This document shows positions 1-64,000 of a stretch of 64,000 nucleotides of DNA, in pieces. The position numbers and the translations under genes are program-made. Each line of letters opens with the position of its first letter. Position 1 is the stretch's first letter. Source of the DNA: an uncultured Gemmatimonadaceae bacterium. GTDB taxonomy: Bacteria > Gemmatimonadota > Gemmatimonadetes > Gemmatimonadales > Gemmatimonadaceae. The notes beneath the pieces were generated by a model. The model was not told where the DNA came from and did not search any database. It saw only the letters and a list, made by a program, of their open reading frames with translations. The stretch covers positions 832,001 to 896,000 of the forward strand of contig CAWFQK010000004.1 of the NCBI GenBank assembly GCA_963817955.1. The letters are read 5' to 3'.

Positions 1-1371
1 CGCCGAGTTGATCGTCGCGCTCGGGACGAGGAAGATCGGCCCTGACGAGCTGCTGGCCTGGGCCGTGCCCGACACGCCGATCGTGCCTGTCAGCACGTCA
101 CCAACCGCATGGTGCGCGAGCACGTCGAGCGTCCCGGTGTTCAAGACAAGACCGAACGCCTGCTGGTCCTTGACCTTGGTGCACGTGGTCTGACCAGGAG
201 CGGGAACACAATCGTCGGAAACCTCTGCGAGCGAATGCCGCTGAAATTGGGCCTTGGTCTCCAGGCGCAGGCCGCCGAAGAGATGATTGTTGGTTGCTTG
301 GAGCCGGTCATCCATCACCTGGCGCACGGGGCCGCCGTTCGGGTCGCCGACCTCCGGACCTGTGGGCTCGAGCAGATGGAACTCGCCGCCGTAATGCGCA
401 CCGCGGAACACGGTATTGTCGTGATCGCCGCGAATGCCGAACGCCCCTTCCCCGTTGAACGCCCAGAAGCTCGAGTTTGGAACGGCGCCGTCGGGAGTCT
501 GATAGTTCTGAGCAAAGCGGCCAGTTCCCATGGCGCGCCACCCGTAGTTGGCCTGCGAGCCTTCCGCCATCGCGGCTCCGCCAAGCTCGGCGTTACTGCT
601 CGCGCCATATGCCTCGACGGCCTCGCGCCGCGCTTTCGCTCCATCAGCGCTGAATGGAACGTCGGCCGGAACGACGTTCACGACACCGGACAACGCGTCG
701 GATCCATACAGCACACTTGCCGGACCACGGATCACCTCGATGCGCTGAGCAATCCGCGCGTCGATCGAGGGACCGTCTTCGTCGCTCCACGAATAGTCTT
801 CGAGCCGACTGCCGTCCGCGAGCACGAGAATGCGTGGACCAAAGAGTCCGCGGATCATCGGCTTTCCGATTTGCTGTCCCGTACTCACGTTGCGAACGCC
901 GGGGAGATTGGCAACCGAATGTGCGAGCGAGACTCCACCTTCGCGATCAACCTGATCCCCCGTCAGCACGCTCGTGGACAGTGGCGACGAGATCGCCAGG
1001 GTCGGCGCGCGTGTGGCCGTGACGTTCACCGGTTCAATCCGCTGGACGCCGATTTCGAGCGTGAGGGCGACGACGGTTGGAGCGCCGGCCGTCACCGTGA
1101 TCGTCATTGCCTTTGCCACGAACCCCAGGCGGCGCACGGAAATGGTGTATCGCCCGGCCGGCGTGGCGCCGAGCTGGAACGCGCCGGAGCTGTCGCTGGT
1201 CGTCGCACGATTCAACTCCACCAGACTGACGGTCGCGCTGGCAACCGGCTCACCACTGGAGGCGGAGATCCGTCCCTTCACCGTCCCGTCGCCCGACTGA
1301 GCGAATGCCGAAGTGCCGACGAAGGAGAAGAGCGCGAGGGCAACCGCGATTGCGCGGGGTGAGGCGGACAT
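1..1371 (-). CDS. TonB-dependent receptor with N-terminal carboxypeptidase-regulatory-like domain and plug (3' part runs off the window)
   Basis: Manual translation from the ATG at 1371 gives MSASPRAIAVALALFSFVGTSAFAQ (signal peptide), GTVKGRI...GRYTISVRRLGF, and plug motifs GKPMIRGL and RIEVIRGPASVLYGSDALSGVVNVV. It is absent from the ORF track because it has no stop in the window. Confidence 0.9.
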   Translation of the reverse strand, partial: MSASPRAIAVALALFSFVGTSAFAQSGDGTVKGRISASSGEPVASATVSLVELNRATTSDSSGAFQLGATPAGRYTISVRRLGFVAKAMTITVTAGAPTVVALTLEIGVQRIEPVNVTATRAPTLAISSPLSTSVLTGDQVDREGGVSLAHSVANLPGVRNVSTGQQIGKPMIRGLFGPRILVLADGSRLEDYSWSDEDGPSIDARIAQRIEVIRGPASVLYGSDALSGVVNVVPADVPFSADGAKARREAVEAYGASSNAELGGAAMAEGSQANYGWRAMGTGRFAQNYQTPDGAVPNSSFWAFNGEGAFGIRGDHDNTVFRGAHYGGEFHLLEPTGPEVGDPNGGPVRQVMDDRLQATNNHLFGGLRLETKAQFQRHSLAEVSDDCVPAPGQTTCTKVKDQQAFGLVLNTGTLDVLAHHAVGDVLTGTIGVSGTAQASSSSGPIFLVPSATINSA

Positions 1372-1386
1372 CCACAAGCTCCGAGG

Positions 1387-1417
1387 CGGGTTCGTAGAGT
1401 AAAACGGGTTCGTAGAG
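1387..1417. repeat. 13-bp direct repeat CGGGTTCGTAGAG x2 (18-bp period) upstream of the TonB receptor
   Basis: Copies at 1387-1399 and 1405-1417 seen directly. Confidence 0.85.
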
Positions 1418-1559
1418 AAACGAATGGCGGAGCGATACCGTTGGGTCCCGTTGCAGCCAGTCGGAGGGTTCCAAACGAACTCAGGTGGTAGCCCGGTGTG
1501 CTTCGTGCACCCTCACATGGAATCCGTCGCTAGAAACGATCATTCCTGCCGGACATGCG

Positions 1560-2573
1560 ATGTCGAACGTACTCGGCCTCCACCACGTAACCGCGATCGC
1601 CAGCGATCCACAGCGCAACCTCGACTTCTATGCCGGGCTGCTTGGACTGCGCTTGGTGAAGCGGACCGTCAACTTCGACGACCCACAGACGTATCACTTC
1701 TATTTTGGGGACGAGGTCGGGACGCCCGGGAGCATCATGACCTTCTTCCCGTGGCCGGCCGCGCGGCGCGGACGCCAAGGCAGCGGGCAGTTGGCTGTCA
1801 CGTCGTTTGCCGTGCTCCCGAGCGCGATCGACTTCTGGGTCGAACGGCTGCGGCGGTACAATGTCTCCTTCGAGGCCCCGACGCATCGCGGGTCTGGTGC
1901 GGACGCGGAGCAGGTCCTCGCGTTCAAGGACCATGACGGATTGCTGCTCGAGATCGTCGCGCATGCGGGAACCGAGGCACGCCCGGCTTGGGGCGGCGCG
2001 CCAGGGATCACAGAGGATCACGCCATTCACGGCTTTCATGGCGTCACCCTGTGGGTGGACCAAACAGAGCCCACAGAGCGAGTGCTCGTCGACACGCTCG
2101 GCTTCCACGCCGTCAGTGAGCACGGCACGACCAGACGTTATGCGATCGGCGACGCTGGGCCGGGCGCGCTCGTAGACATCCGCGAAATCGGAGACTTTGG
2201 ACGCGGCTCCAGCGGCGCCGGCACCGTGCACCACGTGGCGTTCGCCGTGGAAGACGACGAGGCGCAATTGGCGATGCGCGAGCGCGTGTTGCAGACGCAC
2301 CTGCAGCCCACACCGGTGATCGACCGAAACTACTTCCACTCGGTGTACTTCCGGGAGCCCGATGGCATTCTCTTCGAGCTGGCGACGATCCCGCCGGGTT
2401 TCGCCATCGACGAGCCAGTGGAGGCGCTCGGCGAACGGCTCATGTTGCCGCCTCGATACGAGCCGCATCGCGAGGCAATCGAGTCAGTGCTTCCGTGCGT
2501 CCACCTGCCCGTCTCGCAGGCCGACTTCAGCTTCATCTCCGAGACCACCGGCCCCGAGGACATCCGCCGATGA
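1560..2573 (+). CDS. Ring-cleaving dioxygenase, VOC/glyoxalase family (MhqO-like)
   Basis: GLHHVTAIA...LVKRTVNFDDP.TYHFYFGD, GTVHHVAF, DRNYFHSVYFREPDGILFELAT. Confidence 0.92.
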   Translation: MSNVLGLHHVTAIASDPQRNLDFYAGLLGLRLVKRTVNFDDPQTYHFYFGDEVGTPGSIMTFFPWPAARRGRQGSGQLAVTSFAVLPSAIDFWVERLRRYNVSFEAPTHRGSGADAEQVLAFKDHDGLLLEIVAHAGTEARPAWGGAPGITEDHAIHGFHGVTLWVDQTEPTERVLVDTLGFHAVSEHGTTRRYAIGDAGPGALVDIREIGDFGRGSSGAGTVHHVAFAVEDDEAQLAMRERVLQTHLQPTPVIDRNYFHSVYFREPDGILFELATIPPGFAIDEPVEALGERLMLPPRYEPHREAIESVLPCVHLPVSQADFSFISETTGPEDIRR

Positions 2574-2699
2574 GATCTCCGGCGCTGACCCAACGCCGCC
2601 GTACGGCGATTCGGCTGATGATGCTCCGCGCACGCCATTAGAGATCGACGACAGTACGCCTGCGGCGTCCAGCGGAGTTGCCCGCCTCCCATTCCGCGC

Positions 2700-2749
2700 T
2701 TGACAGGCAAGAAGATAGAGACGATACTCCCCGGAGTTACTCCGTGGAG
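2700..2749 (+). promoter_or_regulatory. Sigma70-like promoter with overlapping inverted repeat (candidate PadR operator)
   Basis: TTGACA 2700-2705, 17-bp spacer, GATACT 2723-2728; inverted repeat CTCCCCGGAG-TTA-CTCCGTGGAG at 2727-2749 covers the RBS. Confidence 0.65.
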
Positions 2750-2754
2750 CCACC

Positions 2755-3099
2755 ATGCCGTCCGACGTTTCCCTGCTGCCCGGCACACTCGACGCGCTCG
2801 TGCTCAAGACCCTCACCTGGGGGCCGCGACATGGCTACGCCATTGCGCGATGGATCAAGGATTCGAGCGACGATGCGCTCGCCGTCGAGGACCGGGCCCT
2901 GTACCTCGCCCTGCACCGCCTCGAAGACAAAGGCTGGGTGGAGAGCGAGTGGGGACAGTCCGAGAACAACCGGCGTGCGAAATTCTATCGTCTGACCACC
3001 GCCGGCCGCCGTCAGCTCAAGACCGAAGTCGAGCGACTCACCACGTATTCTGAAACGCTCATTCGCCTCCTCGGTATGCCGAGAGGAGCGATCTCGTGA
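2755..3099 (+). CDS. PadR family transcriptional regulator (acidobacterial type)
   Basis: GTLDALVLKTL..GPRHGYAIARWI, LYLALHRLE..GW, SENNRRAKFYRLT. Confidence 0.93.
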   Translation: MPSDVSLLPGTLDALVLKTLTWGPRHGYAIARWIKDSSDDALAVEDRALYLALHRLEDKGWVESEWGQSENNRRAKFYRLTTAGRRQLKTEVERLTTYSETLIRLLGMPRGAIS

Positions 3100-5852
3100 G
3101 CGCCGCCTGGACGGGACTGCGGCGCCTGCTCCATATCGCCACTCGTCGGGGCGTGGAGCGCGACGTCGACGCTGAGATCCAGTTTCACCTCGAGAGCCGG
3201 TCGAACGACTTGGTCGCCTGCGGACACGATCCCGACACGGCACGCGCGCTGGCCGAGCGCGAGTTCGGTAACATCGCCGACTCGCGTCGCCAACTGATCG
3301 ACGTCGCGCAGCACCGGCACGACCGCGCCGAGCGCGCCAGCCGCTGGGAGGCGCTACGGCACGACGTGGCGTTCAGCCTGCGGGCACTCCGTCGCTCACC
3401 GGGAATCGCCTGCACGGTCATCGTGCTGCTCGCGCTCGGCATCGGCGCAAACGCGGCAACGTTCGCCGTAGCCGATGAGTTGTTCCTCCGGCCGCCGGCC
3501 GGCGTGTCCGAGCCCGCGAGTCTCGTTCGCTTGTATGTCCGCACCAATCACACGATCGGGAGAGTCACCACCATCCAGCCGGAGCTCGAGTTTGCAGCGT
3601 ACACCGAGATCGCCGCGGCCCTCAACGGTCGCGCTACGCTCGCGGCGTACACGCCGCCAGATTCGGCGTTCGTCCGCATTGGCGAAGCGACGCAGACGCT
3701 CCGCGTCGTCTACGCCACGTCCAACTACTTCCCCGTGCTCGGCGCCGGAGTGTCGTACGGCCGCGCGTTCAGGGAGGCGGAGAACCAAATGGGTGCGGGG
3801 ACCCCGGTAGCCGTGATCAGCCACGGGATGTGGCAGCGTGTCTTCGGGGGCGACTCGGCGGTTCTTGGCAAACAGTTCGAGGTCGCACTGGCCCGGTACA
3901 CGATCATCGGCGTGGCCGCTCCCGCGTTCAACGGGCCCGATCTGGACCGCACGGACGTTTGGCTGCCGATCGCGATGAGACCGGGTCCAACGATCGGCGG
4001 GACGCCGTGGTATCGTGAATGGCGATCCGGTTCGTTCGTGCGCGCGATCGCTCGCCCGCGTCCGGGCGTGGCGCCGGGGAGCGTCGTCGCCGTGGCTACC
4101 GCTGCGTGGCACCGCGGCGAACGGGAAAACGTGACGTTCTCCCCCGACACGATGGGAACGGTACTCGCCGGCCCCGTGCTCGAGACCCTTGGGCCTTCGG
4201 TAACGCCTGCGGTCGAGCGCGCAATCACGTCGCGTCTCTTCGGCGTCACGTTCATCGTCCTGCTGATCGCCTGCGCGAACGTGGCGAATCTTCTCCTGCT
4301 GCGTGGCGTGCGGCGGCGGCGGGAGGTAGCGGTTCGGCTCTCCCTCGGCAGCCCGCGCGCGCGACTGGTGCGTCAACTCCTCATCGAGAGCACGCTGCTC
4401 GCACTTGCCGCCTCGATCGTCGCGATCGCCGTCGCCGCGTGGGGTGGCACCCTGCTCCGCGCCATGATACTGCCGTCGGTTCATTGGGCTACCAGCGCGA
4501 TCACCTGGCGCGTCGTTCTCGCGTCCGTGAGTACCGCGCTAGTCACGGGCGTGATCGCGGGCATCGCTCCCGCATGGCGCGCCAGCCGCACCGATCTGAG
4601 CGCGTCGCTCAAGAGCGGCTCGCGCGAGGGCGGTGCACACCGTTCGCTGCTGCGGACCGGTCTCGTCGTGAGCCAAGCGGCGTTGTCCGTCGTGCTCCTC
4701 GCGGGCGCGGGATTGTTCGTGCACAGCCTCCGCGCCGTGCATGCCATCGACGTGGGCTACGATATCAATCGCGTTGCCTACGGCACCGTGCGGTTCCGCG
4801 ACCCGGAAGAACGCTACCTCGAAATCTTCAGCAGCGAGCACGCCGCCGAGCTTGCGAGCGGGTTGGCGATGGTGGCCACGCGTCTCCGCGTTGATCCGGA
4901 TGTCGCGTCCACCACGCTCGCCAGCGCTCCGCCGATGAACGGGTTCGGCATGACGAGCATGTTTCGCTCGGATGGGTCCCGGCCGCCCGAGCTGAATGGC
5001 CGGGATCCGGCGCTCATCGCCGTCGAGCCGTCGTATGCGGCGGCAACTGGTGTGAAGCTCGTGCGCGGCCGATTCTTCAGCGAATCCGATCGAACAGGCG
5101 CCGCGCCCGTCGTGGTCGTGAACGAGACGACTGCGCGCACGTACTGGCCGGCCGGTGACGCGCTCGGGCAGTGCCTCCGGTTGGCGGAAGTCACTCGCGC
5201 TTGCGCGACTGTCATCGGCATCACCCACGACGCGCATCTCGAGACAATCGTCGAGGACGCGAGGGTGGAAGTCTTCGCGCCAATGGCACAGTCCAGCGGA
5301 TACCTGGCGCGGCCGTCGTTCATCGTGGTGCGCGCCGCGCCCGGCGGCACCGAGCGCGCGATCGGCGCCCTGCGGCGCGAGCTCGCGCGCGAGTTCCCAT
5401 CCGCCGAGCCACCCTACGTCATGTCGATGTCTCGCGCAGTCGAGCCGGAACTCCGCCCGTGGCGTCTCGGCGTCACGCTCTTTTCGCTCTTTGGCGCGCT
5501 CGCGCTCATCGTCGCTTCTGTTGGGGCGTACAGCGTGGTGGCGTACGCCGTGGACCAGCGCGTGCACGAAATGGGCATTCGCATCGCCCTCGGCGCGCGC
5601 CGGCACCAGCTCGTTCGGCTGGTGCTGGCGCAGGGCATGATGCCGCTCATCGTGGGGATCGCCATTGGCATTGGGCTGACGATAGCGCTCGGGCCGCTGG
5701 TCGCCTCGATGCTCTACGACACAGGGTCGACGAACCCATTGGTGCTCGCCGCGGCCGCTGGGGCGCTGTTCGTGACGGGGCTTCTTGGCAGCTTCGTGCC
5801 GGCGCGTCGGGCAACGCGCGTCGATCCGGCGGTCTCGCTGCGCGCGGACTGA
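3096..5852 (+). CDS. ADOP-type duplicated MacB/FtsX-like ABC permease
   Basis: N-terminal VDAEIQFHLE...A.REFG; LALGIGANAATF; LLIACANVANLLL; C-terminal PARRATRVDPAVSLRAD; GTGA overlap with padR. Confidence 0.92.
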   Translation: MSAAWTGLRRLLHIATRRGVERDVDAEIQFHLESRSNDLVACGHDPDTARALAEREFGNIADSRRQLIDVAQHRHDRAERASRWEALRHDVAFSLRALRRSPGIACTVIVLLALGIGANAATFAVADELFLRPPAGVSEPASLVRLYVRTNHTIGRVTTIQPELEFAAYTEIAAALNGRATLAAYTPPDSAFVRIGEATQTLRVVYATSNYFPVLGAGVSYGRAFREAENQMGAGTPVAVISHGMWQRVFGGDSAVLGKQFEVALARYTIIGVAAPAFNGPDLDRTDVWLPIAMRPGPTIGGTPWYREWRSGSFVRAIARPRPGVAPGSVVAVATAAWHRGERENVTFSPDTMGTVLAGPVLETLGPSVTPAVERAITSRLFGVTFIVLLIACANVANLLLLRGVRRRREVAVRLSLGSPRARLVRQLLIESTLLALAASIVAIAVAAWGGTLLRAMILPSVHWATSAITWRVVLASVSTALVTGVIAGIAPAWRASRTDLSASLKSGSREGGAHRSLLRTGLVVSQAALSVVLLAGAGLFVHSLRAVHAIDVGYDINRVAYGTVRFRDPEERYLEIFSSEHAAELASGLAMVATRLRVDPDVASTTLASAPPMNGFGMTSMFRSDGSRPPELNGRDPALIAVEPSYAAATGVKLVRGRFFSESDRTGAAPVVVVNETTARTYWPAGDALGQCLRLAEVTRACATVIGITHDAHLETIVEDARVEVFAPMAQSSGYLARPSFIVVRAAPGGTERAIGALRRELAREFPSAEPPYVMSMSRAVEPELRPWRLGVTLFSLFGALALIVASVGAYSVVAYAVDQRVHEMGIRIALGARRHQLVRLVLAQGMMPLIVGIAIGIGLTIALGPLVASMLYDTGSTNPLVLAAAAGALFVTGLLGSFVPARRATRVDPAVSLRAD

Positions 5853-5909
5853 GCCGCCGCGTTGATACGAGGTAGAACTTCCTATCCCCCGGCGGCTCGT
5901 GATCCGCTC

Positions 5910-5942
5910 TTGACACTACGTGTACTAGTGTGCATAGTACAC
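5910..5942 (+). promoter_or_regulatory. Promoter with YtrA-type GntR operator GTGTACTA-N7-TAGTACAC
   Basis: TTGACA 5910-5915, 17-bp spacer, CATAGT 5933-5938; perfect 8-bp inverted repeat 5920-5942 ending just before the ATG at 5944. Confidence 0.85.
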
Positions 5943-5943
5943 C

Positions 5944-6333
5944 ATGCTTCCGTTCGCGATCACCCTCAAGCCCGGCGAGTCGCCGTACCGCCAGATCGTG
6001 TACGCGGCGACGAAGGCCGTCGTCTCGGGCGAGCTCAAGGCGGGGGACTCCTTCCCGTCCGTGCGTGAGCTGAGTCAGGCGCTCAAGATCAATCCGAACA
6101 CGGCTCAGAAGGTGGTCGCCGAGCTGGTGCGCGACGGGATCATCGAGGTGCGGCCGGGGATCGGAACGACCGTCACTACCCGTCGCCGCGCGTCGGCGGG
6201 CGAGCGGAAGCAGCTCCTCTCCAACGAAGTCGAACAGCTCATCGTCGAGGCGAAGCGGCTCGGGCTCTCCAAGTCGGACGTCGACAACGCCATCGCCGCG
6301 CGGTGGGCGCAGCTCTTCGGGGACCATTCATGA
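5944..6333 (+). CDS. GntR family regulator, YtrA subfamily
   Basis: PYRQIV...GELKAGDSFPSVRELSQALKINPNTAQK; short C-terminal domain; precedes an ABC ATPase. Confidence 0.92.
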   Translation: MLPFAITLKPGESPYRQIVYAATKAVVSGELKAGDSFPSVRELSQALKINPNTAQKVVAELVRDGIIEVRPGIGTTVTTRRRASAGERKQLLSNEVEQLIVEAKRLGLSKSDVDNAIAARWAQLFGDHS

Positions 6334-7241
6334 CCGACACCATCGTCGACGTCAGCCATCTTTCATACTACTATGGTCGTGTCGCCGTGTTGCGCGACGT
6401 GACGTTCTCCGTTCCGCGCGGTGCGCTGTATGCCCTGATCGGCCCGAACGGGGCCGGCAAGTCGACGCTGCTGCAGATCCTCAGTGGGCTTCGGCGTGCG
6501 CGCCACGGCGCCGCCACGGTGATGGGCAAGCCGAGCACCAAGCTCGCGACGGCCGACCGGGCGACGATCGGCTACATCGGCGAGGGGCAGTTGCTTCCGG
6601 GATGGATGCGGCTCGAGCAGTTGGAGGCATACCTCGCGCCGCTCTACGACACGTGGGACGCGCAGCTCGCCGACCACTTGCGCGAACGTTTCGAGCTCGA
6701 CCCGTCGCAGAAGATTCGCCAGCTTTCGCGCGGCGAATACATGAAAGCGGCCCTGCTCTGCGCGCTCGCGCCGCGCCCGCAGCTCCTGATCATGGACGAA
6801 CCGTTCACGGGCATGGATGCGCTCGTGAAGGACGAGCTCGTACGCGGCCTCCTCGAATCGGCCGGCAGCGAAGGATGGACGGTGCTCCTCTGTTCGCACG
6901 ACATCGGCGAGCTCGAGCTGCTGGCCGACTGGGTTGGCTTTCTCGACCGGGGCGTCATGCGTCTGTCGGAGCCGATGGACGTGCTGCGGCAGTGCTACAA
7001 GCACGTCGAGTTGACGACCGACGAGCCGCTTGGCGGCGTGACGATTCCCGACAGTTGGCTGTCTCTGGACCACGCCGCGTCGCGCGTCGAATTTGTCGTG
7101 GCGCACGAAGGCGACGACGTACTGAACCGCGTGGTGGCGCCTGTGCTGCCGCGCGCAACCAACGTGACGGTGCGTCCGGCGTCGCTCCGCGAGACGTTCG
7201 TCGCACTCGCGCGGCGTCCGCACCAGAGCGTGCCGGAATGA
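6330..7241 (+). CDS. ABC transporter ATP-binding protein (YtrB-like)
   Basis: GPNGAGKST, LSRGE, LLIMDEPF, SHD; ATGA overlap with gntR. Confidence 0.92.
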   Translation: MTDTIVDVSHLSYYYGRVAVLRDVTFSVPRGALYALIGPNGAGKSTLLQILSGLRRARHGAATVMGKPSTKLATADRATIGYIGEGQLLPGWMRLEQLEAYLAPLYDTWDAQLADHLRERFELDPSQKIRQLSRGEYMKAALLCALAPRPQLLIMDEPFTGMDALVKDELVRGLLESAGSEGWTVLLCSHDIGELELLADWVGFLDRGVMRLSEPMDVLRQCYKHVELTTDEPLGGVTIPDSWLSLDHAASRVEFVVAHEGDDVLNRVVAPVLPRATNVTVRPASLRETFVALARRPHQSVPE

Positions 7242-8752
7242 CGCGCGCGACACAGGTGCGGCACATCCTCGCCAAGGATCTCCGCGAGCAGCGCTGGCCG
7301 ATCGCCGTGTACATGATCGTCGTCGCGATCGCGTCGGTGAACGGCGCAATGCCGACGGGCGAGGCGCGCGGGATGGCGGGGATGCTCGCCGTGATCGTCG
7401 TCGGAGTGCTGGTCGCGGCAGTCGTGGTCCAAGCCGATTCCCCCGCGCGCGCCGACGCGCTGTGGAAGTCGCGCCCCATCTCCCCCGCCGCGATGCTCGG
7501 CGCCAAGAGCGCGTTCATCCTGCTCGCACTGGTCGCGCTTCCGGTTGCCGGGGAGGCAATCGGCCTCCACGCCGCTGGCGTGTCCGCCGGCAGGCTCCCG
7601 GTGATGCTCGCCGTCGCCGCCGCAGCGTACATAGAAATACTCATTATGGCGGTACTCTTGGCGGCCGTCACCGCGACGCTGTCCACGTTTGCGGTTGCGC
7701 TCGTCGCTTGCAACCTGGCATGCATGGTCGTGATGGAAGGGGCGTTCGCCAACGTGAGCGAACACTCCCATTGGCGCGGCCCGGTGCTCATGATGGTCGC
7801 GGTCGCTGCGGCGTGCGGGGTGTCGGTTTTCGCTTACCGGACGCGCGCCGCACGGCGAGGCACGAGCGTCGCCGCGGTGCTCTGCGTCGCCGCGATCAGC
7901 GTTGCCTTCGAGCTCTCACCCGCGACGCCGAGCGTGTCGGAACACGTCGGCGCGGTAGGCATGCTGCTGCCGCTCACCGCACGGGTGAACGATACCCTGT
8001 CATGGAAGAACGCATCGTCGCTCGCCGGCACGCTCATCCCCGACACTACCGGGGATGCGGTACGGGTGTTGTACCAGGCCACTGCGGTCATTCACCTGCG
8101 CAACGGCAAGACACTACCCGCCCGGCTCGATCGCTCGATCAGACTGTGGGCGCCGCCGCCACGCGACATTGCCGGCGCGCACTGGATGGACGATCTCCCG
8201 TTGCAACCCCGCTTGGAAAGCGTTGTATTATATGTATTCCCCAAACAAGGCTCCGCGATCGGCGCGGCCGGGGGGTTCGAGTCCGTTACGATCAGCGGGT
8301 GGGTCGCGGAGTTCGTGCCGCACGTCGCGGGGACCATGCCGGCGCGCAACGGCGCGCAGCTGACCGCGGAGGGCTCGCGCTATCGAATTCGATCGATCTC
8401 GCGCGACTATCAGCGTCCCGCCGTCGAGATCTCGGAAACATCGGTTAGAACGGACAACACGTCGGCGCTTCCGCTGCCTTCAGGCGAACCACGCCCGCCC
8501 GTCCATCCCGCGCTCGCGCTGATCGGCGCGGCGGTGCCCGGAACGTCGGTGTTCAACCACGAAGAGACGCAGTGGAGCACATACTTGTTGCTCTCCGGAC
8601 CAGAGATCAGGCAAACCATTCGACGATACCGACTGTCGATCGCCGACACGCAGCAGACCGTTGGAGACATCTTCGGTTCCGCTCGCATCGTGCTTGTCGC
8701 CTGGCATCTCCGTTCCCTCCACCCTGTAAGGGTCGAGGTGAAGGCGCCATGA
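7238..8752 (+). CDS. ABC-2-like membrane protein with large extracytoplasmic domain (paralog 1)
   Basis: Multi-TM N-terminal half (HILAKDLRE; QADSP...WKSRPI..AK); ATGA overlaps at both ends. Confidence 0.75.
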   Translation: MTRATQVRHILAKDLREQRWPIAVYMIVVAIASVNGAMPTGEARGMAGMLAVIVVGVLVAAVVVQADSPARADALWKSRPISPAAMLGAKSAFILLALVALPVAGEAIGLHAAGVSAGRLPVMLAVAAAAYIEILIMAVLLAAVTATLSTFAVALVACNLACMVVMEGAFANVSEHSHWRGPVLMMVAVAAACGVSVFAYRTRAARRGTSVAAVLCVAAISVAFELSPATPSVSEHVGAVGMLLPLTARVNDTLSWKNASSLAGTLIPDTTGDAVRVLYQATAVIHLRNGKTLPARLDRSIRLWAPPPRDIAGAHWMDDLPLQPRLESVVLYVFPKQGSAIGAAGGFESVTISGWVAEFVPHVAGTMPARNGAQLTAEGSRYRIRSISRDYQRPAVEISETSVRTDNTSALPLPSGEPRPPVHPALALIGAAVPGTSVFNHEETQWSTYLLLSGPEIRQTIRRYRLSIADTQQTVGDIFGSARIVLVAWHLRSLHPVRVEVKAP

Positions 8753-10284
8753 ACGCGGCTCGTCAAGTCGCTCACGTCGCCGCGAAGGACGTGCGCGATT
8801 CCGCAGGGTCGCTCGCCGGCTACTGGGCGGTCGTCATGCTCGTGACGCTCAACGCGCGCGCATGGCGTCCGGACTCGGAATTTCTCGCCGGCTCGTCGAT
8901 CTACCTGATCGTGCTTTATGGAATAGTCATCGCGGCCTCATTCGTACTTGCTGACTCTCCCACGCGCCCCGGTGCGTACTGGACATCCAAACCGCTCGCA
9001 CCGTTCGCCGTGCTCGCCGCAAAGTGGCTGGTGATCGTCGTCGCCGTGCTAACGCCGCCGGTAGTGGGCCAATATGCCGCACTGCACGCGCGCGGATTGT
9101 CCGGCGACCACCTCGGCTATTATCTGCTGCGGTCCGCGCTCACGTACGCCGCCTGGCTCCTTGCCGCGATGACCGTGGCGGCGATCTCACGTTCGTTGCG
9201 CGCCTTTCTTTTCACGGTAGTCCTCGTTCCGATCGGCGCGGTGATCGCGGCTGCTGCGTGGGGGGCGATATCGATCAACGAGTCGAATCTGCTCACGCGA
9301 TCGCTGGTCGTCGTGGGATTCGGTGGCTCCGTGGCGGTTTTGGTCGGGCTGTATCAACGGCGCGACGCCAGTCGTGCGTGGCGCAGTTGTGCGACCGCAG
9401 TGGCGGTCGCCGGTCTCGTGTGCCACATCGGTGTCCCCGATCTCGATGTCACCGCCATCGACTCTGAGCCTTCGCGACCGGTGGGCGCATCCGCATCGGT
9501 GATGACGGCGACGTTTCGCGACTACGCGCACCCTTTCTCGATCACCGTTCAGGCGAACACCACTGGGGCCGAGCAACTCGTGTCGGTATCCGACGAATCG
9601 CTCGTGTTCATGTTCCACGGAGGCGACAGTCTCGTGATGCCGCTCAGCGGGCGAAGGATCGTGCTCGCGGCGCCGCCGCCGTCCCTCGAATCGCCGTGGC
9701 AGTGGCGGCGTCCCGCTCCGTCCATGCCGATCGGTGCGACGCAATTCGACATCGAGCTCGACTCGGCGCAGCACGCGGCCGTGGTAGCGCACGTGGTCGA
9801 TTCGCTCGTTCTTCAGGGACGCGGCGCCGCGTGGGACGCGCACACCATCGCCGAGGTGCCGGCGCGGACTGGAGCGATGGCCGTCGGCGAAGGCGATCGT
9901 GTAACGGTCCTGACCGTCGGGCGACGGGACGCTGACGTGTTCGCCGACGTCCGGACGTCGGCCCTCTCACGTTCGATCGTCGACAGCCCCGGGGACCAGG
10001 GACTCTCGTTCACACGGGCCGCATTGGTCAACCTCGACACGCGCGAAGCAATCTCCCTCGAGCCGCAGTCGACCTCGTCCGGCACCACATCCCTGGTGCT
10101 CTCGTCGCCCCAGATACATGGCGACTCGACGCATTTCCGTAGTCCGATCGCGACGCCGAACGGCGAAGGGTTTGGCCCACGGGACGCATGGTTTACTCAT
10201 TCTCACTTACTGATCATCGGCTGGCATTGGCGCAGCAGCTTTTCGTGGCGTATCTCTGTCGGTCCGGCCAGGACTCGGCCTTAG
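8749..10284 (+). CDS. ABC-2-like membrane protein with large extracytoplasmic domain (paralog 2)
   Basis: Shares motifs with the previous gene (HVAAKDVRD; LADSP...WTSKPL..AK). Confidence 0.75.
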   Translation: MNAARQVAHVAAKDVRDSAGSLAGYWAVVMLVTLNARAWRPDSEFLAGSSIYLIVLYGIVIAASFVLADSPTRPGAYWTSKPLAPFAVLAAKWLVIVVAVLTPPVVGQYAALHARGLSGDHLGYYLLRSALTYAAWLLAAMTVAAISRSLRAFLFTVVLVPIGAVIAAAAWGAISINESNLLTRSLVVVGFGGSVAVLVGLYQRRDASRAWRSCATAVAVAGLVCHIGVPDLDVTAIDSEPSRPVGASASVMTATFRDYAHPFSITVQANTTGAEQLVSVSDESLVFMFHGGDSLVMPLSGRRIVLAAPPPSLESPWQWRRPAPSMPIGATQFDIELDSAQHAAVVAHVVDSLVLQGRGAAWDAHTIAEVPARTGAMAVGEGDRVTVLTVGRRDADVFADVRTSALSRSIVDSPGDQGLSFTRAALVNLDTREAISLEPQSTSSGTTSLVLSSPQIHGDSTHFRSPIATPNGEGFGPRDAWFTHSHLLIIGWHWRSSFSWRISVGPARTRP

Positions 10285-10407
10285 CGCGGGCGACCCCTTC
10301 GAGGGACCTCCAGGGCGAATGCCGGGTACGCAGCGCAGCTGCAACGCTCGAATCAGCGAAACCGGCCGCGGCCTTGCCATTGTGAGAGACACGAGGAACC
10401 CATCCCG

Positions 10408-13002
10408 ATGAAGCTGCACCAGTGCCTTGCCAGCCTGCTGCTGTGCGTCTGCCCGGCCGTCGTCGCGGCGCAGTCGCGGCCCGCTCCGCGGCGCCAGCCG
10501 CTCACACCGGAGCTCGAGCGTTCGGCATTCGCCGACTCGGCTGCCCGAGTGATTCTGCATCGCGCACGCGCCGCGCGTCTGACGCAAGACTCGGCGCTGC
10601 GCGGCTACGATGCCAAGACCTTTCTTCGCTTCTCGGTTGCGATGGGCGTGCGCCTGGCGCCAGACAAGCTGCTCATGCGTGCCGAGCAGGCGGCACACGT
10701 GCGTTGGACGCGCGGTTCCGGCGTCTGGGTCGAGCCGACTGCGCGGCGTACCGGCGTACCGATGGGCGCCGGTGACATGGACATGAGCGCCGCGACGCCA
10801 ATTCCCTATTTCCCCGGCCGCGAATCGCTCTGGATTCCGTCGAGCAGGATGGGCGTCGTCAACGCGGAGGTGAATGAGAAGGAGTTCATTCATCCGCTCG
10901 CGACCGGCGCCGAGGCGTACTACCGGTACGAAAGTGGTGGAGCGGTGAACATCACGCTGCCAAACGGACACGCGATTGCGCTGCGGGAGCTGCGCATCAC
11001 GGCGCGCCGGCCCGACTGGCATGCCTTCGTCGGGTCATTCTGGTTCGACGCCGACGGCGGCAATCTCGTACGAGCGGCCTACCGCATGTCGACGGAGCTC
11101 GACCTTTGGCAAATGTCCCGGGACGACTGGCGCCGTCAGATGCAGGAAGCCGAGGCGAAGGCCAAGTCCGATACGGCGGCGGTCTCGGCGGCTGCCCGCA
11201 AGGAGATCGAGCGGCTCAAGATGGGAGTGCTCCAGAAGCTCGGCGCCAAGACGACCGAAGGCATTTTCAGCCCGGCGAAGGCGAATCTCTCCGCGGTCAC
11301 CGTCGAATACGGGTTGTACGAAGGGCGCTTCTGGCTGCCCAAGCTGAATGTCGCGGAAGGCGAGATACGAGTCGGATTCGTCCATCTTCCAGTGCGCTGG
11401 CAGGAAGCTTTCGACTACAACAGTGTGAACGGCGCCGACGCGCTATCGCCGATGCCCGTTCGTGCACAGGGCGCGCACGCCGACAGCGACACGCTGTACG
11501 TCGGCGGCGGAAGCATCAGCATCGGCACCGACATGCCACGGCGTGGCGGCTCGATCGACACGATGGCCATGCGCGCGCGCGAGGATTCCGTCATTCGGGT
11601 ATCCTCACGCCGTGCCGATAGCTTGCAGCGCGTCGCGGACAGCCTGCGAGCGGCGGGCGCCGATACGGCGAGACTCAACCGTGTGCTCCGTCGGGCAACA
11701 CGCAATCGCGCGGCCGTTCGGCAGATCGAGCGGCGGCGCGAGGGCTGCGCACACGACAGCACGTATTACGCAGGCACGGCCTCGCGGTACAACGGCGCGC
11801 TCCACACGGCGATTCACCTGCCCTGCGATCCGAACAAGCTTGCCACCTCGTCCGATCTCCCGGGCTCGATCTACGACAATGGCGAGCAGCTGTTCGGCAC
11901 CACGGAGCGCGACGAGATGCTCAAGGCGCTCGACCTCGATCTACAGCCGGGTTGGGGACCGCAGTGGCCCACGTGGCATTCGGGCACCGATCTCATTCGA
12001 TACAATCGCGTCGAGGGATTGTCAGTTGGGCTGTCCGCAACATCATCGCTGGGCCTCGGCTACACCGCGCAGGCTATCGGGCGGATCGGAACCGCCGATC
12101 ACTCGCCCAATGGCGAGCTGTCCCTCTCGCGATCCAACGGTCGTCAAACGCTCAATGGCGCCGTGTTCCGCCGGCTCGGCGTCGCGAATGACGATTGGGG
12201 GCAACCACTCTCGTTCAGCGCCTCGCTGTCCAATCTGTTGTACGCGCGCGACGAAGGATTCTACTACCGCACCTGGGGCGCGGAGCTCGGCGGCACTCGT
12301 GACGCGCCCGGGCCCTTGACCGGTGCGAAACTGTCGTGGCGCGCCTTTGCCGAACGCCAAAGCAGCGCCGGCGTGACGCCGAACACGCAGGGATCGCTCG
12401 CACACGCGTTCAGCGGCACGAACTTCGTCGACAACATCGATGCCACAAAGCTTACGACGTTTGGCGTGAGTACCGACCTGTCGCGCACCTTCGGCGAGGA
12501 TCCGGACCGCATGCGGCTTTTCGCGCGCGCGCGAGTCGAAGGAGCGCTGACCAACCGCTCTGATTCCGTCGGGACGGCGGGCTACGGCCGATTCGTTCTC
12601 GACGCGACGGCCACGCATCACATCGGTGGATTCGATGCGTCACTGACGGGCGCCGGTGGTATTGCCGCCGGTGATTTGCCGATTCAACGCGCGTTCTTCA
12701 TCGGCGGCATGCAAACGGTGCGTGGCGAATACGCGCGTCTGGCCGGTGCTGGACGTGTCGGCGATGCGTTCTGGCTGGGCCGGCTGGAGACCGGGCCACA
12801 CGTGCCTGGCTTTCGTCCGGTCGCCTTTTACGACATCGGATGGGCGGGAGGCCGCGGCGATTTCACGCACGAGAGCCGGCCGCTGCAAGGTGCCGGCGTC
12901 GGTCTCTCGATGCTCGACGGCATGTTACGGATCGACGCGGCCCGTGGGCTCTGGCCCGAACGGAACTGGCGTTGGGGCGTGTATCTCGGCTCGCGGTTCT
13001 GA
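10408..13002 (+). CDS. Exported outer-membrane beta-barrel protein (DUF5686/Omp85-like)
   Basis: Signal peptide; RYNRVEGLSVG; amphipathic strands; TVRGE loop; C-terminal YLGSRF. Confidence 0.65.
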   Translation: MKLHQCLASLLLCVCPAVVAAQSRPAPRRQPLTPELERSAFADSAARVILHRARAARLTQDSALRGYDAKTFLRFSVAMGVRLAPDKLLMRAEQAAHVRWTRGSGVWVEPTARRTGVPMGAGDMDMSAATPIPYFPGRESLWIPSSRMGVVNAEVNEKEFIHPLATGAEAYYRYESGGAVNITLPNGHAIALRELRITARRPDWHAFVGSFWFDADGGNLVRAAYRMSTELDLWQMSRDDWRRQMQEAEAKAKSDTAAVSAAARKEIERLKMGVLQKLGAKTTEGIFSPAKANLSAVTVEYGLYEGRFWLPKLNVAEGEIRVGFVHLPVRWQEAFDYNSVNGADALSPMPVRAQGAHADSDTLYVGGGSISIGTDMPRRGGSIDTMAMRAREDSVIRVSSRRADSLQRVADSLRAAGADTARLNRVLRRATRNRAAVRQIERRREGCAHDSTYYAGTASRYNGALHTAIHLPCDPNKLATSSDLPGSIYDNGEQLFGTTERDEMLKALDLDLQPGWGPQWPTWHSGTDLIRYNRVEGLSVGLSATSSLGLGYTAQAIGRIGTADHSPNGELSLSRSNGRQTLNGAVFRRLGVANDDWGQPLSFSASLSNLLYARDEGFYYRTWGAELGGTRDAPGPLTGAKLSWRAFAERQSSAGVTPNTQGSLAHAFSGTNFVDNIDATKLTTFGVSTDLSRTFGEDPDRMRLFARARVEGALTNRSDSVGTAGYGRFVLDATATHHIGGFDASLTGAGGIAAGDLPIQRAFFIGGMQTVRGEYARLAGAGRVGDAFWLGRLETGPHVPGFRPVAFYDIGWAGGRGDFTHESRPLQGAGVGLSMLDGMLRIDAARGLWPERNWRWGVYLGSRF

Positions 13003-13036
13003 TCGGAGCCCGGGGCGACTCGATCGCCGGATTCGG

Positions 13037-13705
13037 TCACGACACCGGTGCACAGTGATCGCAGCAGGCCTCGCCGCGTAGCCCCTTCAAGCCTTCGCGC
13101 ACGATGATGGGCGTCATCGCGAGCGCCGCCACGGGATCGGCCCACCACAAACCGAAGCACGCATTCAGCGCGACCCCTGAGAGCGCGATCACTGACAGGT
13201 ACGCGCAGAGCGAACTCTGTGCGGCGTCTGCTTCCAGCGCGCGACTCGACAGTCCCCGCGCGACCTGGCGCTTGTAATGCGCCAGGAGCGGCATGACCAC
13301 GACGGACATCACGAGAACTATGATGCCGACGACGCTCGGCTCCGGCCGCTCCCGGAGCCACAGCGTCTGTCCGCTGTCGTAGAGCACGTACGCGGCGAGA
13401 GCCAGGAAGCTCCAGCCGATCACTCGCACCGTTATCCCCTCGGCGCGCTCACGGCGAGTCGGGTCGATGTCGGCCCGCAATCGCCATTGCGCGGCGGCGG
13501 CGGCGGTCACCTCGATCGCACTGTCAAAGCCGAAGCCGACGAGAGCGACGCTTCCGGCGAGGAAACCAGCCAGGATCGAGGCGACCGCCTCGAGCGTGTT
13601 GTAGCCGATGGTCGCATAGTTGAGCCAGAGCCCTCGATTGACGAGACGCTCGCGTTCTTCGGCGGACAGCGCGGCGGCGGTCGCTCCGGTTTGCGAAGAC
13701 GTCAT
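13037..13705 (-). CDS. Cation efflux (CDF-like) transporter, TM domain only
   Basis: YNTLEA, GSVALVGFGFDSAIE, ADAAQSSLCAYLS, WWADPVAAL; Cys/His tail CCDHC. Confidence 0.85.
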   Translation of the reverse strand: MTSSQTGATAAALSAEERERLVNRGLWLNYATIGYNTLEAVASILAGFLAGSVALVGFGFDSAIEVTAAAAAQWRLRADIDPTRRERAEGITVRVIGWSFLALAAYVLYDSGQTLWLRERPEPSVVGIIVLVMSVVVMPLLAHYKRQVARGLSSRALEADAAQSSLCAYLSVIALSGVALNACFGLWWADPVAALAMTPIIVREGLKGLRGEACCDHCAPVS

Positions 13706-13836
13706 TCTCACTCCGACGGAGAGTTTGGCGGTGGCTGGGGGCGCTGCGTGTGTAACAAACCTCCCGACGCGCGCTGACGCGAGTCCGGACCGCCACGCCG
13801 CTCCCGGATCAGGCATACACCGTGGATTGCAATCGG

Positions 13837-13865
13837 TTGGCAGACAGCGTTCGCTGTGGCATCTT
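13837..13865 (+). promoter_or_regulatory. Candidate sigma70 promoter of tRNA-Ser
   Basis: TTGGCA-17 bp-CATCTT. Confidence 0.45.
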
Positions 13866-13897
13866 TCTCAGCCGGCGTTGCCGAGCAACGTCTATTG

Positions 13898-13984
13898 GGG
13901 CAGGTGGCCGAGCGGTTGAAGGCACTGGTCTTGAAAACCAGCGGGCGCGCGAGCGTCTCGTGGGTTCGAATCCCACCCTGCCCG
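13898..13984 (+). tRNA. tRNA-Ser(TGA)
   Basis: Acceptor GGGCAGG/CCTGCCC, anticodon arm CTGGT-CT TGA AA-ACCAG, long variable arm, GGTTCGAATCC, G discriminator; CCA not encoded. Confidence 0.97.
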
Positions 13985-14042
13985 TGCAGTGCGTCATAAA
14001 GCCAGCACCCACCCGTCGTCGGCGGTACGAATCGACGCAGTC

Positions 14043-14069
14043 AACACTCGACTGACTCGCGTCGTCATA
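14043..14069 (+). promoter_or_regulatory. Candidate ECF-type promoter (AAC-N17-CGTC)
   Basis: tcAAC at 14041-14045 and CGTCATA at 14063-14069, directly upstream of the sigma core. Confidence 0.5.
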
Positions 14070-14081
14070 CGTTACAGCAGC

Positions 14082-14711
14082 CTGACTTCGGCGGAGCTCG
14101 CAATCCTCACCGACAGCGACGAATCAAACCTCAACGAACTGGTCGCGCGCGCCCGCGAAGGCAGTGACGTCGCCTTCGACGCGCTCGCGTCGCGTGTGCG
14201 TGACCGAGTTCGTGGCTGGGCACGGCGTCTCACTGTGGATCATGACGACGCCGAGGACGTAGCACAGCTCGTGCTGTTGCGCCTGCATCAGCAGGTCACG
14301 GCGTTTGAGGGGCGGAGCCGCTTCACGACGTGGCTCTATGCCGTCACGACGCGAGTGGCGCTCTCGCGGCGTGCGAAGCAACGGCGACGAGAGCGTCTGA
14401 CGGAAGGTCGCGCCCATGAGCTGACGGCCGCGGTGGCAGCGGATCCCGTCCCGGGCGATGACGCATTCGCAGGCGATTCAGACGCAGTCCGCCTGGCCTT
14501 GCTCGTCCCGTCGTATCTCGACGTGCTGAGTGGCCGTGAACGGGAGATCTTTGAACTTGGCGACTTACGAGGATTCAATTCCACGGAGATCGCCGAACGA
14601 CTCGGCGTCAAGGCGGTCACCGTGCGGACGCAATTGATGAGAGCGCGACGCAAGATTCGTCTTCGGATGCTCGAAGAACATCCGGCGCTATTGGAGGGCT
14701 ATAACGCATGA
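14082..14711 (+). CDS. ECF RNA polymerase sigma factor (start uncertain: CTG 14082 or GTG 13989)
   Basis: DAEDVAQ, FEGRSRFTTWLYAV, region 4 EIAERLGVKAVTVRTQLMRARRK. Confidence 0.9.
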   Translation: MTSAELAILTDSDESNLNELVARAREGSDVAFDALASRVRDRVRGWARRLTVDHDDAEDVAQLVLLRLHQQVTAFEGRSRFTTWLYAVTTRVALSRRAKQRRRERLTEGRAHELTAAVAADPVPGDDAFAGDSDAVRLALLVPSYLDVLSGREREIFELGDLRGFNSTEIAERLGVKAVTVRTQLMRARRKIRLRMLEEHPALLEGYNA

Positions 14712-15379
14712 AATGCTCAGCGATGTTGACGCTCTTGCTCGAGGCCGAACGAGCGGAGCTCGAGGGAATCGGAAGTTCGACCGTGGCGGCTCATGTACGC
14801 GAATGCGCGGCCTGCCGGGCAGTCGCATCTCGGTTGCTCACGGACACGTCGACGCTCGCGGCGCATGTCCGCGCTCGGGGAGTCCAGCTACGCTCGGCAG
14901 CGCCAGCGACGGCGAGGCGGACACCCAAGCTCGCACACGTTGCCCTCTGGGGGGGCGCGATCGCGGCTACGGCTGCCACTGTGCTGCTCCTCACGCTGGA
15001 GCGGCGCGCACCCGACGCAACACACCCGAGCGTAGCGACGGTCAAACCGGCGTTGCCGGCATCGAGCGTGGCAATGTGGCCGGAGGCGACCCGACCATCG
15101 AAACCGGTCGGTGCGTCATCACCGTCGAAACCACCCCGCCCGTCCTCACCGTCGAGACCAGCCCTTGCGACCCCACCGAGCGGTCTGGTCCCGGTGCAGG
15201 CGAAGCGTTTCCCCGATGCAGTCGCTGCAACACCCGTGCAATTCATCGCGTCTCAACCCGTGGAACAGCCGATGCGACCTTCCGACTCAACAGGCGTATC
15301 CGTCACTCCACCTGCCGGCACACGTTCCCTCGTACTGGCTACCAGGGATCCGAAGATCACCGTCGTTTGGTTGTATTAG
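14708..15379 (+). CDS. Zinc-finger (zf-HC2/ZAS) anti-sigma factor with TM helix and Pro-rich tail
   Basis: MKC...HVRECAACR motif, one TM segment, ATGA overlap with the sigma gene. Confidence 0.8.
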   Translation: MKCSAMLTLLLEAERAELEGIGSSTVAAHVRECAACRAVASRLLTDTSTLAAHVRARGVQLRSAAPATARRTPKLAHVALWGGAIAATAATVLLLTLERRAPDATHPSVATVKPALPASSVAMWPEATRPSKPVGASSPSKPPRPSSPSRPALATPPSGLVPVQAKRFPDAVAATPVQFIASQPVEQPMRPSDSTGVSVTPPAGTRSLVLATRDPKITVVWLY

Positions 15380-15401
15380 CGACCACAGAAAGGACTTTCA
15401 T

Positions 15402-16142
15402 ATGAGCACTCGATTTATTCGTGCGGCATTGCTTGCCTGTGTCGTGCTAGGCTCCTCGCGTCTGAGCGCGCAGGCGGACCAGGATCCGCAAGTCGTTCGG
15501 ACCTTTCCGCTCAAGTACCTCTCAAACAGTGATGCGGCGAAACTGGTGTCGCCGTACGTACAACTCACCTCGTTTGCAGCAGGCGTGTTCGAAGCTGGCG
15601 ATGCCGTGCACGCCATTACCGTACGGGCGCTACCACCGGTCCTGGTCCGTGTCGACAGCCTCTTGAAAGCCAACGACCGCCCGCGCCCGAACGTTGTCTT
15701 CCAGCTGCAACTGATCGCCGCCAGTGACTCGGCGGTGCACGATTCAGGCATTGCGCCGTTGGACGCGGAACTGCACAATCTCTTTCGATTCAAGGGCTAT
15801 CGACTGCTGTCGCAGAACACGGCGTGGACGAGTGAAGGAGGGACCTTCTCGACTACCATGCGCGGCGACGACGGCGATGTCATTTCTGTGTCGGGCACGT
15901 TGCGAAGCGTTCGGCGGGACGATCCGCAGACAGTGCAATTGGCGGTCGACTTGCGTCATGTATCTCGTCAGATCGACATGCTGAACGGTGGGAAGATGAC
16001 CGCCGAGGTGAATCGTCCGTTGCTGAGTACGGACCTGACCATTCCGATAGGCCAGACCGTGGTGGTCGGAAGCGCCATATCCGGGTGGTCGGCCCAGGCG
16101 ATCATTCTCACCGTTCGACCGGAGCTTCGAGCGAAGCCGTAA
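15402..16142 (+). CDS. Exported protein with Secretin_N (NolW-like) domain
   Basis: Signal peptide; RTFPLKYL...AAKLVSPY...ITVRA.P..LVRVDSLLKANDRP; C-terminal TDLTIPIGQTVVVG. Confidence 0.6.
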   Translation: MSTRFIRAALLACVVLGSSRLSAQADQDPQVVRTFPLKYLSNSDAAKLVSPYVQLTSFAAGVFEAGDAVHAITVRALPPVLVRVDSLLKANDRPRPNVVFQLQLIAASDSAVHDSGIAPLDAELHNLFRFKGYRLLSQNTAWTSEGGTFSTTMRGDDGDVISVSGTLRSVRRDDPQTVQLAVDLRHVSRQIDMLNGGKMTAEVNRPLLSTDLTIPIGQTVVVGSAISGWSAQAIILTVRPELRAKP

Positions 16143-16277
16143 GGGGCGATGCGGACAGGTGGTCTGTTGATCCGCTGGCCGAAAACCCGACCCCCGACGG
16201 CCGGGCAGCGACGAGGACGCCCTGTGCGTAAGTTACGCGTACTCCCTTTCATTCGGACGCCAGCGAAGGAGACCACC

Positions 16278-16829
16278 ATGATTCGCCGTAATCTGCTGCT
16301 CGCCAGCTTGCTCGTTCTTCCATCGGTCGCCGTCGCTCAGCGGGGCGGACGCGTGCACCCCGATGGCCATACGTCGAACGATGAAATCACGCCCAAAGGG
16401 CCCGCGTTACGCGTGCGCGACCTCGAGGACGCCAGCCCACTCAAGCTGATCATCGACAAGCGGAAAGACCTCAAGCTCAACGATGCGCAGCTCTCGCAGA
16501 TGAAGGACGCCGAGAAGAAGATGAAGGAAAAGACCGACCCGCAGTTGAAGGCGATCGACTCCACGCTGCATGAGATGCGGCCGCCGGTCGGCACACCGTC
16601 CGACGAAGACAAGGTGCGCCTGCGGAATGCGCGCGAAGGGGTGAGCACCGCACTCGGCGGCTTGAACACCACCTACGAAGCCGCCGCGAAAGAAGCTATT
16701 GCGCTGCTCGATCCGGACCAGCAGGCCAAGGCCACGGAGCTGGTGACCAAACAGCGCGACGAGACGGCCAAGATGATTCGCGAGAAGTTGAGTGGCGGCG
16801 AGCGCCGCGGTGGCGGCGAGCATCCGTAG
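16278..16829 (+). CDS. Periplasmic helical protein (Spy/CpxP-like)
   Basis: AAGGAG RBS; signal peptide; LKLNDAQ and LLDPDQQ (LTxxQ-like) motifs. Confidence 0.6.
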   Translation: MIRRNLLLASLLVLPSVAVAQRGGRVHPDGHTSNDEITPKGPALRVRDLEDASPLKLIIDKRKDLKLNDAQLSQMKDAEKKMKEKTDPQLKAIDSTLHEMRPPVGTPSDEDKVRLRNAREGVSTALGGLNTTYEAAAKEAIALLDPDQQAKATELVTKQRDETAKMIREKLSGGERRGGGEHP

Positions 16830-16848
16830 GCCACGCCAATGCAGGCCG

Positions 16849-18741
16849 TCAGCGATAGCCGGCGGCCTGCATCGCAAACAGCTCGGCATACAATCCGTTG
16901 CGCGCCACGAGTGCCTCGTGGGTGCCCTGCTCCACGATCTCGCCGCGTGTGAGCACGACGATGCGGTCCGCCATGCGCACCGTGGAGAACCGGTGTGAGA
17001 TGACGATGGCCATCCGGCCCGCCATCAATGCGTTGAACCGCACGAACACGTCATATTCGGCACGGGCATCGAGCGCGGCGGTCGGCTCGTCCAGAATGAG
17101 GAGCTGCGCGTCGCGCATGTAGGCACGCGCCAGTGCCACCTTCTGCCACTCGCCGCCCGACAGGTCCACCCCACCGTCAAAGCGTCGCCCGAGCATCTGG
17201 CGATAGGCGCCGGGAAACTGCGGCAGCAATGACGACGCAAGCGATTTCTCCGCCGCGCCCGCGATGAGTGCCGGTGGCGCCCCGTCGCCTGGCGCCGGTT
17301 CCGCATCGAGGTAGGCACGCACGGGCTCGACTTCGCCGACTCCGACGTTCTCGTCAAAGCGCATGTCGTAGCGCACGAAGTCCTGAAAGATCACGCCGAT
17401 GGCCTGGCGCACTTCGGCGAGATCATACTCGCGCAGATCGATGCCATCGAGCAGAATGCGACCTTCGCTCGGGTCGTACAGCCGCGCAATGAGTTTGGTG
17501 AGCGTCGTCTTCCCCGCGCCGTTCTCCCCGACGAGTGCGACCCGTTCGCCCGGATGAATCGCGAAGCTGAGGTGACGAACCGCCCACCGCTCGCTGCCGG
17601 GATAGCGAAACCCCACATTTTCGAAGACAAACCCCTCGCGCACCGGCCGCGGCACGTGCCGCGCATCAGGTCGATTGCCGATCGCCGGCTGCATGTCGAA
17701 GAAGTCGAACAGATCCTTCAGGTACAGACTCTGCTCATAGATGCTGCTCGCTGACATGAGCAAGCTCTGAATCAGATCGCGGCTCTGGCGAAACGACGCG
17801 GCAAGGAACGTCAACATTCCAATGGTGATCGATCCACCGACGGCACGCAGCAGGATGACGACGTAGGCCGCGTAATAGCCGGCCGTGCCAAGCAGCGACA
17901 GCCCGGAGCTGACCACCGCCTTGCGGACGGCGAGCGCGCGGTTCTCGTCGTAGAATCGGTCCGACAGGGCGCGATACCGCCCAATCAGCCACGGGGCGAG
18001 CCCAAACAGCTGCACTTCCTTCGCGGTTCGGTCGCTGGCGCCGACGAATCGCACGTAATCGAGCTGCCGCCGTTGTGGCGTCCAGCGAAAGAGCAGCGAG
18101 TACGACAGACCGGCGAAGTGCGTCTCGCCCAGAAAGCTCGGGAGCACCGCCACCACGAGCAGCACCAGCAGCCAGGGCGCCTGCGCCGCGAGCGCCACGC
18201 TCAACGACATCAGGGTGAGGAAGCTCTGGCCAATACCGAGCAACTGGCTCAGCAGCGCGACGCGGCCCGTCGTTCCCTGCCGGGCACGCTCGAGATGATC
18301 GTAAAACGTGGGATCCTCGAACTGATGCAGGTCGAGCGTCGCCGCGTGTTCCATGATCCGGATGCTGATCCGATTGGTGAACAGGTCGCCGAGCAGTCCT
18401 TCGACCAGCCCCGACGCCCGGGCGAGCAGTTCGCCGCCGACGACCGTCCCCATCTCGATGGCCACGAGCAGCCAGAGATGGCGCGTCGATCCACCGGTGC
18501 GCGCGAGGCCGATGACCGCGTCGATGATCAGCTTTGCGACCCACAGGTTCGTGACCGGCACCACGGACCGAACCAGCCGTAGCGCGACCATGATGCCGGT
18601 GAACGCCGGCTGCGTCTCCCACACGAGCCGAACGAGCCGCGGCACGAGGCGCATCGCGGCGATCCGGTCGCGCAGTTTGGGCGGCGGCGCATTGGGATCC
18701 CGCCGTGGTCGTTTGCCGCCCACCACCATCACATGGGTCAT
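16849..18741 (-). CDS. ABC exporter, fused permease/ATPase
   Basis: TM domain; GENGAGKTT, LSGGEWQ, LILDEPT, ISHR. Confidence 0.92.
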   Translation of the reverse strand: MTHVMVVGGKRPRRDPNAPPPKLRDRIAAMRLVPRLVRLVWETQPAFTGIMVALRLVRSVVPVTNLWVAKLIIDAVIGLARTGGSTRHLWLLVAIEMGTVVGGELLARASGLVEGLLGDLFTNRISIRIMEHAATLDLHQFEDPTFYDHLERARQGTTGRVALLSQLLGIGQSFLTLMSLSVALAAQAPWLLVLLVVAVLPSFLGETHFAGLSYSLLFRWTPQRRQLDYVRFVGASDRTAKEVQLFGLAPWLIGRYRALSDRFYDENRALAVRKAVVSSGLSLLGTAGYYAAYVVILLRAVGGSITIGMLTFLAASFRQSRDLIQSLLMSASSIYEQSLYLKDLFDFFDMQPAIGNRPDARHVPRPVREGFVFENVGFRYPGSERWAVRHLSFAIHPGERVALVGENGAGKTTLTKLIARLYDPSEGRILLDGIDLREYDLAEVRQAIGVIFQDFVRYDMRFDENVGVGEVEPVRAYLDAEPAPGDGAPPALIAGAAEKSLASSLLPQFPGAYRQMLGRRFDGGVDLSGGEWQKVALARAYMRDAQLLILDEPTAALDARAEYDVFVRFNALMAGRMAIVISHRFSTVRMADRIVVLTRGEIVEQGTHEALVARNGLYAELFAMQAAGYR

Positions 18742-18842
18742 TGCCGTAAGCTACAGACGGCGCGGGTCGCAAACCGCCAACCGCCTCATGCCCACACACT
18801 TGTGCGGACTCCGTCGCGGCCGATACATTGGATGGACGTTGT

Positions 18843-18932
18843 GGGGGGGTGGCCGAGAGGCTGAAGGCGACGGTTTGCTAAACCGCTATACGGTCAAAAG
18901 CCGTATCGAGGGTTCGAATCCCTCCCCTCCCG
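18843..18932 (+). tRNA. tRNA-Ser(GCT)
   Basis: Acceptor GGGGGGG/CCCTCCC, anticodon loop TT GCT AA, long variable arm, GGTTCGAATCC; CCA not encoded. Confidence 0.96.
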
Positions 18933-18935
18933 TAC

Positions 18936-18963
18936 GAAACGCCCGCCCTTGCGCGGGCGTTTC
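18936..18963 (+). terminator. Hairpin downstream of tRNA-Ser(GCT)
   Basis: GAAACGCCCGC-ccttgc-GCGGGCGTTTC, 11-bp stem. Confidence 0.7.
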
Positions 18964-19013
18964 TGCTATCAGCCCGCCGCAAGCCCCACTGCTCCAACCA
19001 TTACGTTTCCGCC

Positions 19014-20462
19014 ATGGACCATCGCCTGAGATTTGCCCCATCCCCGACTGGATTTCTCCACGTCGGCGGCGCCCGCACGGCGCTCTTCAACTGGCTGTTC
19101 GTCAGGCGATACGGCGGCCAGTTCCTGCTGCGCGTCGAGGACACCGACAAGGCCCGCAGCACGGACGAGAGTACGCGCGCCATCTTCGAGGGCCTCGAGT
19201 GGCTCGGCCTCATGTGGGATGAACCGGTCGTCTATCAAGGTGCCAACCTTCCGCGGCACCGGTCCGACGTCCAACGCTTGGTCGAAGCGGGCGCGGCGTA
19301 CCGATGTTTCTGCACGTCCGCCGAGCTCGACGAGCAACGCACGGCGGCGGAGTCCCGCGGCGAAGCCTTCAGATACGATCGACGCTGCGATCGCCTCGCG
19401 CCAGACGAAGTCTCGCGTCGCGTCGCCGCAGGCGTGCCGTTCGTCATACGCTTCCGAATGCCCGAGGGCGAAACCTCCTGGACGGACATTGTGCACGGTC
19501 CGATCACGTTTCCGAACCAGGACATTGGCGAAGGCGATTTCATCATTCTCCGCTCCGACGCCACGCCCATCTACAACATGGCGGTCGTGTCGGACGATAT
19601 CGACATGCGCATCACCGTGGTGATGCGCGGGGACGACCACATCTCCAACACGCCCAAGCAAATTCTGCTCTACCAAGCGCTCGGCGCGCCGATGCCGCAG
19701 TTCGCGCATCTGCCAATGATCCATGGGCTGGATGGAAAGAAGCTGAGCAAACGTCATGGAGCGACCGCGGTCGGCGATTATCAGCACATGGGCATTCTTC
19801 CGCAGGCGATGCTCAACTTCCTTGCACTGCTCGGCTGGTCGCCGGGCAACGACATTGAAGTGATGAATGTGCCGGAGATGGTCGAACTGTTCTCCGCGGA
19901 CGCCCTGTCGAAGAAGGCGGCCGTTTTCGACACCAAGAAGCTGGAGTGGATGAATGGGCAGCACCTGGCGTTGATGACCGCAATGGAGCTCGCGCCGCTG
20001 GTCACGCGCGGCATCGTTGCCGCCGGCTGGGCGACGGCCGATGACCTCGACGCGCGTGCGTCGTGGTACTTCGCACTCATCGACCTGCTCAAGGTGCGCG
20101 CGCGAACGATCGACGACGTGGTGCGTCAAGCTGGCCCGTACATCCTGGACGAGATCGTGTACGACCCGGAGGCCGTTGCCAAGCAGTGGAAGGACACGGC
20201 GGCCGCGAGCGCGATGCTTGCCGCAACGCGTGGTACATTGGCGGCGGTTGCTGTGTGGGAGTCCCAGCCCATGGAGGATGCACTGCGGGGGCTAGCCGAA
20301 ACCCAGGGGACAAGTGCGGGGAAAATCTTTCAGCCGCTTCGCGTTGCCCTTACGGGATCGAGCGCCAGCCCCGGTATTTTCGACGTGTTGGCGATGCTCG
20401 GGCGGGAGCGGTCGTTGGAACGCATCGATTCTGCTATCCGTTACCTCGCTCGAACGGGTTGA
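19014..20462 (+). CDS. gltX: Glutamate--tRNA ligase
   Basis: RFAPSPTGFLHVGGARTALFN, KLSKR, PLRVALTG...SPGIF. Confidence 0.97.
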   Translation: MDHRLRFAPSPTGFLHVGGARTALFNWLFVRRYGGQFLLRVEDTDKARSTDESTRAIFEGLEWLGLMWDEPVVYQGANLPRHRSDVQRLVEAGAAYRCFCTSAELDEQRTAAESRGEAFRYDRRCDRLAPDEVSRRVAAGVPFVIRFRMPEGETSWTDIVHGPITFPNQDIGEGDFIILRSDATPIYNMAVVSDDIDMRITVVMRGDDHISNTPKQILLYQALGAPMPQFAHLPMIHGLDGKKLSKRHGATAVGDYQHMGILPQAMLNFLALLGWSPGNDIEVMNVPEMVELFSADALSKKAAVFDTKKLEWMNGQHLALMTAMELAPLVTRGIVAAGWATADDLDARASWYFALIDLLKVRARTIDDVVRQAGPYILDEIVYDPEAVAKQWKDTAAASAMLAATRGTLAAVAVWESQPMEDALRGLAETQGTSAGKIFQPLRVALTGSSASPGIFDVLAMLGRERSLERIDSAIRYLARTG

Positions 20463-20471
20463 CACAGCGCG

Positions 20472-20500
20472 TTGCCGCCTGTTGTCGGGCAGCGTACATT
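20472..20500 (+). promoter_or_regulatory. Candidate lexA promoter
   Basis: TTGCCG-17 bp-TACATT. Confidence 0.55.
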
Positions 20501-20579
20501 GCGGTTTGAACTGAGCCAACGCCAGGCATCTTGGCAAGTTGAGACGCTCGGCGTGGCTCTTACGCTGAAACGGGGGCCC

Positions 20580-21248
20580 ATGTCGGAGCCACTCACGCAG
20601 CTCGAACGGAGAGTCTATCACTACATGATAGACTTCCTGGCAGAGAACACGTTCCAGCCGAGTATCCGCGAGATCGCGCGCAAGTTTCGGATCAAGTCTA
20701 CGAAGACCGTTTCCGACTTGCTGCACGCCCTGGAGAACAAGGGCTACATCGAGCGCGATGAATCACGCTCCCGCGGCGTTCGGCTCCTCGGCTTTGCCGC
20801 AGCCGGTAACACTCAGCCGGTGCCCTACTACGGGCGCATCCACGCGGGCGAACCGATGCTGCGGCCCGAGCACCGCAAGGGCTTCATTACGATCGACCGC
20901 CGGTTCTTGCCGAGCGACGACGTCTTCATGCTCAAGGTGAAGGGCGATAGCATGGTAGGCCGCGGCATACTCGACGGCGACTTCGTGATGATCAGTCCGT
21001 CGGCGCGCGCCAAGGATGGAGACATCGTCAGTGCGCGGATCGGCGAGGAAGCGACGGTCAAGACGCTCACCCATCGCGGGTCGACAATCGTGCTCGAGCC
21101 GGCAAGTGATCTCGAGCGCCCGCTCGAGGTCGGACCGAAGGATGACTTCGCCGTTCTCGGTGTGATATGCGGCGTCTTCCGGCCATTCTGGGAGCAGGAA
21201 CCGACGCCAACCTTGGTCAGCAGCGACGAGCCGCAGCCGGTGAGCTGA
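20580..21248 (+). CDS. lexA: Transcriptional repressor LexA
   Basis: HTH PSIREIA; cleavage site HAGEP; catalytic GDSM and TVK. Confidence 0.95.
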   Translation: MSEPLTQLERRVYHYMIDFLAENTFQPSIREIARKFRIKSTKTVSDLLHALENKGYIERDESRSRGVRLLGFAAAGNTQPVPYYGRIHAGEPMLRPEHRKGFITIDRRFLPSDDVFMLKVKGDSMVGRGILDGDFVMISPSARAKDGDIVSARIGEEATVKTLTHRGSTIVLEPASDLERPLEVGPKDDFAVLGVICGVFRPFWEQEPTPTLVSSDEPQPVS

Positions 21249-21258
21249 CCGGCGCGAA

Positions 21259-22125
21259 TCAGGGAATGATAGGCGCCGCCTTCTGCGGCGCCTTTTCCTT
21301 GTCGGTCTGGTCCTGCGCCCGCTCGCGGTCCTTGCGCTCGCGAATGCGCTTCACCGCCGCACGGAAATCGTCTTCGCTCATGCCCTGCGAGTGCGTATAG
21401 ATATCGTTACGAATCCAGTCGGCGTTGCGCCCCTCGATGATGCGCCTGCCATCCACTCCGCCAGGGTTGAACGGCAGCGCCGCAAGAATCGCCGACGGAA
21501 TCTTGAACTTTCCGAGATAGATGAACTGTGAGTCGAGGCCGAACTTCTGGCCATCGTGCTCCACAGTCCAATCGCGGGGGCTGCGTCCACGCCCAGCTTC
21601 GGCGGCGACCTCGGCCTCGCGATACGCCATATAGATCGCCTTCACCGCGCTGTCGTTCCGCTCCGCGGTAGAGAGCGGCACGCGCAGGGTATTGGGTCGT
21701 AGTTCGATGCGCGCGTCAGGCATCGAGGGCTCGATACCGGTCGCGACGCCAACGGGCGCGCCACCACTGCCCGTCCCAGTACCCGAGATCGCGCCGACGC
21801 TCGCGCCTGGAGGCGGCACTGGCGGAAGCGTAGTCGGCGTGAGCGCTGGTGCGAGCAGTGGCGCCGGCTTCAGCGCCTTTTTCGGCTTTGTCTTATTTGG
21901 ATTCTCGTCCGCTCCGTTGCCGACACCATAGGTGGATTTCGGCTGCACCTGCACGTAGGTGATTCGTTCAGTTGGGGCGTGATCACGGTCGAGGCCGAAG
22001 AAGGCCGCCAACGGATACCGGAACGTGATCGACGCGATCATCGAGATCACGACAATATGGACAGCGATCGAGACGACGATCGAGACCTTCTTGTCCGCTC
22101 GTTTCTCGAAGATGGACCGCTTCAT
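21259..22125 (-). CDS. Hypothetical membrane-anchored Pro-rich protein
   Basis: N-terminal TM SIAVHIVVI, Pro/Gly linker, charged C-terminal domain; coupled to the aminotransferase gene. Confidence 0.7.
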   Translation of the reverse strand: MKRSIFEKRADKKVSIVVSIAVHIVVISMIASITFRYPLAAFFGLDRDHAPTERITYVQVQPKSTYGVGNGADENPNKTKPKKALKPAPLLAPALTPTTLPPVPPPGASVGAISGTGTGSGGAPVGVATGIEPSMPDARIELRPNTLRVPLSTAERNDSAVKAIYMAYREAEVAAEAGRGRSPRDWTVEHDGQKFGLDSQFIYLGKFKIPSAILAALPFNPGGVDGRRIIEGRNADWIRNDIYTHSQGMSEDDFRAAVKRIRERKDRERAQDQTDKEKAPQKAAPIIP

Positions 22126-23333
22126 CAGACCGCCGCTTCCGCCGGTGCGCGACGCTGGCTGACGCCGAACGACGCCAGGACGCGACCGGCGCGCACGGCG
22201 GCTTCAGCGATCCGCTCTGGCGACGTGATGAACGAGATCCGGAAGAAGCCTTCACCACCGGCACCGAATCCCGAGCCCGGCATCACGATCACGCCCGCGT
22301 CCTCCATCAGACGATCGGCGAAGTGCGCGCTGGGGATATCGTCCGGCAGGGGGATCCACAGGTACATCGTTGCACGCGGCGTGTCGCACGCGAAGCCGGC
22401 GGCGCGAAACGACCGGACCGCTGCGTCACGGCGCGCCTTGAACGTCGCCACGTTACCCGGGAGGAACTCGTCGTAACTCTCGATTGCCGCGACGCCGGCA
22501 GCCTGCACCGCCATGAACTGCCCCGTGTCGGTGAACGACTTCACCTTCGTGAGCACCGAAGCGATGTGCGGCGCCGCAGCGGCCCAGCCGCACCGCCACC
22601 CGGTCATGTTGTACGTCTTCGACAACGAGTGAAACTCGATCGCGATATCACGCGCGCCGTCGATCTCGAATATGCTCGGCGGCACATAGCCGTCGAATGC
22701 CAATTCGGAATACGCGTTGTCGTAGACCAGCAGGATGTCGAATTCCCGACACTTGGCGACCACCTTCTCCAGATACTCGCGGGGCGCGATCGCGGCGGTG
22801 GGGTTGTTCGGATAATTCAGGTACAGAATCCGCGTGCGGTGCAGCGTCTCGTCCGGAATCTCGTCGAGATCGATCAGGAAGTCCGTGCGTGGCCGCAGCG
22901 CGTACCGGTACGGTTCGCCACTCGCGAGCAACGCTCCGCCCTGATAGGCGTTGTAACCCGGTTCAGGAATGATCGCCAGGCGACCCGGCTCGAGATACGC
23001 AAGCGCGAGGTGCGAGATACCTTCCTTTGATCCGATCAGCGGAACGATCTCGGTGAATGGATCGAAGCGTATACCGAAGCGTTTCGTCATCCACGCCGAT
23101 ACGGCCTCGCGATAGGCGACGAGTCCGAGCCCGAAGCCGTAGCGATTCATGGCCGGCGTGTGCACGGCCGACGCGAGCACTTCCATGGCTTTTGCAGGCG
23201 GAGCCAGGTCGGCATCGCCTGCGCCGAGGTCGATGACGTCGACGCCGCGGGCCAATAATGCCCGTTTCTTCTGCGGGATCAGGGCGAGCGGGTATTCCGG
23301 CAGGGTCTGGAATCGACCAGCGATCTTTGGCAC
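22125..23333 (-). CDS. Class I/II PLP aminotransferase, LL-diaminopimelate aminotransferase-like
   Basis: GSKEGI, NYPNNPT, DNAY, HSLSKTYNMTGWR; GTG start. Confidence 0.88.
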   Translation of the reverse strand: MPKIAGRFQTLPEYPLALIPQKKRALLARGVDVIDLGAGDADLAPPAKAMEVLASAVHTPAMNRYGFGLGLVAYREAVSAWMTKRFGIRFDPFTEIVPLIGSKEGISHLALAYLEPGRLAIIPEPGYNAYQGGALLASGEPYRYALRPRTDFLIDLDEIPDETLHRTRILYLNYPNNPTAAIAPREYLEKVVAKCREFDILLVYDNAYSELAFDGYVPPSIFEIDGARDIAIEFHSLSKTYNMTGWRCGWAAAAPHIASVLTKVKSFTDTGQFMAVQAAGVAAIESYDEFLPGNVATFKARRDAAVRSFRAAGFACDTPRATMYLWIPLPDDIPSAHFADRLMEDAGVIVMPGSGFGAGGEGFFRISFITSPERIAEAAVRAGRVLASFGVSQRRAPAEAAV

Positions 23334-23945
23334 CTAGGCGTCCTGTGTCACGGGATTCTTCACCCGGCTGAGGCCGAGGATCTCTACTTCTACCTCATCA
23401 CCGGGCAGGAGTTTCCCCACGCCCGCCGGAGTTCCAGTTAGAACGAGATCGCCTGGGTCCAGGGTCATTACCTGAGAGATATAGGCGAGCACGTCAGGAA
23501 TGGAGAACACCATCTCCGATGCCGAGCCGCGCTGCCGTTCTTGACCATTGACACGAGTGACGACCGTTAGACTCGAAAGATCCGCCGGTGGGCTGGCAGT
23601 CTCACCAAGCGGACAGAACGTATCGAAGCCCTTGGCGCGCGTCCATTGCCCATCCGACCGCTGCAGATCGCGTGCTGTAACGTCATTGACGGCCACGATC
23701 CCGCCGACGGCATCGCGGGCTTCATCTGAACTTACGCGCGTGAGCCGCCGACCGATGACGATTCCGATCTCTCCCTCGTATTCCACCTGTTTCGATTGCG
23801 GCGGCAGCACAACCGGGTCGCCATTCCCGATGAGGCTGGAGGATGGCTTGAGAAAGATCAGGGGCTCTTTGGGGACGTCATTCCCAAGCTCTTTGGCGTG
23901 ATCAACGTAATTACGGCCGACGCAAACGATCTTACCGGGGCGCAT
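23334..23945 (-). CDS. Fumarylacetoacetate hydrolase family protein
   Basis: KIVCVGRNY..H, YEGE, NDVTARD, KGFDTFCP, TGTPAGVG. Confidence 0.95.
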   Translation of the reverse strand: MRPGKIVCVGRNYVDHAKELGNDVPKEPLIFLKPSSSLIGNGDPVVLPPQSKQVEYEGEIGIVIGRRLTRVSSDEARDAVGGIVAVNDVTARDLQRSDGQWTRAKGFDTFCPLGETASPPADLSSLTVVTRVNGQERQRGSASEMVFSIPDVLAYISQVMTLDPGDLVLTGTPAGVGKLLPGDEVEVEILGLSRVKNPVTQDA

Positions 23946-23963
23946 ATGGTCTGGTTGTAGGGT

Positions 23964-26473
23964 TCAGGATCGAGGGGAAGATGAATTCTGATAGAACCGC
24001 CGAATAGGCTCCAGTAGGTCGGCCCATTTGGCAATGGCGCGTTTCGCGGGAGGAAGCCCTTCGATCAGGCCGCGACCGTAGCTCTTGGTGACGACACGCG
24101 GGTCGGCGATCACCACGACGCCGCGGTCGGCGCTCGTGCGTATCAGACGACCGAAGCCCTGCTTGAGTCGCAGTGAAGCGTGCGGCAACATGTATTCACG
24201 GAACGAATCGCCGCCGCGCGCCTCGATCGCTTCACAATGTGCTGCCGTGACGGGCTCGCTCGGCACGCGAAAGGGAAGTTTGGCGATGAGGAGGGCCCGC
24301 AACGCGTCACCGGGTACGTCCACGCCCTCCCAGAACGAGGCTGTGCCGAGCAGTATCGCGCCGCCAGCATCGCGAAACCGGCCGAGGAGCACGTCACGCG
24401 TCTCCTCGCCATGCACGAGCAGCGGCCAGCGGCGGTCGATGCCACGCGCCCGCAGTTCGACCGCCATGGCGCGTACGTCGCGATGGCTCGTGAACAGCAC
24501 GAACATGCCGCCATTCGCCGCGTCGGCGACATCTACGGTAATGCGAGCAACGGCGGTGAAGTGGCCCGCAGGATCGACATTCGGCGGCGGGACGTCGGTC
24601 GGGATGCTGAGCATCGCCTGCCGATCGTACTGGAACGGCGATGGGAAAATGCCGGTCCGCGGCTCCAGCTCGGGCACGTCGAGGCCGAGGCGCGCACGGA
24701 GGAAATCGAACCGCCCATTGGTGGCGAGCGTCGCGCTGGTGATCACCGTCGTCGCCGCGCGATTGAACAAATCATCGCGCAGAATCGGCGCGAGATCGAT
24801 CGGAACCGTTGCAACGCTCACTGCGCGATCGCGCCCGCGTGTCTCGACCCAGCGCACGGTGGACTCGCCCTGCGACGGATCGAGTGCGCGGCGCAATCCA
24901 GCTCCCGCGGTTTGTAGCCGGCGCGTCACCGCCCGCATTTCGTTGAGCAACGGCATCACCGCGTCATCGGGCCGACGTGCGCCCTCGATCCGCTCGCGTA
25001 CGAGCTGCAGACCCTCGGCGAGCAGCTCGATCTCGCCAACCGTATCATCGAGCGAAACGCGAAGCCCGCCGCGCCAGATCGGATGCGTCGCAAAATCATC
25101 CGTGAGACGAAGCACGGATTCGCCGCTCTCCTGCAGGAACGTGTCGAGCAGATCGAACAACAGCGCACTTTTCTCGCGTGCCGCGTGCACGGCCGGCGAG
25201 AGTCGCGAGTTCACGAGGTCCAGGCTGGCGACGCTGAGCAGATCGTTCGATGCCGCGAGACGCCCGATGAGCGCGGCCAGCAGACCCCTGCCGCGGCGGT
25301 CGAGACGGTTGAACAGGCGTTGCAGCGAACGGCGCGACACGGTCGCGCCCAAGTGTGCGCCGGCCGCCTCTTCGAGGTGGTGTCCCTCGTCCACGACCAG
25401 ACGCGTGTACGCGGGGAGCACAGCGGCCTCGCCCCAGTTGCCAGTCGCGCGGCGCACGGCGACGTCGGAGAGCAACAGGTGATGATTCACGACGATCACG
25501 TCCGCTTGTGCCGCTTCCCGCCGCGCCTCGAACAGAAAGCACTTGGAGTAGACGGGACACTGCGCGCGCTGGCAGAGGTCGGGCTCGGCCGAAACCTCGT
25601 CCCAGACGTCAGGGCGCGGCGCCGACGGCAGATCACTCAGCGATCCATCGTGCGTCTTCTCCGCCCACGCGTGCAACGCATCGAGCTCCTGCTGCACGCC
25701 ATCCTCGAACAGCGCATTCCCGGACGCGCGCGCCTGGTCGAGGCGCACGAGACAGAGATAGTTGCGCCACCCCTTGAGCAGCGCGAAGCGAACGTTCTGA
25801 TCCCCGAGCGCGCGCTCGAGGAAGGGCAGATCCTTCCCGACGAGCTGCTCCTGCAAGTTGATCGTGTTCGTGGACACGATCGTGCGCTCGCCGTTCGCAG
25901 CGGCCCAGCGCAACGCCGGAACGAGGTAGCCAAGGGATTTGCCGACCCCGGTGCCAGCCTCGATCAGCCCAACGCCGCCCTCGTTGTACAGACGCGCGAT
26001 CGCCACCGCCATTGCCCGTTGGCTGGGCCGATCCTCGTACCGCGCGTGCTGCACGGCAATGCCGCCGGCCGGTCCGAGATCGCCGTCGATCTTGTCGAAC
26101 TGCAGCAGCTGGAACTCGGCTTTCGCCGGCACTTCGACGACGACATAGAGCTCGGTCGCACTGTTGTTGACGATGGCGAACCCGACGCCGTCGTCGTGCA
26201 TGCGCGCGGCGATGTCGAGATCGGGTCCCGATGGCTCGAGTAATCCCGACGGATGGTTGTGCACGAGCATCTCGCCGCGCGGCGCGAACCCGGGCAGCGC
26301 GAGAACGCTACTCACATCTCCGCGTGACACCACGCGAGCCGAATCCACCACCCCGTCGGAGTCGAGGTGGCGACGAAACAGACTTCTCGACCCCCAGCGA
26401 GCCGGATGGCCGCCCGAATGCCATTCGCGGCCGTCGGACTCAGCCGGAGCGCTGGATCCGCGGCGAGGGACAT
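23964..26473 (-). CDS. DinG/YoaA-family helicase with N-terminal JAB/MPN domain; 1-nt frameshift near 26366 (probable sequencing error)
   Basis: ATG at 26473 gives MSLAADPALRL...GGREVCFVA, then the frame shifts to DSDGVVDSARV; HNHPSG...S..D; EAGTGVGKS, NYLC..C..C..C, DEGHH, SAT, QGFGRLIRT. Confidence 0.88.
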
Positions 26474-26498
26474 GCAGGGAATTTAAGGGGTTGCACCC

Positions 26499-27770
26499 TC
26501 ACGTCTTCAACGGCTTCTTCTTCGCCGCCGGGAACAGCACGTTGTTCAGAATCAGCCGGTACCCCGGCGAATTCTTGAACAACGACAGATCCGTCGGCGG
26601 ATTGCCAATGGCGTGCTGCGGATCCTCGGGATCGTGACCGCCGTAGTACGTCCAGGTGCCTTTCCCGTAGTCACCGTGGATGTACTTCACCCATGGCGCG
26701 CCCTCCTCGTTGGCGAGGATGGTGACACCTGGCTTGATCACCGTCTTCATGAAGCTCGTCGTCACGCCATAGAAGTCGTTGATCACGGCCCGATGATCCT
26801 GGACCAGCATGGATGGAACGGGATCGAATTTCGCCGAGAAGTTGAACAGCGTGAACGTGCCGAGCGGTTGGCGCCGGCCGGCCGCGTTCACCTGGTGGCC
26901 ATCGATGTCGCTCATGGAGTTGACGAACGGCGATTGCTCCAGGTGTGCGTCACGAAACGCGAAGGTCCGACTCCAATCCATCTTGCGGTCGGCGTCCGGG
27001 TCCATTGGCGTGCCGTCGATGAAGCTCTGTGCGATATCGACGTTCTTGCCCGCAATGGCCAGCTCGAGGGTCTCCGTCGCCCCGCACATGGCAAACAGGA
27101 ACCCGCCGCGCTCGACGAACTCGCGGATTTTTTCGGCGACGTCTTTCTTCAGGGCCGGCAGGTTCGCAAAGCCAAGTCGCTTTGCCGACGCGGTGTTCTT
27201 TTGCAGGAGGTCGATGAACCAGGGCGCGTCGCGATAGGTCAGGTAGAACTTGTTGAGTTGTCCTGTGAAATCCTCGTGGTGCAGATGCAGCCAGTCGTAC
27301 TTGGTCAGATCGCCGTGCTCCACCTCGTCATCATAAATGGGGGTGTAGTCGATGCCCGCATACTTGAGCGCCAACGTCACCGCGTCGTCCCAGGGGAGTG
27401 CGTCTGCCGGCGTGTAGACCGCGATCTTCGGCGCCTTCTCCAGCGGTACCGCCTCCATGTTGTTTGCCGCGATCTCGGCGCGAATCTGCCCGAGACGGCC
27501 GTCGTCCACGGACTCGATGGAGATTCCGCTCAGTCCCGCCTGGCGGCGCAGTTCCGGCGTATCCGCAAGGAGGAACGATCCGCCTCGGTAGTTCAGCAAC
27601 CATTCCGCTGACGTGCCCGCCTTGATCGCGTTGTACGTGAGACCGTACGCCTTGAGATGGTTCTGCTGCGCGTCGTCCATGGGAACGAGCAACCGTTGCG
27701 CGCCGAGGGGCGACGCGAGAACGGTCAAGCCAACGAGGAGCACGGCTACGCGTTTGAGCGTTGTGAACAT
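26499..27770 (-). CDS. Exported class I glutamine-amidotransferase-like protein (family often labelled 'asparagine synthetase B')
   Basis: Signal peptide; HLKAYG, DWLHLHHEDFTGQ, GGFLFAMC, GHDPED, YRLILNNVLFPAA. Confidence 0.75.
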   Translation of the reverse strand: MFTTLKRVAVLLVGLTVLASPLGAQRLLVPMDDAQQNHLKAYGLTYNAIKAGTSAEWLLNYRGGSFLLADTPELRRQAGLSGISIESVDDGRLGQIRAEIAANNMEAVPLEKAPKIAVYTPADALPWDDAVTLALKYAGIDYTPIYDDEVEHGDLTKYDWLHLHHEDFTGQLNKFYLTYRDAPWFIDLLQKNTASAKRLGFANLPALKKDVAEKIREFVERGGFLFAMCGATETLELAIAGKNVDIAQSFIDGTPMDPDADRKMDWSRTFAFRDAHLEQSPFVNSMSDIDGHQVNAAGRRQPLGTFTLFNFSAKFDPVPSMLVQDHRAVINDFYGVTTSFMKTVIKPGVTILANEEGAPWVKYIHGDYGKGTWTYYGGHDPEDPQHAIGNPPTDLSLFKNSPGYRLILNNVLFPAAKKKPLKT

Positions 27771-27775
27771 TGAAA

Positions 27776-29488
27776 TCATCCTGGAGGAATCGCGCTCTTC
27801 GCGATGTCGAGCTCGCGGCGAGCCTGCGGGACGAGCGCACTCTGCGGGTACGTGAGGATCATGTGCTCCAGGTGCGCCGCGGCACCCACGCTGTCACCCT
27901 TCCGGCGCAACAGCCGGGACCACTCGAGTTCCGCCTGTGGTGCCTCCGGTGTGTCCGATTCGTTCTTGACGATCCGGGCCCACAATGCCATGGCCTGCGA
28001 GTCGTTGCGCAACGCGGCGTGAATCTGTGCCGACGTCAGGAGCAACAGCGAACGCACGGCAGGGACGCGCTCCGCCGCAGCGGCGAACTGCGCAGCAGCG
28101 CCGGCGCTGTCGCCGCGCGCCAGCGCCAGAAATGCCTTGCCGATGTCGGGCGCGCTGTCAGCCTTGAGCCGGGCAATGAGACCGAGCGCGAGCGCCAGCT
28201 CAGGCGTGCTTTCGGTTCCACCGCGCAGCAGCGTTCGCGCCGTCTTTAAATTTCCCTCATACAGCGCCAGCCACCCGGCGGCATCGCTCGAATCGCCCTC
28301 GGCACCCGTCGCGGCCAGCGCGGCGCGTGCGCGCGTCATGTCGCCCGTGCGGACCCACCCCCACGCGATGGTGCGCGCGAGCGCGTTGTGCGCACCAGGC
28401 GACAGAAAATGATCGTAGGCCGTGAGCAGTCGTTCGGCTTCGGCTGGCCGGCCGAGCGCGGCAAGGGCCCGCGCATGCAGCGGGAGATACATCCGCGCGA
28501 TCGCCGCCGAATCGCCCCGCGCATCGCTGACCGGCGCGAGGCGGAGCGCCGCCGCTGCGTCACCGGCGTTCAGCGCGGCGTTTGCGGCACGAAGAGACAC
28601 CTGAGGCGTACGACGCCAGCGGAGCGCGGATTCCAACGCCTCGCGGGCGATCGTCCACCGATCCTCGCTTTCAGCACGCTGCGCGAACTCCGACCATGCG
28701 TCGGCAGCGGCACTGTCCGGTGGAAGGTCCTTGAGGGCATTCCAACCGTCGCCGGGCGATCCCCACGTTGTCTCGAGCTCGGCGAGCGCGCGCCGCGACG
28801 ACACTTCGATGGGAAGCGCCATGAAGATCTCGCGTACTTGCGGTCGCGACGACGGGGGCGTTGGCGCCAGCGCATACGCCGCCGCTTGTCCAAGGTAGTC
28901 GGCGCTGAGCAGCGCCTCCCGCCACGCCTGGGCAGACTCCACCCACTGCCCCTGCGCGGCGCGTGCTTGTGCGAGCTCGAGCTGCAAATCTTTGGTCGTG
29001 CCGAGCGCCTGGCGCGCAAGCAACAGGACGCTGTCGGCGGTCGCGGTCAGATTCTTCTGGAGCAGCAGCCGGGCGTATTCCCGATATGGAGACGCGCTGT
29101 TCGGCATGTCCCGCGTCCACATGCCGAACGCGCGGCGAAGGTCGTCGTCGCGGCCAAGCGACTGAAGCGTGCGAAGCTGCACGGTGCGGAACGTCTCTTC
29201 TCGAGGGCTGGCCGCGATCAGCGTGTCCAGCGGCGGCAGGAGCGAATCGGAGCGGCCCAACTCCGCGTAGACCCGTTCGAGACCCAGCAGCGCATTCACG
29301 CCCGCGGGGGTGTGCAGCGCGGTGCGAAAGAACGGAACCGCCTCGCGGTATTTGCCGGACGCCTCGAGATCCAGGGCCTTGTAGAAAGCCATCGTGTCGG
29401 CGGGGGGCGCCTGAGCGGCGATCGTGTTGCTCGGTACAACAAGCCTCAGCAGACCCAGACAGATTCCGCCGACGAGTACGCGGAGCAT
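27776..29488 (-). CDS. Exported tetratricopeptide-repeat protein
   Basis: Signal peptide, Ala/Leu-rich helical repeats, C-terminal LEHMILTYPQSALVPQARRELD; start could be GTG 29506. Confidence 0.8.
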   Translation of the reverse strand: MLRVLVGGICLGLLRLVVPSNTIAAQAPPADTMAFYKALDLEASGKYREAVPFFRTALHTPAGVNALLGLERVYAELGRSDSLLPPLDTLIAASPREETFRTVQLRTLQSLGRDDDLRRAFGMWTRDMPNSASPYREYARLLLQKNLTATADSVLLLARQALGTTKDLQLELAQARAAQGQWVESAQAWREALLSADYLGQAAAYALAPTPPSSRPQVREIFMALPIEVSSRRALAELETTWGSPGDGWNALKDLPPDSAAADAWSEFAQRAESEDRWTIAREALESALRWRRTPQVSLRAANAALNAGDAAAALRLAPVSDARGDSAAIARMYLPLHARALAALGRPAEAERLLTAYDHFLSPGAHNALARTIAWGWVRTGDMTRARAALAATGAEGDSSDAAGWLALYEGNLKTARTLLRGGTESTPELALALGLIARLKADSAPDIGKAFLALARGDSAGAAAQFAAAAERVPAVRSLLLLTSAQIHAALRNDSQAMALWARIVKNESDTPEAPQAELEWSRLLRRKGDSVGAAAHLEHMILTYPQSALVPQARRELDIAKSAIPPG

Positions 29489-29513
29489 GCGCCACCGCCC
29501 ACTCACCGCTGCA

Positions 29514-32500
29514 TCATGGGTTCGGCGCATTGATTCGCCTGAAGTACTCCAGGATCGACCGGCGCTCCTCGGCACTCAGTCCGCGTAGCTCGTCCCACGT
29601 GGGCTCGCGGAACCGGGCGACGGCGCGGCCGGTGGCGTTCGTGTTTTCCGGCTTCAACTCGTTGCCACCCTTGGCCGATGTCGCTTCACGTTTGTTCGTA
29701 TCGTCGCGCTCATCCTTCTGCAGCGAGTGGCCCGCATCGAGCAAACGGCGGAAGAGTTGCTGCTGGCGAGCGAGCGTGGACGCATCGAGCCGTCCGCCCT
29801 CGAGCGCTTCGGCGAGACGCTTGGCATCCTTCGCCAACTGCGCCGCCTTATCGCCGCCTGCGGCTTCGCCCAACTCGTCCAGTTGGGATGCGACCTGCCG
29901 CTGCTCGCGCGCGAGCACGCGCGCCGTCGCTTGCATGGACGCCGACATCGGCTGGCCCATGCCCGGCATCAGTCCCTGCGCCTGGGCGTTGATCGACCCC
30001 TGCTTCTTTGCCATCTCCTGCATCTGCTGGAGCATCTCGGCGAATCCCGTGGCCGAGCTCGACGTGTTCGCCTTTTCTCGATCGCGCGCCAGCGATGCCG
30101 CCGCACGGTTGAGCGCATCCGCCGCATCGCCGAGCGCGCTCGCTGTTTGCTGCGAGGCGCGCGCGTCAGCCGTGGACTGCATTCCTTCCGACACCTTTTG
30201 CTGCGCCTCGGACACGGCGCGCTGCGAGCGGCCGGACAGTAATGACGTCTTCTGACCTTCCTGTTGAAGCTTCTGCGCGGCGTTGTCGAGTCCCTGTTTC
30301 ACGGCGCTCTGTGCACCGCGCATCTCCTCCGGCTTCGCCTGTCCCGACTTGGCGTTCTGCTCGAGCTGCTGCTCCTGGCGGGCCATCTGTAGCATTTCCT
30401 GAATCGCCTGATCGAGCGCGTTCGTCAGCTCCGATTTCCACTCATTCACCTGCGACTCGCGCGCCTGCTTCATCGCGTCGGACGCGCGCTCCATCTGCGA
30501 CGCGGCGTCACGTGCACGCTGCTCCATTCCCTGCTCACCCGGCTGCTGCGCTCCACTCCCCTGCTTTGACTCACCTGGTTGGCTCTGTTGCTGGCCCGAC
30601 TGCTTCTGTGCACCACCATTCTGCGCACCACCATTCTGCGCCTGTGACTTGTCGGCCTGGGCCCCCTGCTTGTCCTGGCCGGCCGCTTGTCGCATGGCGT
30701 CCTCGGATGCGGCAGCGTGTTGCTGCGCCTCCTTTGTGTTTGACGCGCCGGCATTGGCGTTGTCCTTCTCCAATCGGTCCTGCAGCTTCTTCAATTCGTC
30801 GCTGAAACGTTGAGACCGATCGGCGAGTTGCTTGGCGTCGGCTTTCCGCGACTCGACCGCGTTGCCGCCTGCCGAGTCGGCGAGCGAGCGATCCTTCTCG
30901 GAAATATCCTTCGCTTCGTCCTTGAGCGTCTGCATTGCGCCCTCGAGCGCGGCGCGCTTGAGCATCTCGGCGCTCTTCTCGAGTTGCTCGCGCAGCTTCT
31001 GCTGCATGGCCTGGAGATCTTGGAGCGACTGCTGCGCCTGATCGCGCGACAACTGTTGTGTCGCGTTCTCCAGCTTCTGCATCTGCGCGAGGAGCTCCGG
31101 CGTCAGCGCATCGCGCAGCATGGACTGCGCTTCCTGGAATTGCCGAGCCAGGCTGCTATCGAGTGCACCAGCCTGTTTGAGCTGCTGCTCGAGCGCGGCG
31201 GCGGTCTGTTGGAGGTTCTTTACCTGTTCAGCCAATTCGCGCTGATCCTTCGCGACGGCCTTGGCCTTCTCGGCGGCCTCGTAGCTCAGCGAACCCAGTT
31301 TGTCGTCGCCCACGGCGTTGCTGGACGCGTCGGGCGAGGTACCGCGCCGGCTACGATCACGGGCTGCGTCACTCGTGCGCTGCTGCAGCGATTTCTCCGC
31401 CTGCGCGGCGGCACGGACCTGGCTCACCGCCGAGTCCATAGAGGCGCGGACGAGAGCGCGGCGCTCCTCCATGGTGGGAATCTTGAGCAGCACTTCACGG
31501 CTCTCTCCACGCTGCGCCCACGGCGAGTTGTCGATGGCGACGATCTTTACGTGCAGCGCATCGCCGGGTTTGAGGGCGCGTTGCGCCAAGTCGAGCACAG
31601 TGGCCCCACTCCACACCGCCAACAGCTGCCCACCGAGCGGCTGCGATTGGGACTGCACGGCGCCACCCTGTTTCCAGCTGACGACATCCACGCGCGACAG
31701 GCCGTGGTCGTCACTCGCCGTCGCCCGCAACGTGATCTTGTCGTCACCCGCCACGATCGTGTCGGTCGCCGGCGACACGAGCTCCACGTGCGGCGCGGAG
31801 TCCACGACCACGTCGAGCTCGACGGGAGCCGGCACATCCGTGATCGGCCCCGTGGCCCCACTCGCCAGCCACGCGTAATGCCCGCTCTTCCGCGCCTCGA
31901 ATCGTCCGCCAAATGTGTGGTCGTTCACGCGCAACACAATGGTGTCCGTCGCCGTCGTCAGGCGAACGTCGCGAAGCGACGTCGATGCGCGTCCGCTCAT
32001 CTCAATGCTCGTGCCCTGCGGCACGCGCGCCGGCTCGCCAACGGGCAGACTCTCCGCTGCGCGCCCGAGGTACGACGGATATGTCGCGCGCATCGCCACG
32101 GCACCAACGAAGGGACGATCGGTGACACGCACCAGCGCCGTGTCGGTCGTGGAACGGCCGTCCGTCGCCACGATCGTGAGATCGCCTCGCAGCGGTCCCA
32201 CTTCCATTGACGCGAGCCCGGTGCGCGGATCGACACTCACCGTCTGCGCGGCCCAGGCTTCGCCGGGCATGCGCTTTGACAGTACGATCGTGGTGCGCCG
32301 CGGCGCCGCAATCTGTAGGCGAAGCGTTTCCCCGCGCAGCGCGGCGGGCGGCAAATTCGCGAAGCTGATCTTTGGCAGAAGCGTACCCTGCCACGCGCGC
32401 ACGGGCTTGAGAATCGCGAGCAGACCATCGTTGTAGGCTGGCGCGGCGAACCCCAGCGCCGCGACCGCCACTGTCGCCACGCCCGTCGCTTGCCAGGCGC

Positions 32501-32924
32501 CACGGCGCGCGGCGCGTTGCTCGGCGGGCACCAGACGCAGGCCACCCGGCCCGAGTTGCTGGACGACGGCCGCAGCCGCGCGGCGGCCAAGCGCGCCGCT
32601 GTTCGCTACTTCCATTGCGCCACGCAACGCCCCCGCGCGCAACGACTGCTCGCGCTCGATTGCCGCAGCGACATTATGGCGTCCCGTTCGGCGGTCGAGC
32701 TGGCGCACGGTCCAACGCACCACGACCACATCCACGCCGAGCACGACCAGCCAGACGATGAACGGCACGGCGCGCGGCAGCGTGAGCCAGCGCGCGCTGC
32801 CCAGCGCCGATGCACCGAGCGCGAGCAGGAGACATGTCGCGCCGACCGTCAGCGCACCGCCGACAAGCAGGTGCGCGTGGCGCAACCGTGTCCGCTCGCG
32901 ATCGACGAGTTCGACGATTGTCAT
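29514..32924 (-). CDS. DUF4175-like membrane protein with Ig-like region and long Gln-rich coiled coil
   Basis: Three N-terminal TMs, ASDDHGLS motif, extensive Q/E/A coiled coil, C-terminal ILEYFRRIN. Confidence 0.78.
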   Translation of the reverse strand: MTIVELVDRERTRLRHAHLLVGGALTVGATCLLLALGASALGSARWLTLPRAVPFIVWLVVLGVDVVVVRWTVRQLDRRTGRHNVAAAIEREQSLRAGALRGAMEVANSGALGRRAAAAVVQQLGPGGLRLVPAEQRAARRGAWQATGVATVAVAALGFAAPAYNDGLLAILKPVRAWQGTLLPKISFANLPPAALRGETLRLQIAAPRRTTIVLSKRMPGEAWAAQTVSVDPRTGLASMEVGPLRGDLTIVATDGRSTTDTALVRVTDRPFVGAVAMRATYPSYLGRAAESLPVGEPARVPQGTSIEMSGRASTSLRDVRLTTATDTIVLRVNDHTFGGRFEARKSGHYAWLASGATGPITDVPAPVELDVVVDSAPHVELVSPATDTIVAGDDKITLRATASDDHGLSRVDVVSWKQGGAVQSQSQPLGGQLLAVWSGATVLDLAQRALKPGDALHVKIVAIDNSPWAQRGESREVLLKIPTMEERRALVRASMDSAVSQVRAAAQAEKSLQQRTSDAARDRSRRGTSPDASSNAVGDDKLGSLSYEAAEKAKAVAKDQRELAEQVKNLQQTAAALEQQLKQAGALDSSLARQFQEAQSMLRDALTPELLAQMQKLENATQQLSRDQAQQSLQDLQAMQQKLREQLEKSAEMLKRAALEGAMQTLKDEAKDISEKDRSLADSAGGNAVESRKADAKQLADRSQRFSDELKKLQDRLEKDNANAGASNTKEAQQHAAASEDAMRQAAGQDKQGAQADKSQAQNGGAQNGGAQKQSGQQQSQPGESKQGSGAQQPGEQGMEQRARDAASQMERASDAMKQARESQVNEWKSELTNALDQAIQEMLQMARQEQQLEQNAKSGQAKPEEMRGAQSAVKQGLDNAAQKLQQEGQKTSLLSGRSQRAVSEAQQKVSEGMQSTADARASQQTASALGDAADALNRAAASLARDREKANTSSSATGFAEMLQQMQEMAKKQGSINAQAQGLMPGMGQPMSASMQATARVLAREQRQVASQLDELGEAAGGDKAAQLAKDAKRLAEALEGGRLDASTLARQQQLFRRLLDAGHSLQKDERDDTNKREATSAKGGNELKPENTNATGRAVARFREPTWDELRGLSAEERRSILEYFRRINAPNP

Positions 32925-33607
32925 GGTGTCGGCCGGCTCGTCACGGCGTAAACGAACAGGTTCACGCCCATGCGTAGCGCGGCTTCGTGGAGCTCCGGCG
33001 GATCGTGATAGACCTCGGGATCTTCCCATCCGTTTCCGAGATCACTCGAGAAGCTGTAGTACACCGCGAGACGGTCGCCGAGGAAAATACCGAAGCCGCG
33101 CGCCGGAAGTCCGTCGTGCTCGTGGATCTTCGGAATGCCTTTCGGCATGTCGTAGACGATGTGGTAGATCGGGTGCGACAGCGGCACGTCCACCAGTGGT
33201 CGGTCGGGGTACACGCGCTTGATCTCGCGACGGAAGCTCTCATCGAGACCATAATTGTCATCGACGTGCAGAAATCCGCCGCGCCGCAGATATTCGCGAA
33301 GGCGCAGGACCTCGGCATCGCTGAAATGAATGTTGCCGTGGCCAGTGACGTGGATGAACGGGTAATCCCACAGCTTGTCATCCATCAGCGTGACGCGTGC
33401 CTCGGTCTTGTCCACCTGCAGCGAGGTCCGTTGGCGGATGGCGGCAAGCAGATTCGGCAAACTGGATGGATTGGCATACCAATCTCCGCCGCCGTCGTAC
33501 TGGAGCCGCGCGATCGTCAGAATTGGTGGATTCGGGCGCGCGCCGGCGAGCGGCAGCACTGCTACCAGGGCGAGCATGCACCAGCGACGACCGAACGACA
33601 GTCTCAT
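32921..33607 (-). CDS. DUF4159 domain protein
   Basis: ARLQYDGGGDWYANPSSL, TGHG, GGFLHVDDNYG, DLGNGWED, ALRMGVN. Confidence 0.88.
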   Translation of the reverse strand: MRLSFGRRWCMLALVAVLPLAGARPNPPILTIARLQYDGGGDWYANPSSLPNLLAAIRQRTSLQVDKTEARVTLMDDKLWDYPFIHVTGHGNIHFSDAEVLRLREYLRRGGFLHVDDNYGLDESFRREIKRVYPDRPLVDVPLSHPIYHIVYDMPKGIPKIHEHDGLPARGFGIFLGDRLAVYYSFSSDLGNGWEDPEVYHDPPELHEAALRMGVNLFVYAVTSRPTP

Positions 33608-34472
33608 TCTGCTTCCTCTTCTCCACCCCGATCCTGCGCCATCTTGTACGCTAGTCGCTTGGGGACACCAAGCTCCTCCGCCACGATTGCCGCCACATCA
33701 CGGCTGCTCATGCCTTGGGCGCGTAGCGTACGCACTCGCTGCCGAACGAGATCGTCGCTCGCCGCCTCCCGTATGGCAGCGCCAAGCACGACCACGACTT
33801 CGCCACGAGGTGGATGTTCCTCGTAGTACGCGCGGAGCTCGGCAACTGTTCCTCGACGCACCTCTTCGTACTGCTTCGTCATTTCGCGGGCCACCGCGGC
33901 CTTCCGGCTTCCGTTTCCTGCGCCCTCGAGTTCGGCGAGCGTCTCTGCAACGCGATTCGGGGCTTCGTACAGCACGGCCGTATGACGCAGCGTCGAGATC
34001 TCGTCGAGGGTAGTGCGCCGTTCATTCCCGGTGCGCGCGAGGAAGCCGAAGAACGTGAACCGGTCGACGTCGAGCCCCGACGCGACGAGCGCGGCGAGCA
34101 GTGCCGACGCGCCCGGAATTGGCGCGACGCGACACCAGCCTCGATGGCGGCGGTCACGAGCCGCGATCCGGGATCGGAGAACAACGGCGTGCCGGCGTCG
34201 GATATCAGCGCCAGCGAATCGCCGGCGCACAAGCGAGCGACGAGGCCTGGGGTCATCTTCGCCTCGTTGTGCTCGTGATAGGCAACGCTCGGTGTCGCGA
34301 TACCGTACCGATCGAGCAGGTGGCGCGTGTGCCGCGTGTCCTCGGCCAGGATGAGGCCAACAGACTTCAGCGTCTCGATGGCGCGGAAAGAAAAATCCCC
34401 CATGTTGCCGATGGGGGTGCTGACGACATAGAGCGTTCCGGCGGCGGCCGGCTCCGTTACATCACTTTCCAC
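33604..34472 (-). CDS. rsmI: 16S rRNA (cytidine1402-2'-O)-methyltransferase; 1-nt frameshift near 34132
   Basis: GTLYVVSTPIGN, AEDTRHT, ISDAGTP..SDPG in one frame; PIPGASA, YEAPNR, AREMTKQYEE in the next. Confidence 0.92.
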
Positions 34473-35434
34473 GGCAGCTGATCGTAAAGGCCAGCCGACT
34501 GGAACATGTGCCGTCGATCCCACGTCAGCTCCTTGAGCAGATCGGCGGGCGAGGTCGCGTCGTGATCGACGGCGGTCCACATGACCTCGCGAATCAACGC
34601 GGCGATTCCGAGCGTGATGCCTACCGTATCGGCGAGCGGGTCCTTCGTGGGACGTCCGGAGAATGAGAACCCCTCGAGCGACGGGTGCGCCACGATCAGC
34701 CTCTGGCGTGCGTGCTCGGCAATGGCGGGCGCGCTGTCACGCCCCTGCTCCACGAGCCGCTGCACGAGGGCTGACGCGAGATCGCGGTACGCCTGGATGA
34801 GCGCGGGCGGTGCTTGAACAGGCAGAGGGTTGGGAACACCCCAGCGCGAGACGCGCAGATCGCCGACACGGCCCTCGCGCCCAAAGAGCTTGGCGACGCG
34901 ATCGACCACTGTGCCATGAAGCGCAGTCGCGAGAAAAGCGCGCGCCACGCTGCCGTTGCTGTACGCCAGATAGTTGACGTTGTCGTTGGCGATGATCTCG
35001 ATGATGCCGTCGAACGTCGTAGACATGAGATAGGGGAAGAGCGCCGCCGGGTTGTGCGGCACCATTGACCCCGGCCACGGTTCAGGCGCCATCGACTGCG
35101 TGGCGAACATACAGGCGAGCTGTTCCTCATCTGCCTCGTGGAAGCAGATCTCACCGTATTCCGGCTCCGGCGGCACCTTGTCGATCGCCTCCGCGATCGA
35201 CAGCGCCCTGGCGCCGCGTGCGTCGAGCACCGTCGCATTTGCCACTTCGCCGTCAAGCAAGTAGAGCATCACCAGCTCGTCGGGCAGCGACACGGCGACG
35301 TACCCCGAGATGCGCGCAGCGCGATCACGCTTGGCGTCGGTCAGGAGGTTGCGCAAGTGGACGTACGCCAGCCGCGTTCGAGGCAGCACGACGCGACTAT
35401 GCGGAAATCGAAGACCGGCGGGCGAGGCGGGCAT
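34457..35434 (-). CDS. Hypothetical protein with two DUF4388/PATAN-like repeats
   Basis: Internal duplication GYVAV...LYLLDGEVANA / GIIEI...LAYSNGSVARA. Confidence 0.6.
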   Translation of the reverse strand: MPASPAGLRFPHSRVVLPRTRLAYVHLRNLLTDAKRDRAARISGYVAVSLPDELVMLYLLDGEVANATVLDARGARALSIAEAIDKVPPEPEYGEICFHEADEEQLACMFATQSMAPEPWPGSMVPHNPAALFPYLMSTTFDGIIEIIANDNVNYLAYSNGSVARAFLATALHGTVVDRVAKLFGREGRVGDLRVSRWGVPNPLPVQAPPALIQAYRDLASALVQRLVEQGRDSAPAIAEHARQRLIVAHPSLEGFSFSGRPTKDPLADTVGITLGIAALIREVMWTAVDHDATSPADLLKELTWDRRHMFQSAGLYDQLPWKVM

Positions 35435-35486
35435 GGATACTCAGAAGATCATGCCCGGGACTGAGATTGGCTAGAAGGAACCGAGT

Positions 35487-35813
35487 CTATGCCGTGTGCT
35501 GCTGCACCTTCGACTCGATCTTCGACTTCGGCACGGCGCCGATGATCTGATCGACCACCTTGCCGTCCTTGAAGAACAACAACGTAGGGATGGAACGGAC
35601 GTTGAAGCGCGAGCCGGTCTTGATGTTCGCATCCACGTCCAGTTTGGTGACCTTCAGCGTGCCCTGATATTCCGTTGCGAGCTGATCGAGAATCGGCGCG
35701 ATCATGCGGCACGGGCCGCACCAGGTCGCCCAGAAGTCCACGATGGTCAACCCATCGTTCTTCTCGACCTCTTGCTCGAAGTTGGCGTCATTTACGGCGA
35801 TCACGTTCGACAT
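35487..35813 (-). CDS. trxA: Thioredoxin
   Basis: VDFWATWCGPCRMIAP, SIPTL. Confidence 0.97.
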   Translation of the reverse strand: MSNVIAVNDANFEQEVEKNDGLTIVDFWATWCGPCRMIAPILDQLATEYQGTLKVTKLDVDANIKTGSRFNVRSIPTLLFFKDGKVVDQIIGAVPKSKIESKVQQHTA

Positions 35814-35888
35814 GAATGCTTCTCTCTGTGGTGGCCTCTGATAATTTACCCGCGCGCCCAAGCCCTCCAACGCCCGGAGTATTCCTCG

Positions 35889-36299
35889 ATGCAAGAACGT
35901 TCCAGCCGCGGCACCCAGATCGCCCACATCGGCATAGCCGTGCGCGGTCTCGATGACAGCGTGTCCTTTTACCGCGACGTACTCGGGCTAGCCGACGTCC
36001 CGATGGACGACGCCGACGGTGCAAAGATCGTCGGCTTGGCCGCCGGGCCATCGCTCGTCGAGCTCCTCGAGGCCCAGTCGCCCGACTCGCCGATTGGAAC
36101 GTTCGTCGCCAAGCGCGGACCCGGCATCCACCACGTCTGCTTCGCGGTCGACGATCTGAACGCCACCCTCGACCGGTGCCGGACGCACGGGATTCGTCTC
36201 ATCGATGAAACGCCGCGCATTGGCGCCGAGGGGAAACGCATCGCCTTTCTGCATCCCGCATCGACGTCAGGCGTACTCGTCGAGTTGACCGAGCACTGA
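35889..36299 (+). CDS. mce: Methylmalonyl-CoA epimerase
   Basis: IAHIGIAV, VELLE, KRGPGIHHVCF, AFLHP..T.GVLVEL. Confidence 0.9.
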   Translation: MQERSSRGTQIAHIGIAVRGLDDSVSFYRDVLGLADVPMDDADGAKIVGLAAGPSLVELLEAQSPDSPIGTFVAKRGPGIHHVCFAVDDLNATLDRCRTHGIRLIDETPRIGAEGKRIAFLHPASTSGVLVELTEH

Positions 36300-36304
36300 C
36301 GCCG

Positions 36305-36757
36305 TCAGCTGCGGTGGGAGCAGATCTGCTGCAGCGCCTGCAAGTCGAAGCTCTTGACGAACCACCGATCCGCCGGTCCGCGCACGACTTCGAAGTTGGA
36401 TGACTGGCTGATCGTGCCAAACGTCAGGTTGACCACGATGGCACGGTTGCCACCCGGATTCGGCGCTTCCCCGACAATGTCATAGCGGTCGTGACGCAGA
36501 CACATCATCATGATCAACTCACGTTTCTCCAGCTCGTCGCGCGGCAGTGCGTCGCGAGCCGGTCCATCCGGGCCGCCCCATATGGCACCCATGGCCTGGA
36601 GATCCTGTTGTTTGGCCGCGGTCATGAAGCCGCGCACGGCACTCACGGCGTCGGCCGCACCGGTCTGATTCCCCGACAGCACAGGCGACGATGACGTTCC
36701 CGGCGGCGACGAATGGCAGGCCGCGAGGAGCACGACGCCCATGATAAGTTTCTTCAC
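36305..36757 (-). CDS. Hypothetical lipoprotein (NTF2-like)
   Basis: GTG start, lipobox LAAC, AVRGFM.A...DL.AM..IWG. Confidence 0.75.
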
Positions 36758-36835
36758 TCGAACCTCTCGATCAGCGTGGTTCCAACAACACGTCGCGTTT
36801 CTACCGCAGCAACGGCTCAGGAGGTCCGCGGCACC

Positions 36836-37561
36836 ATGCGTCAGCGACTCTACATCAACATCGATCATATCGCGACGCTTCGCCAAGCGCGGCGCGGCGC
36901 GGAACCCGACCCGATTGCCGGCGCCGCCGTGTGTGAGCGTGCCGGCGCGGATGGCATTACCGCGCATCTCCGCGAAGACCGCCGGCATATTCAGGACGAC
37001 GACATCGAGCGGCTCGCCACATCCGTCCTGACCGTCCTCAACCTGGAGATGGCCTGCACCGACGAGATGCTCGCCATTGCCGAGCGCTTGCGGCCTCACC
37101 AAGTGACGTTCGTTCCCGAGCGCCGCGAGGAGATCACGACGGAAGGAGGGCTCGACGTCGCACGCAACGACGGGCGGCTCGCTGAGGGGCTGGCGCGGAT
37201 GAACGTCGCGGGCATTCGGACGAGCCTCTTCATCGGGCCCGATCTCGAGGCGGTTGACCGCTCGCGCGCGCTCGGCGCCGCGGCGATCGAACTCCACACC
37301 GGCCAGTATGCGAACGCCGCCCTCGACCCGGCGACGCTCGGTGCATTGCGTGACGCGTCGAGACACGGCGCGTCGATTGGATTGGCGGTGCACGCGGGAC
37401 ACGGGTTGACGGTGGCGAACGTCGGGCCGGTGGCGGCGATCCCGGAAATCGAGGAGCTGAACATTGGCCATTCAGTGATCGGGCGCGCCATTTTCGTCGG
37501 TCTCGCGGAAGCAGTGCGCGAGCTGCGGCGAGCCATGGACGACGCCCGGGCGTCAACCTAA
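36836..37561 (+). CDS. pdxJ: Pyridoxine 5'-phosphate synthase
   Basis: [45 protein letters not shown]. Confidence 0.97.
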
Positions 37562-37591
37562 CTTCGTCACGCGCACACCAACGGAGCGTGG

Positions 37592-39205
37592 ATGACCGGA
37601 GCCCCAGGATTTCTCGAGTTCTTCATTCTCGAAGCCAGCGACTACGTCGAGCAGCTTGACGGGCTGCTGCTCGGGGGTGGCTCCAGTGGTCCTGACCCCG
37701 ACGCGCTACAGCGCGTGGCGCGTGCATTGCGCGGCACGGCGACGATGGCCAAGCTGTCTTCATTCGCCGACGTCGCGGCGGGTCTGGAGCGCATCGGCCG
37801 CGCCATGCAGGAAGCGACGTTGGCCTGGAGCCCGTCGCTCGGCGGCGCGCTCGTCGCAACAGTCGACGATCTGAAGACCCTGCTCCACGCCGCGCGTACG
37901 TGGTCGCCAACGGAAGACCAGCGCGCCAACGCGCGCAGCACCGAGCTGTCTCGCTTCGCACCGCTGCGCACGCCAGCCGCAATACGCGCGGTCGGTGACG
38001 TGGACACGCCGGCCTCAGGATCCACCTTTTTCGCTACGGAAACCGCCAATATCGCTGCCGGACTCGAGTTGCTCACCACACGTCCGGGTGACCGCGATAC
38101 GGCGGCCAATGTGCTGCGCCGTATCCGCGCCCTGCGCGGTGTTGCCGGCGTTAAGGAAATCGGCCCGCTGGCCGACGCGCTTGAAGCAACCGAAGAGGCT
38201 GCGCGGGGACTCGAATGGGGCGACGAGCCGCTGGTGCCGGAAGCACGCGGCCTGCTCGAGAGCGCGGCGGCCTACCTGCGTGCGCTGTCTTCAGCGTTGC
38301 GGACCGGCGGGGCCATCGATATTGCCGGTCAGACGCGCGACAGCTTCATCGCCGCACAGGACGCATGGAACAATCGCGCCGGCGAACGCGACCGGGTGGT
38401 GCCGATCTCCCACCTCTTCTATTCGGACGGGACGCCCGGGCTCGTCCAGACAGATCAGAACCCGCCCACGTCGGCCTCCGAACGCTTCCGGCTGGAGTTG
38501 GTGAGCCTGGGCGAGCATTTGCGGCAAGTGGTAGACAGCGCGCGGCATGCGACCGACGCAGGCTCGTCGGCGCGTGCGAAGCGCGACCTCCGACGCGCGC
38601 TGATCGCCCTTCAGGCTGCGGCCGAGAGCTTTGATGAACTCGAGGTGGCCGCCTTCATTGGCACCCACATCGAGTCAACCCAGCGTCTGGATTTCCTCGG
38701 GCTGGCCGCGCTCGAGGATCTGGCCGCCATGCTCGCCGATCCTGGGACGCAGGGCGAACGCCTTCGCGAACGCGTGCATGACATCGGAACCCATCGCGAC
38801 CTGACCCGCTCGATCGGGGCTGGGTTCGGCGGCGCAGCGCCTGCGCCTGTCGCGACACTCGTGACAGCACCCGTCGCTCCACCTATTGTCGCACCAACGG
38901 TCGCGACACCCGTCGCGCCCGTCGTGCCACCGCCAGTGCTCATCCAGTCGCTTGACTACTCGAGTGCAGACCTGATCGACTCGAGCATCGCGGCGCTGGA
39001 GGCGATGAACGCGCATCCATTCGCGGAGCCCGTGACGCTTCCAGAGGACGCGGTGGTGCCCATCGAGACGCTCCTCTATCGTGGGAGGAACGCTCTCGAC
39101 CGAGCCGTGGAGATCCGCGATGACCTGCGCCGCCATGGTGCGACTTCCGATCTGGTCGCGCTCGAGGAGTTGTTCGATCTCCTCGAGTTGGCACGGGCGG
39201 AGTAA
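37592..39205 (+). CDS. Protein with tandem Hpt-like domains lacking the phospho-accepting His
   Basis: FFILEASDYVEQLD...RVARALRGTATM; FFATETANI...RRIRALRGVAGV. Confidence 0.65.
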   Translation: MTGAPGFLEFFILEASDYVEQLDGLLLGGGSSGPDPDALQRVARALRGTATMAKLSSFADVAAGLERIGRAMQEATLAWSPSLGGALVATVDDLKTLLHAARTWSPTEDQRANARSTELSRFAPLRTPAAIRAVGDVDTPASGSTFFATETANIAAGLELLTTRPGDRDTAANVLRRIRALRGVAGVKEIGPLADALEATEEAARGLEWGDEPLVPEARGLLESAAAYLRALSSALRTGGAIDIAGQTRDSFIAAQDAWNNRAGERDRVVPISHLFYSDGTPGLVQTDQNPPTSASERFRLELVSLGEHLRQVVDSARHATDAGSSARAKRDLRRALIALQAAAESFDELEVAAFIGTHIESTQRLDFLGLAALEDLAAMLADPGTQGERLRERVHDIGTHRDLTRSIGAGFGGAAPAPVATLVTAPVAPPIVAPTVATPVAPVVPPPVLIQSLDYSSADLIDSSIAALEAMNAHPFAEPVTLPEDAVVPIETLLYRGRNALDRAVEIRDDLRRHGATSDLVALEELFDLLELARAE

Positions 39206-39210
39206 GTCAG

Positions 39211-40224
39211 ATGAAGTTCGGCTGGCGTGGCGCGCTCGGGATCATCGTCAGCGCGGGGTTCCTGTACTTCGCGTTTCGAGACATCGAGTGGACCCGTTCA
39301 CTCCAGACAGCCAGGCACGCGAATTACTTCCTACTCATTTGCAGTGTCCTGGTAGCGACGGCAATGTTTCCGCTGCGCGCACGCCGGTGGCGGACGATTC
39401 TCGATCCAGTCGCGCCGAAATTGCCGTTCGGACCACTCTGGCGGTCAGTCTCGATTGGCGTGATGGTGACCAATGTCGTTCCGCTTCGTGCCGGCGAGCT
39501 GGCGCGCGCGTACGCGTTGACGCGAGAAATTCGATCGGTGAGCTTCTCGACCGCGATCGCGTCGATCGCTGTGGACCGCGTATTTGACGCGATCGTCGTG
39601 CTCCTGCTCCTCGCCGTAGGACTGCTGGCCGCGGGCTTCCCGGCCGGCACGACCATTAGGGGCTACTCCATCGCCCATGCCGCGACGCTGTTCGCCTTCG
39701 CGCCACTCGTGCTGCTCGTCGCGCTGTACACCCTCGTGTTCATTCCCACTACCCTCATCCGCCTGTTCGAATTGACGGCGCGGAAGGTGTCGCCAGTCGT
39801 GGAGCGACGGGGCAGCGAGATGCTCCGCCAGTTCGCCGACGGGCTGAGTGTGTTGCGCACGCCGGGCCACTTCATCGCGGTATTCGGGTGGACGCTGCTG
39901 CACTGGCTGGTGCAGCCCTTCGCGTTCTGGCTCGCATTCCTCGCCGTCGGCATTCATGTGCCATGGGGAGCAACGCTGATCGTGCAGGGCATCATCGTCC
40001 TTCTCGTCGCACTCCCCTCTGCACCCGGATTCTTCGGCACATTCGAGTACGGGGCCGGAATTGCGCTGGGGTTCTACGGAGTCAGCAACTCGGACGCCGC
40101 CACGTGGGCGCTGATTTTCCACGTCGCGACGTACATTCCGATCACGCTCATCGGGGCCCTCTACGCCGGTAGGCTCGGGCTCACCATGGGCGACATCGGC
40201 TCGGCTGGCGACCAGAGCGAATGA
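39211..40224 (+). CDS. Lysylphosphatidylglycerol synthase TM-domain (UPF0104) flippase-like protein
   Basis: RARRWR, NVVPLRAGELARAY, VDRVFD, PSAPGFFGTFE. Confidence 0.88.
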   Translation: MKFGWRGALGIIVSAGFLYFAFRDIEWTRSLQTARHANYFLLICSVLVATAMFPLRARRWRTILDPVAPKLPFGPLWRSVSIGVMVTNVVPLRAGELARAYALTREIRSVSFSTAIASIAVDRVFDAIVVLLLLAVGLLAAGFPAGTTIRGYSIAHAATLFAFAPLVLLVALYTLVFIPTTLIRLFELTARKVSPVVERRGSEMLRQFADGLSVLRTPGHFIAVFGWTLLHWLVQPFAFWLAFLAVGIHVPWGATLIVQGIIVLLVALPSAPGFFGTFEYGAGIALGFYGVSNSDAATWALIFHVATYIPITLIGALYAGRLGLTMGDIGSAGDQSE

Positions 40225-41105
40225 CGCTGTCCGCTCGCGTCGTGGCGCAGGCCAAGGTCAACCTGCTCCTTCGCGTTCTCGCACGTGAAACGAGCGGCTA
40301 TCACTCCATCGAAACGGTATTTCTACGTCTCGACCTCGGCGACGACGTTTGCGTTCGGATCGTGAACGGACACACGCTCGATTGTGCAGGCCCTGCAATG
40401 CCCGCCGCGGGGCTTGGGCCGGCCCAGCAGAACCTGGCCTATCGCGCCGCCGCGACATACGCCGAGGCCACGGGATGGCCCAGTGGATTCGCCATAGAGA
40501 TCGAGAAGCGAATTCCCGTTGGCGGAGGACTGGGCGGCGGCAGCGCTGACGCTGGAGCCGTGCTCCGGGCGCTCGACGCACTGGCGCCGAATCCGCTCGG
40601 CACGCGCCTCGTGGAGCTCGCAACCACGCTCGGTGCCGATGTGCCGTTCATGGCGACCGACAGTCCCATGGCACTCGCGTGGGGTCGTGGGGAACGCATG
40701 CTTCCGCTACGCGCCCTCGAGCCACGGGCCGCCGTTCTCATTATCCCCGATTTCGCGATCAATACCGCCGAGGCGTATGGGTGGCTCGCGGCGGATCGGG
40801 GGTCGTACGTGCCGGCAGCGACGGTCATTGCGCCGGAGGCACTCGATACATGGGAGTCGATGGCCGGTCTCGCCACCAACGAATTCGAGCGCGTCGTTGC
40901 GCGGCGAAGGCCGGTGATCGCCGAACTCGTCGACGAACTCGAGGCCGCGGGCGCGTGTGTGGCCATGATGAGCGGCTCCGGCTCGACGGTTTTCGGGATA
41001 TTCGACTGCTTCCCGGACGTGCCCGCGATCGCGCGCACTTCGAGTCACACTAAGGTCCTGACAGGAACGAGCGATCGAGTTGTAAGAGTGGTGTTGGATC
41101 GGTAG
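40221..41105 (+). CDS. ispE: 4-diphosphocytidyl-2-C-methyl-D-erythritol kinase
   Basis: AKVNL, GYH, KRIPVGGGLGGGSADA, GADVPF, MSGSGSTVF. Confidence 0.95.
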   Translation: MTLSARVVAQAKVNLLLRVLARETSGYHSIETVFLRLDLGDDVCVRIVNGHTLDCAGPAMPAAGLGPAQQNLAYRAAATYAEATGWPSGFAIEIEKRIPVGGGLGGGSADAGAVLRALDALAPNPLGTRLVELATTLGADVPFMATDSPMALAWGRGERMLPLRALEPRAAVLIIPDFAINTAEAYGWLAADRGSYVPAATVIAPEALDTWESMAGLATNEFERVVARRRPVIAELVDELEAAGACVAMMSGSGSTVFGIFDCFPDVPAIARTSSHTKVLTGTSDRVVRVVLDR

Positions 41106-41108
41106 CTT
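41080..41108 (+). promoter_or_regulatory. Candidate promoter for tRNA-Gln/prs, inside the 3' end of ispE
   Basis: TTGTAA-17 bp-TAGCTT, 11 nt before the tRNA. Confidence 0.5.
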
Positions 41109-41119
41109 TCAGGGCTTGC

Positions 41120-41190
41120 TGCCCCCTCGTCCAATGGCAGGACATCGGACTTTGGATCCGAGAATGGTGGTTCGAATCCACCGGGGGCAA
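41120..41190 (+). tRNA. tRNA-Gln(TTG)
   Basis: Acceptor TGCCCCC/GGGGGCA; anticodon arm TCGGA-CT TTG GA-TCCGA; GGTTCGAATCC; CCA not encoded. Confidence 0.97.
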
Positions 41191-41227
41191 CGTTCAACTC
41201 CTGCCTATCTCAGCAAGGCTTCGCATC

Positions 41228-42180
41228 ATGGATGGACTAGCGGTCCCGAGTCATGGCTTGAAGGTTTTGTCCGGCACTGCCAACCGTGCGCTTGCGGAGG
41301 AGATCGCCCGCCATCTCGGAGTCGACCTGTGCCGGGTCAATCTGGGTCGGTTCGCCGACGGGGAGATCTTGGTTCGCATCGACGAGAACGTTCGCGGCAA
41401 CGACGTGTTCATCGTGCAGCCCACGAACCCGCCGGCCGAGAACATCATGGAGCTCCTGCTCCTGATCGACGCGGCGCGCCGGGCCTCGGCGGCGCGAATC
41501 ACCTGCGTGATGCCGTACTACGGCTACGCCCGGCAGGACCGCAAGGACCAGCCACGCGTGGCGATCGGCGCCAAGCTCATGGCGAACATGATCAAGGCCG
41601 CTGGCGCGGATCGGGTGCTGGGGGTGGACTTCCACCAGCACCAGCTCCAGGGGTTCTTCGACGTACCCGTGGATCACCTGTATGCAATGCCGGTGTTCAC
41701 GGCGCACTATCGCAAGAAGCAGCTGCAGGATCTGGTGGTCGTCGCGCCCGATGTCGGTTCGGCGAAGATGGCGCGGGGGTTCGCGAAACGGCTGAACGGA
41801 TCGCTCGCGATCATCGACAAGCGCCGGCCTCAGCCGAACGTGTCGGAAGTGGTGAACGTGGTTGGTGAAGTCGAGGGACATGATTGTATCCTCGTCGACG
41901 ACATGATCGACACGGCCGGGACGGTGACGGAAGCGGCGCGGGCGCTGAAGGGACTGGGTGCCAAGGACATCTACGTCTGCGCGACGCACGCGCTGCTGTC
42001 GGGTCCCGCCGTGGAACGGTTGAACGAAGCGCCGATCAAGGAAGTCGCGGTGACGGACACGATCGCGATTCCCGAGGACCGGCGCCCGAAGAACTGTGTG
42101 TTCTGTCCGTCGGCGAGCTGCTGTCGAAAGCGATTCGCTTCACGCATAGCGAGCAGTCGGTGAGTTCGCTGTTCGATTGA
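41228..42180 (+). CDS. prs: Ribose-phosphate pyrophosphokinase; 1-nt frameshift near 42094
   Basis: FADGE, PYYGYARQDRK, VDDMIDTAGT; the conserved C-terminus VLSVGELLSKAIRFTHSEQSVSSLFD lies in the shifted frame. Confidence 0.95.
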
Positions 42181-42192
42181 AAGTCTGTTGGA

Positions 42193-42264
42193 CCTCGCGC
42201 AATTCTCATGGTAGGGAGGACGCAGCCTCCCGAGAGTAGACGGGATTGGCGCGAGGAGGCTGCG
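42193..42264 (+). ncRNA. Candidate L25 ribosomal leader with a 5S rRNA loop E mimic
   Basis: ATGGTA(42208-13)/GAGAGTA(42232-38) internal loop closed by GGGAGG/CCTCCC, on a basal helix CCTCGCGC-AATTC/GGATT-G-GCGCGAGG; lies directly upstream of rplY. Confidence 0.65.
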
Positions 42265-42295
42265 AAGTTTCTGTTATCATACTGGTATTTGCACA

Positions 42296-42952
42296 ATGGC
42301 ATCAGCATCACTGGACGCCACCGTCCGCGCCGACCGCGGCACGGGCGTCGCCCGCAAGATCCGCCAAGCCGGACAGGTTCCCGCCGTCATCTACGGCCAC
42401 GGACGCGAGCCGCAGTCGCTCACGATCAACGCACGCGAGACGAATCATCTGCTGTCGACCATCTCGGCGGCGAGCACCGTCGTCAATCTGAACGTCGACG
42501 GCAAGACGTGCCGCACCCTCATCCGCGAGATTCAGCGCCATCCGTTCAAGCGCCACCTGGTCCACGTCGATTTCCAGGAGCTCGTGGCTGGTGAGAAGGT
42601 AACGGTCAGCGTGCCGCTACGCTTCGTCGGCACGGCAGATGGCGTGCGGAACGGCGGCGGAGTGCTCGAAGAAACGATGCACAAGGTGCACATCAAGGTC
42701 GATCCGGCGCAGATGCCGGAGCACATCGATGTCGATGTCACCGATCTGACCATCGGCCACAGCCTTCACATTCGCAATCTTCCGCTGCCTGAAGGCATCT
42801 CGGTGCTCGACGATCCGAGTGCCACGGTGTGCGTCGTGACGGCGCCGAAGACGGTTGTGGAGACGCCGGTCCCGGGTGCCGAGGTCGAGCCGAGCACGGC
42901 CGAACCGGAGCTCATCCGCAAGCCGAAGCCTGAAGAGGGCGAGGCCAAGTAA
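42296..42952 (+). CDS. rplY: 50S ribosomal protein L25 / general stress protein Ctc
   Basis: GQVPAVIYGHG, IREIQRHP....HVDF, GGVLE, IGHSLHI. Confidence 0.96.
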   Translation: MASASLDATVRADRGTGVARKIRQAGQVPAVIYGHGREPQSLTINARETNHLLSTISAASTVVNLNVDGKTCRTLIREIQRHPFKRHLVHVDFQELVAGEKVTVSVPLRFVGTADGVRNGGGVLEETMHKVHIKVDPAQMPEHIDVDVTDLTIGHSLHIRNLPLPEGISVLDDPSATVCVVTAPKTVVETPVPGAEVEPSTAEPELIRKPKPEEGEAK

Positions 42953-43020
42953 CTGCGTCAGTGCTCCATTTCCTGTTCGGGCGGCGCCGAGCATCTCCCG
43001 CGGCACGCGACGACGAGCCG

Positions 43021-43602
43021 ATGAAAGTCATAGTGGGACTCGGCAACCCGGGCAAGGAATACGAGCGTACACGTCACAACGTCGGTTGGTGGGTCGTCGA
43101 TCACCTCGCCGACGTTTGGCATTTCGGCGGCTGGCGCAAGGACGGCGAAGCGTACGTGAGCAACGGCACCGTGGGAAACGTGAAGGTGAGGCTGGTCAAA
43201 CCGCTCACGTTCATGAATCTCAGCGGGGCTGTGCTCAGGCCATACCTGCGCCGGCCCTTCTGGGCCGCCGCTACCGATCTCATGGTCGTCGTCGATGACG
43301 TCGCGCTCCCACTGGGTCGTTATCGCTTTCGAGCCAAGGGGAGTGCCGGCGGGCACAATGGATTGAAGAGCATCGAGGGCGCTCTCAAATCGCAGGAGTA
43401 TGCACGCCTGCGGATCGGGATCGCGCCCGAGGACCCTTCGCGCCGGGGCCAACTGAAGGACTACGTGCTCGACGACTTCGGCAAGCGGGACGCACAGACC
43501 GTTCGCGACCTGCTTCCCGCGCTGACCGAGGCCGTGGCTCTCTGGCTCACGGCTGGCATCGTGCCGGTTATGAATCGATTTACTGGAGAGGGTGCGGAGT
43601 GA
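43021..43602 (+). CDS. pth: Peptidyl-tRNA hydrolase
   Basis: VGLGNPGKEYERTRHNVG, KPLTFMNLSG, GSAGGHNGLKS. Confidence 0.97.
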   Translation: MKVIVGLGNPGKEYERTRHNVGWWVVDHLADVWHFGGWRKDGEAYVSNGTVGNVKVRLVKPLTFMNLSGAVLRPYLRRPFWAAATDLMVVVDDVALPLGRYRFRAKGSAGGHNGLKSIEGALKSQEYARLRIGIAPEDPSRRGQLKDYVLDDFGKRDAQTVRDLLPALTEAVALWLTAGIVPVMNRFTGEGAE

Positions 43603-43631
43603 TGCGCGCCCTCCATCATCAACACTAGAGA

Positions 43632-44733
43632 ATGCTCAGACTCGGAATTGTCGGTCTGCCGAACGTCGGCAAGTCGACGCTGTTCAATGCGCTCACGTCG
43701 GCGAATGTCCTCGCCGCGAACTATCCGTTCGCCACGAAGGATCCGAACGTCGGCCGGGTGAACGTGCCGGACGCACGGCTCGATGCGCTGGCCAAGGTCG
43801 TTCAACCACGTGGCGTCCTGCCGGCCGCCGTCGAATTCGTCGACATCGCGGGCTTGGTGAAGGGTGCGTCGCAGGGCGAAGGCCTGGGCAACCAGTTCTT
43901 GGCGAACATCCGTGAAACGGACGCCATCGTCCATGTCATCCGCGCCTTTGACGACGACGACGTGCTGCACGTGATGGGCGCCATCGATTCCGTGCGCGAT
44001 CGAGAGGTCATCGAATTCGAGCTCGCCCTGGCGGACCTGTCCGTCGTGGAGAAGCGGCTCGATCGCGCCAAGCGCGCGTCGAGGACCGGCGACAAGGACG
44101 CGCTGGCGGAGCTCGGCGCGCTCGAGCGCGCCTTCGCGCCGCTCCAGGAGGGCCGCGCTCTGTGGCATGCCGCGCTGTCGGCGGAGGACCGTGCCGTGCT
44201 CGCACCATTGTCGCTCCTCACCCTCAAGCCAATTCTCTACGCGGCGAATGTGACCGACGCCGAGTTGTCGGGCGACGAAGGCCCGCATCTCGAGCGCCTG
44301 CGCGAGGCAGTCGCGTCGAGCGGCGAGCCCGCCGAGGTCGTCCCCTTCTCCGCCAAGATCGAGGCGGAGCTGGCCGAGTTGCCCGCCGGAGGACCGCAAT
44401 GCATTTCTCGAGTCACTCGGGTTGGAGTCGGCGGGACTCGACCGCCTCATTCGCGCCGGCTATCACCTGCTCGGTCTGCAGACCTACTTCACCGCCGGGG
44501 AGCAGGAGGTCCGCGCATGGACGATCCATCGCGGGGACACTGCGCCGCAGGCGGCGGGGGTGATCCATACCGACTTCGAGCGCGGCTTCATTCGCGCCGA
44601 GACGGTGGGCTATGACGACTTCATCACCAACGGCGGCTGGAAAGGCGCGCGGGAAAAAGGCGCCGTGCGGTCGGAGGGCAAAGAGTACGTGGTGCAGGAC
44701 GGCGACGTGATGCTCTTCCGCTTCAACGTCTGA
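43632..44733 (+). CDS. ychF: Redox-regulated ATPase YchF; 1-nt insertion near 44383
   Basis: [26 protein letters not shown]-terminal [13 protein letters not shown]...[13 protein letters not shown] in the shifted frame. Confidence 0.95.
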
Positions 44734-44736
44734 GCG

Positions 44737-45321
44737 TCAACAGGTGTTTTTCACGCCTGGCGTCACACGCCAACGCACCGTCGTGGTGCCGCCCACTGGC
44801 GTGTTATACAGTACGGTATCCTTGGTCGGGTCAGTGCTCGGGTCGACAATCGCGTTGAGGAGAGCGGCGTCTGCCGCTGAGATGCCAGGGATGTCCAGCC
44901 AGAGGGAATCCTTTTTGTTTCCCGAGCGGTCCTCCACCGAGTCACTTATCTCACCCATGGGCGTCCAGAGCCCCGTGGTCGGGATATAGAAATCAATGTA
45001 CGGTCCAGAGGTCTTCCATGTGCTCACGTTCGTTGTGGTGAACCGGCGCGCACGTGCCAAGCAACTCTCAATCGAGCTGGTGGTGATCAGGTATAGCGAG
45101 CTCTGATGGACGCCCCGGGAAATTCCGGTCCATCGGCCAGCTCCATCGCGTTCATGCCGACGCCAATGTCTCTGAGCGCTGACGCAGTCTTCAACGCGCG
45201 ATTGGTGATCATTCGACGCCGATAGATACGGCGCCGCCGTCGCCGCGAGCGCGGCCACGATGACGACCACCATAACGATCCACAACAGCGCAACCCCGCG
45301 CCGCACTCTGTAAGCGAGCAT
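44737..45321 (-). CDS. Type II secretion/type IV pseudopilin-like protein, apparently with compensating frameshifts
   Basis: Class III-like signal RRG/VALLWIVMVVVIVAAL; helix RALKTASALRDIG...EFPG in an alternate frame (about 45208-45112); W..SGPYI motif. Confidence 0.6.
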   Translation of the reverse strand: MLAYRVRRGVALLWIVMVVVIVAALAATAAPYLSASNDHQSRVEDCVSAQRHWRRHERDGAGRWTGISRGVHQSSLYLITTSSIESCLARARRFTTTNVSTWKTSGPYIDFYIPTTGLWTPMGEISDSVEDRSGNKKDSLWLDIPGISAADAALLNAIVDPSTDPTKDTVLYNTPVGGTTTVRWRVTPGVKNTC

Positions 45322-45443
45322 ACAGGAGAAGACGAACATCCGTGCCGCGCGTTTCCGCAAGGGGGGGGGGCGAGGCTGTTCTTGGAAAGCAGCACGTGGG
45401 CTCGCATGCGCAGGTCGTCTGCCAGGCGCTCCAGCGGTACCAT

Positions 45444-45478
45444 GAGCCGGACACTCGCGCGAGGCGAGCGTCCGGCTC
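45444..45478 (-). terminator. Strong hairpin downstream of the 45497-45877 gene
   Basis: GAGCCGGACGCTCGC-ctcgc-GCGAGTGTCCGGCTC on the minus strand; a G-U pair favours this strand; no U-tail. Confidence 0.55.
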
Positions 45479-45496
45479 CTGGATGCGCGCAGGCCG

Positions 45497-45877
45497 CTAG
45501 CGAATGTATACGGTGTTGTTCTTCAGCCCGTAGCCAACGCGGAATTCGATGATCTCACCCGGGGCAACGATGATCTTGCCCGTGGATGCGCGGCCGTTGC
45601 CGCCGATCGGTGTCGCGACGATCTGCAAGTCCGTGTTCATCATCGAAGGGTCGAGGACGAACGTATCGGACGCGTTGCCTGTGACCGTGCCGAGCCGGGT
45701 GGCCATGCCGTCGGTGACAGCAAACACGTCCAGGTCCAAGAAGTCGTCATTCCTGAGTTGGAGAGCGGCCGAGTTGACCGGCACCACCTCGCCCGCCGCC
45801 GTTTCGCTCGGACGAGCGCAGGCGTTCGCCGTTCCCAAGAGCATTGCCGATGCACAAGCAGCGACCAAGATTCTCAT
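45497..45877 (-). CDS. Small hypothetical lipoprotein-like protein
   Basis: Signal MRILVAACASAMLLGTANAC; beta-rich domain with RLGTVTG; GGAGG RBS (start could be 45886). Confidence 0.7.
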   Translation of the reverse strand: MRILVAACASAMLLGTANACARPSETAAGEVVPVNSAALQLRNDDFLDLDVFAVTDGMATRLGTVTGNASDTFVLDPSMMNTDLQIVATPIGGNGRASTGKIIVAPGEIIEFRVGYGLKNNTVYIR

Positions 45878-45971
45878 TCCCTGCATACCCCTACCTCCAC
45901 CGTCAGAATCCTTGGTAGGCCGCGCTGATCGCGACCCCTATGGCGAATATCAAAGCATGAGGGGTGCCAAC

Positions 45972-46000
45972 TTGAGACAATTCGTTGTCCTCGTTATAAT
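45972..46000 (+). promoter_or_regulatory. Sigma70 promoter of the rpsF operon
   Basis: TTGAGA-17 bp-TATAAT. Confidence 0.8.
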
Positions 46001-46049
46001 TAGAGGCTAGGCGCACGCGGCCATTGCCAGCGGCGCACATCACATTTCC

Positions 46050-46099
46050 CCTCCCCTTGCTCCGGCAACCAGCGGGGGGCGGTCACGACCAAAGGGAGG
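46050..46099 (+). ncRNA. S6:S18-binding rpsF leader RNA
   Basis: CCTCCC pairs with the SD GGGAGG; inner GCTCC/GGGGC stem; CC dinucleotide just 5' of the AAAGGGAGG strand, matching the known S6:S18 leader layout. Confidence 0.7.
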
Positions 46100-46110
46100 A
46101 TTGCCCACGC

Positions 46111-46479
46111 ATGACGCGTCAATATGAGGCGGTCTACGTCTTCGATTCTACGCTCGAAGACGCCGCCATTACCGACAAGCTTGGCCGCTTCCATGGCCTC
46201 CTCGGCAACCCCGAGGATCTCCAGCTCAACCACTGGGGCCGCCGCCAGCTCGCTTACCCCATCGCCCGCCGTGAATCCGGGTACTACGTCATCGCGCGCT
46301 TCGGCGCCGAAGCCGCCGTGCTCCCCGAATACGAGCGCGCCATCAAGCTCGATGACGGCATCATCCGTCATCTCATCACGCTCTTCGAGCACGAAGTCGG
46401 CGCTCCGCCGATGTCGGAAGAAGAGCTCGCCCTGGCGAACCGTCGGCGTGAGGCCGACGAAGACGAGGACGAGGAATAA
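46111..46479 (+). CDS. rpsF: 30S ribosomal protein S6
   Basis: [22 protein letters not shown], acidic tail. Confidence 0.96.
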
Positions 46480-46481
46480 CT

Positions 46482-46703
46482 ATGCGCCGCCCACAAAAGA
46501 CCTGCCCATTCTGCGAGACCCGCGTCCGCTTCATCGATTATAAAGATGATCGTACCCTCGGCCGCTTCATCACGGACCACGGCAAGATCCTGCCGAGCCG
46601 CCTGAGCGGTGTATGCGCCCGTCATCAGCGTCAGTTGTCAACGGCGATCAAGCGCGCGCGGTACCTCGCCATCATTCCGTATATCCGCGGGATGCAGGCG
46701 TAG
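46482..46703 (+). CDS. rpsR: 30S ribosomal protein S18 (Zn-binding form)
   Basis: [30 protein letters not shown]. Confidence 0.97.
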
Positions 46704-46706
46704 CGT

Positions 46707-47789
46707 ATGGCCGAACCGGCGTCCGAGGTCACATCAGCTCCGGCTCCTGTGGCCGCGCCTACCGAGCGCGGATGGGGAAAGCTTCTCATCGCGATCGTGG
46801 CGTTCCTGTTCCTCCCGACGATTCCGCAGTTGCGGGCCGTGTTGCCGATCGAGCAGACGATGATGCTGCTCGTTCCGGCAGTCGCCGCATGTGCGCTCGT
46901 CGGATGGTGGGCGGGCGGACGCGCGTTCCTGGCCGTTGCCTGGGTCGCGATCGCCGCGTTGTTGACGGCGCAATCGGCTACACCTCCCAGTCCGTTCGAC
47001 AATCTCGTGCGCGGCTGGTGCCTGTTGCTCGCCGGAACGTTCGGACTCGTCTGCCTATTGGGTGTGCGACGTCCGCTGTTCTCGCGTTCGTTGCTGACCC
47101 TCGGCATCACCCTCGTGATGGCAACGATGGTGACCCTGCTCGGGCCGGTGACGTTATCGCAGGCGACGAAGACCCTGGCCGGCGAGTTTACGCGTCGCAA
47201 CGCCGAGACGATGTCCACGCTGAACGGCGTGATCGCGTCGCATCAGAAGGAATGGAAGGACCTGGCGGCAAAGGTGCCGAAGCTTGTGGACCTCCCCGCG
47301 GAAACCGAAAAGGAACTCGGCGTGATGTCAGACGCCGGCGCCGACGTGTTTCCCGCACTCCTCGCGCTTCAGTCACTCGCGGCGTTGGCGCTCGCCTGGG
47401 CCGTGTACCATCGGCTTGGCCGCGCTCGCCTCGGTCCCCCGCTCGGACCGTTACGGGAATTCCGGTTCAACGACCAACTGGTGTGGGGATTGATCGTCGG
47501 GCTGACGATCATGCTGGTTCCCACACTGACCGCCCTGCGCGGAGTTGGAATAAATCTCCTCGTCTTCTTTGGCGCGCTCTACGCCATGCGTGGTTTCGGC
47601 GTGCTCACCTGGTTCATGGCACCAGGGAGCCTCGCGATCACACTGGCCGTGGGCTTCGTCCTGCTCTGGGCGCCCGTTCTCAACGCGTTTGCCGCACTCG
47701 CCTTCATGATGCTCGGCGTGGCCGCATTGGCGTTGGGTCTGGGTGATACCTGGGCGGATTGGCGTAGCCGCGCGCGCTCCACTTTGTAG
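46707..47789 (+). CDS. DUF2232 (YybS-like) membrane protein
   Basis: Multi-TM; C-terminal LGLGDTWADWR; sits between rpsR and rplI. Confidence 0.85.
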   Translation: MAEPASEVTSAPAPVAAPTERGWGKLLIAIVAFLFLPTIPQLRAVLPIEQTMMLLVPAVAACALVGWWAGGRAFLAVAWVAIAALLTAQSATPPSPFDNLVRGWCLLLAGTFGLVCLLGVRRPLFSRSLLTLGITLVMATMVTLLGPVTLSQATKTLAGEFTRRNAETMSTLNGVIASHQKEWKDLAAKVPKLVDLPAETEKELGVMSDAGADVFPALLALQSLAALALAWAVYHRLGRARLGPPLGPLREFRFNDQLVWGLIVGLTIMLVPTLTALRGVGINLLVFFGALYAMRGFGVLTWFMAPGSLAITLAVGFVLLWAPVLNAFAALAFMMLGVAALALGLGDTWADWRSRARSTL

Positions 47790-47815
47790 ATCGATCACAC
47801 CGATCGGAGTCAATC

Positions 47816-48259
47816 ATGGAAATCATCCTCCGCCAAGCGGTCGAGAATCTCGGCAAGCCCGGCGACGTGGTGAAGGTCAAGTCGGGCTACGCTCGCAACT
47901 ATCTGCTTCCGCGCGGCTTCGCCTACGAGGCGACGCCGGGCAACCTGAAACGCATTCGGCAAGAGCGCGATCGCCTGGACGCGGCCGAGAACGAGCGTCG
48001 CGGCGCAGCGCAGAGCATTGCCGAGCAACTCGAGCAAGTGTCGCTCACCTTCTCGGCCCGCGTCGGCGAGGAAGGAAAGCTGTTCGGCTCGGTCACCGCT
48101 GCAGACATCGCGCAGCAACTCGAGGCCCAGGGATTCCACATCGAGAAGCGCCAGATCGACCTGCACGATCCGATCAAGGCGCTGGGTGTATATCGCGTTC
48201 CGGTTCGGCTTCACGCCGACGTCAAGCCGGAAGTGCGCGTCTGGATCATCAAGCAGTAA
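47816..48259 (+). CDS. rplI: 50S ribosomal protein L9
   Basis: LGKPGDVVKVKSGYARNYLLP, GKLFGSVT. Confidence 0.97.
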   Translation: MEIILRQAVENLGKPGDVVKVKSGYARNYLLPRGFAYEATPGNLKRIRQERDRLDAAENERRGAAQSIAEQLEQVSLTFSARVGEEGKLFGSVTAADIAQQLEAQGFHIEKRQIDLHDPIKALGVYRVPVRLHADVKPEVRVWIIKQ

Positions 48260-48280
48260 GCTCGCTCGAGTGGTGAAGCG

Positions 48281-48323
48281 GTCGAACGGTGGAGCGCCGC
48301 GGCGCTCCACCGTTCGACTGTTT
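48281..48323 (+). terminator. Perfect 38-bp palindrome / terminator after rplI
   Basis: GTCGAACGGTGGAGCGCCG|CGGCGCTCCACCGTTCGAC followed by TGTTT. Confidence 0.75.
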
Positions 48324-48401
48324 GAGGAGTCCTCGCCGTGCTCTACAAAGCGTGGTACCACTGTTATGCTACATGTACACCTACCGGGCGCCGCTCACTG
48401 C

Positions 48402-48779
48402 ATGCCGACCATTACATCGACCAACACCCTGACCAACACGCTCGCTCTCGCGCAGCGCGCCGCACAGCTCGCCGTCGACAGCAAAGCGCAGGACATCGTC
48501 CTCCTCGATCTGCGAGGCGTGACGGACATGACCGACTATTTCCTCGTCGCCAGCGGCACATCAGACACGCATGCGCGATCGATCGGTGAGCGGATCATGG
48601 AAGGGATGAAGAAGGACGGCTCGCCAGTGCATCATGTCGAGGGACTGGAGAAGGGCCGCTGGGTGCTGCTCGATTTCGTGGACATCGTGGTGCACGTGTT
48701 TCACCCAACTATGCGCAACTTCTATCAACTCGAGCGCTTGTGGGCCGACGCCGAGCAGATTCCGCTGGAATCACGATAG
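48402..48779 (+). CDS. rsfS: Ribosome silencing factor
   Basis: KAQDIVLLD, TDYFLVASG.S..H, WVLLD..DIVVHVF, FYQLERLW. Confidence 0.95.
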   Translation: MPTITSTNTLTNTLALAQRAAQLAVDSKAQDIVLLDLRGVTDMTDYFLVASGTSDTHARSIGERIMEGMKKDGSPVHHVEGLEKGRWVLLDFVDIVVHVFHPTMRNFYQLERLWADAEQIPLESR

Positions 48780-48802
48780 GCGTTCCGCGACGAGCGAGGG
48801 GC

Positions 48803-51800
48803 GTGCTCCTCGCAACGGCCATCGCGATCGCCGGCTGGGCCGCGCCTACGCCTGCGCAGAACTACTTCGGGCAGAACCAAGTCCAGTACGACCACTTCAA
48901 GTGGGAGATCCTGGAGACCGAGCACTTCCTCATCTACTACTATCCTGAGGAAGGCCGGGCCGCGATGGACGCGGCGCGTATGGCCGAGCGATCCTATGCG
49001 CGCCTGTCGCGAATGCTCGACCATCAGTTCCGCGAGAAGAAGCCGATCGTGCTCTTCTCGTCGCGCATCGACTTCGGGCAGAACAACGTCACGGGCGATC
49101 TCGGCGAAGGCACCGGTGGAGTCACGGAGGCCACGCGACATCGCATGCTCCTCAACTTCACCGGCGACTACAAGAGCTTCGAACACGTGCTCACGCATGA
49201 GATGGTGCATGCGTTCCAGTACGACATCTTCGCGCGCGGCAAGGCGGGCAACGGGCTGCAGACGCTGGCGCAGTTTCTTCCGCCGCTCTGGTTCGCGGAG
49301 GGCATGGCTGAATACCTGTCGCTCGGCCCCAACTCATCCGTCACCACCGCCTGGATGCGCGACGCGGCGCTGAACGGAAAGATCCCGACCATTCAACAGC
49401 TGGCCGATCAGCCGGACCGGTATTTCCCCTATCGCTACGGCCACTCGCTCTGGAGCTACATCGGCCAGAAGTGGGGCGACGAGGTCATTGGGCAGATCAT
49501 GAACGGCGTGCCGAGTGTCGGCGTGGAACGCGCGATCCGGCGCGAGCTCGGCGTGTCGCTCGAGGAGCTCGGCGATGAATGGCGTGAGGACGTGCAGACG
49601 CGCCTCTTGCCGGCCGCCGGGGGCATGGACCGTCCGCAGAAGTTCGCCCAGCCGCTGCTCACGGAACAGAAGAGCGGCGGCGAGATCTTTCTCGCACCGG
49701 CGCTGTCGAGCGATGGCCGGTTGATCGCGTTCCTTTCGAACGGCAGCTTCCTGCGTGGCCAGGTGTTCATCGACCTGTGGCTCGCCGACGCCGAGACGGG
49801 CAAGCGCGTGACACGCCTGGTGAAGAGCACGTTCAACCCCGACTTCGAGGAGCTACGCGTTCTGTACTCGCAGAGCGCCTTCTCGCCGGATGGCCGCTGG
49901 CTCGCGGTGACCGGGCAGCGCCACGGCAAAGACGTGCTCAACATTTTCGACGTGCGCTCCCGCCGGCAGACGGCGCGCTTCGACCTGCCGCTCGAATCCG
50001 TGACCGGACCAAGCTGGTCGCCCGATGGGCGGCGGCTGGTGGTCAGTGGCTCGGTGGGTGGAATTACCGATCTCTATATAGTAAACGCGACTGGCAGCGG
50101 ACTCCGCCGTCTCACCAACGACCGGTTCGGTGACCTGCAGCCCCAGTGGTCGCCCGACGGCCGCACGATCGCCTTTGCCAGCGATCGGGACAGCGCCAGC
50201 TTGGGTCTGCTCAAGTTCCTGCCCTGGAAGATCACGCTGCTCGACGTGGCATCGGGGGCGATTACCGTGCTGCCCGGACAGGCGGGGCTGAACACGAATC
50301 CACAGTGGGCGCCGGACGGCCGCTCGATCGCCTATGTGTCTGACCGCACGGGCTCGGCGAATGTCTTTCTGTACGACCTCGACACACACGAACACTATCA
50401 GCTGACGAGCGTCATCGGAGCAATCTCGGCGCTCACGGAATACAGTCCGTCCATCTCCTGGGCGCGACAGGCGGACAAGCTGGCGTTCACATATTACGAG
50501 AACGGGAAATACACCATCTGGACGGCGAGCAACCCGCGCGCATTGCGCAGGACGCCGTTCCGCGACACGCCGCGGCCCATCATCGTCGCCAGCGCGCCGG
50601 CAGATTCGGGCGCGAACCCCGTCTCGGTCGCGGCCCTGCTCGACTCCTCCAACATCGGCCTGCCCGACACGACGAAGTTTCGCGTCAATGCGTACCACCC
50701 GCGCTTTCAGGCCGATTACGCCACGCGGCCCACGATCGGCTACTCGCCGGACGCTCTTGGGCGCAGCGTGTTCGGCGGCACGACGGTGGTGTTGAGCGAC
50801 ATGCTCGGGAATAATCACCTCGCGATCGCCGGTGAGATCAACGGCCGGCTGAGCGAAGCGCGCGCTTTCCTTGGCTACACCAATCTCGCGCACCGGTGGC
50901 AGTATTCGACCGCGCTGTCCCAGGCGCCGTACTATTTCTTGTCCGGCGACTCGCTCTCGAGCACCGCGGATCCCGGCGTGGCGCTCGAGAATCAGGAGAT
51001 CACGACCTACGTGGCGCGTCAGGCGTTCGGCGTGACGGCGTATCCGCTCGACCGTTTCACGCGCATCGAAATCGGCGCCGGGTTCAACAACATCGATCGT
51101 AGCCGTTTGTTCGTTACGCGCAAGATTTCCAACGGCAGTGAAGCCAGCGCATACGCGGTGGACAGTACGCATCGCGATCCGTCGTTGAACTACGTGGACG
51201 GACAGGTTGCGCTCGTCTCGGACAACACCCTGTTCGGCTATACCGGGCCGGTCATGGGCCGGCGCTACCGCTTCCAAGTGAGCCCAGTCGTCGGCACCTA
51301 CAACTGGGTGCAGTACCTGGCCGACTACCGACGCTATGACCCGATCATCTTCAACTATCTCACGGTCGCCTCACGACTCTACACCGACCTGTCCATCGGG
51401 CCCGACGAGACGAAGTTCCCCAAGTACATCGCTCGGCCAGACTACGTGCGCGGGTACGACCGCAACAGCACTTTTTCGCTGAGCTGTCCGCTCATCGGAG
51501 CCAACCCGACGAACTGTAGCGCCGTGCAGCTGCTGGGCAGCCGCGTGGCGGTCGCCAACATCGAGCTGCGCTTTCCGGTCATCAGACGTCTGGAGCTCGG
51601 GTTCGCTCCGGTGGACCTGCCGCCGCTCGACGGGCTGTTCTTCTACGATGCTGGCCTTGCCTGGTCGGCCGGGCAGACCGTCTACGGAAGCCGGCCCGTG
51701 GCGTTCGATCTGTCGAAGGCGCGCTATCCGCTGCGGAGCTATGGGTTCGGGCTCCGGCTGAACCTGTTCAATTACGCTATTGTCCGGTGGGACTACGCAG

Positions 51801-51862
51801 TGCCCATCGACCAGCCGGGGCACAAAGGGAACTGGACCTGGTCGTTGTGGCCGAGTTTCTAG
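48803..51862 (+). CDS. Omp85/BamA-like barrel protein with N-terminal gluzincin peptidase and PD40/WD40 propeller (start uncertain)
   Basis: Signal peptide; HEMVH...WFAEGMAEY; repeated WSPDG; YVRGY, ELRFP; C-terminal Phe. Confidence 0.85.
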   Translation: MLLATAIAIAGWAAPTPAQNYFGQNQVQYDHFKWEILETEHFLIYYYPEEGRAAMDAARMAERSYARLSRMLDHQFREKKPIVLFSSRIDFGQNNVTGDLGEGTGGVTEATRHRMLLNFTGDYKSFEHVLTHEMVHAFQYDIFARGKAGNGLQTLAQFLPPLWFAEGMAEYLSLGPNSSVTTAWMRDAALNGKIPTIQQLADQPDRYFPYRYGHSLWSYIGQKWGDEVIGQIMNGVPSVGVERAIRRELGVSLEELGDEWREDVQTRLLPAAGGMDRPQKFAQPLLTEQKSGGEIFLAPALSSDGRLIAFLSNGSFLRGQVFIDLWLADAETGKRVTRLVKSTFNPDFEELRVLYSQSAFSPDGRWLAVTGQRHGKDVLNIFDVRSRRQTARFDLPLESVTGPSWSPDGRRLVVSGSVGGITDLYIVNATGSGLRRLTNDRFGDLQPQWSPDGRTIAFASDRDSASLGLLKFLPWKITLLDVASGAITVLPGQAGLNTNPQWAPDGRSIAYVSDRTGSANVFLYDLDTHEHYQLTSVIGAISALTEYSPSISWARQADKLAFTYYENGKYTIWTASNPRALRRTPFRDTPRPIIVASAPADSGANPVSVAALLDSSNIGLPDTTKFRVNAYHPRFQADYATRPTIGYSPDALGRSVFGGTTVVLSDMLGNNHLAIAGEINGRLSEARAFLGYTNLAHRWQYSTALSQAPYYFLSGDSLSSTADPGVALENQEITTYVARQAFGVTAYPLDRFTRIEIGAGFNNIDRSRLFVTRKISNGSEASAYAVDSTHRDPSLNYVDGQVALVSDNTLFGYTGPVMGRRYRFQVSPVVGTYNWVQYLADYRRYDPIIFNYLTVASRLYTDLSIGPDETKFPKYIARPDYVRGYDRNSTFSLSCPLIGANPTNCSAVQLLGSRVAVANIELRFPVIRRLELGFAPVDLPPLDGLFFYDAGLAWSAGQTVYGSRPVAFDLSKARYPLRSYGFGLRLNLFNYAIVRWDYAVPIDQPGHKGNWTWSLWPSF

Positions 51863-51912
51863 CGGCGCGGGCGATAGCCGTTTTACTCAAAACCGACATT
51901 ATCTTTCACCTC

Positions 51913-53367
51913 GTGCGCTCGCTCACCGCGTTGGCGCTCGTGCTCGCTGCCTGCTCGAGCAGCGACCGCTCCAATCCCGCTGCATCCCAAAAGGCGTCCT
52001 CGTCGTCCGCATCTCGCGGCCCGAACGCGCTCATGTTGCGGGTGCCGCAGAATGGCGGACTCGCGCGAGTCACGGACTATCCCAAGGTTGACTCCACTGT
52101 ATGGACCGCAACGGATGCGGCGCCGGCGCTGGAGCGCGTGCTCGCGTTCGACGATGATGGTGGGCTGATCGCCGCGGCGGACAGGCGCGGGCTCCCGTTG
52201 TGGATCGATCTCCGACTCGGCACCGTGACAATCCCCGGACGTGGACGGCTCCGCGGACTGATTTCAGTCGACGGGTCGTCCATCTACGGCGTTGGACTGG
52301 ACGGCGCCGTGGCGCGATTCACGCCATCCGAGAACTGGGTGTTCAAGCCCAAACGGCCGGCGCGCGCCGTCTATCCGCAGGCGAACGGCACGATCGTCGT
52401 GCTCGAGGGACGGGGCGCATCCACGCGCCTCGTCCGCCTTCATCCGCCGAATCCCGCCGTGACGGATTCGCTGGCCCTCACTGATGTCGAAAGCGGCACA
52501 CCGGCGCCATTCGGCGAACGTGTGTTGTTCGAGACGCCGAAACACGCGTTGATCGCGGTACAGGTGCGAACGATGGCGATGACCAAGCCGCAATCGCTCG
52601 ATCGCGACGCCATTGCCGTTGCCTCGACGCCGAGCGGCGACCGGTTTTACGTCCTCACAGATTCATCGAACACGCTCGATGTCGTCGACCCCTACCGGAA
52701 CCGGATCAGCGCGCGGGTAGCGTTGCCGGGACGCGGACGCGACCTACGGGTGGACCCGTTCGGCCGCTACGTCCTCGTGCGAGCCGCCGTCGGCGACTCC
52801 GTCTGGATCGTCAGTATCGGATCGGACCAGGTCGTCGGCGGCACGCGCTCGGCCTGGCGCGGCGATCTTCCATTCGTCGCACCAGATGGAGCGCTGGCCG
52901 TCGCCCACGGGCAGGACGTGGTATTCATCGATGCGACGTCAGGACGCGAGCGGCAGCGCGCGCGGGGCGGCGCAGCAGACTTCTGGTATGCCTTCATCTG
53001 GGACGGCTTCCGGCCGAGGGCGGCGGGACTCGACCAGCCGGCAAATTTCTCGCGCGATACGGATACGACGACGCAGGCGGTCCCGGCGCCATTGGAGTCC
53101 ACCACCGTCCGTCCGCCAGCACCCGCAGCCGATTCGGCCAAGGCAGGCTTCACCGTCTCGTTTGCGGTCGTGCTGAATGAAGCCCGGGCGCGCGAACAGG
53201 CGGCGAAGATCGTCGTCGACGGGCACGCCGCACGCGTCGTCACCAGCATGCCGGGCGGAACCACGGTCTATCGTATAGTGCTCGGCCCCTACCCCACGCG
53301 CGAGGAAGCGGAACGCGTTGGACGCGCGTCAGGTCAAACGTACTACGTCTACGCTGGTACACCGTGA
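51913..53367 (+). CDS. Lipoprotein with beta-propeller-like region and C-terminal SPOR domain
   Basis: Lipobox LAAC; YVTN-like repeats; YRIVLGPYPTREEAERVG. Confidence 0.8.
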   Translation: MRSLTALALVLAACSSSDRSNPAASQKASSSSASRGPNALMLRVPQNGGLARVTDYPKVDSTVWTATDAAPALERVLAFDDDGGLIAAADRRGLPLWIDLRLGTVTIPGRGRLRGLISVDGSSIYGVGLDGAVARFTPSENWVFKPKRPARAVYPQANGTIVVLEGRGASTRLVRLHPPNPAVTDSLALTDVESGTPAPFGERVLFETPKHALIAVQVRTMAMTKPQSLDRDAIAVASTPSGDRFYVLTDSSNTLDVVDPYRNRISARVALPGRGRDLRVDPFGRYVLVRAAVGDSVWIVSIGSDQVVGGTRSAWRGDLPFVAPDGALAVAHGQDVVFIDATSGRERQRARGGAADFWYAFIWDGFRPRAAGLDQPANFSRDTDTTTQAVPAPLESTTVRPPAPAADSAKAGFTVSFAVVLNEARAREQAAKIVVDGHAARVVTSMPGGTTVYRIVLGPYPTREEAERVGRASGQTYYVYAGTP

Positions 53368-54701
53368 CGCCTCCGCACACACGACGCGGCTTCGATTGGG
53401 ACAGCGCTGGCCGGGAGTTGGGCGAAACGCTGGGCGCCTACAATGCGCTCGTCGTGATCGGCACCGACCCGGTGGCGACCGGTCGCGTCGCCGTAGCCAT
53501 CGGCCGCGCGCAGGCCGCAACGCGCCGCGCGGCCGTGGGCGACCTGTTCGCCGAATCGCCGCCCATTCAGGAGCTGGTCCAGACCGAAGATCCACACGGA
53601 CTCGTGGATTGCTTCCTCTACGGCGTGTCGATGAGCCGCATCGCGTACGAGGTCCCCGGCGCGGGTCAGCTCTTCGTCATGCCCAGCGGCACTGAGCCGC
53701 CTCCGTACGAAGAGATCCTGCCGAATCCGCGCTGGCATCGGCTCGCCGCTGGATTCCGCGAAGTGGGCGCCCTCCTCGTGCTCGCGGCCCCGGCGAGTGC
53801 ACCACACATCGAGGACTTGGTGAGCGCCACCGATGGCGCGATCCTGGTGGGCGATGCGGTCCCGCGCAAACTACCCGTCGCGCGGGTCATCGGCTCGGTG
53901 CGTGAGCCACGCCCAACCGATGCCGAGGGTGTGACGATCTTGCCGCCGGCCACGTCGGCCGCGGCGGCCGCGCCATCACGCTGGCCGCGAAAGCGCGTCG
54001 CGGCGATTGCTGGCGTGGTGCTCACGCTGGCACTCGCAGGCATCGGCGCGTGGTTGGCATATCGACCACTCGCTGAAACGGCGCGGCGTGTTGGCCCCAA
54101 ACCCGACACGGCAGCGGGCCTGAAAAAAGTGATCGCTGCGCAGCCCGATTCGAGCCCGCTCACGCCGGACACCGGGGCCGTCACGACGATCGCGGTGCCC
54201 CGCATCACCAATGTCGCGGACTCCGCCATTGCGTCCGCATTTGCCGTGGAACTCATGGCTGCGAATACGCAGGACGGTGCTATCTTCAAGCTGCAAAAAG
54301 ACGGAAAGAATCTTCCAGCCGCGACCTTCGCGCCAGTACTGATTCAGGGTGCCCGTTGGTACAAGGTGGTCACCGGCGCGTTCATCAACCGCACTGACGC
54401 GGACTCACTGCTCTCCGGGCTTCGGCGCCGAAAGGTGCTGGACGCCGGGAACGGGTCCGTAGTGCGCCTGCCGTTTGCCTTCCTGATCGACTCCGCGGTA
54501 CCGGCGGCGGCGGTGCCTGGAATGGTGGCGATGTACGCGGACCGGGGCCAACCGGTGTACGCGCTTCGCCAGCCGGGCGGGTCCGCCTGGCTGCTGGCTG
54601 GAGCCTTCGAGTCTGTCGAGCAGTCGTCATTGTACGCCGAATCGCTTCGTGCATCCGGGATCGCACCGGTGCTCGTGTATCGCAAGGGGAGATCGTTCTA
54701 G
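53364..54701 (+). CDS. Bitopic protein: degenerate BY-kinase/MinD-like cytoplasmic domain, TM, SPOR-like periplasmic domains
   Basis: GLVDCF..G, LFVMPSG..PP.EEIL, DGAILV without Walker A/B; one TM; WYKVVTGAF.NR.DADS and LLAGAFES. Confidence 0.65.
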   Translation: MTPPHTRRGFDWDSAGRELGETLGAYNALVVIGTDPVATGRVAVAIGRAQAATRRAAVGDLFAESPPIQELVQTEDPHGLVDCFLYGVSMSRIAYEVPGAGQLFVMPSGTEPPPYEEILPNPRWHRLAAGFREVGALLVLAAPASAPHIEDLVSATDGAILVGDAVPRKLPVARVIGSVREPRPTDAEGVTILPPATSAAAAAPSRWPRKRVAAIAGVVLTLALAGIGAWLAYRPLAETARRVGPKPDTAAGLKKVIAAQPDSSPLTPDTGAVTTIAVPRITNVADSAIASAFAVELMAANTQDGAIFKLQKDGKNLPAATFAPVLIQGARWYKVVTGAFINRTDADSLLSGLRRRKVLDAGNGSVVRLPFAFLIDSAVPAAAVPGMVAMYADRGQPVYALRQPGGSAWLLAGAFESVEQSSLYAESLRASGIAPVLVYRKGRSF

Positions 54702-57700
54702 TGCGGCTGACCAAGCTCGAGATGCAGGGCTTCAAATCGTTCGCGGATTCCACGGACATGCTGTTCAATCCGGGAGTGACCGCGATCGTTGGACCAAATG
54801 GCTGCGGCAAGTCGAACGTGTCCGACGCCGTGCGTTGGGTGCTCGGCGAGCAACGCGCGCGCCTCATGCGCGGTCTGAAGATGGAAGAGGTCATCTTTCA
54901 GGGTTCAACAGCACGGCGGCCGGTCAACGTGGCCGAGGTCTCGTTGCACTTCTCGAACGAGGACGGTGCGCTACCTGTCGCATTTCAGGAAGTCGTCATT
55001 ACCCGGCGGTTGTCGCGTTCAGGGGAGAGCGACTATTTCCTGAACCACGCCCCCTGCCGTTTGCGCGACATCTCGGACCTCCTGCGCGGCACTGGCCTTG
55101 GCGCCGGTACCGGCGTGGTCATCGAAAGCAAGATGATCGACGCGCTGCTCTCCGAGCGCCCAGACGACCGTCGGGAGCTGTTCGAGGAAGCGGCCGGCGT
55201 CGGCCTCTATCGCGACCGTCGCCGCACCACGGAGCGCCGTCTCGAGGAGACGGCGGTGGACCTCCAGCGACTGGACGACCTGATCACCGAAGTGCAGAGC
55301 CAGGTCCGCTCGCTCGCGCGGCAGCGCAAGCGCGCCGAGCGATATGCGGAGCTCATGGGTCGTCGCTTCACGGTCGAGATCGCGCTCGCCAAGCGCGAGA
55401 TGGAAGCGTGGCATGCGGAGTTGCAGCGCCTCGACGGCCGCGTCCGCGAGTTGCGCGAGGCCGCGCCCGGTGCCGAGGAGTCCGTACTCGCGGCGGAGCA
55501 GGCGCGCGATGTGGCGCATGGAACGCGCGCCGCTGCGGAAGCACAGCGCACCGAGTTGTTGCGACTCGTTTCCCATCAGCGCGAACAGCTCCATCAGATT
55601 CGCGGCGAGATGGCGGTGGCGGAGGAGCGGCAGCGCAACGCGCTCGCTCGCCGCCAGCGCGCCGAGTCCGAAGCGCACGAAGGTGAAGCGTACGACGTTC
55701 GGATCTCCACCGATCGCGAGCAGGCAGTTGCCGAACGTGCGCAATTCGAGCAGGAGCTCCTGCGCGCCCGCGAAACCCTCTCCCAGTGCCAGCGCGAAGA
55801 AGACGAGACGCGTCAGGGGGTAACGCAGATGCGCGCGGCGCTCGACGAAGCCGAACGTCACCGCCGCGAGCTGCAGGATCGATCGCGGCGCGTAGAGATG
55901 GACCGCGAGCGTGCTCGCCGCGAGAGCGACGAGCTGACGCTGCGGCTGGACCAGCTATCGCTGGAGCGGACGCAGCTCGCCGACGCGCTGACAACGACCG
56001 ATCGGGAGCTCGAGACCGCGGCAGTCGCGATCGAAGAAGCCCGCATACGTTCCGGCGAGGCGGCGATCACTCTCGAGGAAGCACGCGTCGTCGATCGCGA
56101 TACCCGTGAGCGCGAGGCGACCGCCCGCGCCGAGTTGTTCCGCGCCGACGAAGCGCACACGTCGCTCCAGGGCAAGGTCAATGCACTCGATACCCTGGAG
56201 CGCGAGCGCGTCGGCCTCGCGCCCGCCGCGGCGCGTCTGCTGCGCGAACGGGATCGGTTCGGCGACGGTGCGCTGCTCGGACCACTCTCGGATTTCATCA
56301 GCGCCGACCAGAGCTCGGCGTTGCTCGTCGAGCGTTTTCTCGGAGCGACGGTGCACGCCGTGCTGGTGCGCGACCGCGACGTGGCCGAAGCCGTTCGCGT
56401 ATGGCACGCGGACGCGAACCCCGGGCCGTTGCTCTTGCTGCCGCTCGACGCATTGGACGACGAGCAGGTAGCCGGCATGCTGACCGATGCGCTGTCGCAT
56501 CGAGTCGACGCCACGGGTCCGGGCCGCGCGTGGGTGCGCGCATTACTCGGTCACGCACACGCCGTATCCGATGGCACGGCGTTCATCGATGCCCGTGGCG
56601 CCGTGTGGCTGCCGGGCAGCACGTCGGGCCCCGGACCGCTGCGTCGTCGCGCCGAGTTGATCGCGCTGCGCGACGAGCTCGAGGCCACCGAACAGGTGCG
56701 CCAACAAGCCATGACCGCCGCCGATACGTTGCGCGCGGCGATGCTCGAATCGGAGCGCCGCGTGTTGGACGCCTCCGGCGCGCTCGAGGCGGCGCAGGTA
56801 GATGCGCGCCGCGCCGCAGAGCAACAGGGGGAGCTGGCGCGACGGCAGCAGCGTGCACGCCGCGAGGTACAGGAAGCCGACGCGCTGGCCGAACGTCTGA
56901 CTACGCGCCGAGACGAGCTCGTGGAGCAGCTCGCGCGTCTCGATGACGAAAGCGGGTCGCTCGCGGATCTTCTCATCGCGCGCAACGAGGATGCATCCCG
57001 CGCGCGCGAAGAGCTGACGATCGCCGAGCGTGCGCAGGAAGAGTCGCGCGAAGCGCGCACGGTCGCTCAGGTGGAGGCAGCGCAGGCGCAGGCGCGTGTG
57101 CAGGTGGCCCACGACCGCGAGCGGCGGCTGGCGCAGGAGCACCAGTCGGCAGCCGCACGCCTCGACGCATTGCGTGCGGAGCTATCCGATCTGTCCCAGG
57201 CCGATTCAGCCCTCGCCGAGCAGATGGCGATGTGGCAGATGGACCTCGAAACGCGCGAGGCAACGCTGGCCGACGGCGCGGCACGGTTGGAGAGCGCCGA
57301 GAGCGCGGTGAGCGCGGCGGACGAAGCGCTGACCACCATCGAACACGCGCTCGACGAAACCCGTCGTTCGGCGCAATCGCACAGCGACGAGCTGCATCAC
57401 GCCGAGCTACGGCACACCGAGCTTGGCGGCCGGCGCACGGCAATTCGCGAGCGTCTGGAGGCCGAATGGCGCCGCCCGCTCGACGACATGTTCGCCGAAG
57501 CGCAACCGGTGGACCTCGACGACGACTCGCTACGCGCGGAAACCGAAGGCCTGCGGCAGGAGCTGGAGCGTCTCGGTCCGGTGAACGTGCTGGCGATCGA
57601 GGAGCATGAGGAACAACTCAAACGCCAGGACTTCCTCACCGGCCAGCGTGCCGATCTCGCCGACGCCAAACAGCAGTTGCTGCAGGCGATTCGCGAGATC

Positions 57701-58231
57701 GACAGCACGGCGCGCGAGCTGTTCCTGGCGACATTCAAGCAGGTGCGCGAGAACTTTCGCCAGATCTTCATGTCGCTGTTCGGCGGCGGCGAGTGCGATC
57801 TGCGACTCGAGAATCCCGACGTGCCCCTGGATTGCGACATCGAGATCCATGCGTCGCCGCGCGGCAAGCGCACGCAGCGCATCAATTTGTTGTCGAGCGG
57901 CGAGCGCGCGCTCGTCGCGCTGTCGCTCATGTTCGGCATCTTTCTCACCAAGCCGAGCCCGTTCTGTCTGCTCGACGAGGTGGACGCGCCGCTCGACGAC
58001 GCGAACGTTGGCCGGTTCGTGCGCATGCTCACACAATTCAAGACGCGGACACAGTTCATCGTCATCACGCACAACCCGCGCACCACGACCGAAGCAGCCG
58101 ACGCCGTCTACGGCGTCACGATGCAGGAGCCCGGCGTGTCGTCGCTCGTCAGCGTGCGGATGCGCGGATCGGCGGTCGACGAAGCGATGGCCAGCGCAGC
58201 GATCAACGGCGCGGTCGCAACGCCGGTATGA
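54701..58231 (+). CDS. smc: Chromosome segregation protein SMC
   Basis: GFKSF, GPNGCGKSN, FEEAAG, coiled coils, LGPVN..AIEE, LSSGE, LLDEVDAPLD, ITH. Confidence 0.96.
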   Translation: MRLTKLEMQGFKSFADSTDMLFNPGVTAIVGPNGCGKSNVSDAVRWVLGEQRARLMRGLKMEEVIFQGSTARRPVNVAEVSLHFSNEDGALPVAFQEVVITRRLSRSGESDYFLNHAPCRLRDISDLLRGTGLGAGTGVVIESKMIDALLSERPDDRRELFEEAAGVGLYRDRRRTTERRLEETAVDLQRLDDLITEVQSQVRSLARQRKRAERYAELMGRRFTVEIALAKREMEAWHAELQRLDGRVRELREAAPGAEESVLAAEQARDVAHGTRAAAEAQRTELLRLVSHQREQLHQIRGEMAVAEERQRNALARRQRAESEAHEGEAYDVRISTDREQAVAERAQFEQELLRARETLSQCQREEDETRQGVTQMRAALDEAERHRRELQDRSRRVEMDRERARRESDELTLRLDQLSLERTQLADALTTTDRELETAAVAIEEARIRSGEAAITLEEARVVDRDTREREATARAELFRADEAHTSLQGKVNALDTLERERVGLAPAAARLLRERDRFGDGALLGPLSDFISADQSSALLVERFLGATVHAVLVRDRDVAEAVRVWHADANPGPLLLLPLDALDDEQVAGMLTDALSHRVDATGPGRAWVRALLGHAHAVSDGTAFIDARGAVWLPGSTSGPGPLRRRAELIALRDELEATEQVRQQAMTAADTLRAAMLESERRVLDASGALEAAQVDARRAAEQQGELARRQQRARREVQEADALAERLTTRRDELVEQLARLDDESGSLADLLIARNEDASRAREELTIAERAQEESREARTVAQVEAAQAQARVQVAHDRERRLAQEHQSAAARLDALRAELSDLSQADSALAEQMAMWQMDLETREATLADGAARLESAESAVSAADEALTTIEHALDETRRSAQSHSDELHHAELRHTELGGRRTAIRERLEAEWRRPLDDMFAEAQPVDLDDDSLRAETEGLRQELERLGPVNVLAIEEHEEQLKRQDFLTGQRADLADAKQQLLQAIREIDSTARELFLATFKQVRENFRQIFMSLFGGGECDLRLENPDVPLDCDIEIHASPRGKRTQRINLLSSGERALVALSLMFGIFLTKPSPFCLLDEVDAPLDDANVGRFVRMLTQFKTRTQFIVITHNPRTTTEAADAVYGVTMQEPGVSSLVSVRMRGSAVDEAMASAAINGAVATPV

Positions 58232-58322
58232 ATCGCAGGGGCCGCGCCGCGGCGTACCGCGCCGGCCTCACGGTGGATTCGCTCATGCAGGCGCAGTCGA
58301 GCCTGAGCCTGTCCACCTGACT

Positions 58323-59090
58323 GTGCGGCTCACCGCCCTCGGCACCGGTACGATCGCGTTGTCACCGCAGCGGAGCTGCGCCGGCTATTTCCTGGAGACG
58401 GAGCACACGCGGCTGCTGATGGACTGCGGCAGCGGCATCACGCGACGGATGGCCGAGTTGGGACTCGGATGGCAGGCAATCTCCCATGTCGCGCTGACGC
58501 ACTTTCACATCGACCACCATGGTGACCTGCCCTCGCTCATCTTCGCCTGGAAGTATGGGTTTCTTCCGCCGCGGACAGCGCCGGTGGAGATCATTGGCCC
58601 GGTGGGCACGGCCGCGCTTCTGGCGCGGCTCGCGGACGCCTATGGCGATTGGGTTTCGGCACCAGGGTTCCCGCTCACCGTGCGCGAGATCAGCCCGGCG
58701 GAGGTTCTCGACTTGCCCGGCGCGGTGCGCCTGAGTTGCCACGCAGTTCCCCATACGCCCGAGAGTGTGGCATATTCCTTGGAACGCGGCGCGCACCGGA
58801 TCGTCTATACTGGCGACACCGGACCGTCCGACGCACTCGCCCAGTGGGCGCACGGCTGCGACCTCCTCATTTGTGAATGTTCGTTGCCGGCGCAGATGCA
58901 GATTCCCGTGCACCTGACCCCCGAGCAGTGCGGCGAACTCGCCGCGGCCGCTGCGCCAAAGCATCTGGCGTTGACCCACTTCTACCCACCGGTCGAGAAG
59001 ATTGACATTCGAGCGCTGGTCAGCGCCCGATATGCTGGTCCAGTCACGCTGGCGCACGACGGGTGGCACTTCGAGATCGAGGACGAGTAA
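58323..59090 (+). CDS. MBL-fold metallo-hydrolase (RNase Z-like)
   Basis: [30 protein letters not shown]. Confidence 0.88.
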
Positions 59091-60142
59091 TGCTGGTGGT
59101 CATGGAAAATCACGCGACGCAGGAGCAGGTCGACCGTGTCGTGAAGACGATAGAAGAAATGGGCTACGCCGCGCTCCCCATGCCCGGGGAAACGCGTACG
59201 ACCGTGGGGCTCATCGGTAACGATGGCCGCGTGGACGGCTCCCGCATCGAGTCACTGGCGGGCGTGGCAGAAGTGATCCACGTGAGTAAGCCGTACAAGC
59301 AGGTCTCGCGTGAATGGAAGGACGAGAACACGATCGTGACCATCGCCCCCGGCGTGTCGTTCGGCGGCTCGGACATCGTGATCATCGCGGGACCATGCTC
59401 GGTGGAGTCGGAGGCGCAAATTCTCGCCACCGCCCACGCGGTGCGGGCCGCCGGCGCCACGGCGCTTCGCGGCGGTGCATTCAAGCCCCGCAGCTCTCCC
59501 TATTCCTTTCAAGGACTCGGCAAGCCCGGCCTGGAGATGCTTGCCCTCGCGCGTCAGGAGACCGGCCTGCCCATCGTGACCGAAGCGCTGGACGAAGAGG
59601 GCGCGCACATTGTCGCCGAATATGCGGACATGCTCCAGATCGGCGCGCGCAACATGCAAAATTATTCGCTGCTGCGCGCCGTCGGGAAGATCGGAAAGCC
59701 GGTGCTCCTGAAGCGCGGCATGGCAGCCACGATCACTGACCTGCTCATGAGCGCCGAGTACATTCTGGCTGAGGGCAACGGCCAGGTCGTGCTGTGCGAA
59801 CGAGGGATTCGCAGCTTCGACACCCTCGCACGCAACCTGTTCGACCTCACCGCCATCCCGATCGTTCAGCGATTGTCCCACCTGCCAATGATCGCCGATC
59901 CAAGCCACGGAACCGGGCTCCGCGACAAGGTCATCCCAATGGGCCGCGCCGCGGTTGCGGCAGGCGCCGATGGCGTGATCGTCGAGGTCCATCCGACACC
60001 GGATCGCGCGCTGTCGGACGGCGGACAGTCGCTCTATCCGGATCAGTTTGCTCGCTTGGTCACTGAACTGCGCGCCATCACGAACGCGATCGGCCGATCG
60101 GTGGCGGCGATGCCGGGAACGGCCCGCGCCGAAGGCGTGTAG
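59090..60142 (+). CDS. aroF: DAHP synthase type I-beta with N-terminal regulatory domain
   Basis: [38 protein letters not shown] overlap. Confidence 0.95.
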
Positions 60143-60150
60143 CACCTGCC

Positions 60151-60804
60151 ATGCGACTCACAACGTTCGTAGCACTCGTCGGATTGGCAGCCCCGCTCGC
60201 CGCCCAATCCACTGATGCCATCGACCGCGCCGTAGCGGCCTGGTCGAAAGTGAAAACGGTTCGCGGCACGTTCGAGCAGACCGTCACCAACGCGCTGACG
60301 GGATCCACCGCCAGCGCGCGCGGAGAGTACATGCAGGAACGTCCGAATCGGCTCGCGATCCGGTTCTCGGCGCCGTTGTCCGACGCGATCGTCGCCGATG
60401 GCAATGCGGTCTGGGTCTACCTGCCGAGCAGCACGCCGGGGCAGGTGATCAAGCGTCCAGCCACGGATCGCGCCGCTGTGCCGATCGATCTGACGGGCCA
60501 GTTCCTCGACGCGCCACGAGAGAAGTACCAGATCACCGCGGCAGGCGCCAAGACTGTAGACGGCCACGTAGCACATGCGTTCACGCTCGTGCCAAAGAAG
60601 GGCGTCACCAGCCCCTTCAGCAAGGCGACCGTTTGGATCGACGATGACGATGCGCTCATCCGCGAATTCGAAGAGACAGAATCGGCGGGCGTCACACGCC
60701 ACATCCATCTTACTTCGGTCGAAACGAACACGGTCATCCCACGGAGTGCGTTTGCCTTCACCATCCCGAAGGGCGTGAAGGTGGTCGATCAGTCTAAGCC
60801 CTGA
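60151..60804 (+). CDS. lolA: Outer-membrane lipoprotein carrier LolA
   Basis: Signal peptide; FEQ, RPNR, IVADG..VWVY, F.FTIPKGV.VVD. Confidence 0.85.
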   Translation: MRLTTFVALVGLAAPLAAQSTDAIDRAVAAWSKVKTVRGTFEQTVTNALTGSTASARGEYMQERPNRLAIRFSAPLSDAIVADGNAVWVYLPSSTPGQVIKRPATDRAAVPIDLTGQFLDAPREKYQITAAGAKTVDGHVAHAFTLVPKKGVTSPFSKATVWIDDDDALIREFEETESAGVTRHIHLTSVETNTVIPRSAFAFTIPKGVKVVDQSKP

Positions 60805-60831
60805 CCACTCGACCCGGCCTCGAGCGATCAG
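60801..60831. terminator. Hairpin between convergent lolA and ctpA
   Basis: Minus strand reads CTGATCGCTCGA-ggccggg-TCGAGTGGTCAG. Confidence 0.5.
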
Positions 60832-62420
60832 GGATTCGTCGCCTTGGGCACGGCGGCCGCACGCTGGAATAACGCCTGCTCCGTCGTTGCCCCGGCCATG
60901 AGCCGGAGCGTGCTGCCGATGGCTGGGTCATCGTGCAGCCGGCGAGTGTACTCCGCGGCTTCGCCGAAGACATACCGTGTCACGTCGTACGCCAGCAGTC
61001 GGTCGACGAGTGGGGCCGCGGCGGCGTACGTCGTATCATCCAACACGATTCCACGCGCCCGCATGCGCCGCAGCAGCTCGACCCGCATCTGCGGGGAGAC
61101 AGTGAAATCGGGCGACGAAATGGTATGTGCCGCTTTCAGTGACAGCGCGTAGTCGGTGAGCGCGTCGCGAAACTGCGGCACATGGGTGCCAAGGGCGCTC
61201 TGAAAAACACTGTCGCGGCGCGCCGAACGGTCGCGAGGCAGGACGACGTCGGGCGTGATCCCGCCGCCGCCGAGCACCGTGCGACCCGCGTCGGTCTTGT
61301 AGGCCGGCCGCGCCCGGGTGGTATCAACCAGCACGCTGTCCTCGTCCTCGCCAACGCGCTTGCGGTTGATGCTGCGCCCCGACGGCGTGTACCACAGAGC
61401 GGTCGTCAGCTTCACCGCCCCGCCGTTCGGTAACGCGAACAGGTTCTGAGCGCTGCCCTTTCCATACGTCGTGGTCCCGACGAGGACGGCGCGATCGTGG
61501 TCCTGCAGGGCGCCGGCAACGATTTCAGCAGCGCTGGCGCTGTTGCTGTCCACGAGCGCCACCACCGGGAGGCCGGGCCAGAGCTGTGGCCGCTGATCGT
61601 CATACTCGCGGGTGGCGTCCGGCGTGCGGCCACGCATGACTACGATCCGCTGCTTTGGTTCGAGGAAGAGCTCGGCTACGGCCACGCCCTGGTCGAGCAA
61701 TCCGCCGGGATCGCCGCGCAGATCGAAGATGAGAGACGTCATTCCCGCCGCGCGGAGCGAATCGATGGCGCGCCGCAGATCGGGTGCAGACTCTTCGCTG
61801 AAGATCGTCAATGCCACGTAGCCGACGCCATCGCGCAGCAGGGCCGCATGCTGTACCGAGCGCACGCGGATTTCGCGCCGGGTGAGTGCGAACTCGAGCG
61901 GAGCTGTCACGCCGGGCCGATCGATGGTGAGGCGCACCACTGAGCCTGGCGGACCACGCAGCGCTTTCTGCGCTTCGTCGGTCTTGACGTCGTGCATCGG
62001 CTTGCCGTCCACCTTGACGATGCGATCGCCCGTCTGGATGCCCGCGGCCAATGCCGGGCCACCGGGCATTGGAGCGACGATCGTGACCCAGCCGTCGCGC
62101 ACATCGATCTGCGCGCCGACGCCGGCGTAGCGCCCGCTCGTTTGCTCCGCCAACCTCGCCAGAAGCTGAGGCGAGAGGTACTCGCTGTGTGGATCATGAA
62201 GCTCGCTCACGAGGCCGTCAACGGCCCGCGTATACAGCGCCGAGTCGGCGAGCGTATCGACATACTCGTTCGCGATGTGCTGCAGCACCTGGTCGAACAT
62301 ACGCGCTCGGTCACCGGAGCCGTGCAGCTCCGATCCCAACAACCCGCGCTGTAACAGGAGACCGCCCGAGATCAGCGCTCCGCTCAACAGCACGCCAGCG
62401 AACATCCCGCGTGACCGCAT
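60828..62420 (-). CDS. S41 family C-terminal processing peptidase (CtpA/Prc-like)
   Basis: DPHS, PDZ GVGAQI, DLRGDPGGLL, SASAAEIVAGALQD, TYGKGS, GGGITPD. Confidence 0.95.
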   Translation of the reverse strand: MRSRGMFAGVLLSGALISGGLLLQRGLLGSELHGSGDRARMFDQVLQHIANEYVDTLADSALYTRAVDGLVSELHDPHSEYLSPQLLARLAEQTSGRYAGVGAQIDVRDGWVTIVAPMPGGPALAAGIQTGDRIVKVDGKPMHDVKTDEAQKALRGPPGSVVRLTIDRPGVTAPLEFALTRREIRVRSVQHAALLRDGVGYVALTIFSEESAPDLRRAIDSLRAAGMTSLIFDLRGDPGGLLDQGVAVAELFLEPKQRIVVMRGRTPDATREYDDQRPQLWPGLPVVALVDSNSASAAEIVAGALQDHDRAVLVGTTTYGKGSAQNLFALPNGGAVKLTTALWYTPSGRSINRKRVGEDEDSVLVDTTRARPAYKTDAGRTVLGGGGITPDVVLPRDRSARRDSVFQSALGTHVPQFRDALTDYALSLKAAHTISSPDFTVSPQMRVELLRRMRARGIVLDDTTYAAAAPLVDRLLAYDVTRYVFGEAAEYTRRLHDDPAIGSTLRLMAGATTEQALFQRAAAVPKATNP

Positions 62421-62435
62421 TGTCGTCGTCGAAAG

Positions 62436-63104
62436 TTAGGCTGACGCGCAAGCAGGGAAAGTTTCAGGCCAGTGCGCGCGCAGCACGCGCAGCACGCCAT
62501 CGAACACCGTTGCTTCGTCTCCGCCGGCGTCCACGAGCACGATCGGGCCACATTCGCTGTGCGCTTGCTGCCACGCACTGGTCGCGAATCGCTCGAACGC
62601 ACGTGCAACGCGCTCGTGAAAGGCCAATGCCGCCTGCTCCATTCGGTCGTGGGCACCTCGGCGAGCCGCGCGCGCGAGCCCCTCTTCTACCCCGAGTGTG
62701 AGCAGGAGTGTCAGATCGGGCACCAGTCCAGTCGTCGCCATGCGGTTGGCCACACGCAGCTCTTCCTCCGGCAATCCGCGGCCGTCGCCTTGATACGCAT
62801 AGGTGGACAGGAAGAACCGGTCGACCAACACGACGGCTCCAGCGTCGAGCGCCGGCCGGATTTCCCGCTCGACGAGCTGCGCTCGCGATGCCATGAACAG
62901 GAGCGCCTCGGTGCGCGGCACGATGTCCGACGCCGGATCGAGCAGCAAACGGCGGATCTCGTCGCCGACGACCGTACCGCCAGGCTCACGCACCGCGACC
63001 ACGTCGCGCCCGCGCGCGCCAATCCAGTCCGCGAGCCGGCGAAGTTGCGTGCTCTTCCCGGCGCCCTCCGCCCCCTCGAAGACGATGAGCAGGCCCCGCG
63101 ACAT
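62436..63104 (-). CDS. tmk: Thymidylate kinase
   Basis: FEGAEGAGKSTQ, REPGGT, DRFFLSTYAYQG, PDLT. Confidence 0.96.
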   Translation of the reverse strand: MSRGLLIVFEGAEGAGKSTQLRRLADWIGARGRDVVAVREPGGTVVGDEIRRLLLDPASDIVPRTEALLFMASRAQLVEREIRPALDAGAVVLVDRFFLSTYAYQGDGRGLPEEELRVANRMATTGLVPDLTLLLTLGVEEGLARAARRGAHDRMEQAALAFHERVARAFERFATSAWQQAHSECGPIVLVDAGGDEATVFDGVLRVLRAHWPETFPACASA

Positions 63105-63110
63105 CGCCGA

Positions 63111-63464
63111 TCAGCCGAGCGTGATGATGGAACTCGTGGCGCCCTTCTCGATGCCTTCGAGAATCCAGTCGTTCACCCGGCCCATGATCTTGTCGAAGTT
63201 CTCCTGCGCGACGAGCAGACGTTGATAGCTCGCACGTCCCTGGATCTGTCCAAGCAAGCCGTCGAGCTCCCGCTCCATCTCCTCGGTGGGGCGCTGACCC
63301 TTCTGAATCATCCGCTGCGCATCGACGCGAAGCTGCTCCATCTTCTGCAGCAGCGCCACGGTATCCTTGTCGTCGTTCAGCGCGTCGCTCGCCCGTTTCA
63401 CTGCCTGATATTCGCTGCTCTGCCCGACCAGCCGGCCGAGATCTTTGGCTTTGGATTCAATCAT
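63111..63464 (-). CDS. YlbF/YmcA/YheA family protein
   Basis: KAKDLG..V..S.EYQ, Q-rich helices, Y..LL.AQ..F..IM..VN..I. Confidence 0.75.
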   Translation of the reverse strand: MIESKAKDLGRLVGQSSEYQAVKRASDALNDDKDTVALLQKMEQLRVDAQRMIQKGQRPTEEMERELDGLLGQIQGRASYQRLLVAQENFDKIMGRVNDWILEGIEKGATSSIITLG

Positions 63465-63498
63465 GTTGCTGGTTATTGGTTGCTGGTTGCTCTGTGCT
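63464..63498. repeat. Degenerate heptamer tandem repeat (GGTTGCT-like, 5 units)
   Basis: TGTTGCT GGTTATT GGTTGCT GGTTGCT CTGTGCT. Confidence 0.65.
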
Positions 63499-63548
63499 AT
63501 GTACAGCGTGGCCATCTACCCAACACGACAACTCACAATCACTACCCT

Positions 63549-64000
63549 CTACTCGTCGCCCCTCCACGCTAATACAAACCGCTCCCGCCCGGTCAGGTCC
63601 AGCTCCACCCGCACGCGATCGAAGCGGCGGTCGCGGCTGACCAGCTCCGCCACGAGCGATGCACGGCGAACGTCCACCTCGATCGCCAGCAATCCGTTGG
63701 GGGCGAGCACGCCGGCGGCCTCGCGCACGAGTCGGGTCGTGGCTGTCATGCCATCCGATCCGCTATACAACGCGACGGCCGGCTCCCAATCGCGGACACT
63801 GGCAGGGAGCGCCACAGCCTCGCCGTGGGCGATGTAGGGCGGATTCGACACGACGACGCGCGCGCGCACATCGAGCAGCGGTCCAAGCAGCGAGCCGTGC
63901 AGCATCTCGACGGGCGCGCGCAGTACGGTCTTGGACAGCTCGATGTTGCGCCGCGCCACGGCGAGCGCATCGAGCGATATGTCGGTTCCGTAGACGAGCG
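63549..64000 (-). CDS. prmC: Release-factor glutamine methyltransferase (5' part outside the window)
   Basis: GTDISLDALAVARRN, VVSNPPYI, EPAVALYSG.DG, DLTGRERF. Confidence 0.93.
   Translation of the reverse strand, partial: LVYGTDISLDALAVARRNIELSKTVLRAPVEMLHGSLLGPLLDVRARVVVSNPPYIAHGEAVALPASVRDWEPAVALYSGSDGMTATTRLVREAAGVLAPNGLLAIEVDVRRASLVAELVSRDRRFDRVRVELDLTGRERFVLAWRGDE

Follow-up and report, generated by a model that had tools for sequence, protein, structure and literature searches.

Given that the 115-nucleotide spacer between prs and rplY contains a hairpin (42193-42256, read from the sequence of the window) whose internal loop is spelled almost exactly like loop E of 5S rRNA, this locus raises the question of what such a copy does ahead of the gene for ribosomal protein L25. 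The window is the whole 64,000-nucleotide stretch of an uncultured Gemmatimonadaceae genome that was analysed, and its gene content includes ispE, a tRNA gene (41120-41190), prs, rplY, pth and ychF. The features of the spacer and of its flanking genes are collected in Table 1. Every segment of the hairpin lies where a sequence-only reading of this DNA had drawn it, and the hairpin is present in the minimum-free-energy fold computed with ViennaRNA. Fold energy was dropped as support for the hairpin, which is ordinary against shuffles (z = -1.0), as are the outer stems when the 3' flank is shuffled (median z = -1.2). Pairing between the flanks separates cognate from non-cognate combinations weakly (-7.7 versus -5.6 kcal/mol), because G+C-rich flanks pair promiscuously.

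Table 1. Features of the prs-rplY region; positions are those of the window.
Feature	Position	Strand	Remarks
prs (ribose-phosphate pyrophosphokinase)	41228..42180	+	Upstream gene; frame broken, overlapping ORFs 41228-42163 and 41884-42180
P1, 5' strand CCTCGCGC (CCUCGCGC)	42193..42200	+	8 bp with 42249-42256
P2, 5' strand AAUUC + UC	42201..42207	+	AATTC 42201-05, TC 42206-07; pairs with 42243-47 and 42239-40
Loop-E-like internal loop, 5' strand AUGGUA	42208..42213	+	Matches 5S A73-A78 (E. coli numbering)
P3, 5' strand GGGAGG	42214..42219	+	In place of 5S helix IV
Apical hexaloop ACGCAG	42220..42225	+	Near-invariant
P3, 3' strand CCUCCC	42226..42231	+	Covariation
Loop-E-like internal loop, 3' strand GAGAGUA	42232..42238	+	Identical to 5S G98-A104
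P2, 3' strand GA	42239..42240	+	
CG bulge	42241..42242	+	
P2, 3' strand GGAUU	42243..42247	+	
G bulge	42248	+	
P1, 3' strand GCGCGAGG	42249..42256	+	
Conserved box GGCUGCG	42258..42264	+	Complementary to the hexaloop and the first two bases of the P3 3' strand
A/U-rich spacer	42265..42295	+	Weak SD-like GGUA at 42284-87
rplY, long-form bL25 (CTC/TL5 type), 218 aa	42296..42952	+	Pfam matches

The reading frames around the leader call for some comment. Both prs (at ~42080-42100) and ychF (43632-44733) are split into two overlapping frames, and relatives have one extra base in prs near 42093-42100; these breaks look like single-base assembly errors, and both lie outside the leader. The C-terminal end of prs, ...SEQSVSSLFD followed by the stop, is common to the window and its relatives. 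The listed pth frame (42961-43602) starts at a GTG at 42961, while the N-terminal sequence usual for the protein, MKVIVGLGNPG, is found 19 codons further on, at ~43018, so that the rplY-pth spacer is probably ~65 nucleotides. Directly 5' of P1 (42186-42192), a word GUUGGA or GUAGGA is semi-conserved in the genus of the window; it may represent a vestigial promoter or a processing site, or belong to the fold.

Bacterial loop E consists of seven stacked non-Watson-Crick pairs, GAUGGUA opposite GAGAGUA, between two helices. In the leader the internal loop places AUGGUA opposite GAGAGUA, which amounts to 13 of the 14 loop E nucleotides. This match, claimed from the sequence at the outset, was borne out against the 5S rRNA of the same genome, which reads GAUGGUA/GAGAGUA at loop E, and against the RNA of the E. 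coli L25-5S complex (PDB 1DFU), for which the same loop E is listed (PMC1920249). A comparison with the loop E motif at the level of sequence finds in the leader six out of seven positions, together with the helices on either side; the G72 partner is not kept. The signature is also rare: ATGGTA followed by GAGAGTA after 12-30 nucleotides matches three places in the whole 4.53-Mb genome, namely both 5S genes and the rplY leader, and the reversed control pattern matches one. The leader is nevertheless not a 5S gene or a fragment of a 5S pseudogene, as the leader region has no match to RF00001: the 5S covariance model gives it no score, whereas the genuine 5S genes of this genome reach 97 bits.

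The likeness has limits in detail. The 5S loop E/helix IV site bound by L25 or TL5 presents AUGGUA opposite GAGAGUA with a regular closing helix, just as the leader does, but where 5S continues into helix IV and loop D the leader has P3, of 6 bp, and a hexaloop. The pair closing the loop varies among leaders (G-C, G-U, A-U or C-G) and is C-G in the genome's own 5S rRNA, and the position of 5S G72 may be C, U, A or G. The sequence-only reading had allowed that the G missing at this position might be one of the assembly's single-base deletions. This explanation proved wrong: in 109 distinct leaders AUGGUA is preceded by C (78 leaders), U (24), A (4) or G (3), so that the lack of the G is the conserved state. 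Small shares of the stretch are contained in four public DNA runs, and one contig from them, at depth 2, reaches the hairpin; this independent contig spans 42101-42251, covering the 5' two-thirds of the hairpin, and carries no indel, including at 42207/8, where the reads were to be checked for a G.

We located rplY in 39 of 41 related genomes. All 23 loci of the same genus, chosen through the protein alone, carry the pattern ATGGTA-N6-ACGCAG-N6-GAGAGT 86-93 nucleotides ahead of the start codon, and AUGGUA is invariant among them. The motif is absent from the five readable rplY loci of the order's two other families, where the spacers are short; two further loci ended short of the upstream sequence. 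Trained on the 23 same-genus leaders, a covariance model matches 19 of the 151 family genomes, in 8 of 77 genera (a tally that, like that of the type 3 leader described below, includes the three unpublished genomes G072, G172 and G047, on which none of the conclusions depends), leaving 69 Gemmatimonadaceae genera with no match to the model. The same model matches none of 119 genomes from the other families of the phylum, and the literal AUGGUA...GAGAGUA signature occurs at none of the 30 Bacteroidota rplY loci sampled. The absence of the element from most genera of the family implies that the control it would provide is dispensable or replaceable.

Broader pattern scans gave a consistent picture. 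In a scan of one genome per species, 104 of at least 119 matches have a fully paired P3, a CUGC box and an open frame (an ATG start at +68 to +100), and the remaining 15 among the matches listed have four P3 pairs or fewer. Fully paired matches checked by title belong to Gemmatimonadaceae, Gemmatimonadales, Gemmatimonadota or an unspecified 'bacterium'; among the 80 titles listed, the non-Gemmatimonad ones that could be assigned to loci are all low-pair matches. For metagenomes the pattern fixed only P3, the hexaloop and the box, leaving the loop E letters free, and still 97 of 106 distinct matches carry AUGGUA with GAGAGU[A/U] (GAGAGUA in 85, GAGAGUU in 12); the other nine are unrelated on either side. 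The unpaired letters are therefore invariant while the stems change. The hexaloop reads ACGCAG in 105 of the 109 leaders and AUGCAG in four. Each genome has one copy of the element, always in sense orientation, and its distribution is best read as confined to a subclade of the Gemmatimonadaceae.

The stems covary. Across 99 distinct sequences P3 pairs completely (100%) and four of its six pairs are changed on both sides, a count that is biased because these sequences were kept for a fully paired P3; none of 500 shuffles reaches the observed score, and windows slid along the sequence are 37-59% paired. The 23 loci identified through the protein, which are free of this bias, give the same picture, with three of six P3 pairs changed on both sides. 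P1 and P2 form in every same-genus leader from sequences that differ and are still complementary, but MAFFT loses their register, and column-wise covariation of P1 and P2 was consequently dropped; in the window's own group the formal count covers P3 only. In a sister group (43 leaders, with P3 reading GGGCGG), unguided RNAalifold returned a three-way junction of P1, an inserted hairpin P0, P2 and P3, in which both loop E strands are unpaired and compensatory changes affect 9 of the 20 pairs. The P0 hairpin of this GGGCGG subgroup (alignment columns 22-36) is very often GCUGC-N-GCAGC, the words of the box and the apical loop. Inspection of the relatives, as the sequence-only reading had suggested, thus bears out its structured rplY leader with a loop E copy: the loop letters are conserved (23/23 and 97/97) and P3 covaries.

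The position of the element ties it to rplY. From AUGGUA to the rplY AUG the distance is 78-93 nucleotides (n=38), whereas from the prs stop to AUGGUA it is 20-219 (n=36); the fixed distance on one side and the variable distance on the other indicate that the element belongs to rplY rather than to prs. The spread on the prs side is due to tandem repeats: in relatives (for example L011, L019, L171, L179, L184 and L187) the gap that separates the prs stop from the leader holds variable arrays with units of 6-9 nucleotides (AACCAGT, GCAGGT and GTCTGAT among them), often as inverted blocks that give long hairpins. The hairpin ends ~36-40 nucleotides upstream of the AUG and the box stands ~32 nucleotides from it. 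As had been remarked, rplY has no close Shine-Dalgarno (SD) sequence: neither GGAG nor AGGA occurs upstream, and only a weak GGUA lies at -12 to -9, a site at which other genera have AGGA or AAGG. No sigma-70-like promoter was found on the + strand between 41000 and 43100, and no RNA run is listed as containing this stretch. The product of rplY is a two-domain bL25 by its Pfam matches (Ribosomal_L25p, 3.7e-27; Ribosomal_TL5_C, 6.1e-29); it also matches solved bL25 chains including 1feu, the T. thermophilus TL5 entry, and its N-terminal 5S-binding domain is intact. In sum, a conserved structured RNA lies directly upstream of an r-protein gene, in the same orientation, and resembles the rRNA binding site of that protein, a frequent but not obligatory feature of r-protein leaders.

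A further conserved feature links the apical loop to the sequence that follows the hairpin. The sequence-only reading had pointed to a perfect 10-bp complementarity, and CGCAGCCTCC (42221-30) is indeed the exact reverse complement of GGAGGCTGCG (42255-64), which is followed by AAGTTTCTGTT. At its core GCAG faces CUGC. All 109 leaders offer at least five contiguous pairs, against 0.7% of control windows, and in all of them CUGC lies 49-54 nucleotides after the start of AUGGUA. We looked for an alternative partner for the box and rejected the idea, as the region has no second GCAG at a conserved position and the sole universal one is in the apical loop. Since the complementarity is universal, the spacing of the box is fixed and no other GCAG is conserved, chance is an unlikely source. 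Every paired position is invariant, so that covariation is lacking and nothing proves that the pairing forms. We believe nonetheless that loop and box do make contact and that this connects the hairpin with the sequence downstream. In the window's group the contact would be incompatible with P1, because only 2-3 nucleotides separate P1 from the box, an argument from helix lengths rather than from a model; P1 may alternate with a loop/box pseudoknot. The box was also considered as a regulator of access to the ribosome-binding site and rejected in that role: sequestering it lowers the opening energy of the site by a median of 1.1 kcal/mol, and sequestering the next 8 nucleotides, by 2.1, and no conserved pairing between box and ribosome-binding site was found.

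We were interested in the rplY upstream regions of the 40 Gemmatimonadaceae genomes that the covariance model missed. None has the motif of the window's leader (type 1); 10 have spacers of 40 nucleotides or less, five a second type of leader and four a third. Type 2 is a hairpin GGGCCGG...CCGGGMACCC, that is GGG-CCGG-loop-CCGG-G(A/C)A-CCC, enclosed by an outer stem that covaries, ~60-110 nucleotides before rplY (L173, L174, L176, L179 and L189 by regular expression, with variants at L171, L177 and L183); it has no match in Rfam. In type 3 the hairpin contains a 6 x 6 internal loop, GAGAGG/AGGGUA, and is present in single copy ~45-50 nucleotides upstream of rplY. Its pattern occurs in 11 of 151 family genomes from five genera (L361-L371, for example L361:1491-1574; also L172, L343, L344 and L352), and the reversed control pattern gives two matches.

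The 3' strand of type 3, GAGGGUA, is one letter away from the GAGAGUA of loop E, and its basal half can form a set of G.A, A.U and G.G pairs, which is half of loop E. Its apical loop changes together with a segment next to the SD-like word (AAGGA or AAGAG): AAUCCGG goes with CCGGAUU or CCGGAUA, UUUCCGG with CCGGAAA and AUUCCGG with CCGGAA, in a small sample of 11 genomes and around a CCGG core that is self-complementary. A contact from loop to tail is plausibly a design common to types 1 and 3, and its covariation in type 3 raises the odds that the type 1 contact is real. More speculatively, leaders that sense L25 may have been assembled repeatedly within the Gemmatimonadaceae out of parts of 5S loop E, with type 1 keeping the half on the helix IV side by the apical stem and type 3 the G.A/A.U/G.G half by the basal stem, with both wiring the apical loop downstream and passing L25 binding to the start site via a pseudoknot or a P1/pseudoknot switch; we hold this scenario to be rather less probable than its negation. 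If true, it would provide the first regulatory RNA for a two-domain L25, and an example from nature in which modular mimicry of rRNA is linked with conformational change.

What, then, does the leader do? The reading that we favour, with a probability of roughly 0.7, is that a cis-regulatory leader RNA is encoded between prs and rplY and acts as an operator through which long-form bL25 controls its own gene, by loop E mimicry. The internal loop and closing helix of the P1-P2-internal loop-P3 hairpin would serve as a copy of the 5S loop E/helix IV site, and L25 in excess over free 5S rRNA would bind this copy. The bound hairpin, ahead of a start codon with a weak SD, would sit at the 5' edge of the ribosome landing site and compete with the 30S subunit, reducing translation of rplY. 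In this manner L25 can probably switch off its own synthesis. Against the operator count the G72-equivalent position, which is not kept, the ~40 nucleotides between the hairpin and the AUG with no conserved pairing found between box and ribosome-binding site, the unexceptional fold energies given above and the 69 of 77 family genera that have no model match. A hairpin with another purpose, such as a prs 3' end, an mRNA-stability element or a loop E module for another factor, is improbable. Loop-E-like modules do recur across many RNAs, and in the window the hairpin directly follows prs. Yet it is the distance to rplY that is fixed and not that to prs, a terminator or stabiliser has no need of 13 unpaired letters that never vary and that agree with the L25 site throughout, and the signature recurs elsewhere in the genome only in 5S.

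How binding would be relayed to rplY is less certain. The sequence-only reading had L25 choose between the loop E hairpin and the mutually exclusive 10-bp helix (42221-30 with 42255-64), which with its U-rich tail would act as a terminator or attenuator. The complementarity behind this two-state switch stands, as a universal core of at least 5 bp that shows no covariation; the length of 10 bp is a peculiarity of this genome. In the window the helix is perfect and costs just 2.9 kcal/mol to force, and RNAalifold picks it on the raw alignment of 23 sequences; one close relative appears from the aligned leaders to have the same 10 letters. Beyond this genome the helix shrinks to 7-8 bp in the window's group and 5 bp elsewhere, and the penalty for forcing it has a median of 6.8 kcal/mol. 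The terminator half fared worse: six or more U within the 14 nucleotides after the box occur in 8 of 109 leaders, no terminator-like site was found on the + strand from 41000 to 43100, and the leader lacks the combination of G+C-rich stem and conserved U tract that defines an intrinsic terminator or attenuator. With invariant pairs that give no sign of formation, a helix that is shorter elsewhere and costly to form, a rare U tail and no detectable terminator, the attenuator reading fails, and we consider it very improbable. An L25 operator in which P1 alternates with the pseudoknot, L25 favouring one form and the form setting access to the start site, is a more serious, if still doubtful, proposal. 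The apical loop and box would need an open P1 to pair, given the short linker, and P1 is real in that it covaries; loop and box are invariant, complementary in all 109 leaders and held at a fixed spacing, the only universal GCAG of the region is that of the loop, and the unrelated type 3 leaders show loop and tail changing together. Against the switch, the type 1 contact shows no covariation, the four leaders with a C-to-U change in the loop lack consistent changes in the box, the steric argument is drawn from helix lengths, and the folding test gives the box no special effect on the ribosome-binding site.

The L20 rpmI-rplT operator and the S15 rpsO operator combine rRNA mimicry with a long-range pseudoknot. 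The leader described here likewise has an rRNA-imitating site for the protein and a loop that could pair with a segment near the start; the proteins and folds differ, and the loop/tail contact of the window, conserved as it is, is putative.

The closest functional parallel is the enterobacterial rplY leader. It too lies upstream of rplY as an irregular hairpin ahead of a ribosome-binding site with a weak SD; the hairpin is said not to resemble loop E by Aseev, Bylinkina and Boni 2015 (PMC4408793), and it serves a short one-domain L25, whereas the gene of the window encodes the two-domain form and the hairpin ahead of it carries a literal loop E copy. E. coli L25 represses its own translation in vivo, for which this hairpin is needed, and strengthening the SD abolishes the control (PMC4408793, PMC10931766); this weak-SD hairpin leader parallels the repression proposed here. 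Section 3.8 of a 2024 review limits the known features of L25 leaders to species with a short L25 (PMC10931766), and a survey re-found the enterobacterial leader in Enterobacteria only (PMC7247131). The enterobacterial leader is likewise the only L25 leader described in the full-text literature covered, which leaves subscription journals mostly outside, in keeping with the earlier remark that no leader of this form was known for this lineage. A scan with Rfam 15 (E up to 10; 41000-43500 and 42185-42300) returned the tRNA and chance matches only, with no match to an L25-leader family. The locus holds a real, conserved and apparently undescribed r-protein leader.

L25 autoregulation has so far been known only for the short enterobacterial protein, acting on an RNA with no evident likeness to 5S. 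If the operator reading is true, the widespread two-domain L25 would also be self-regulated, by plain mimicry. The leader would then represent a predicted natural minimal L25 site of ~35 nucleotides, in which A73-A78 and G98-U103 are invariant and G72 is free, and the invariant complementarity of loop and box poses a clear question about its role. With several unrelated rplY leaders in one bacterial family, the Gemmatimonadaceae are a good place to study leader turnover.
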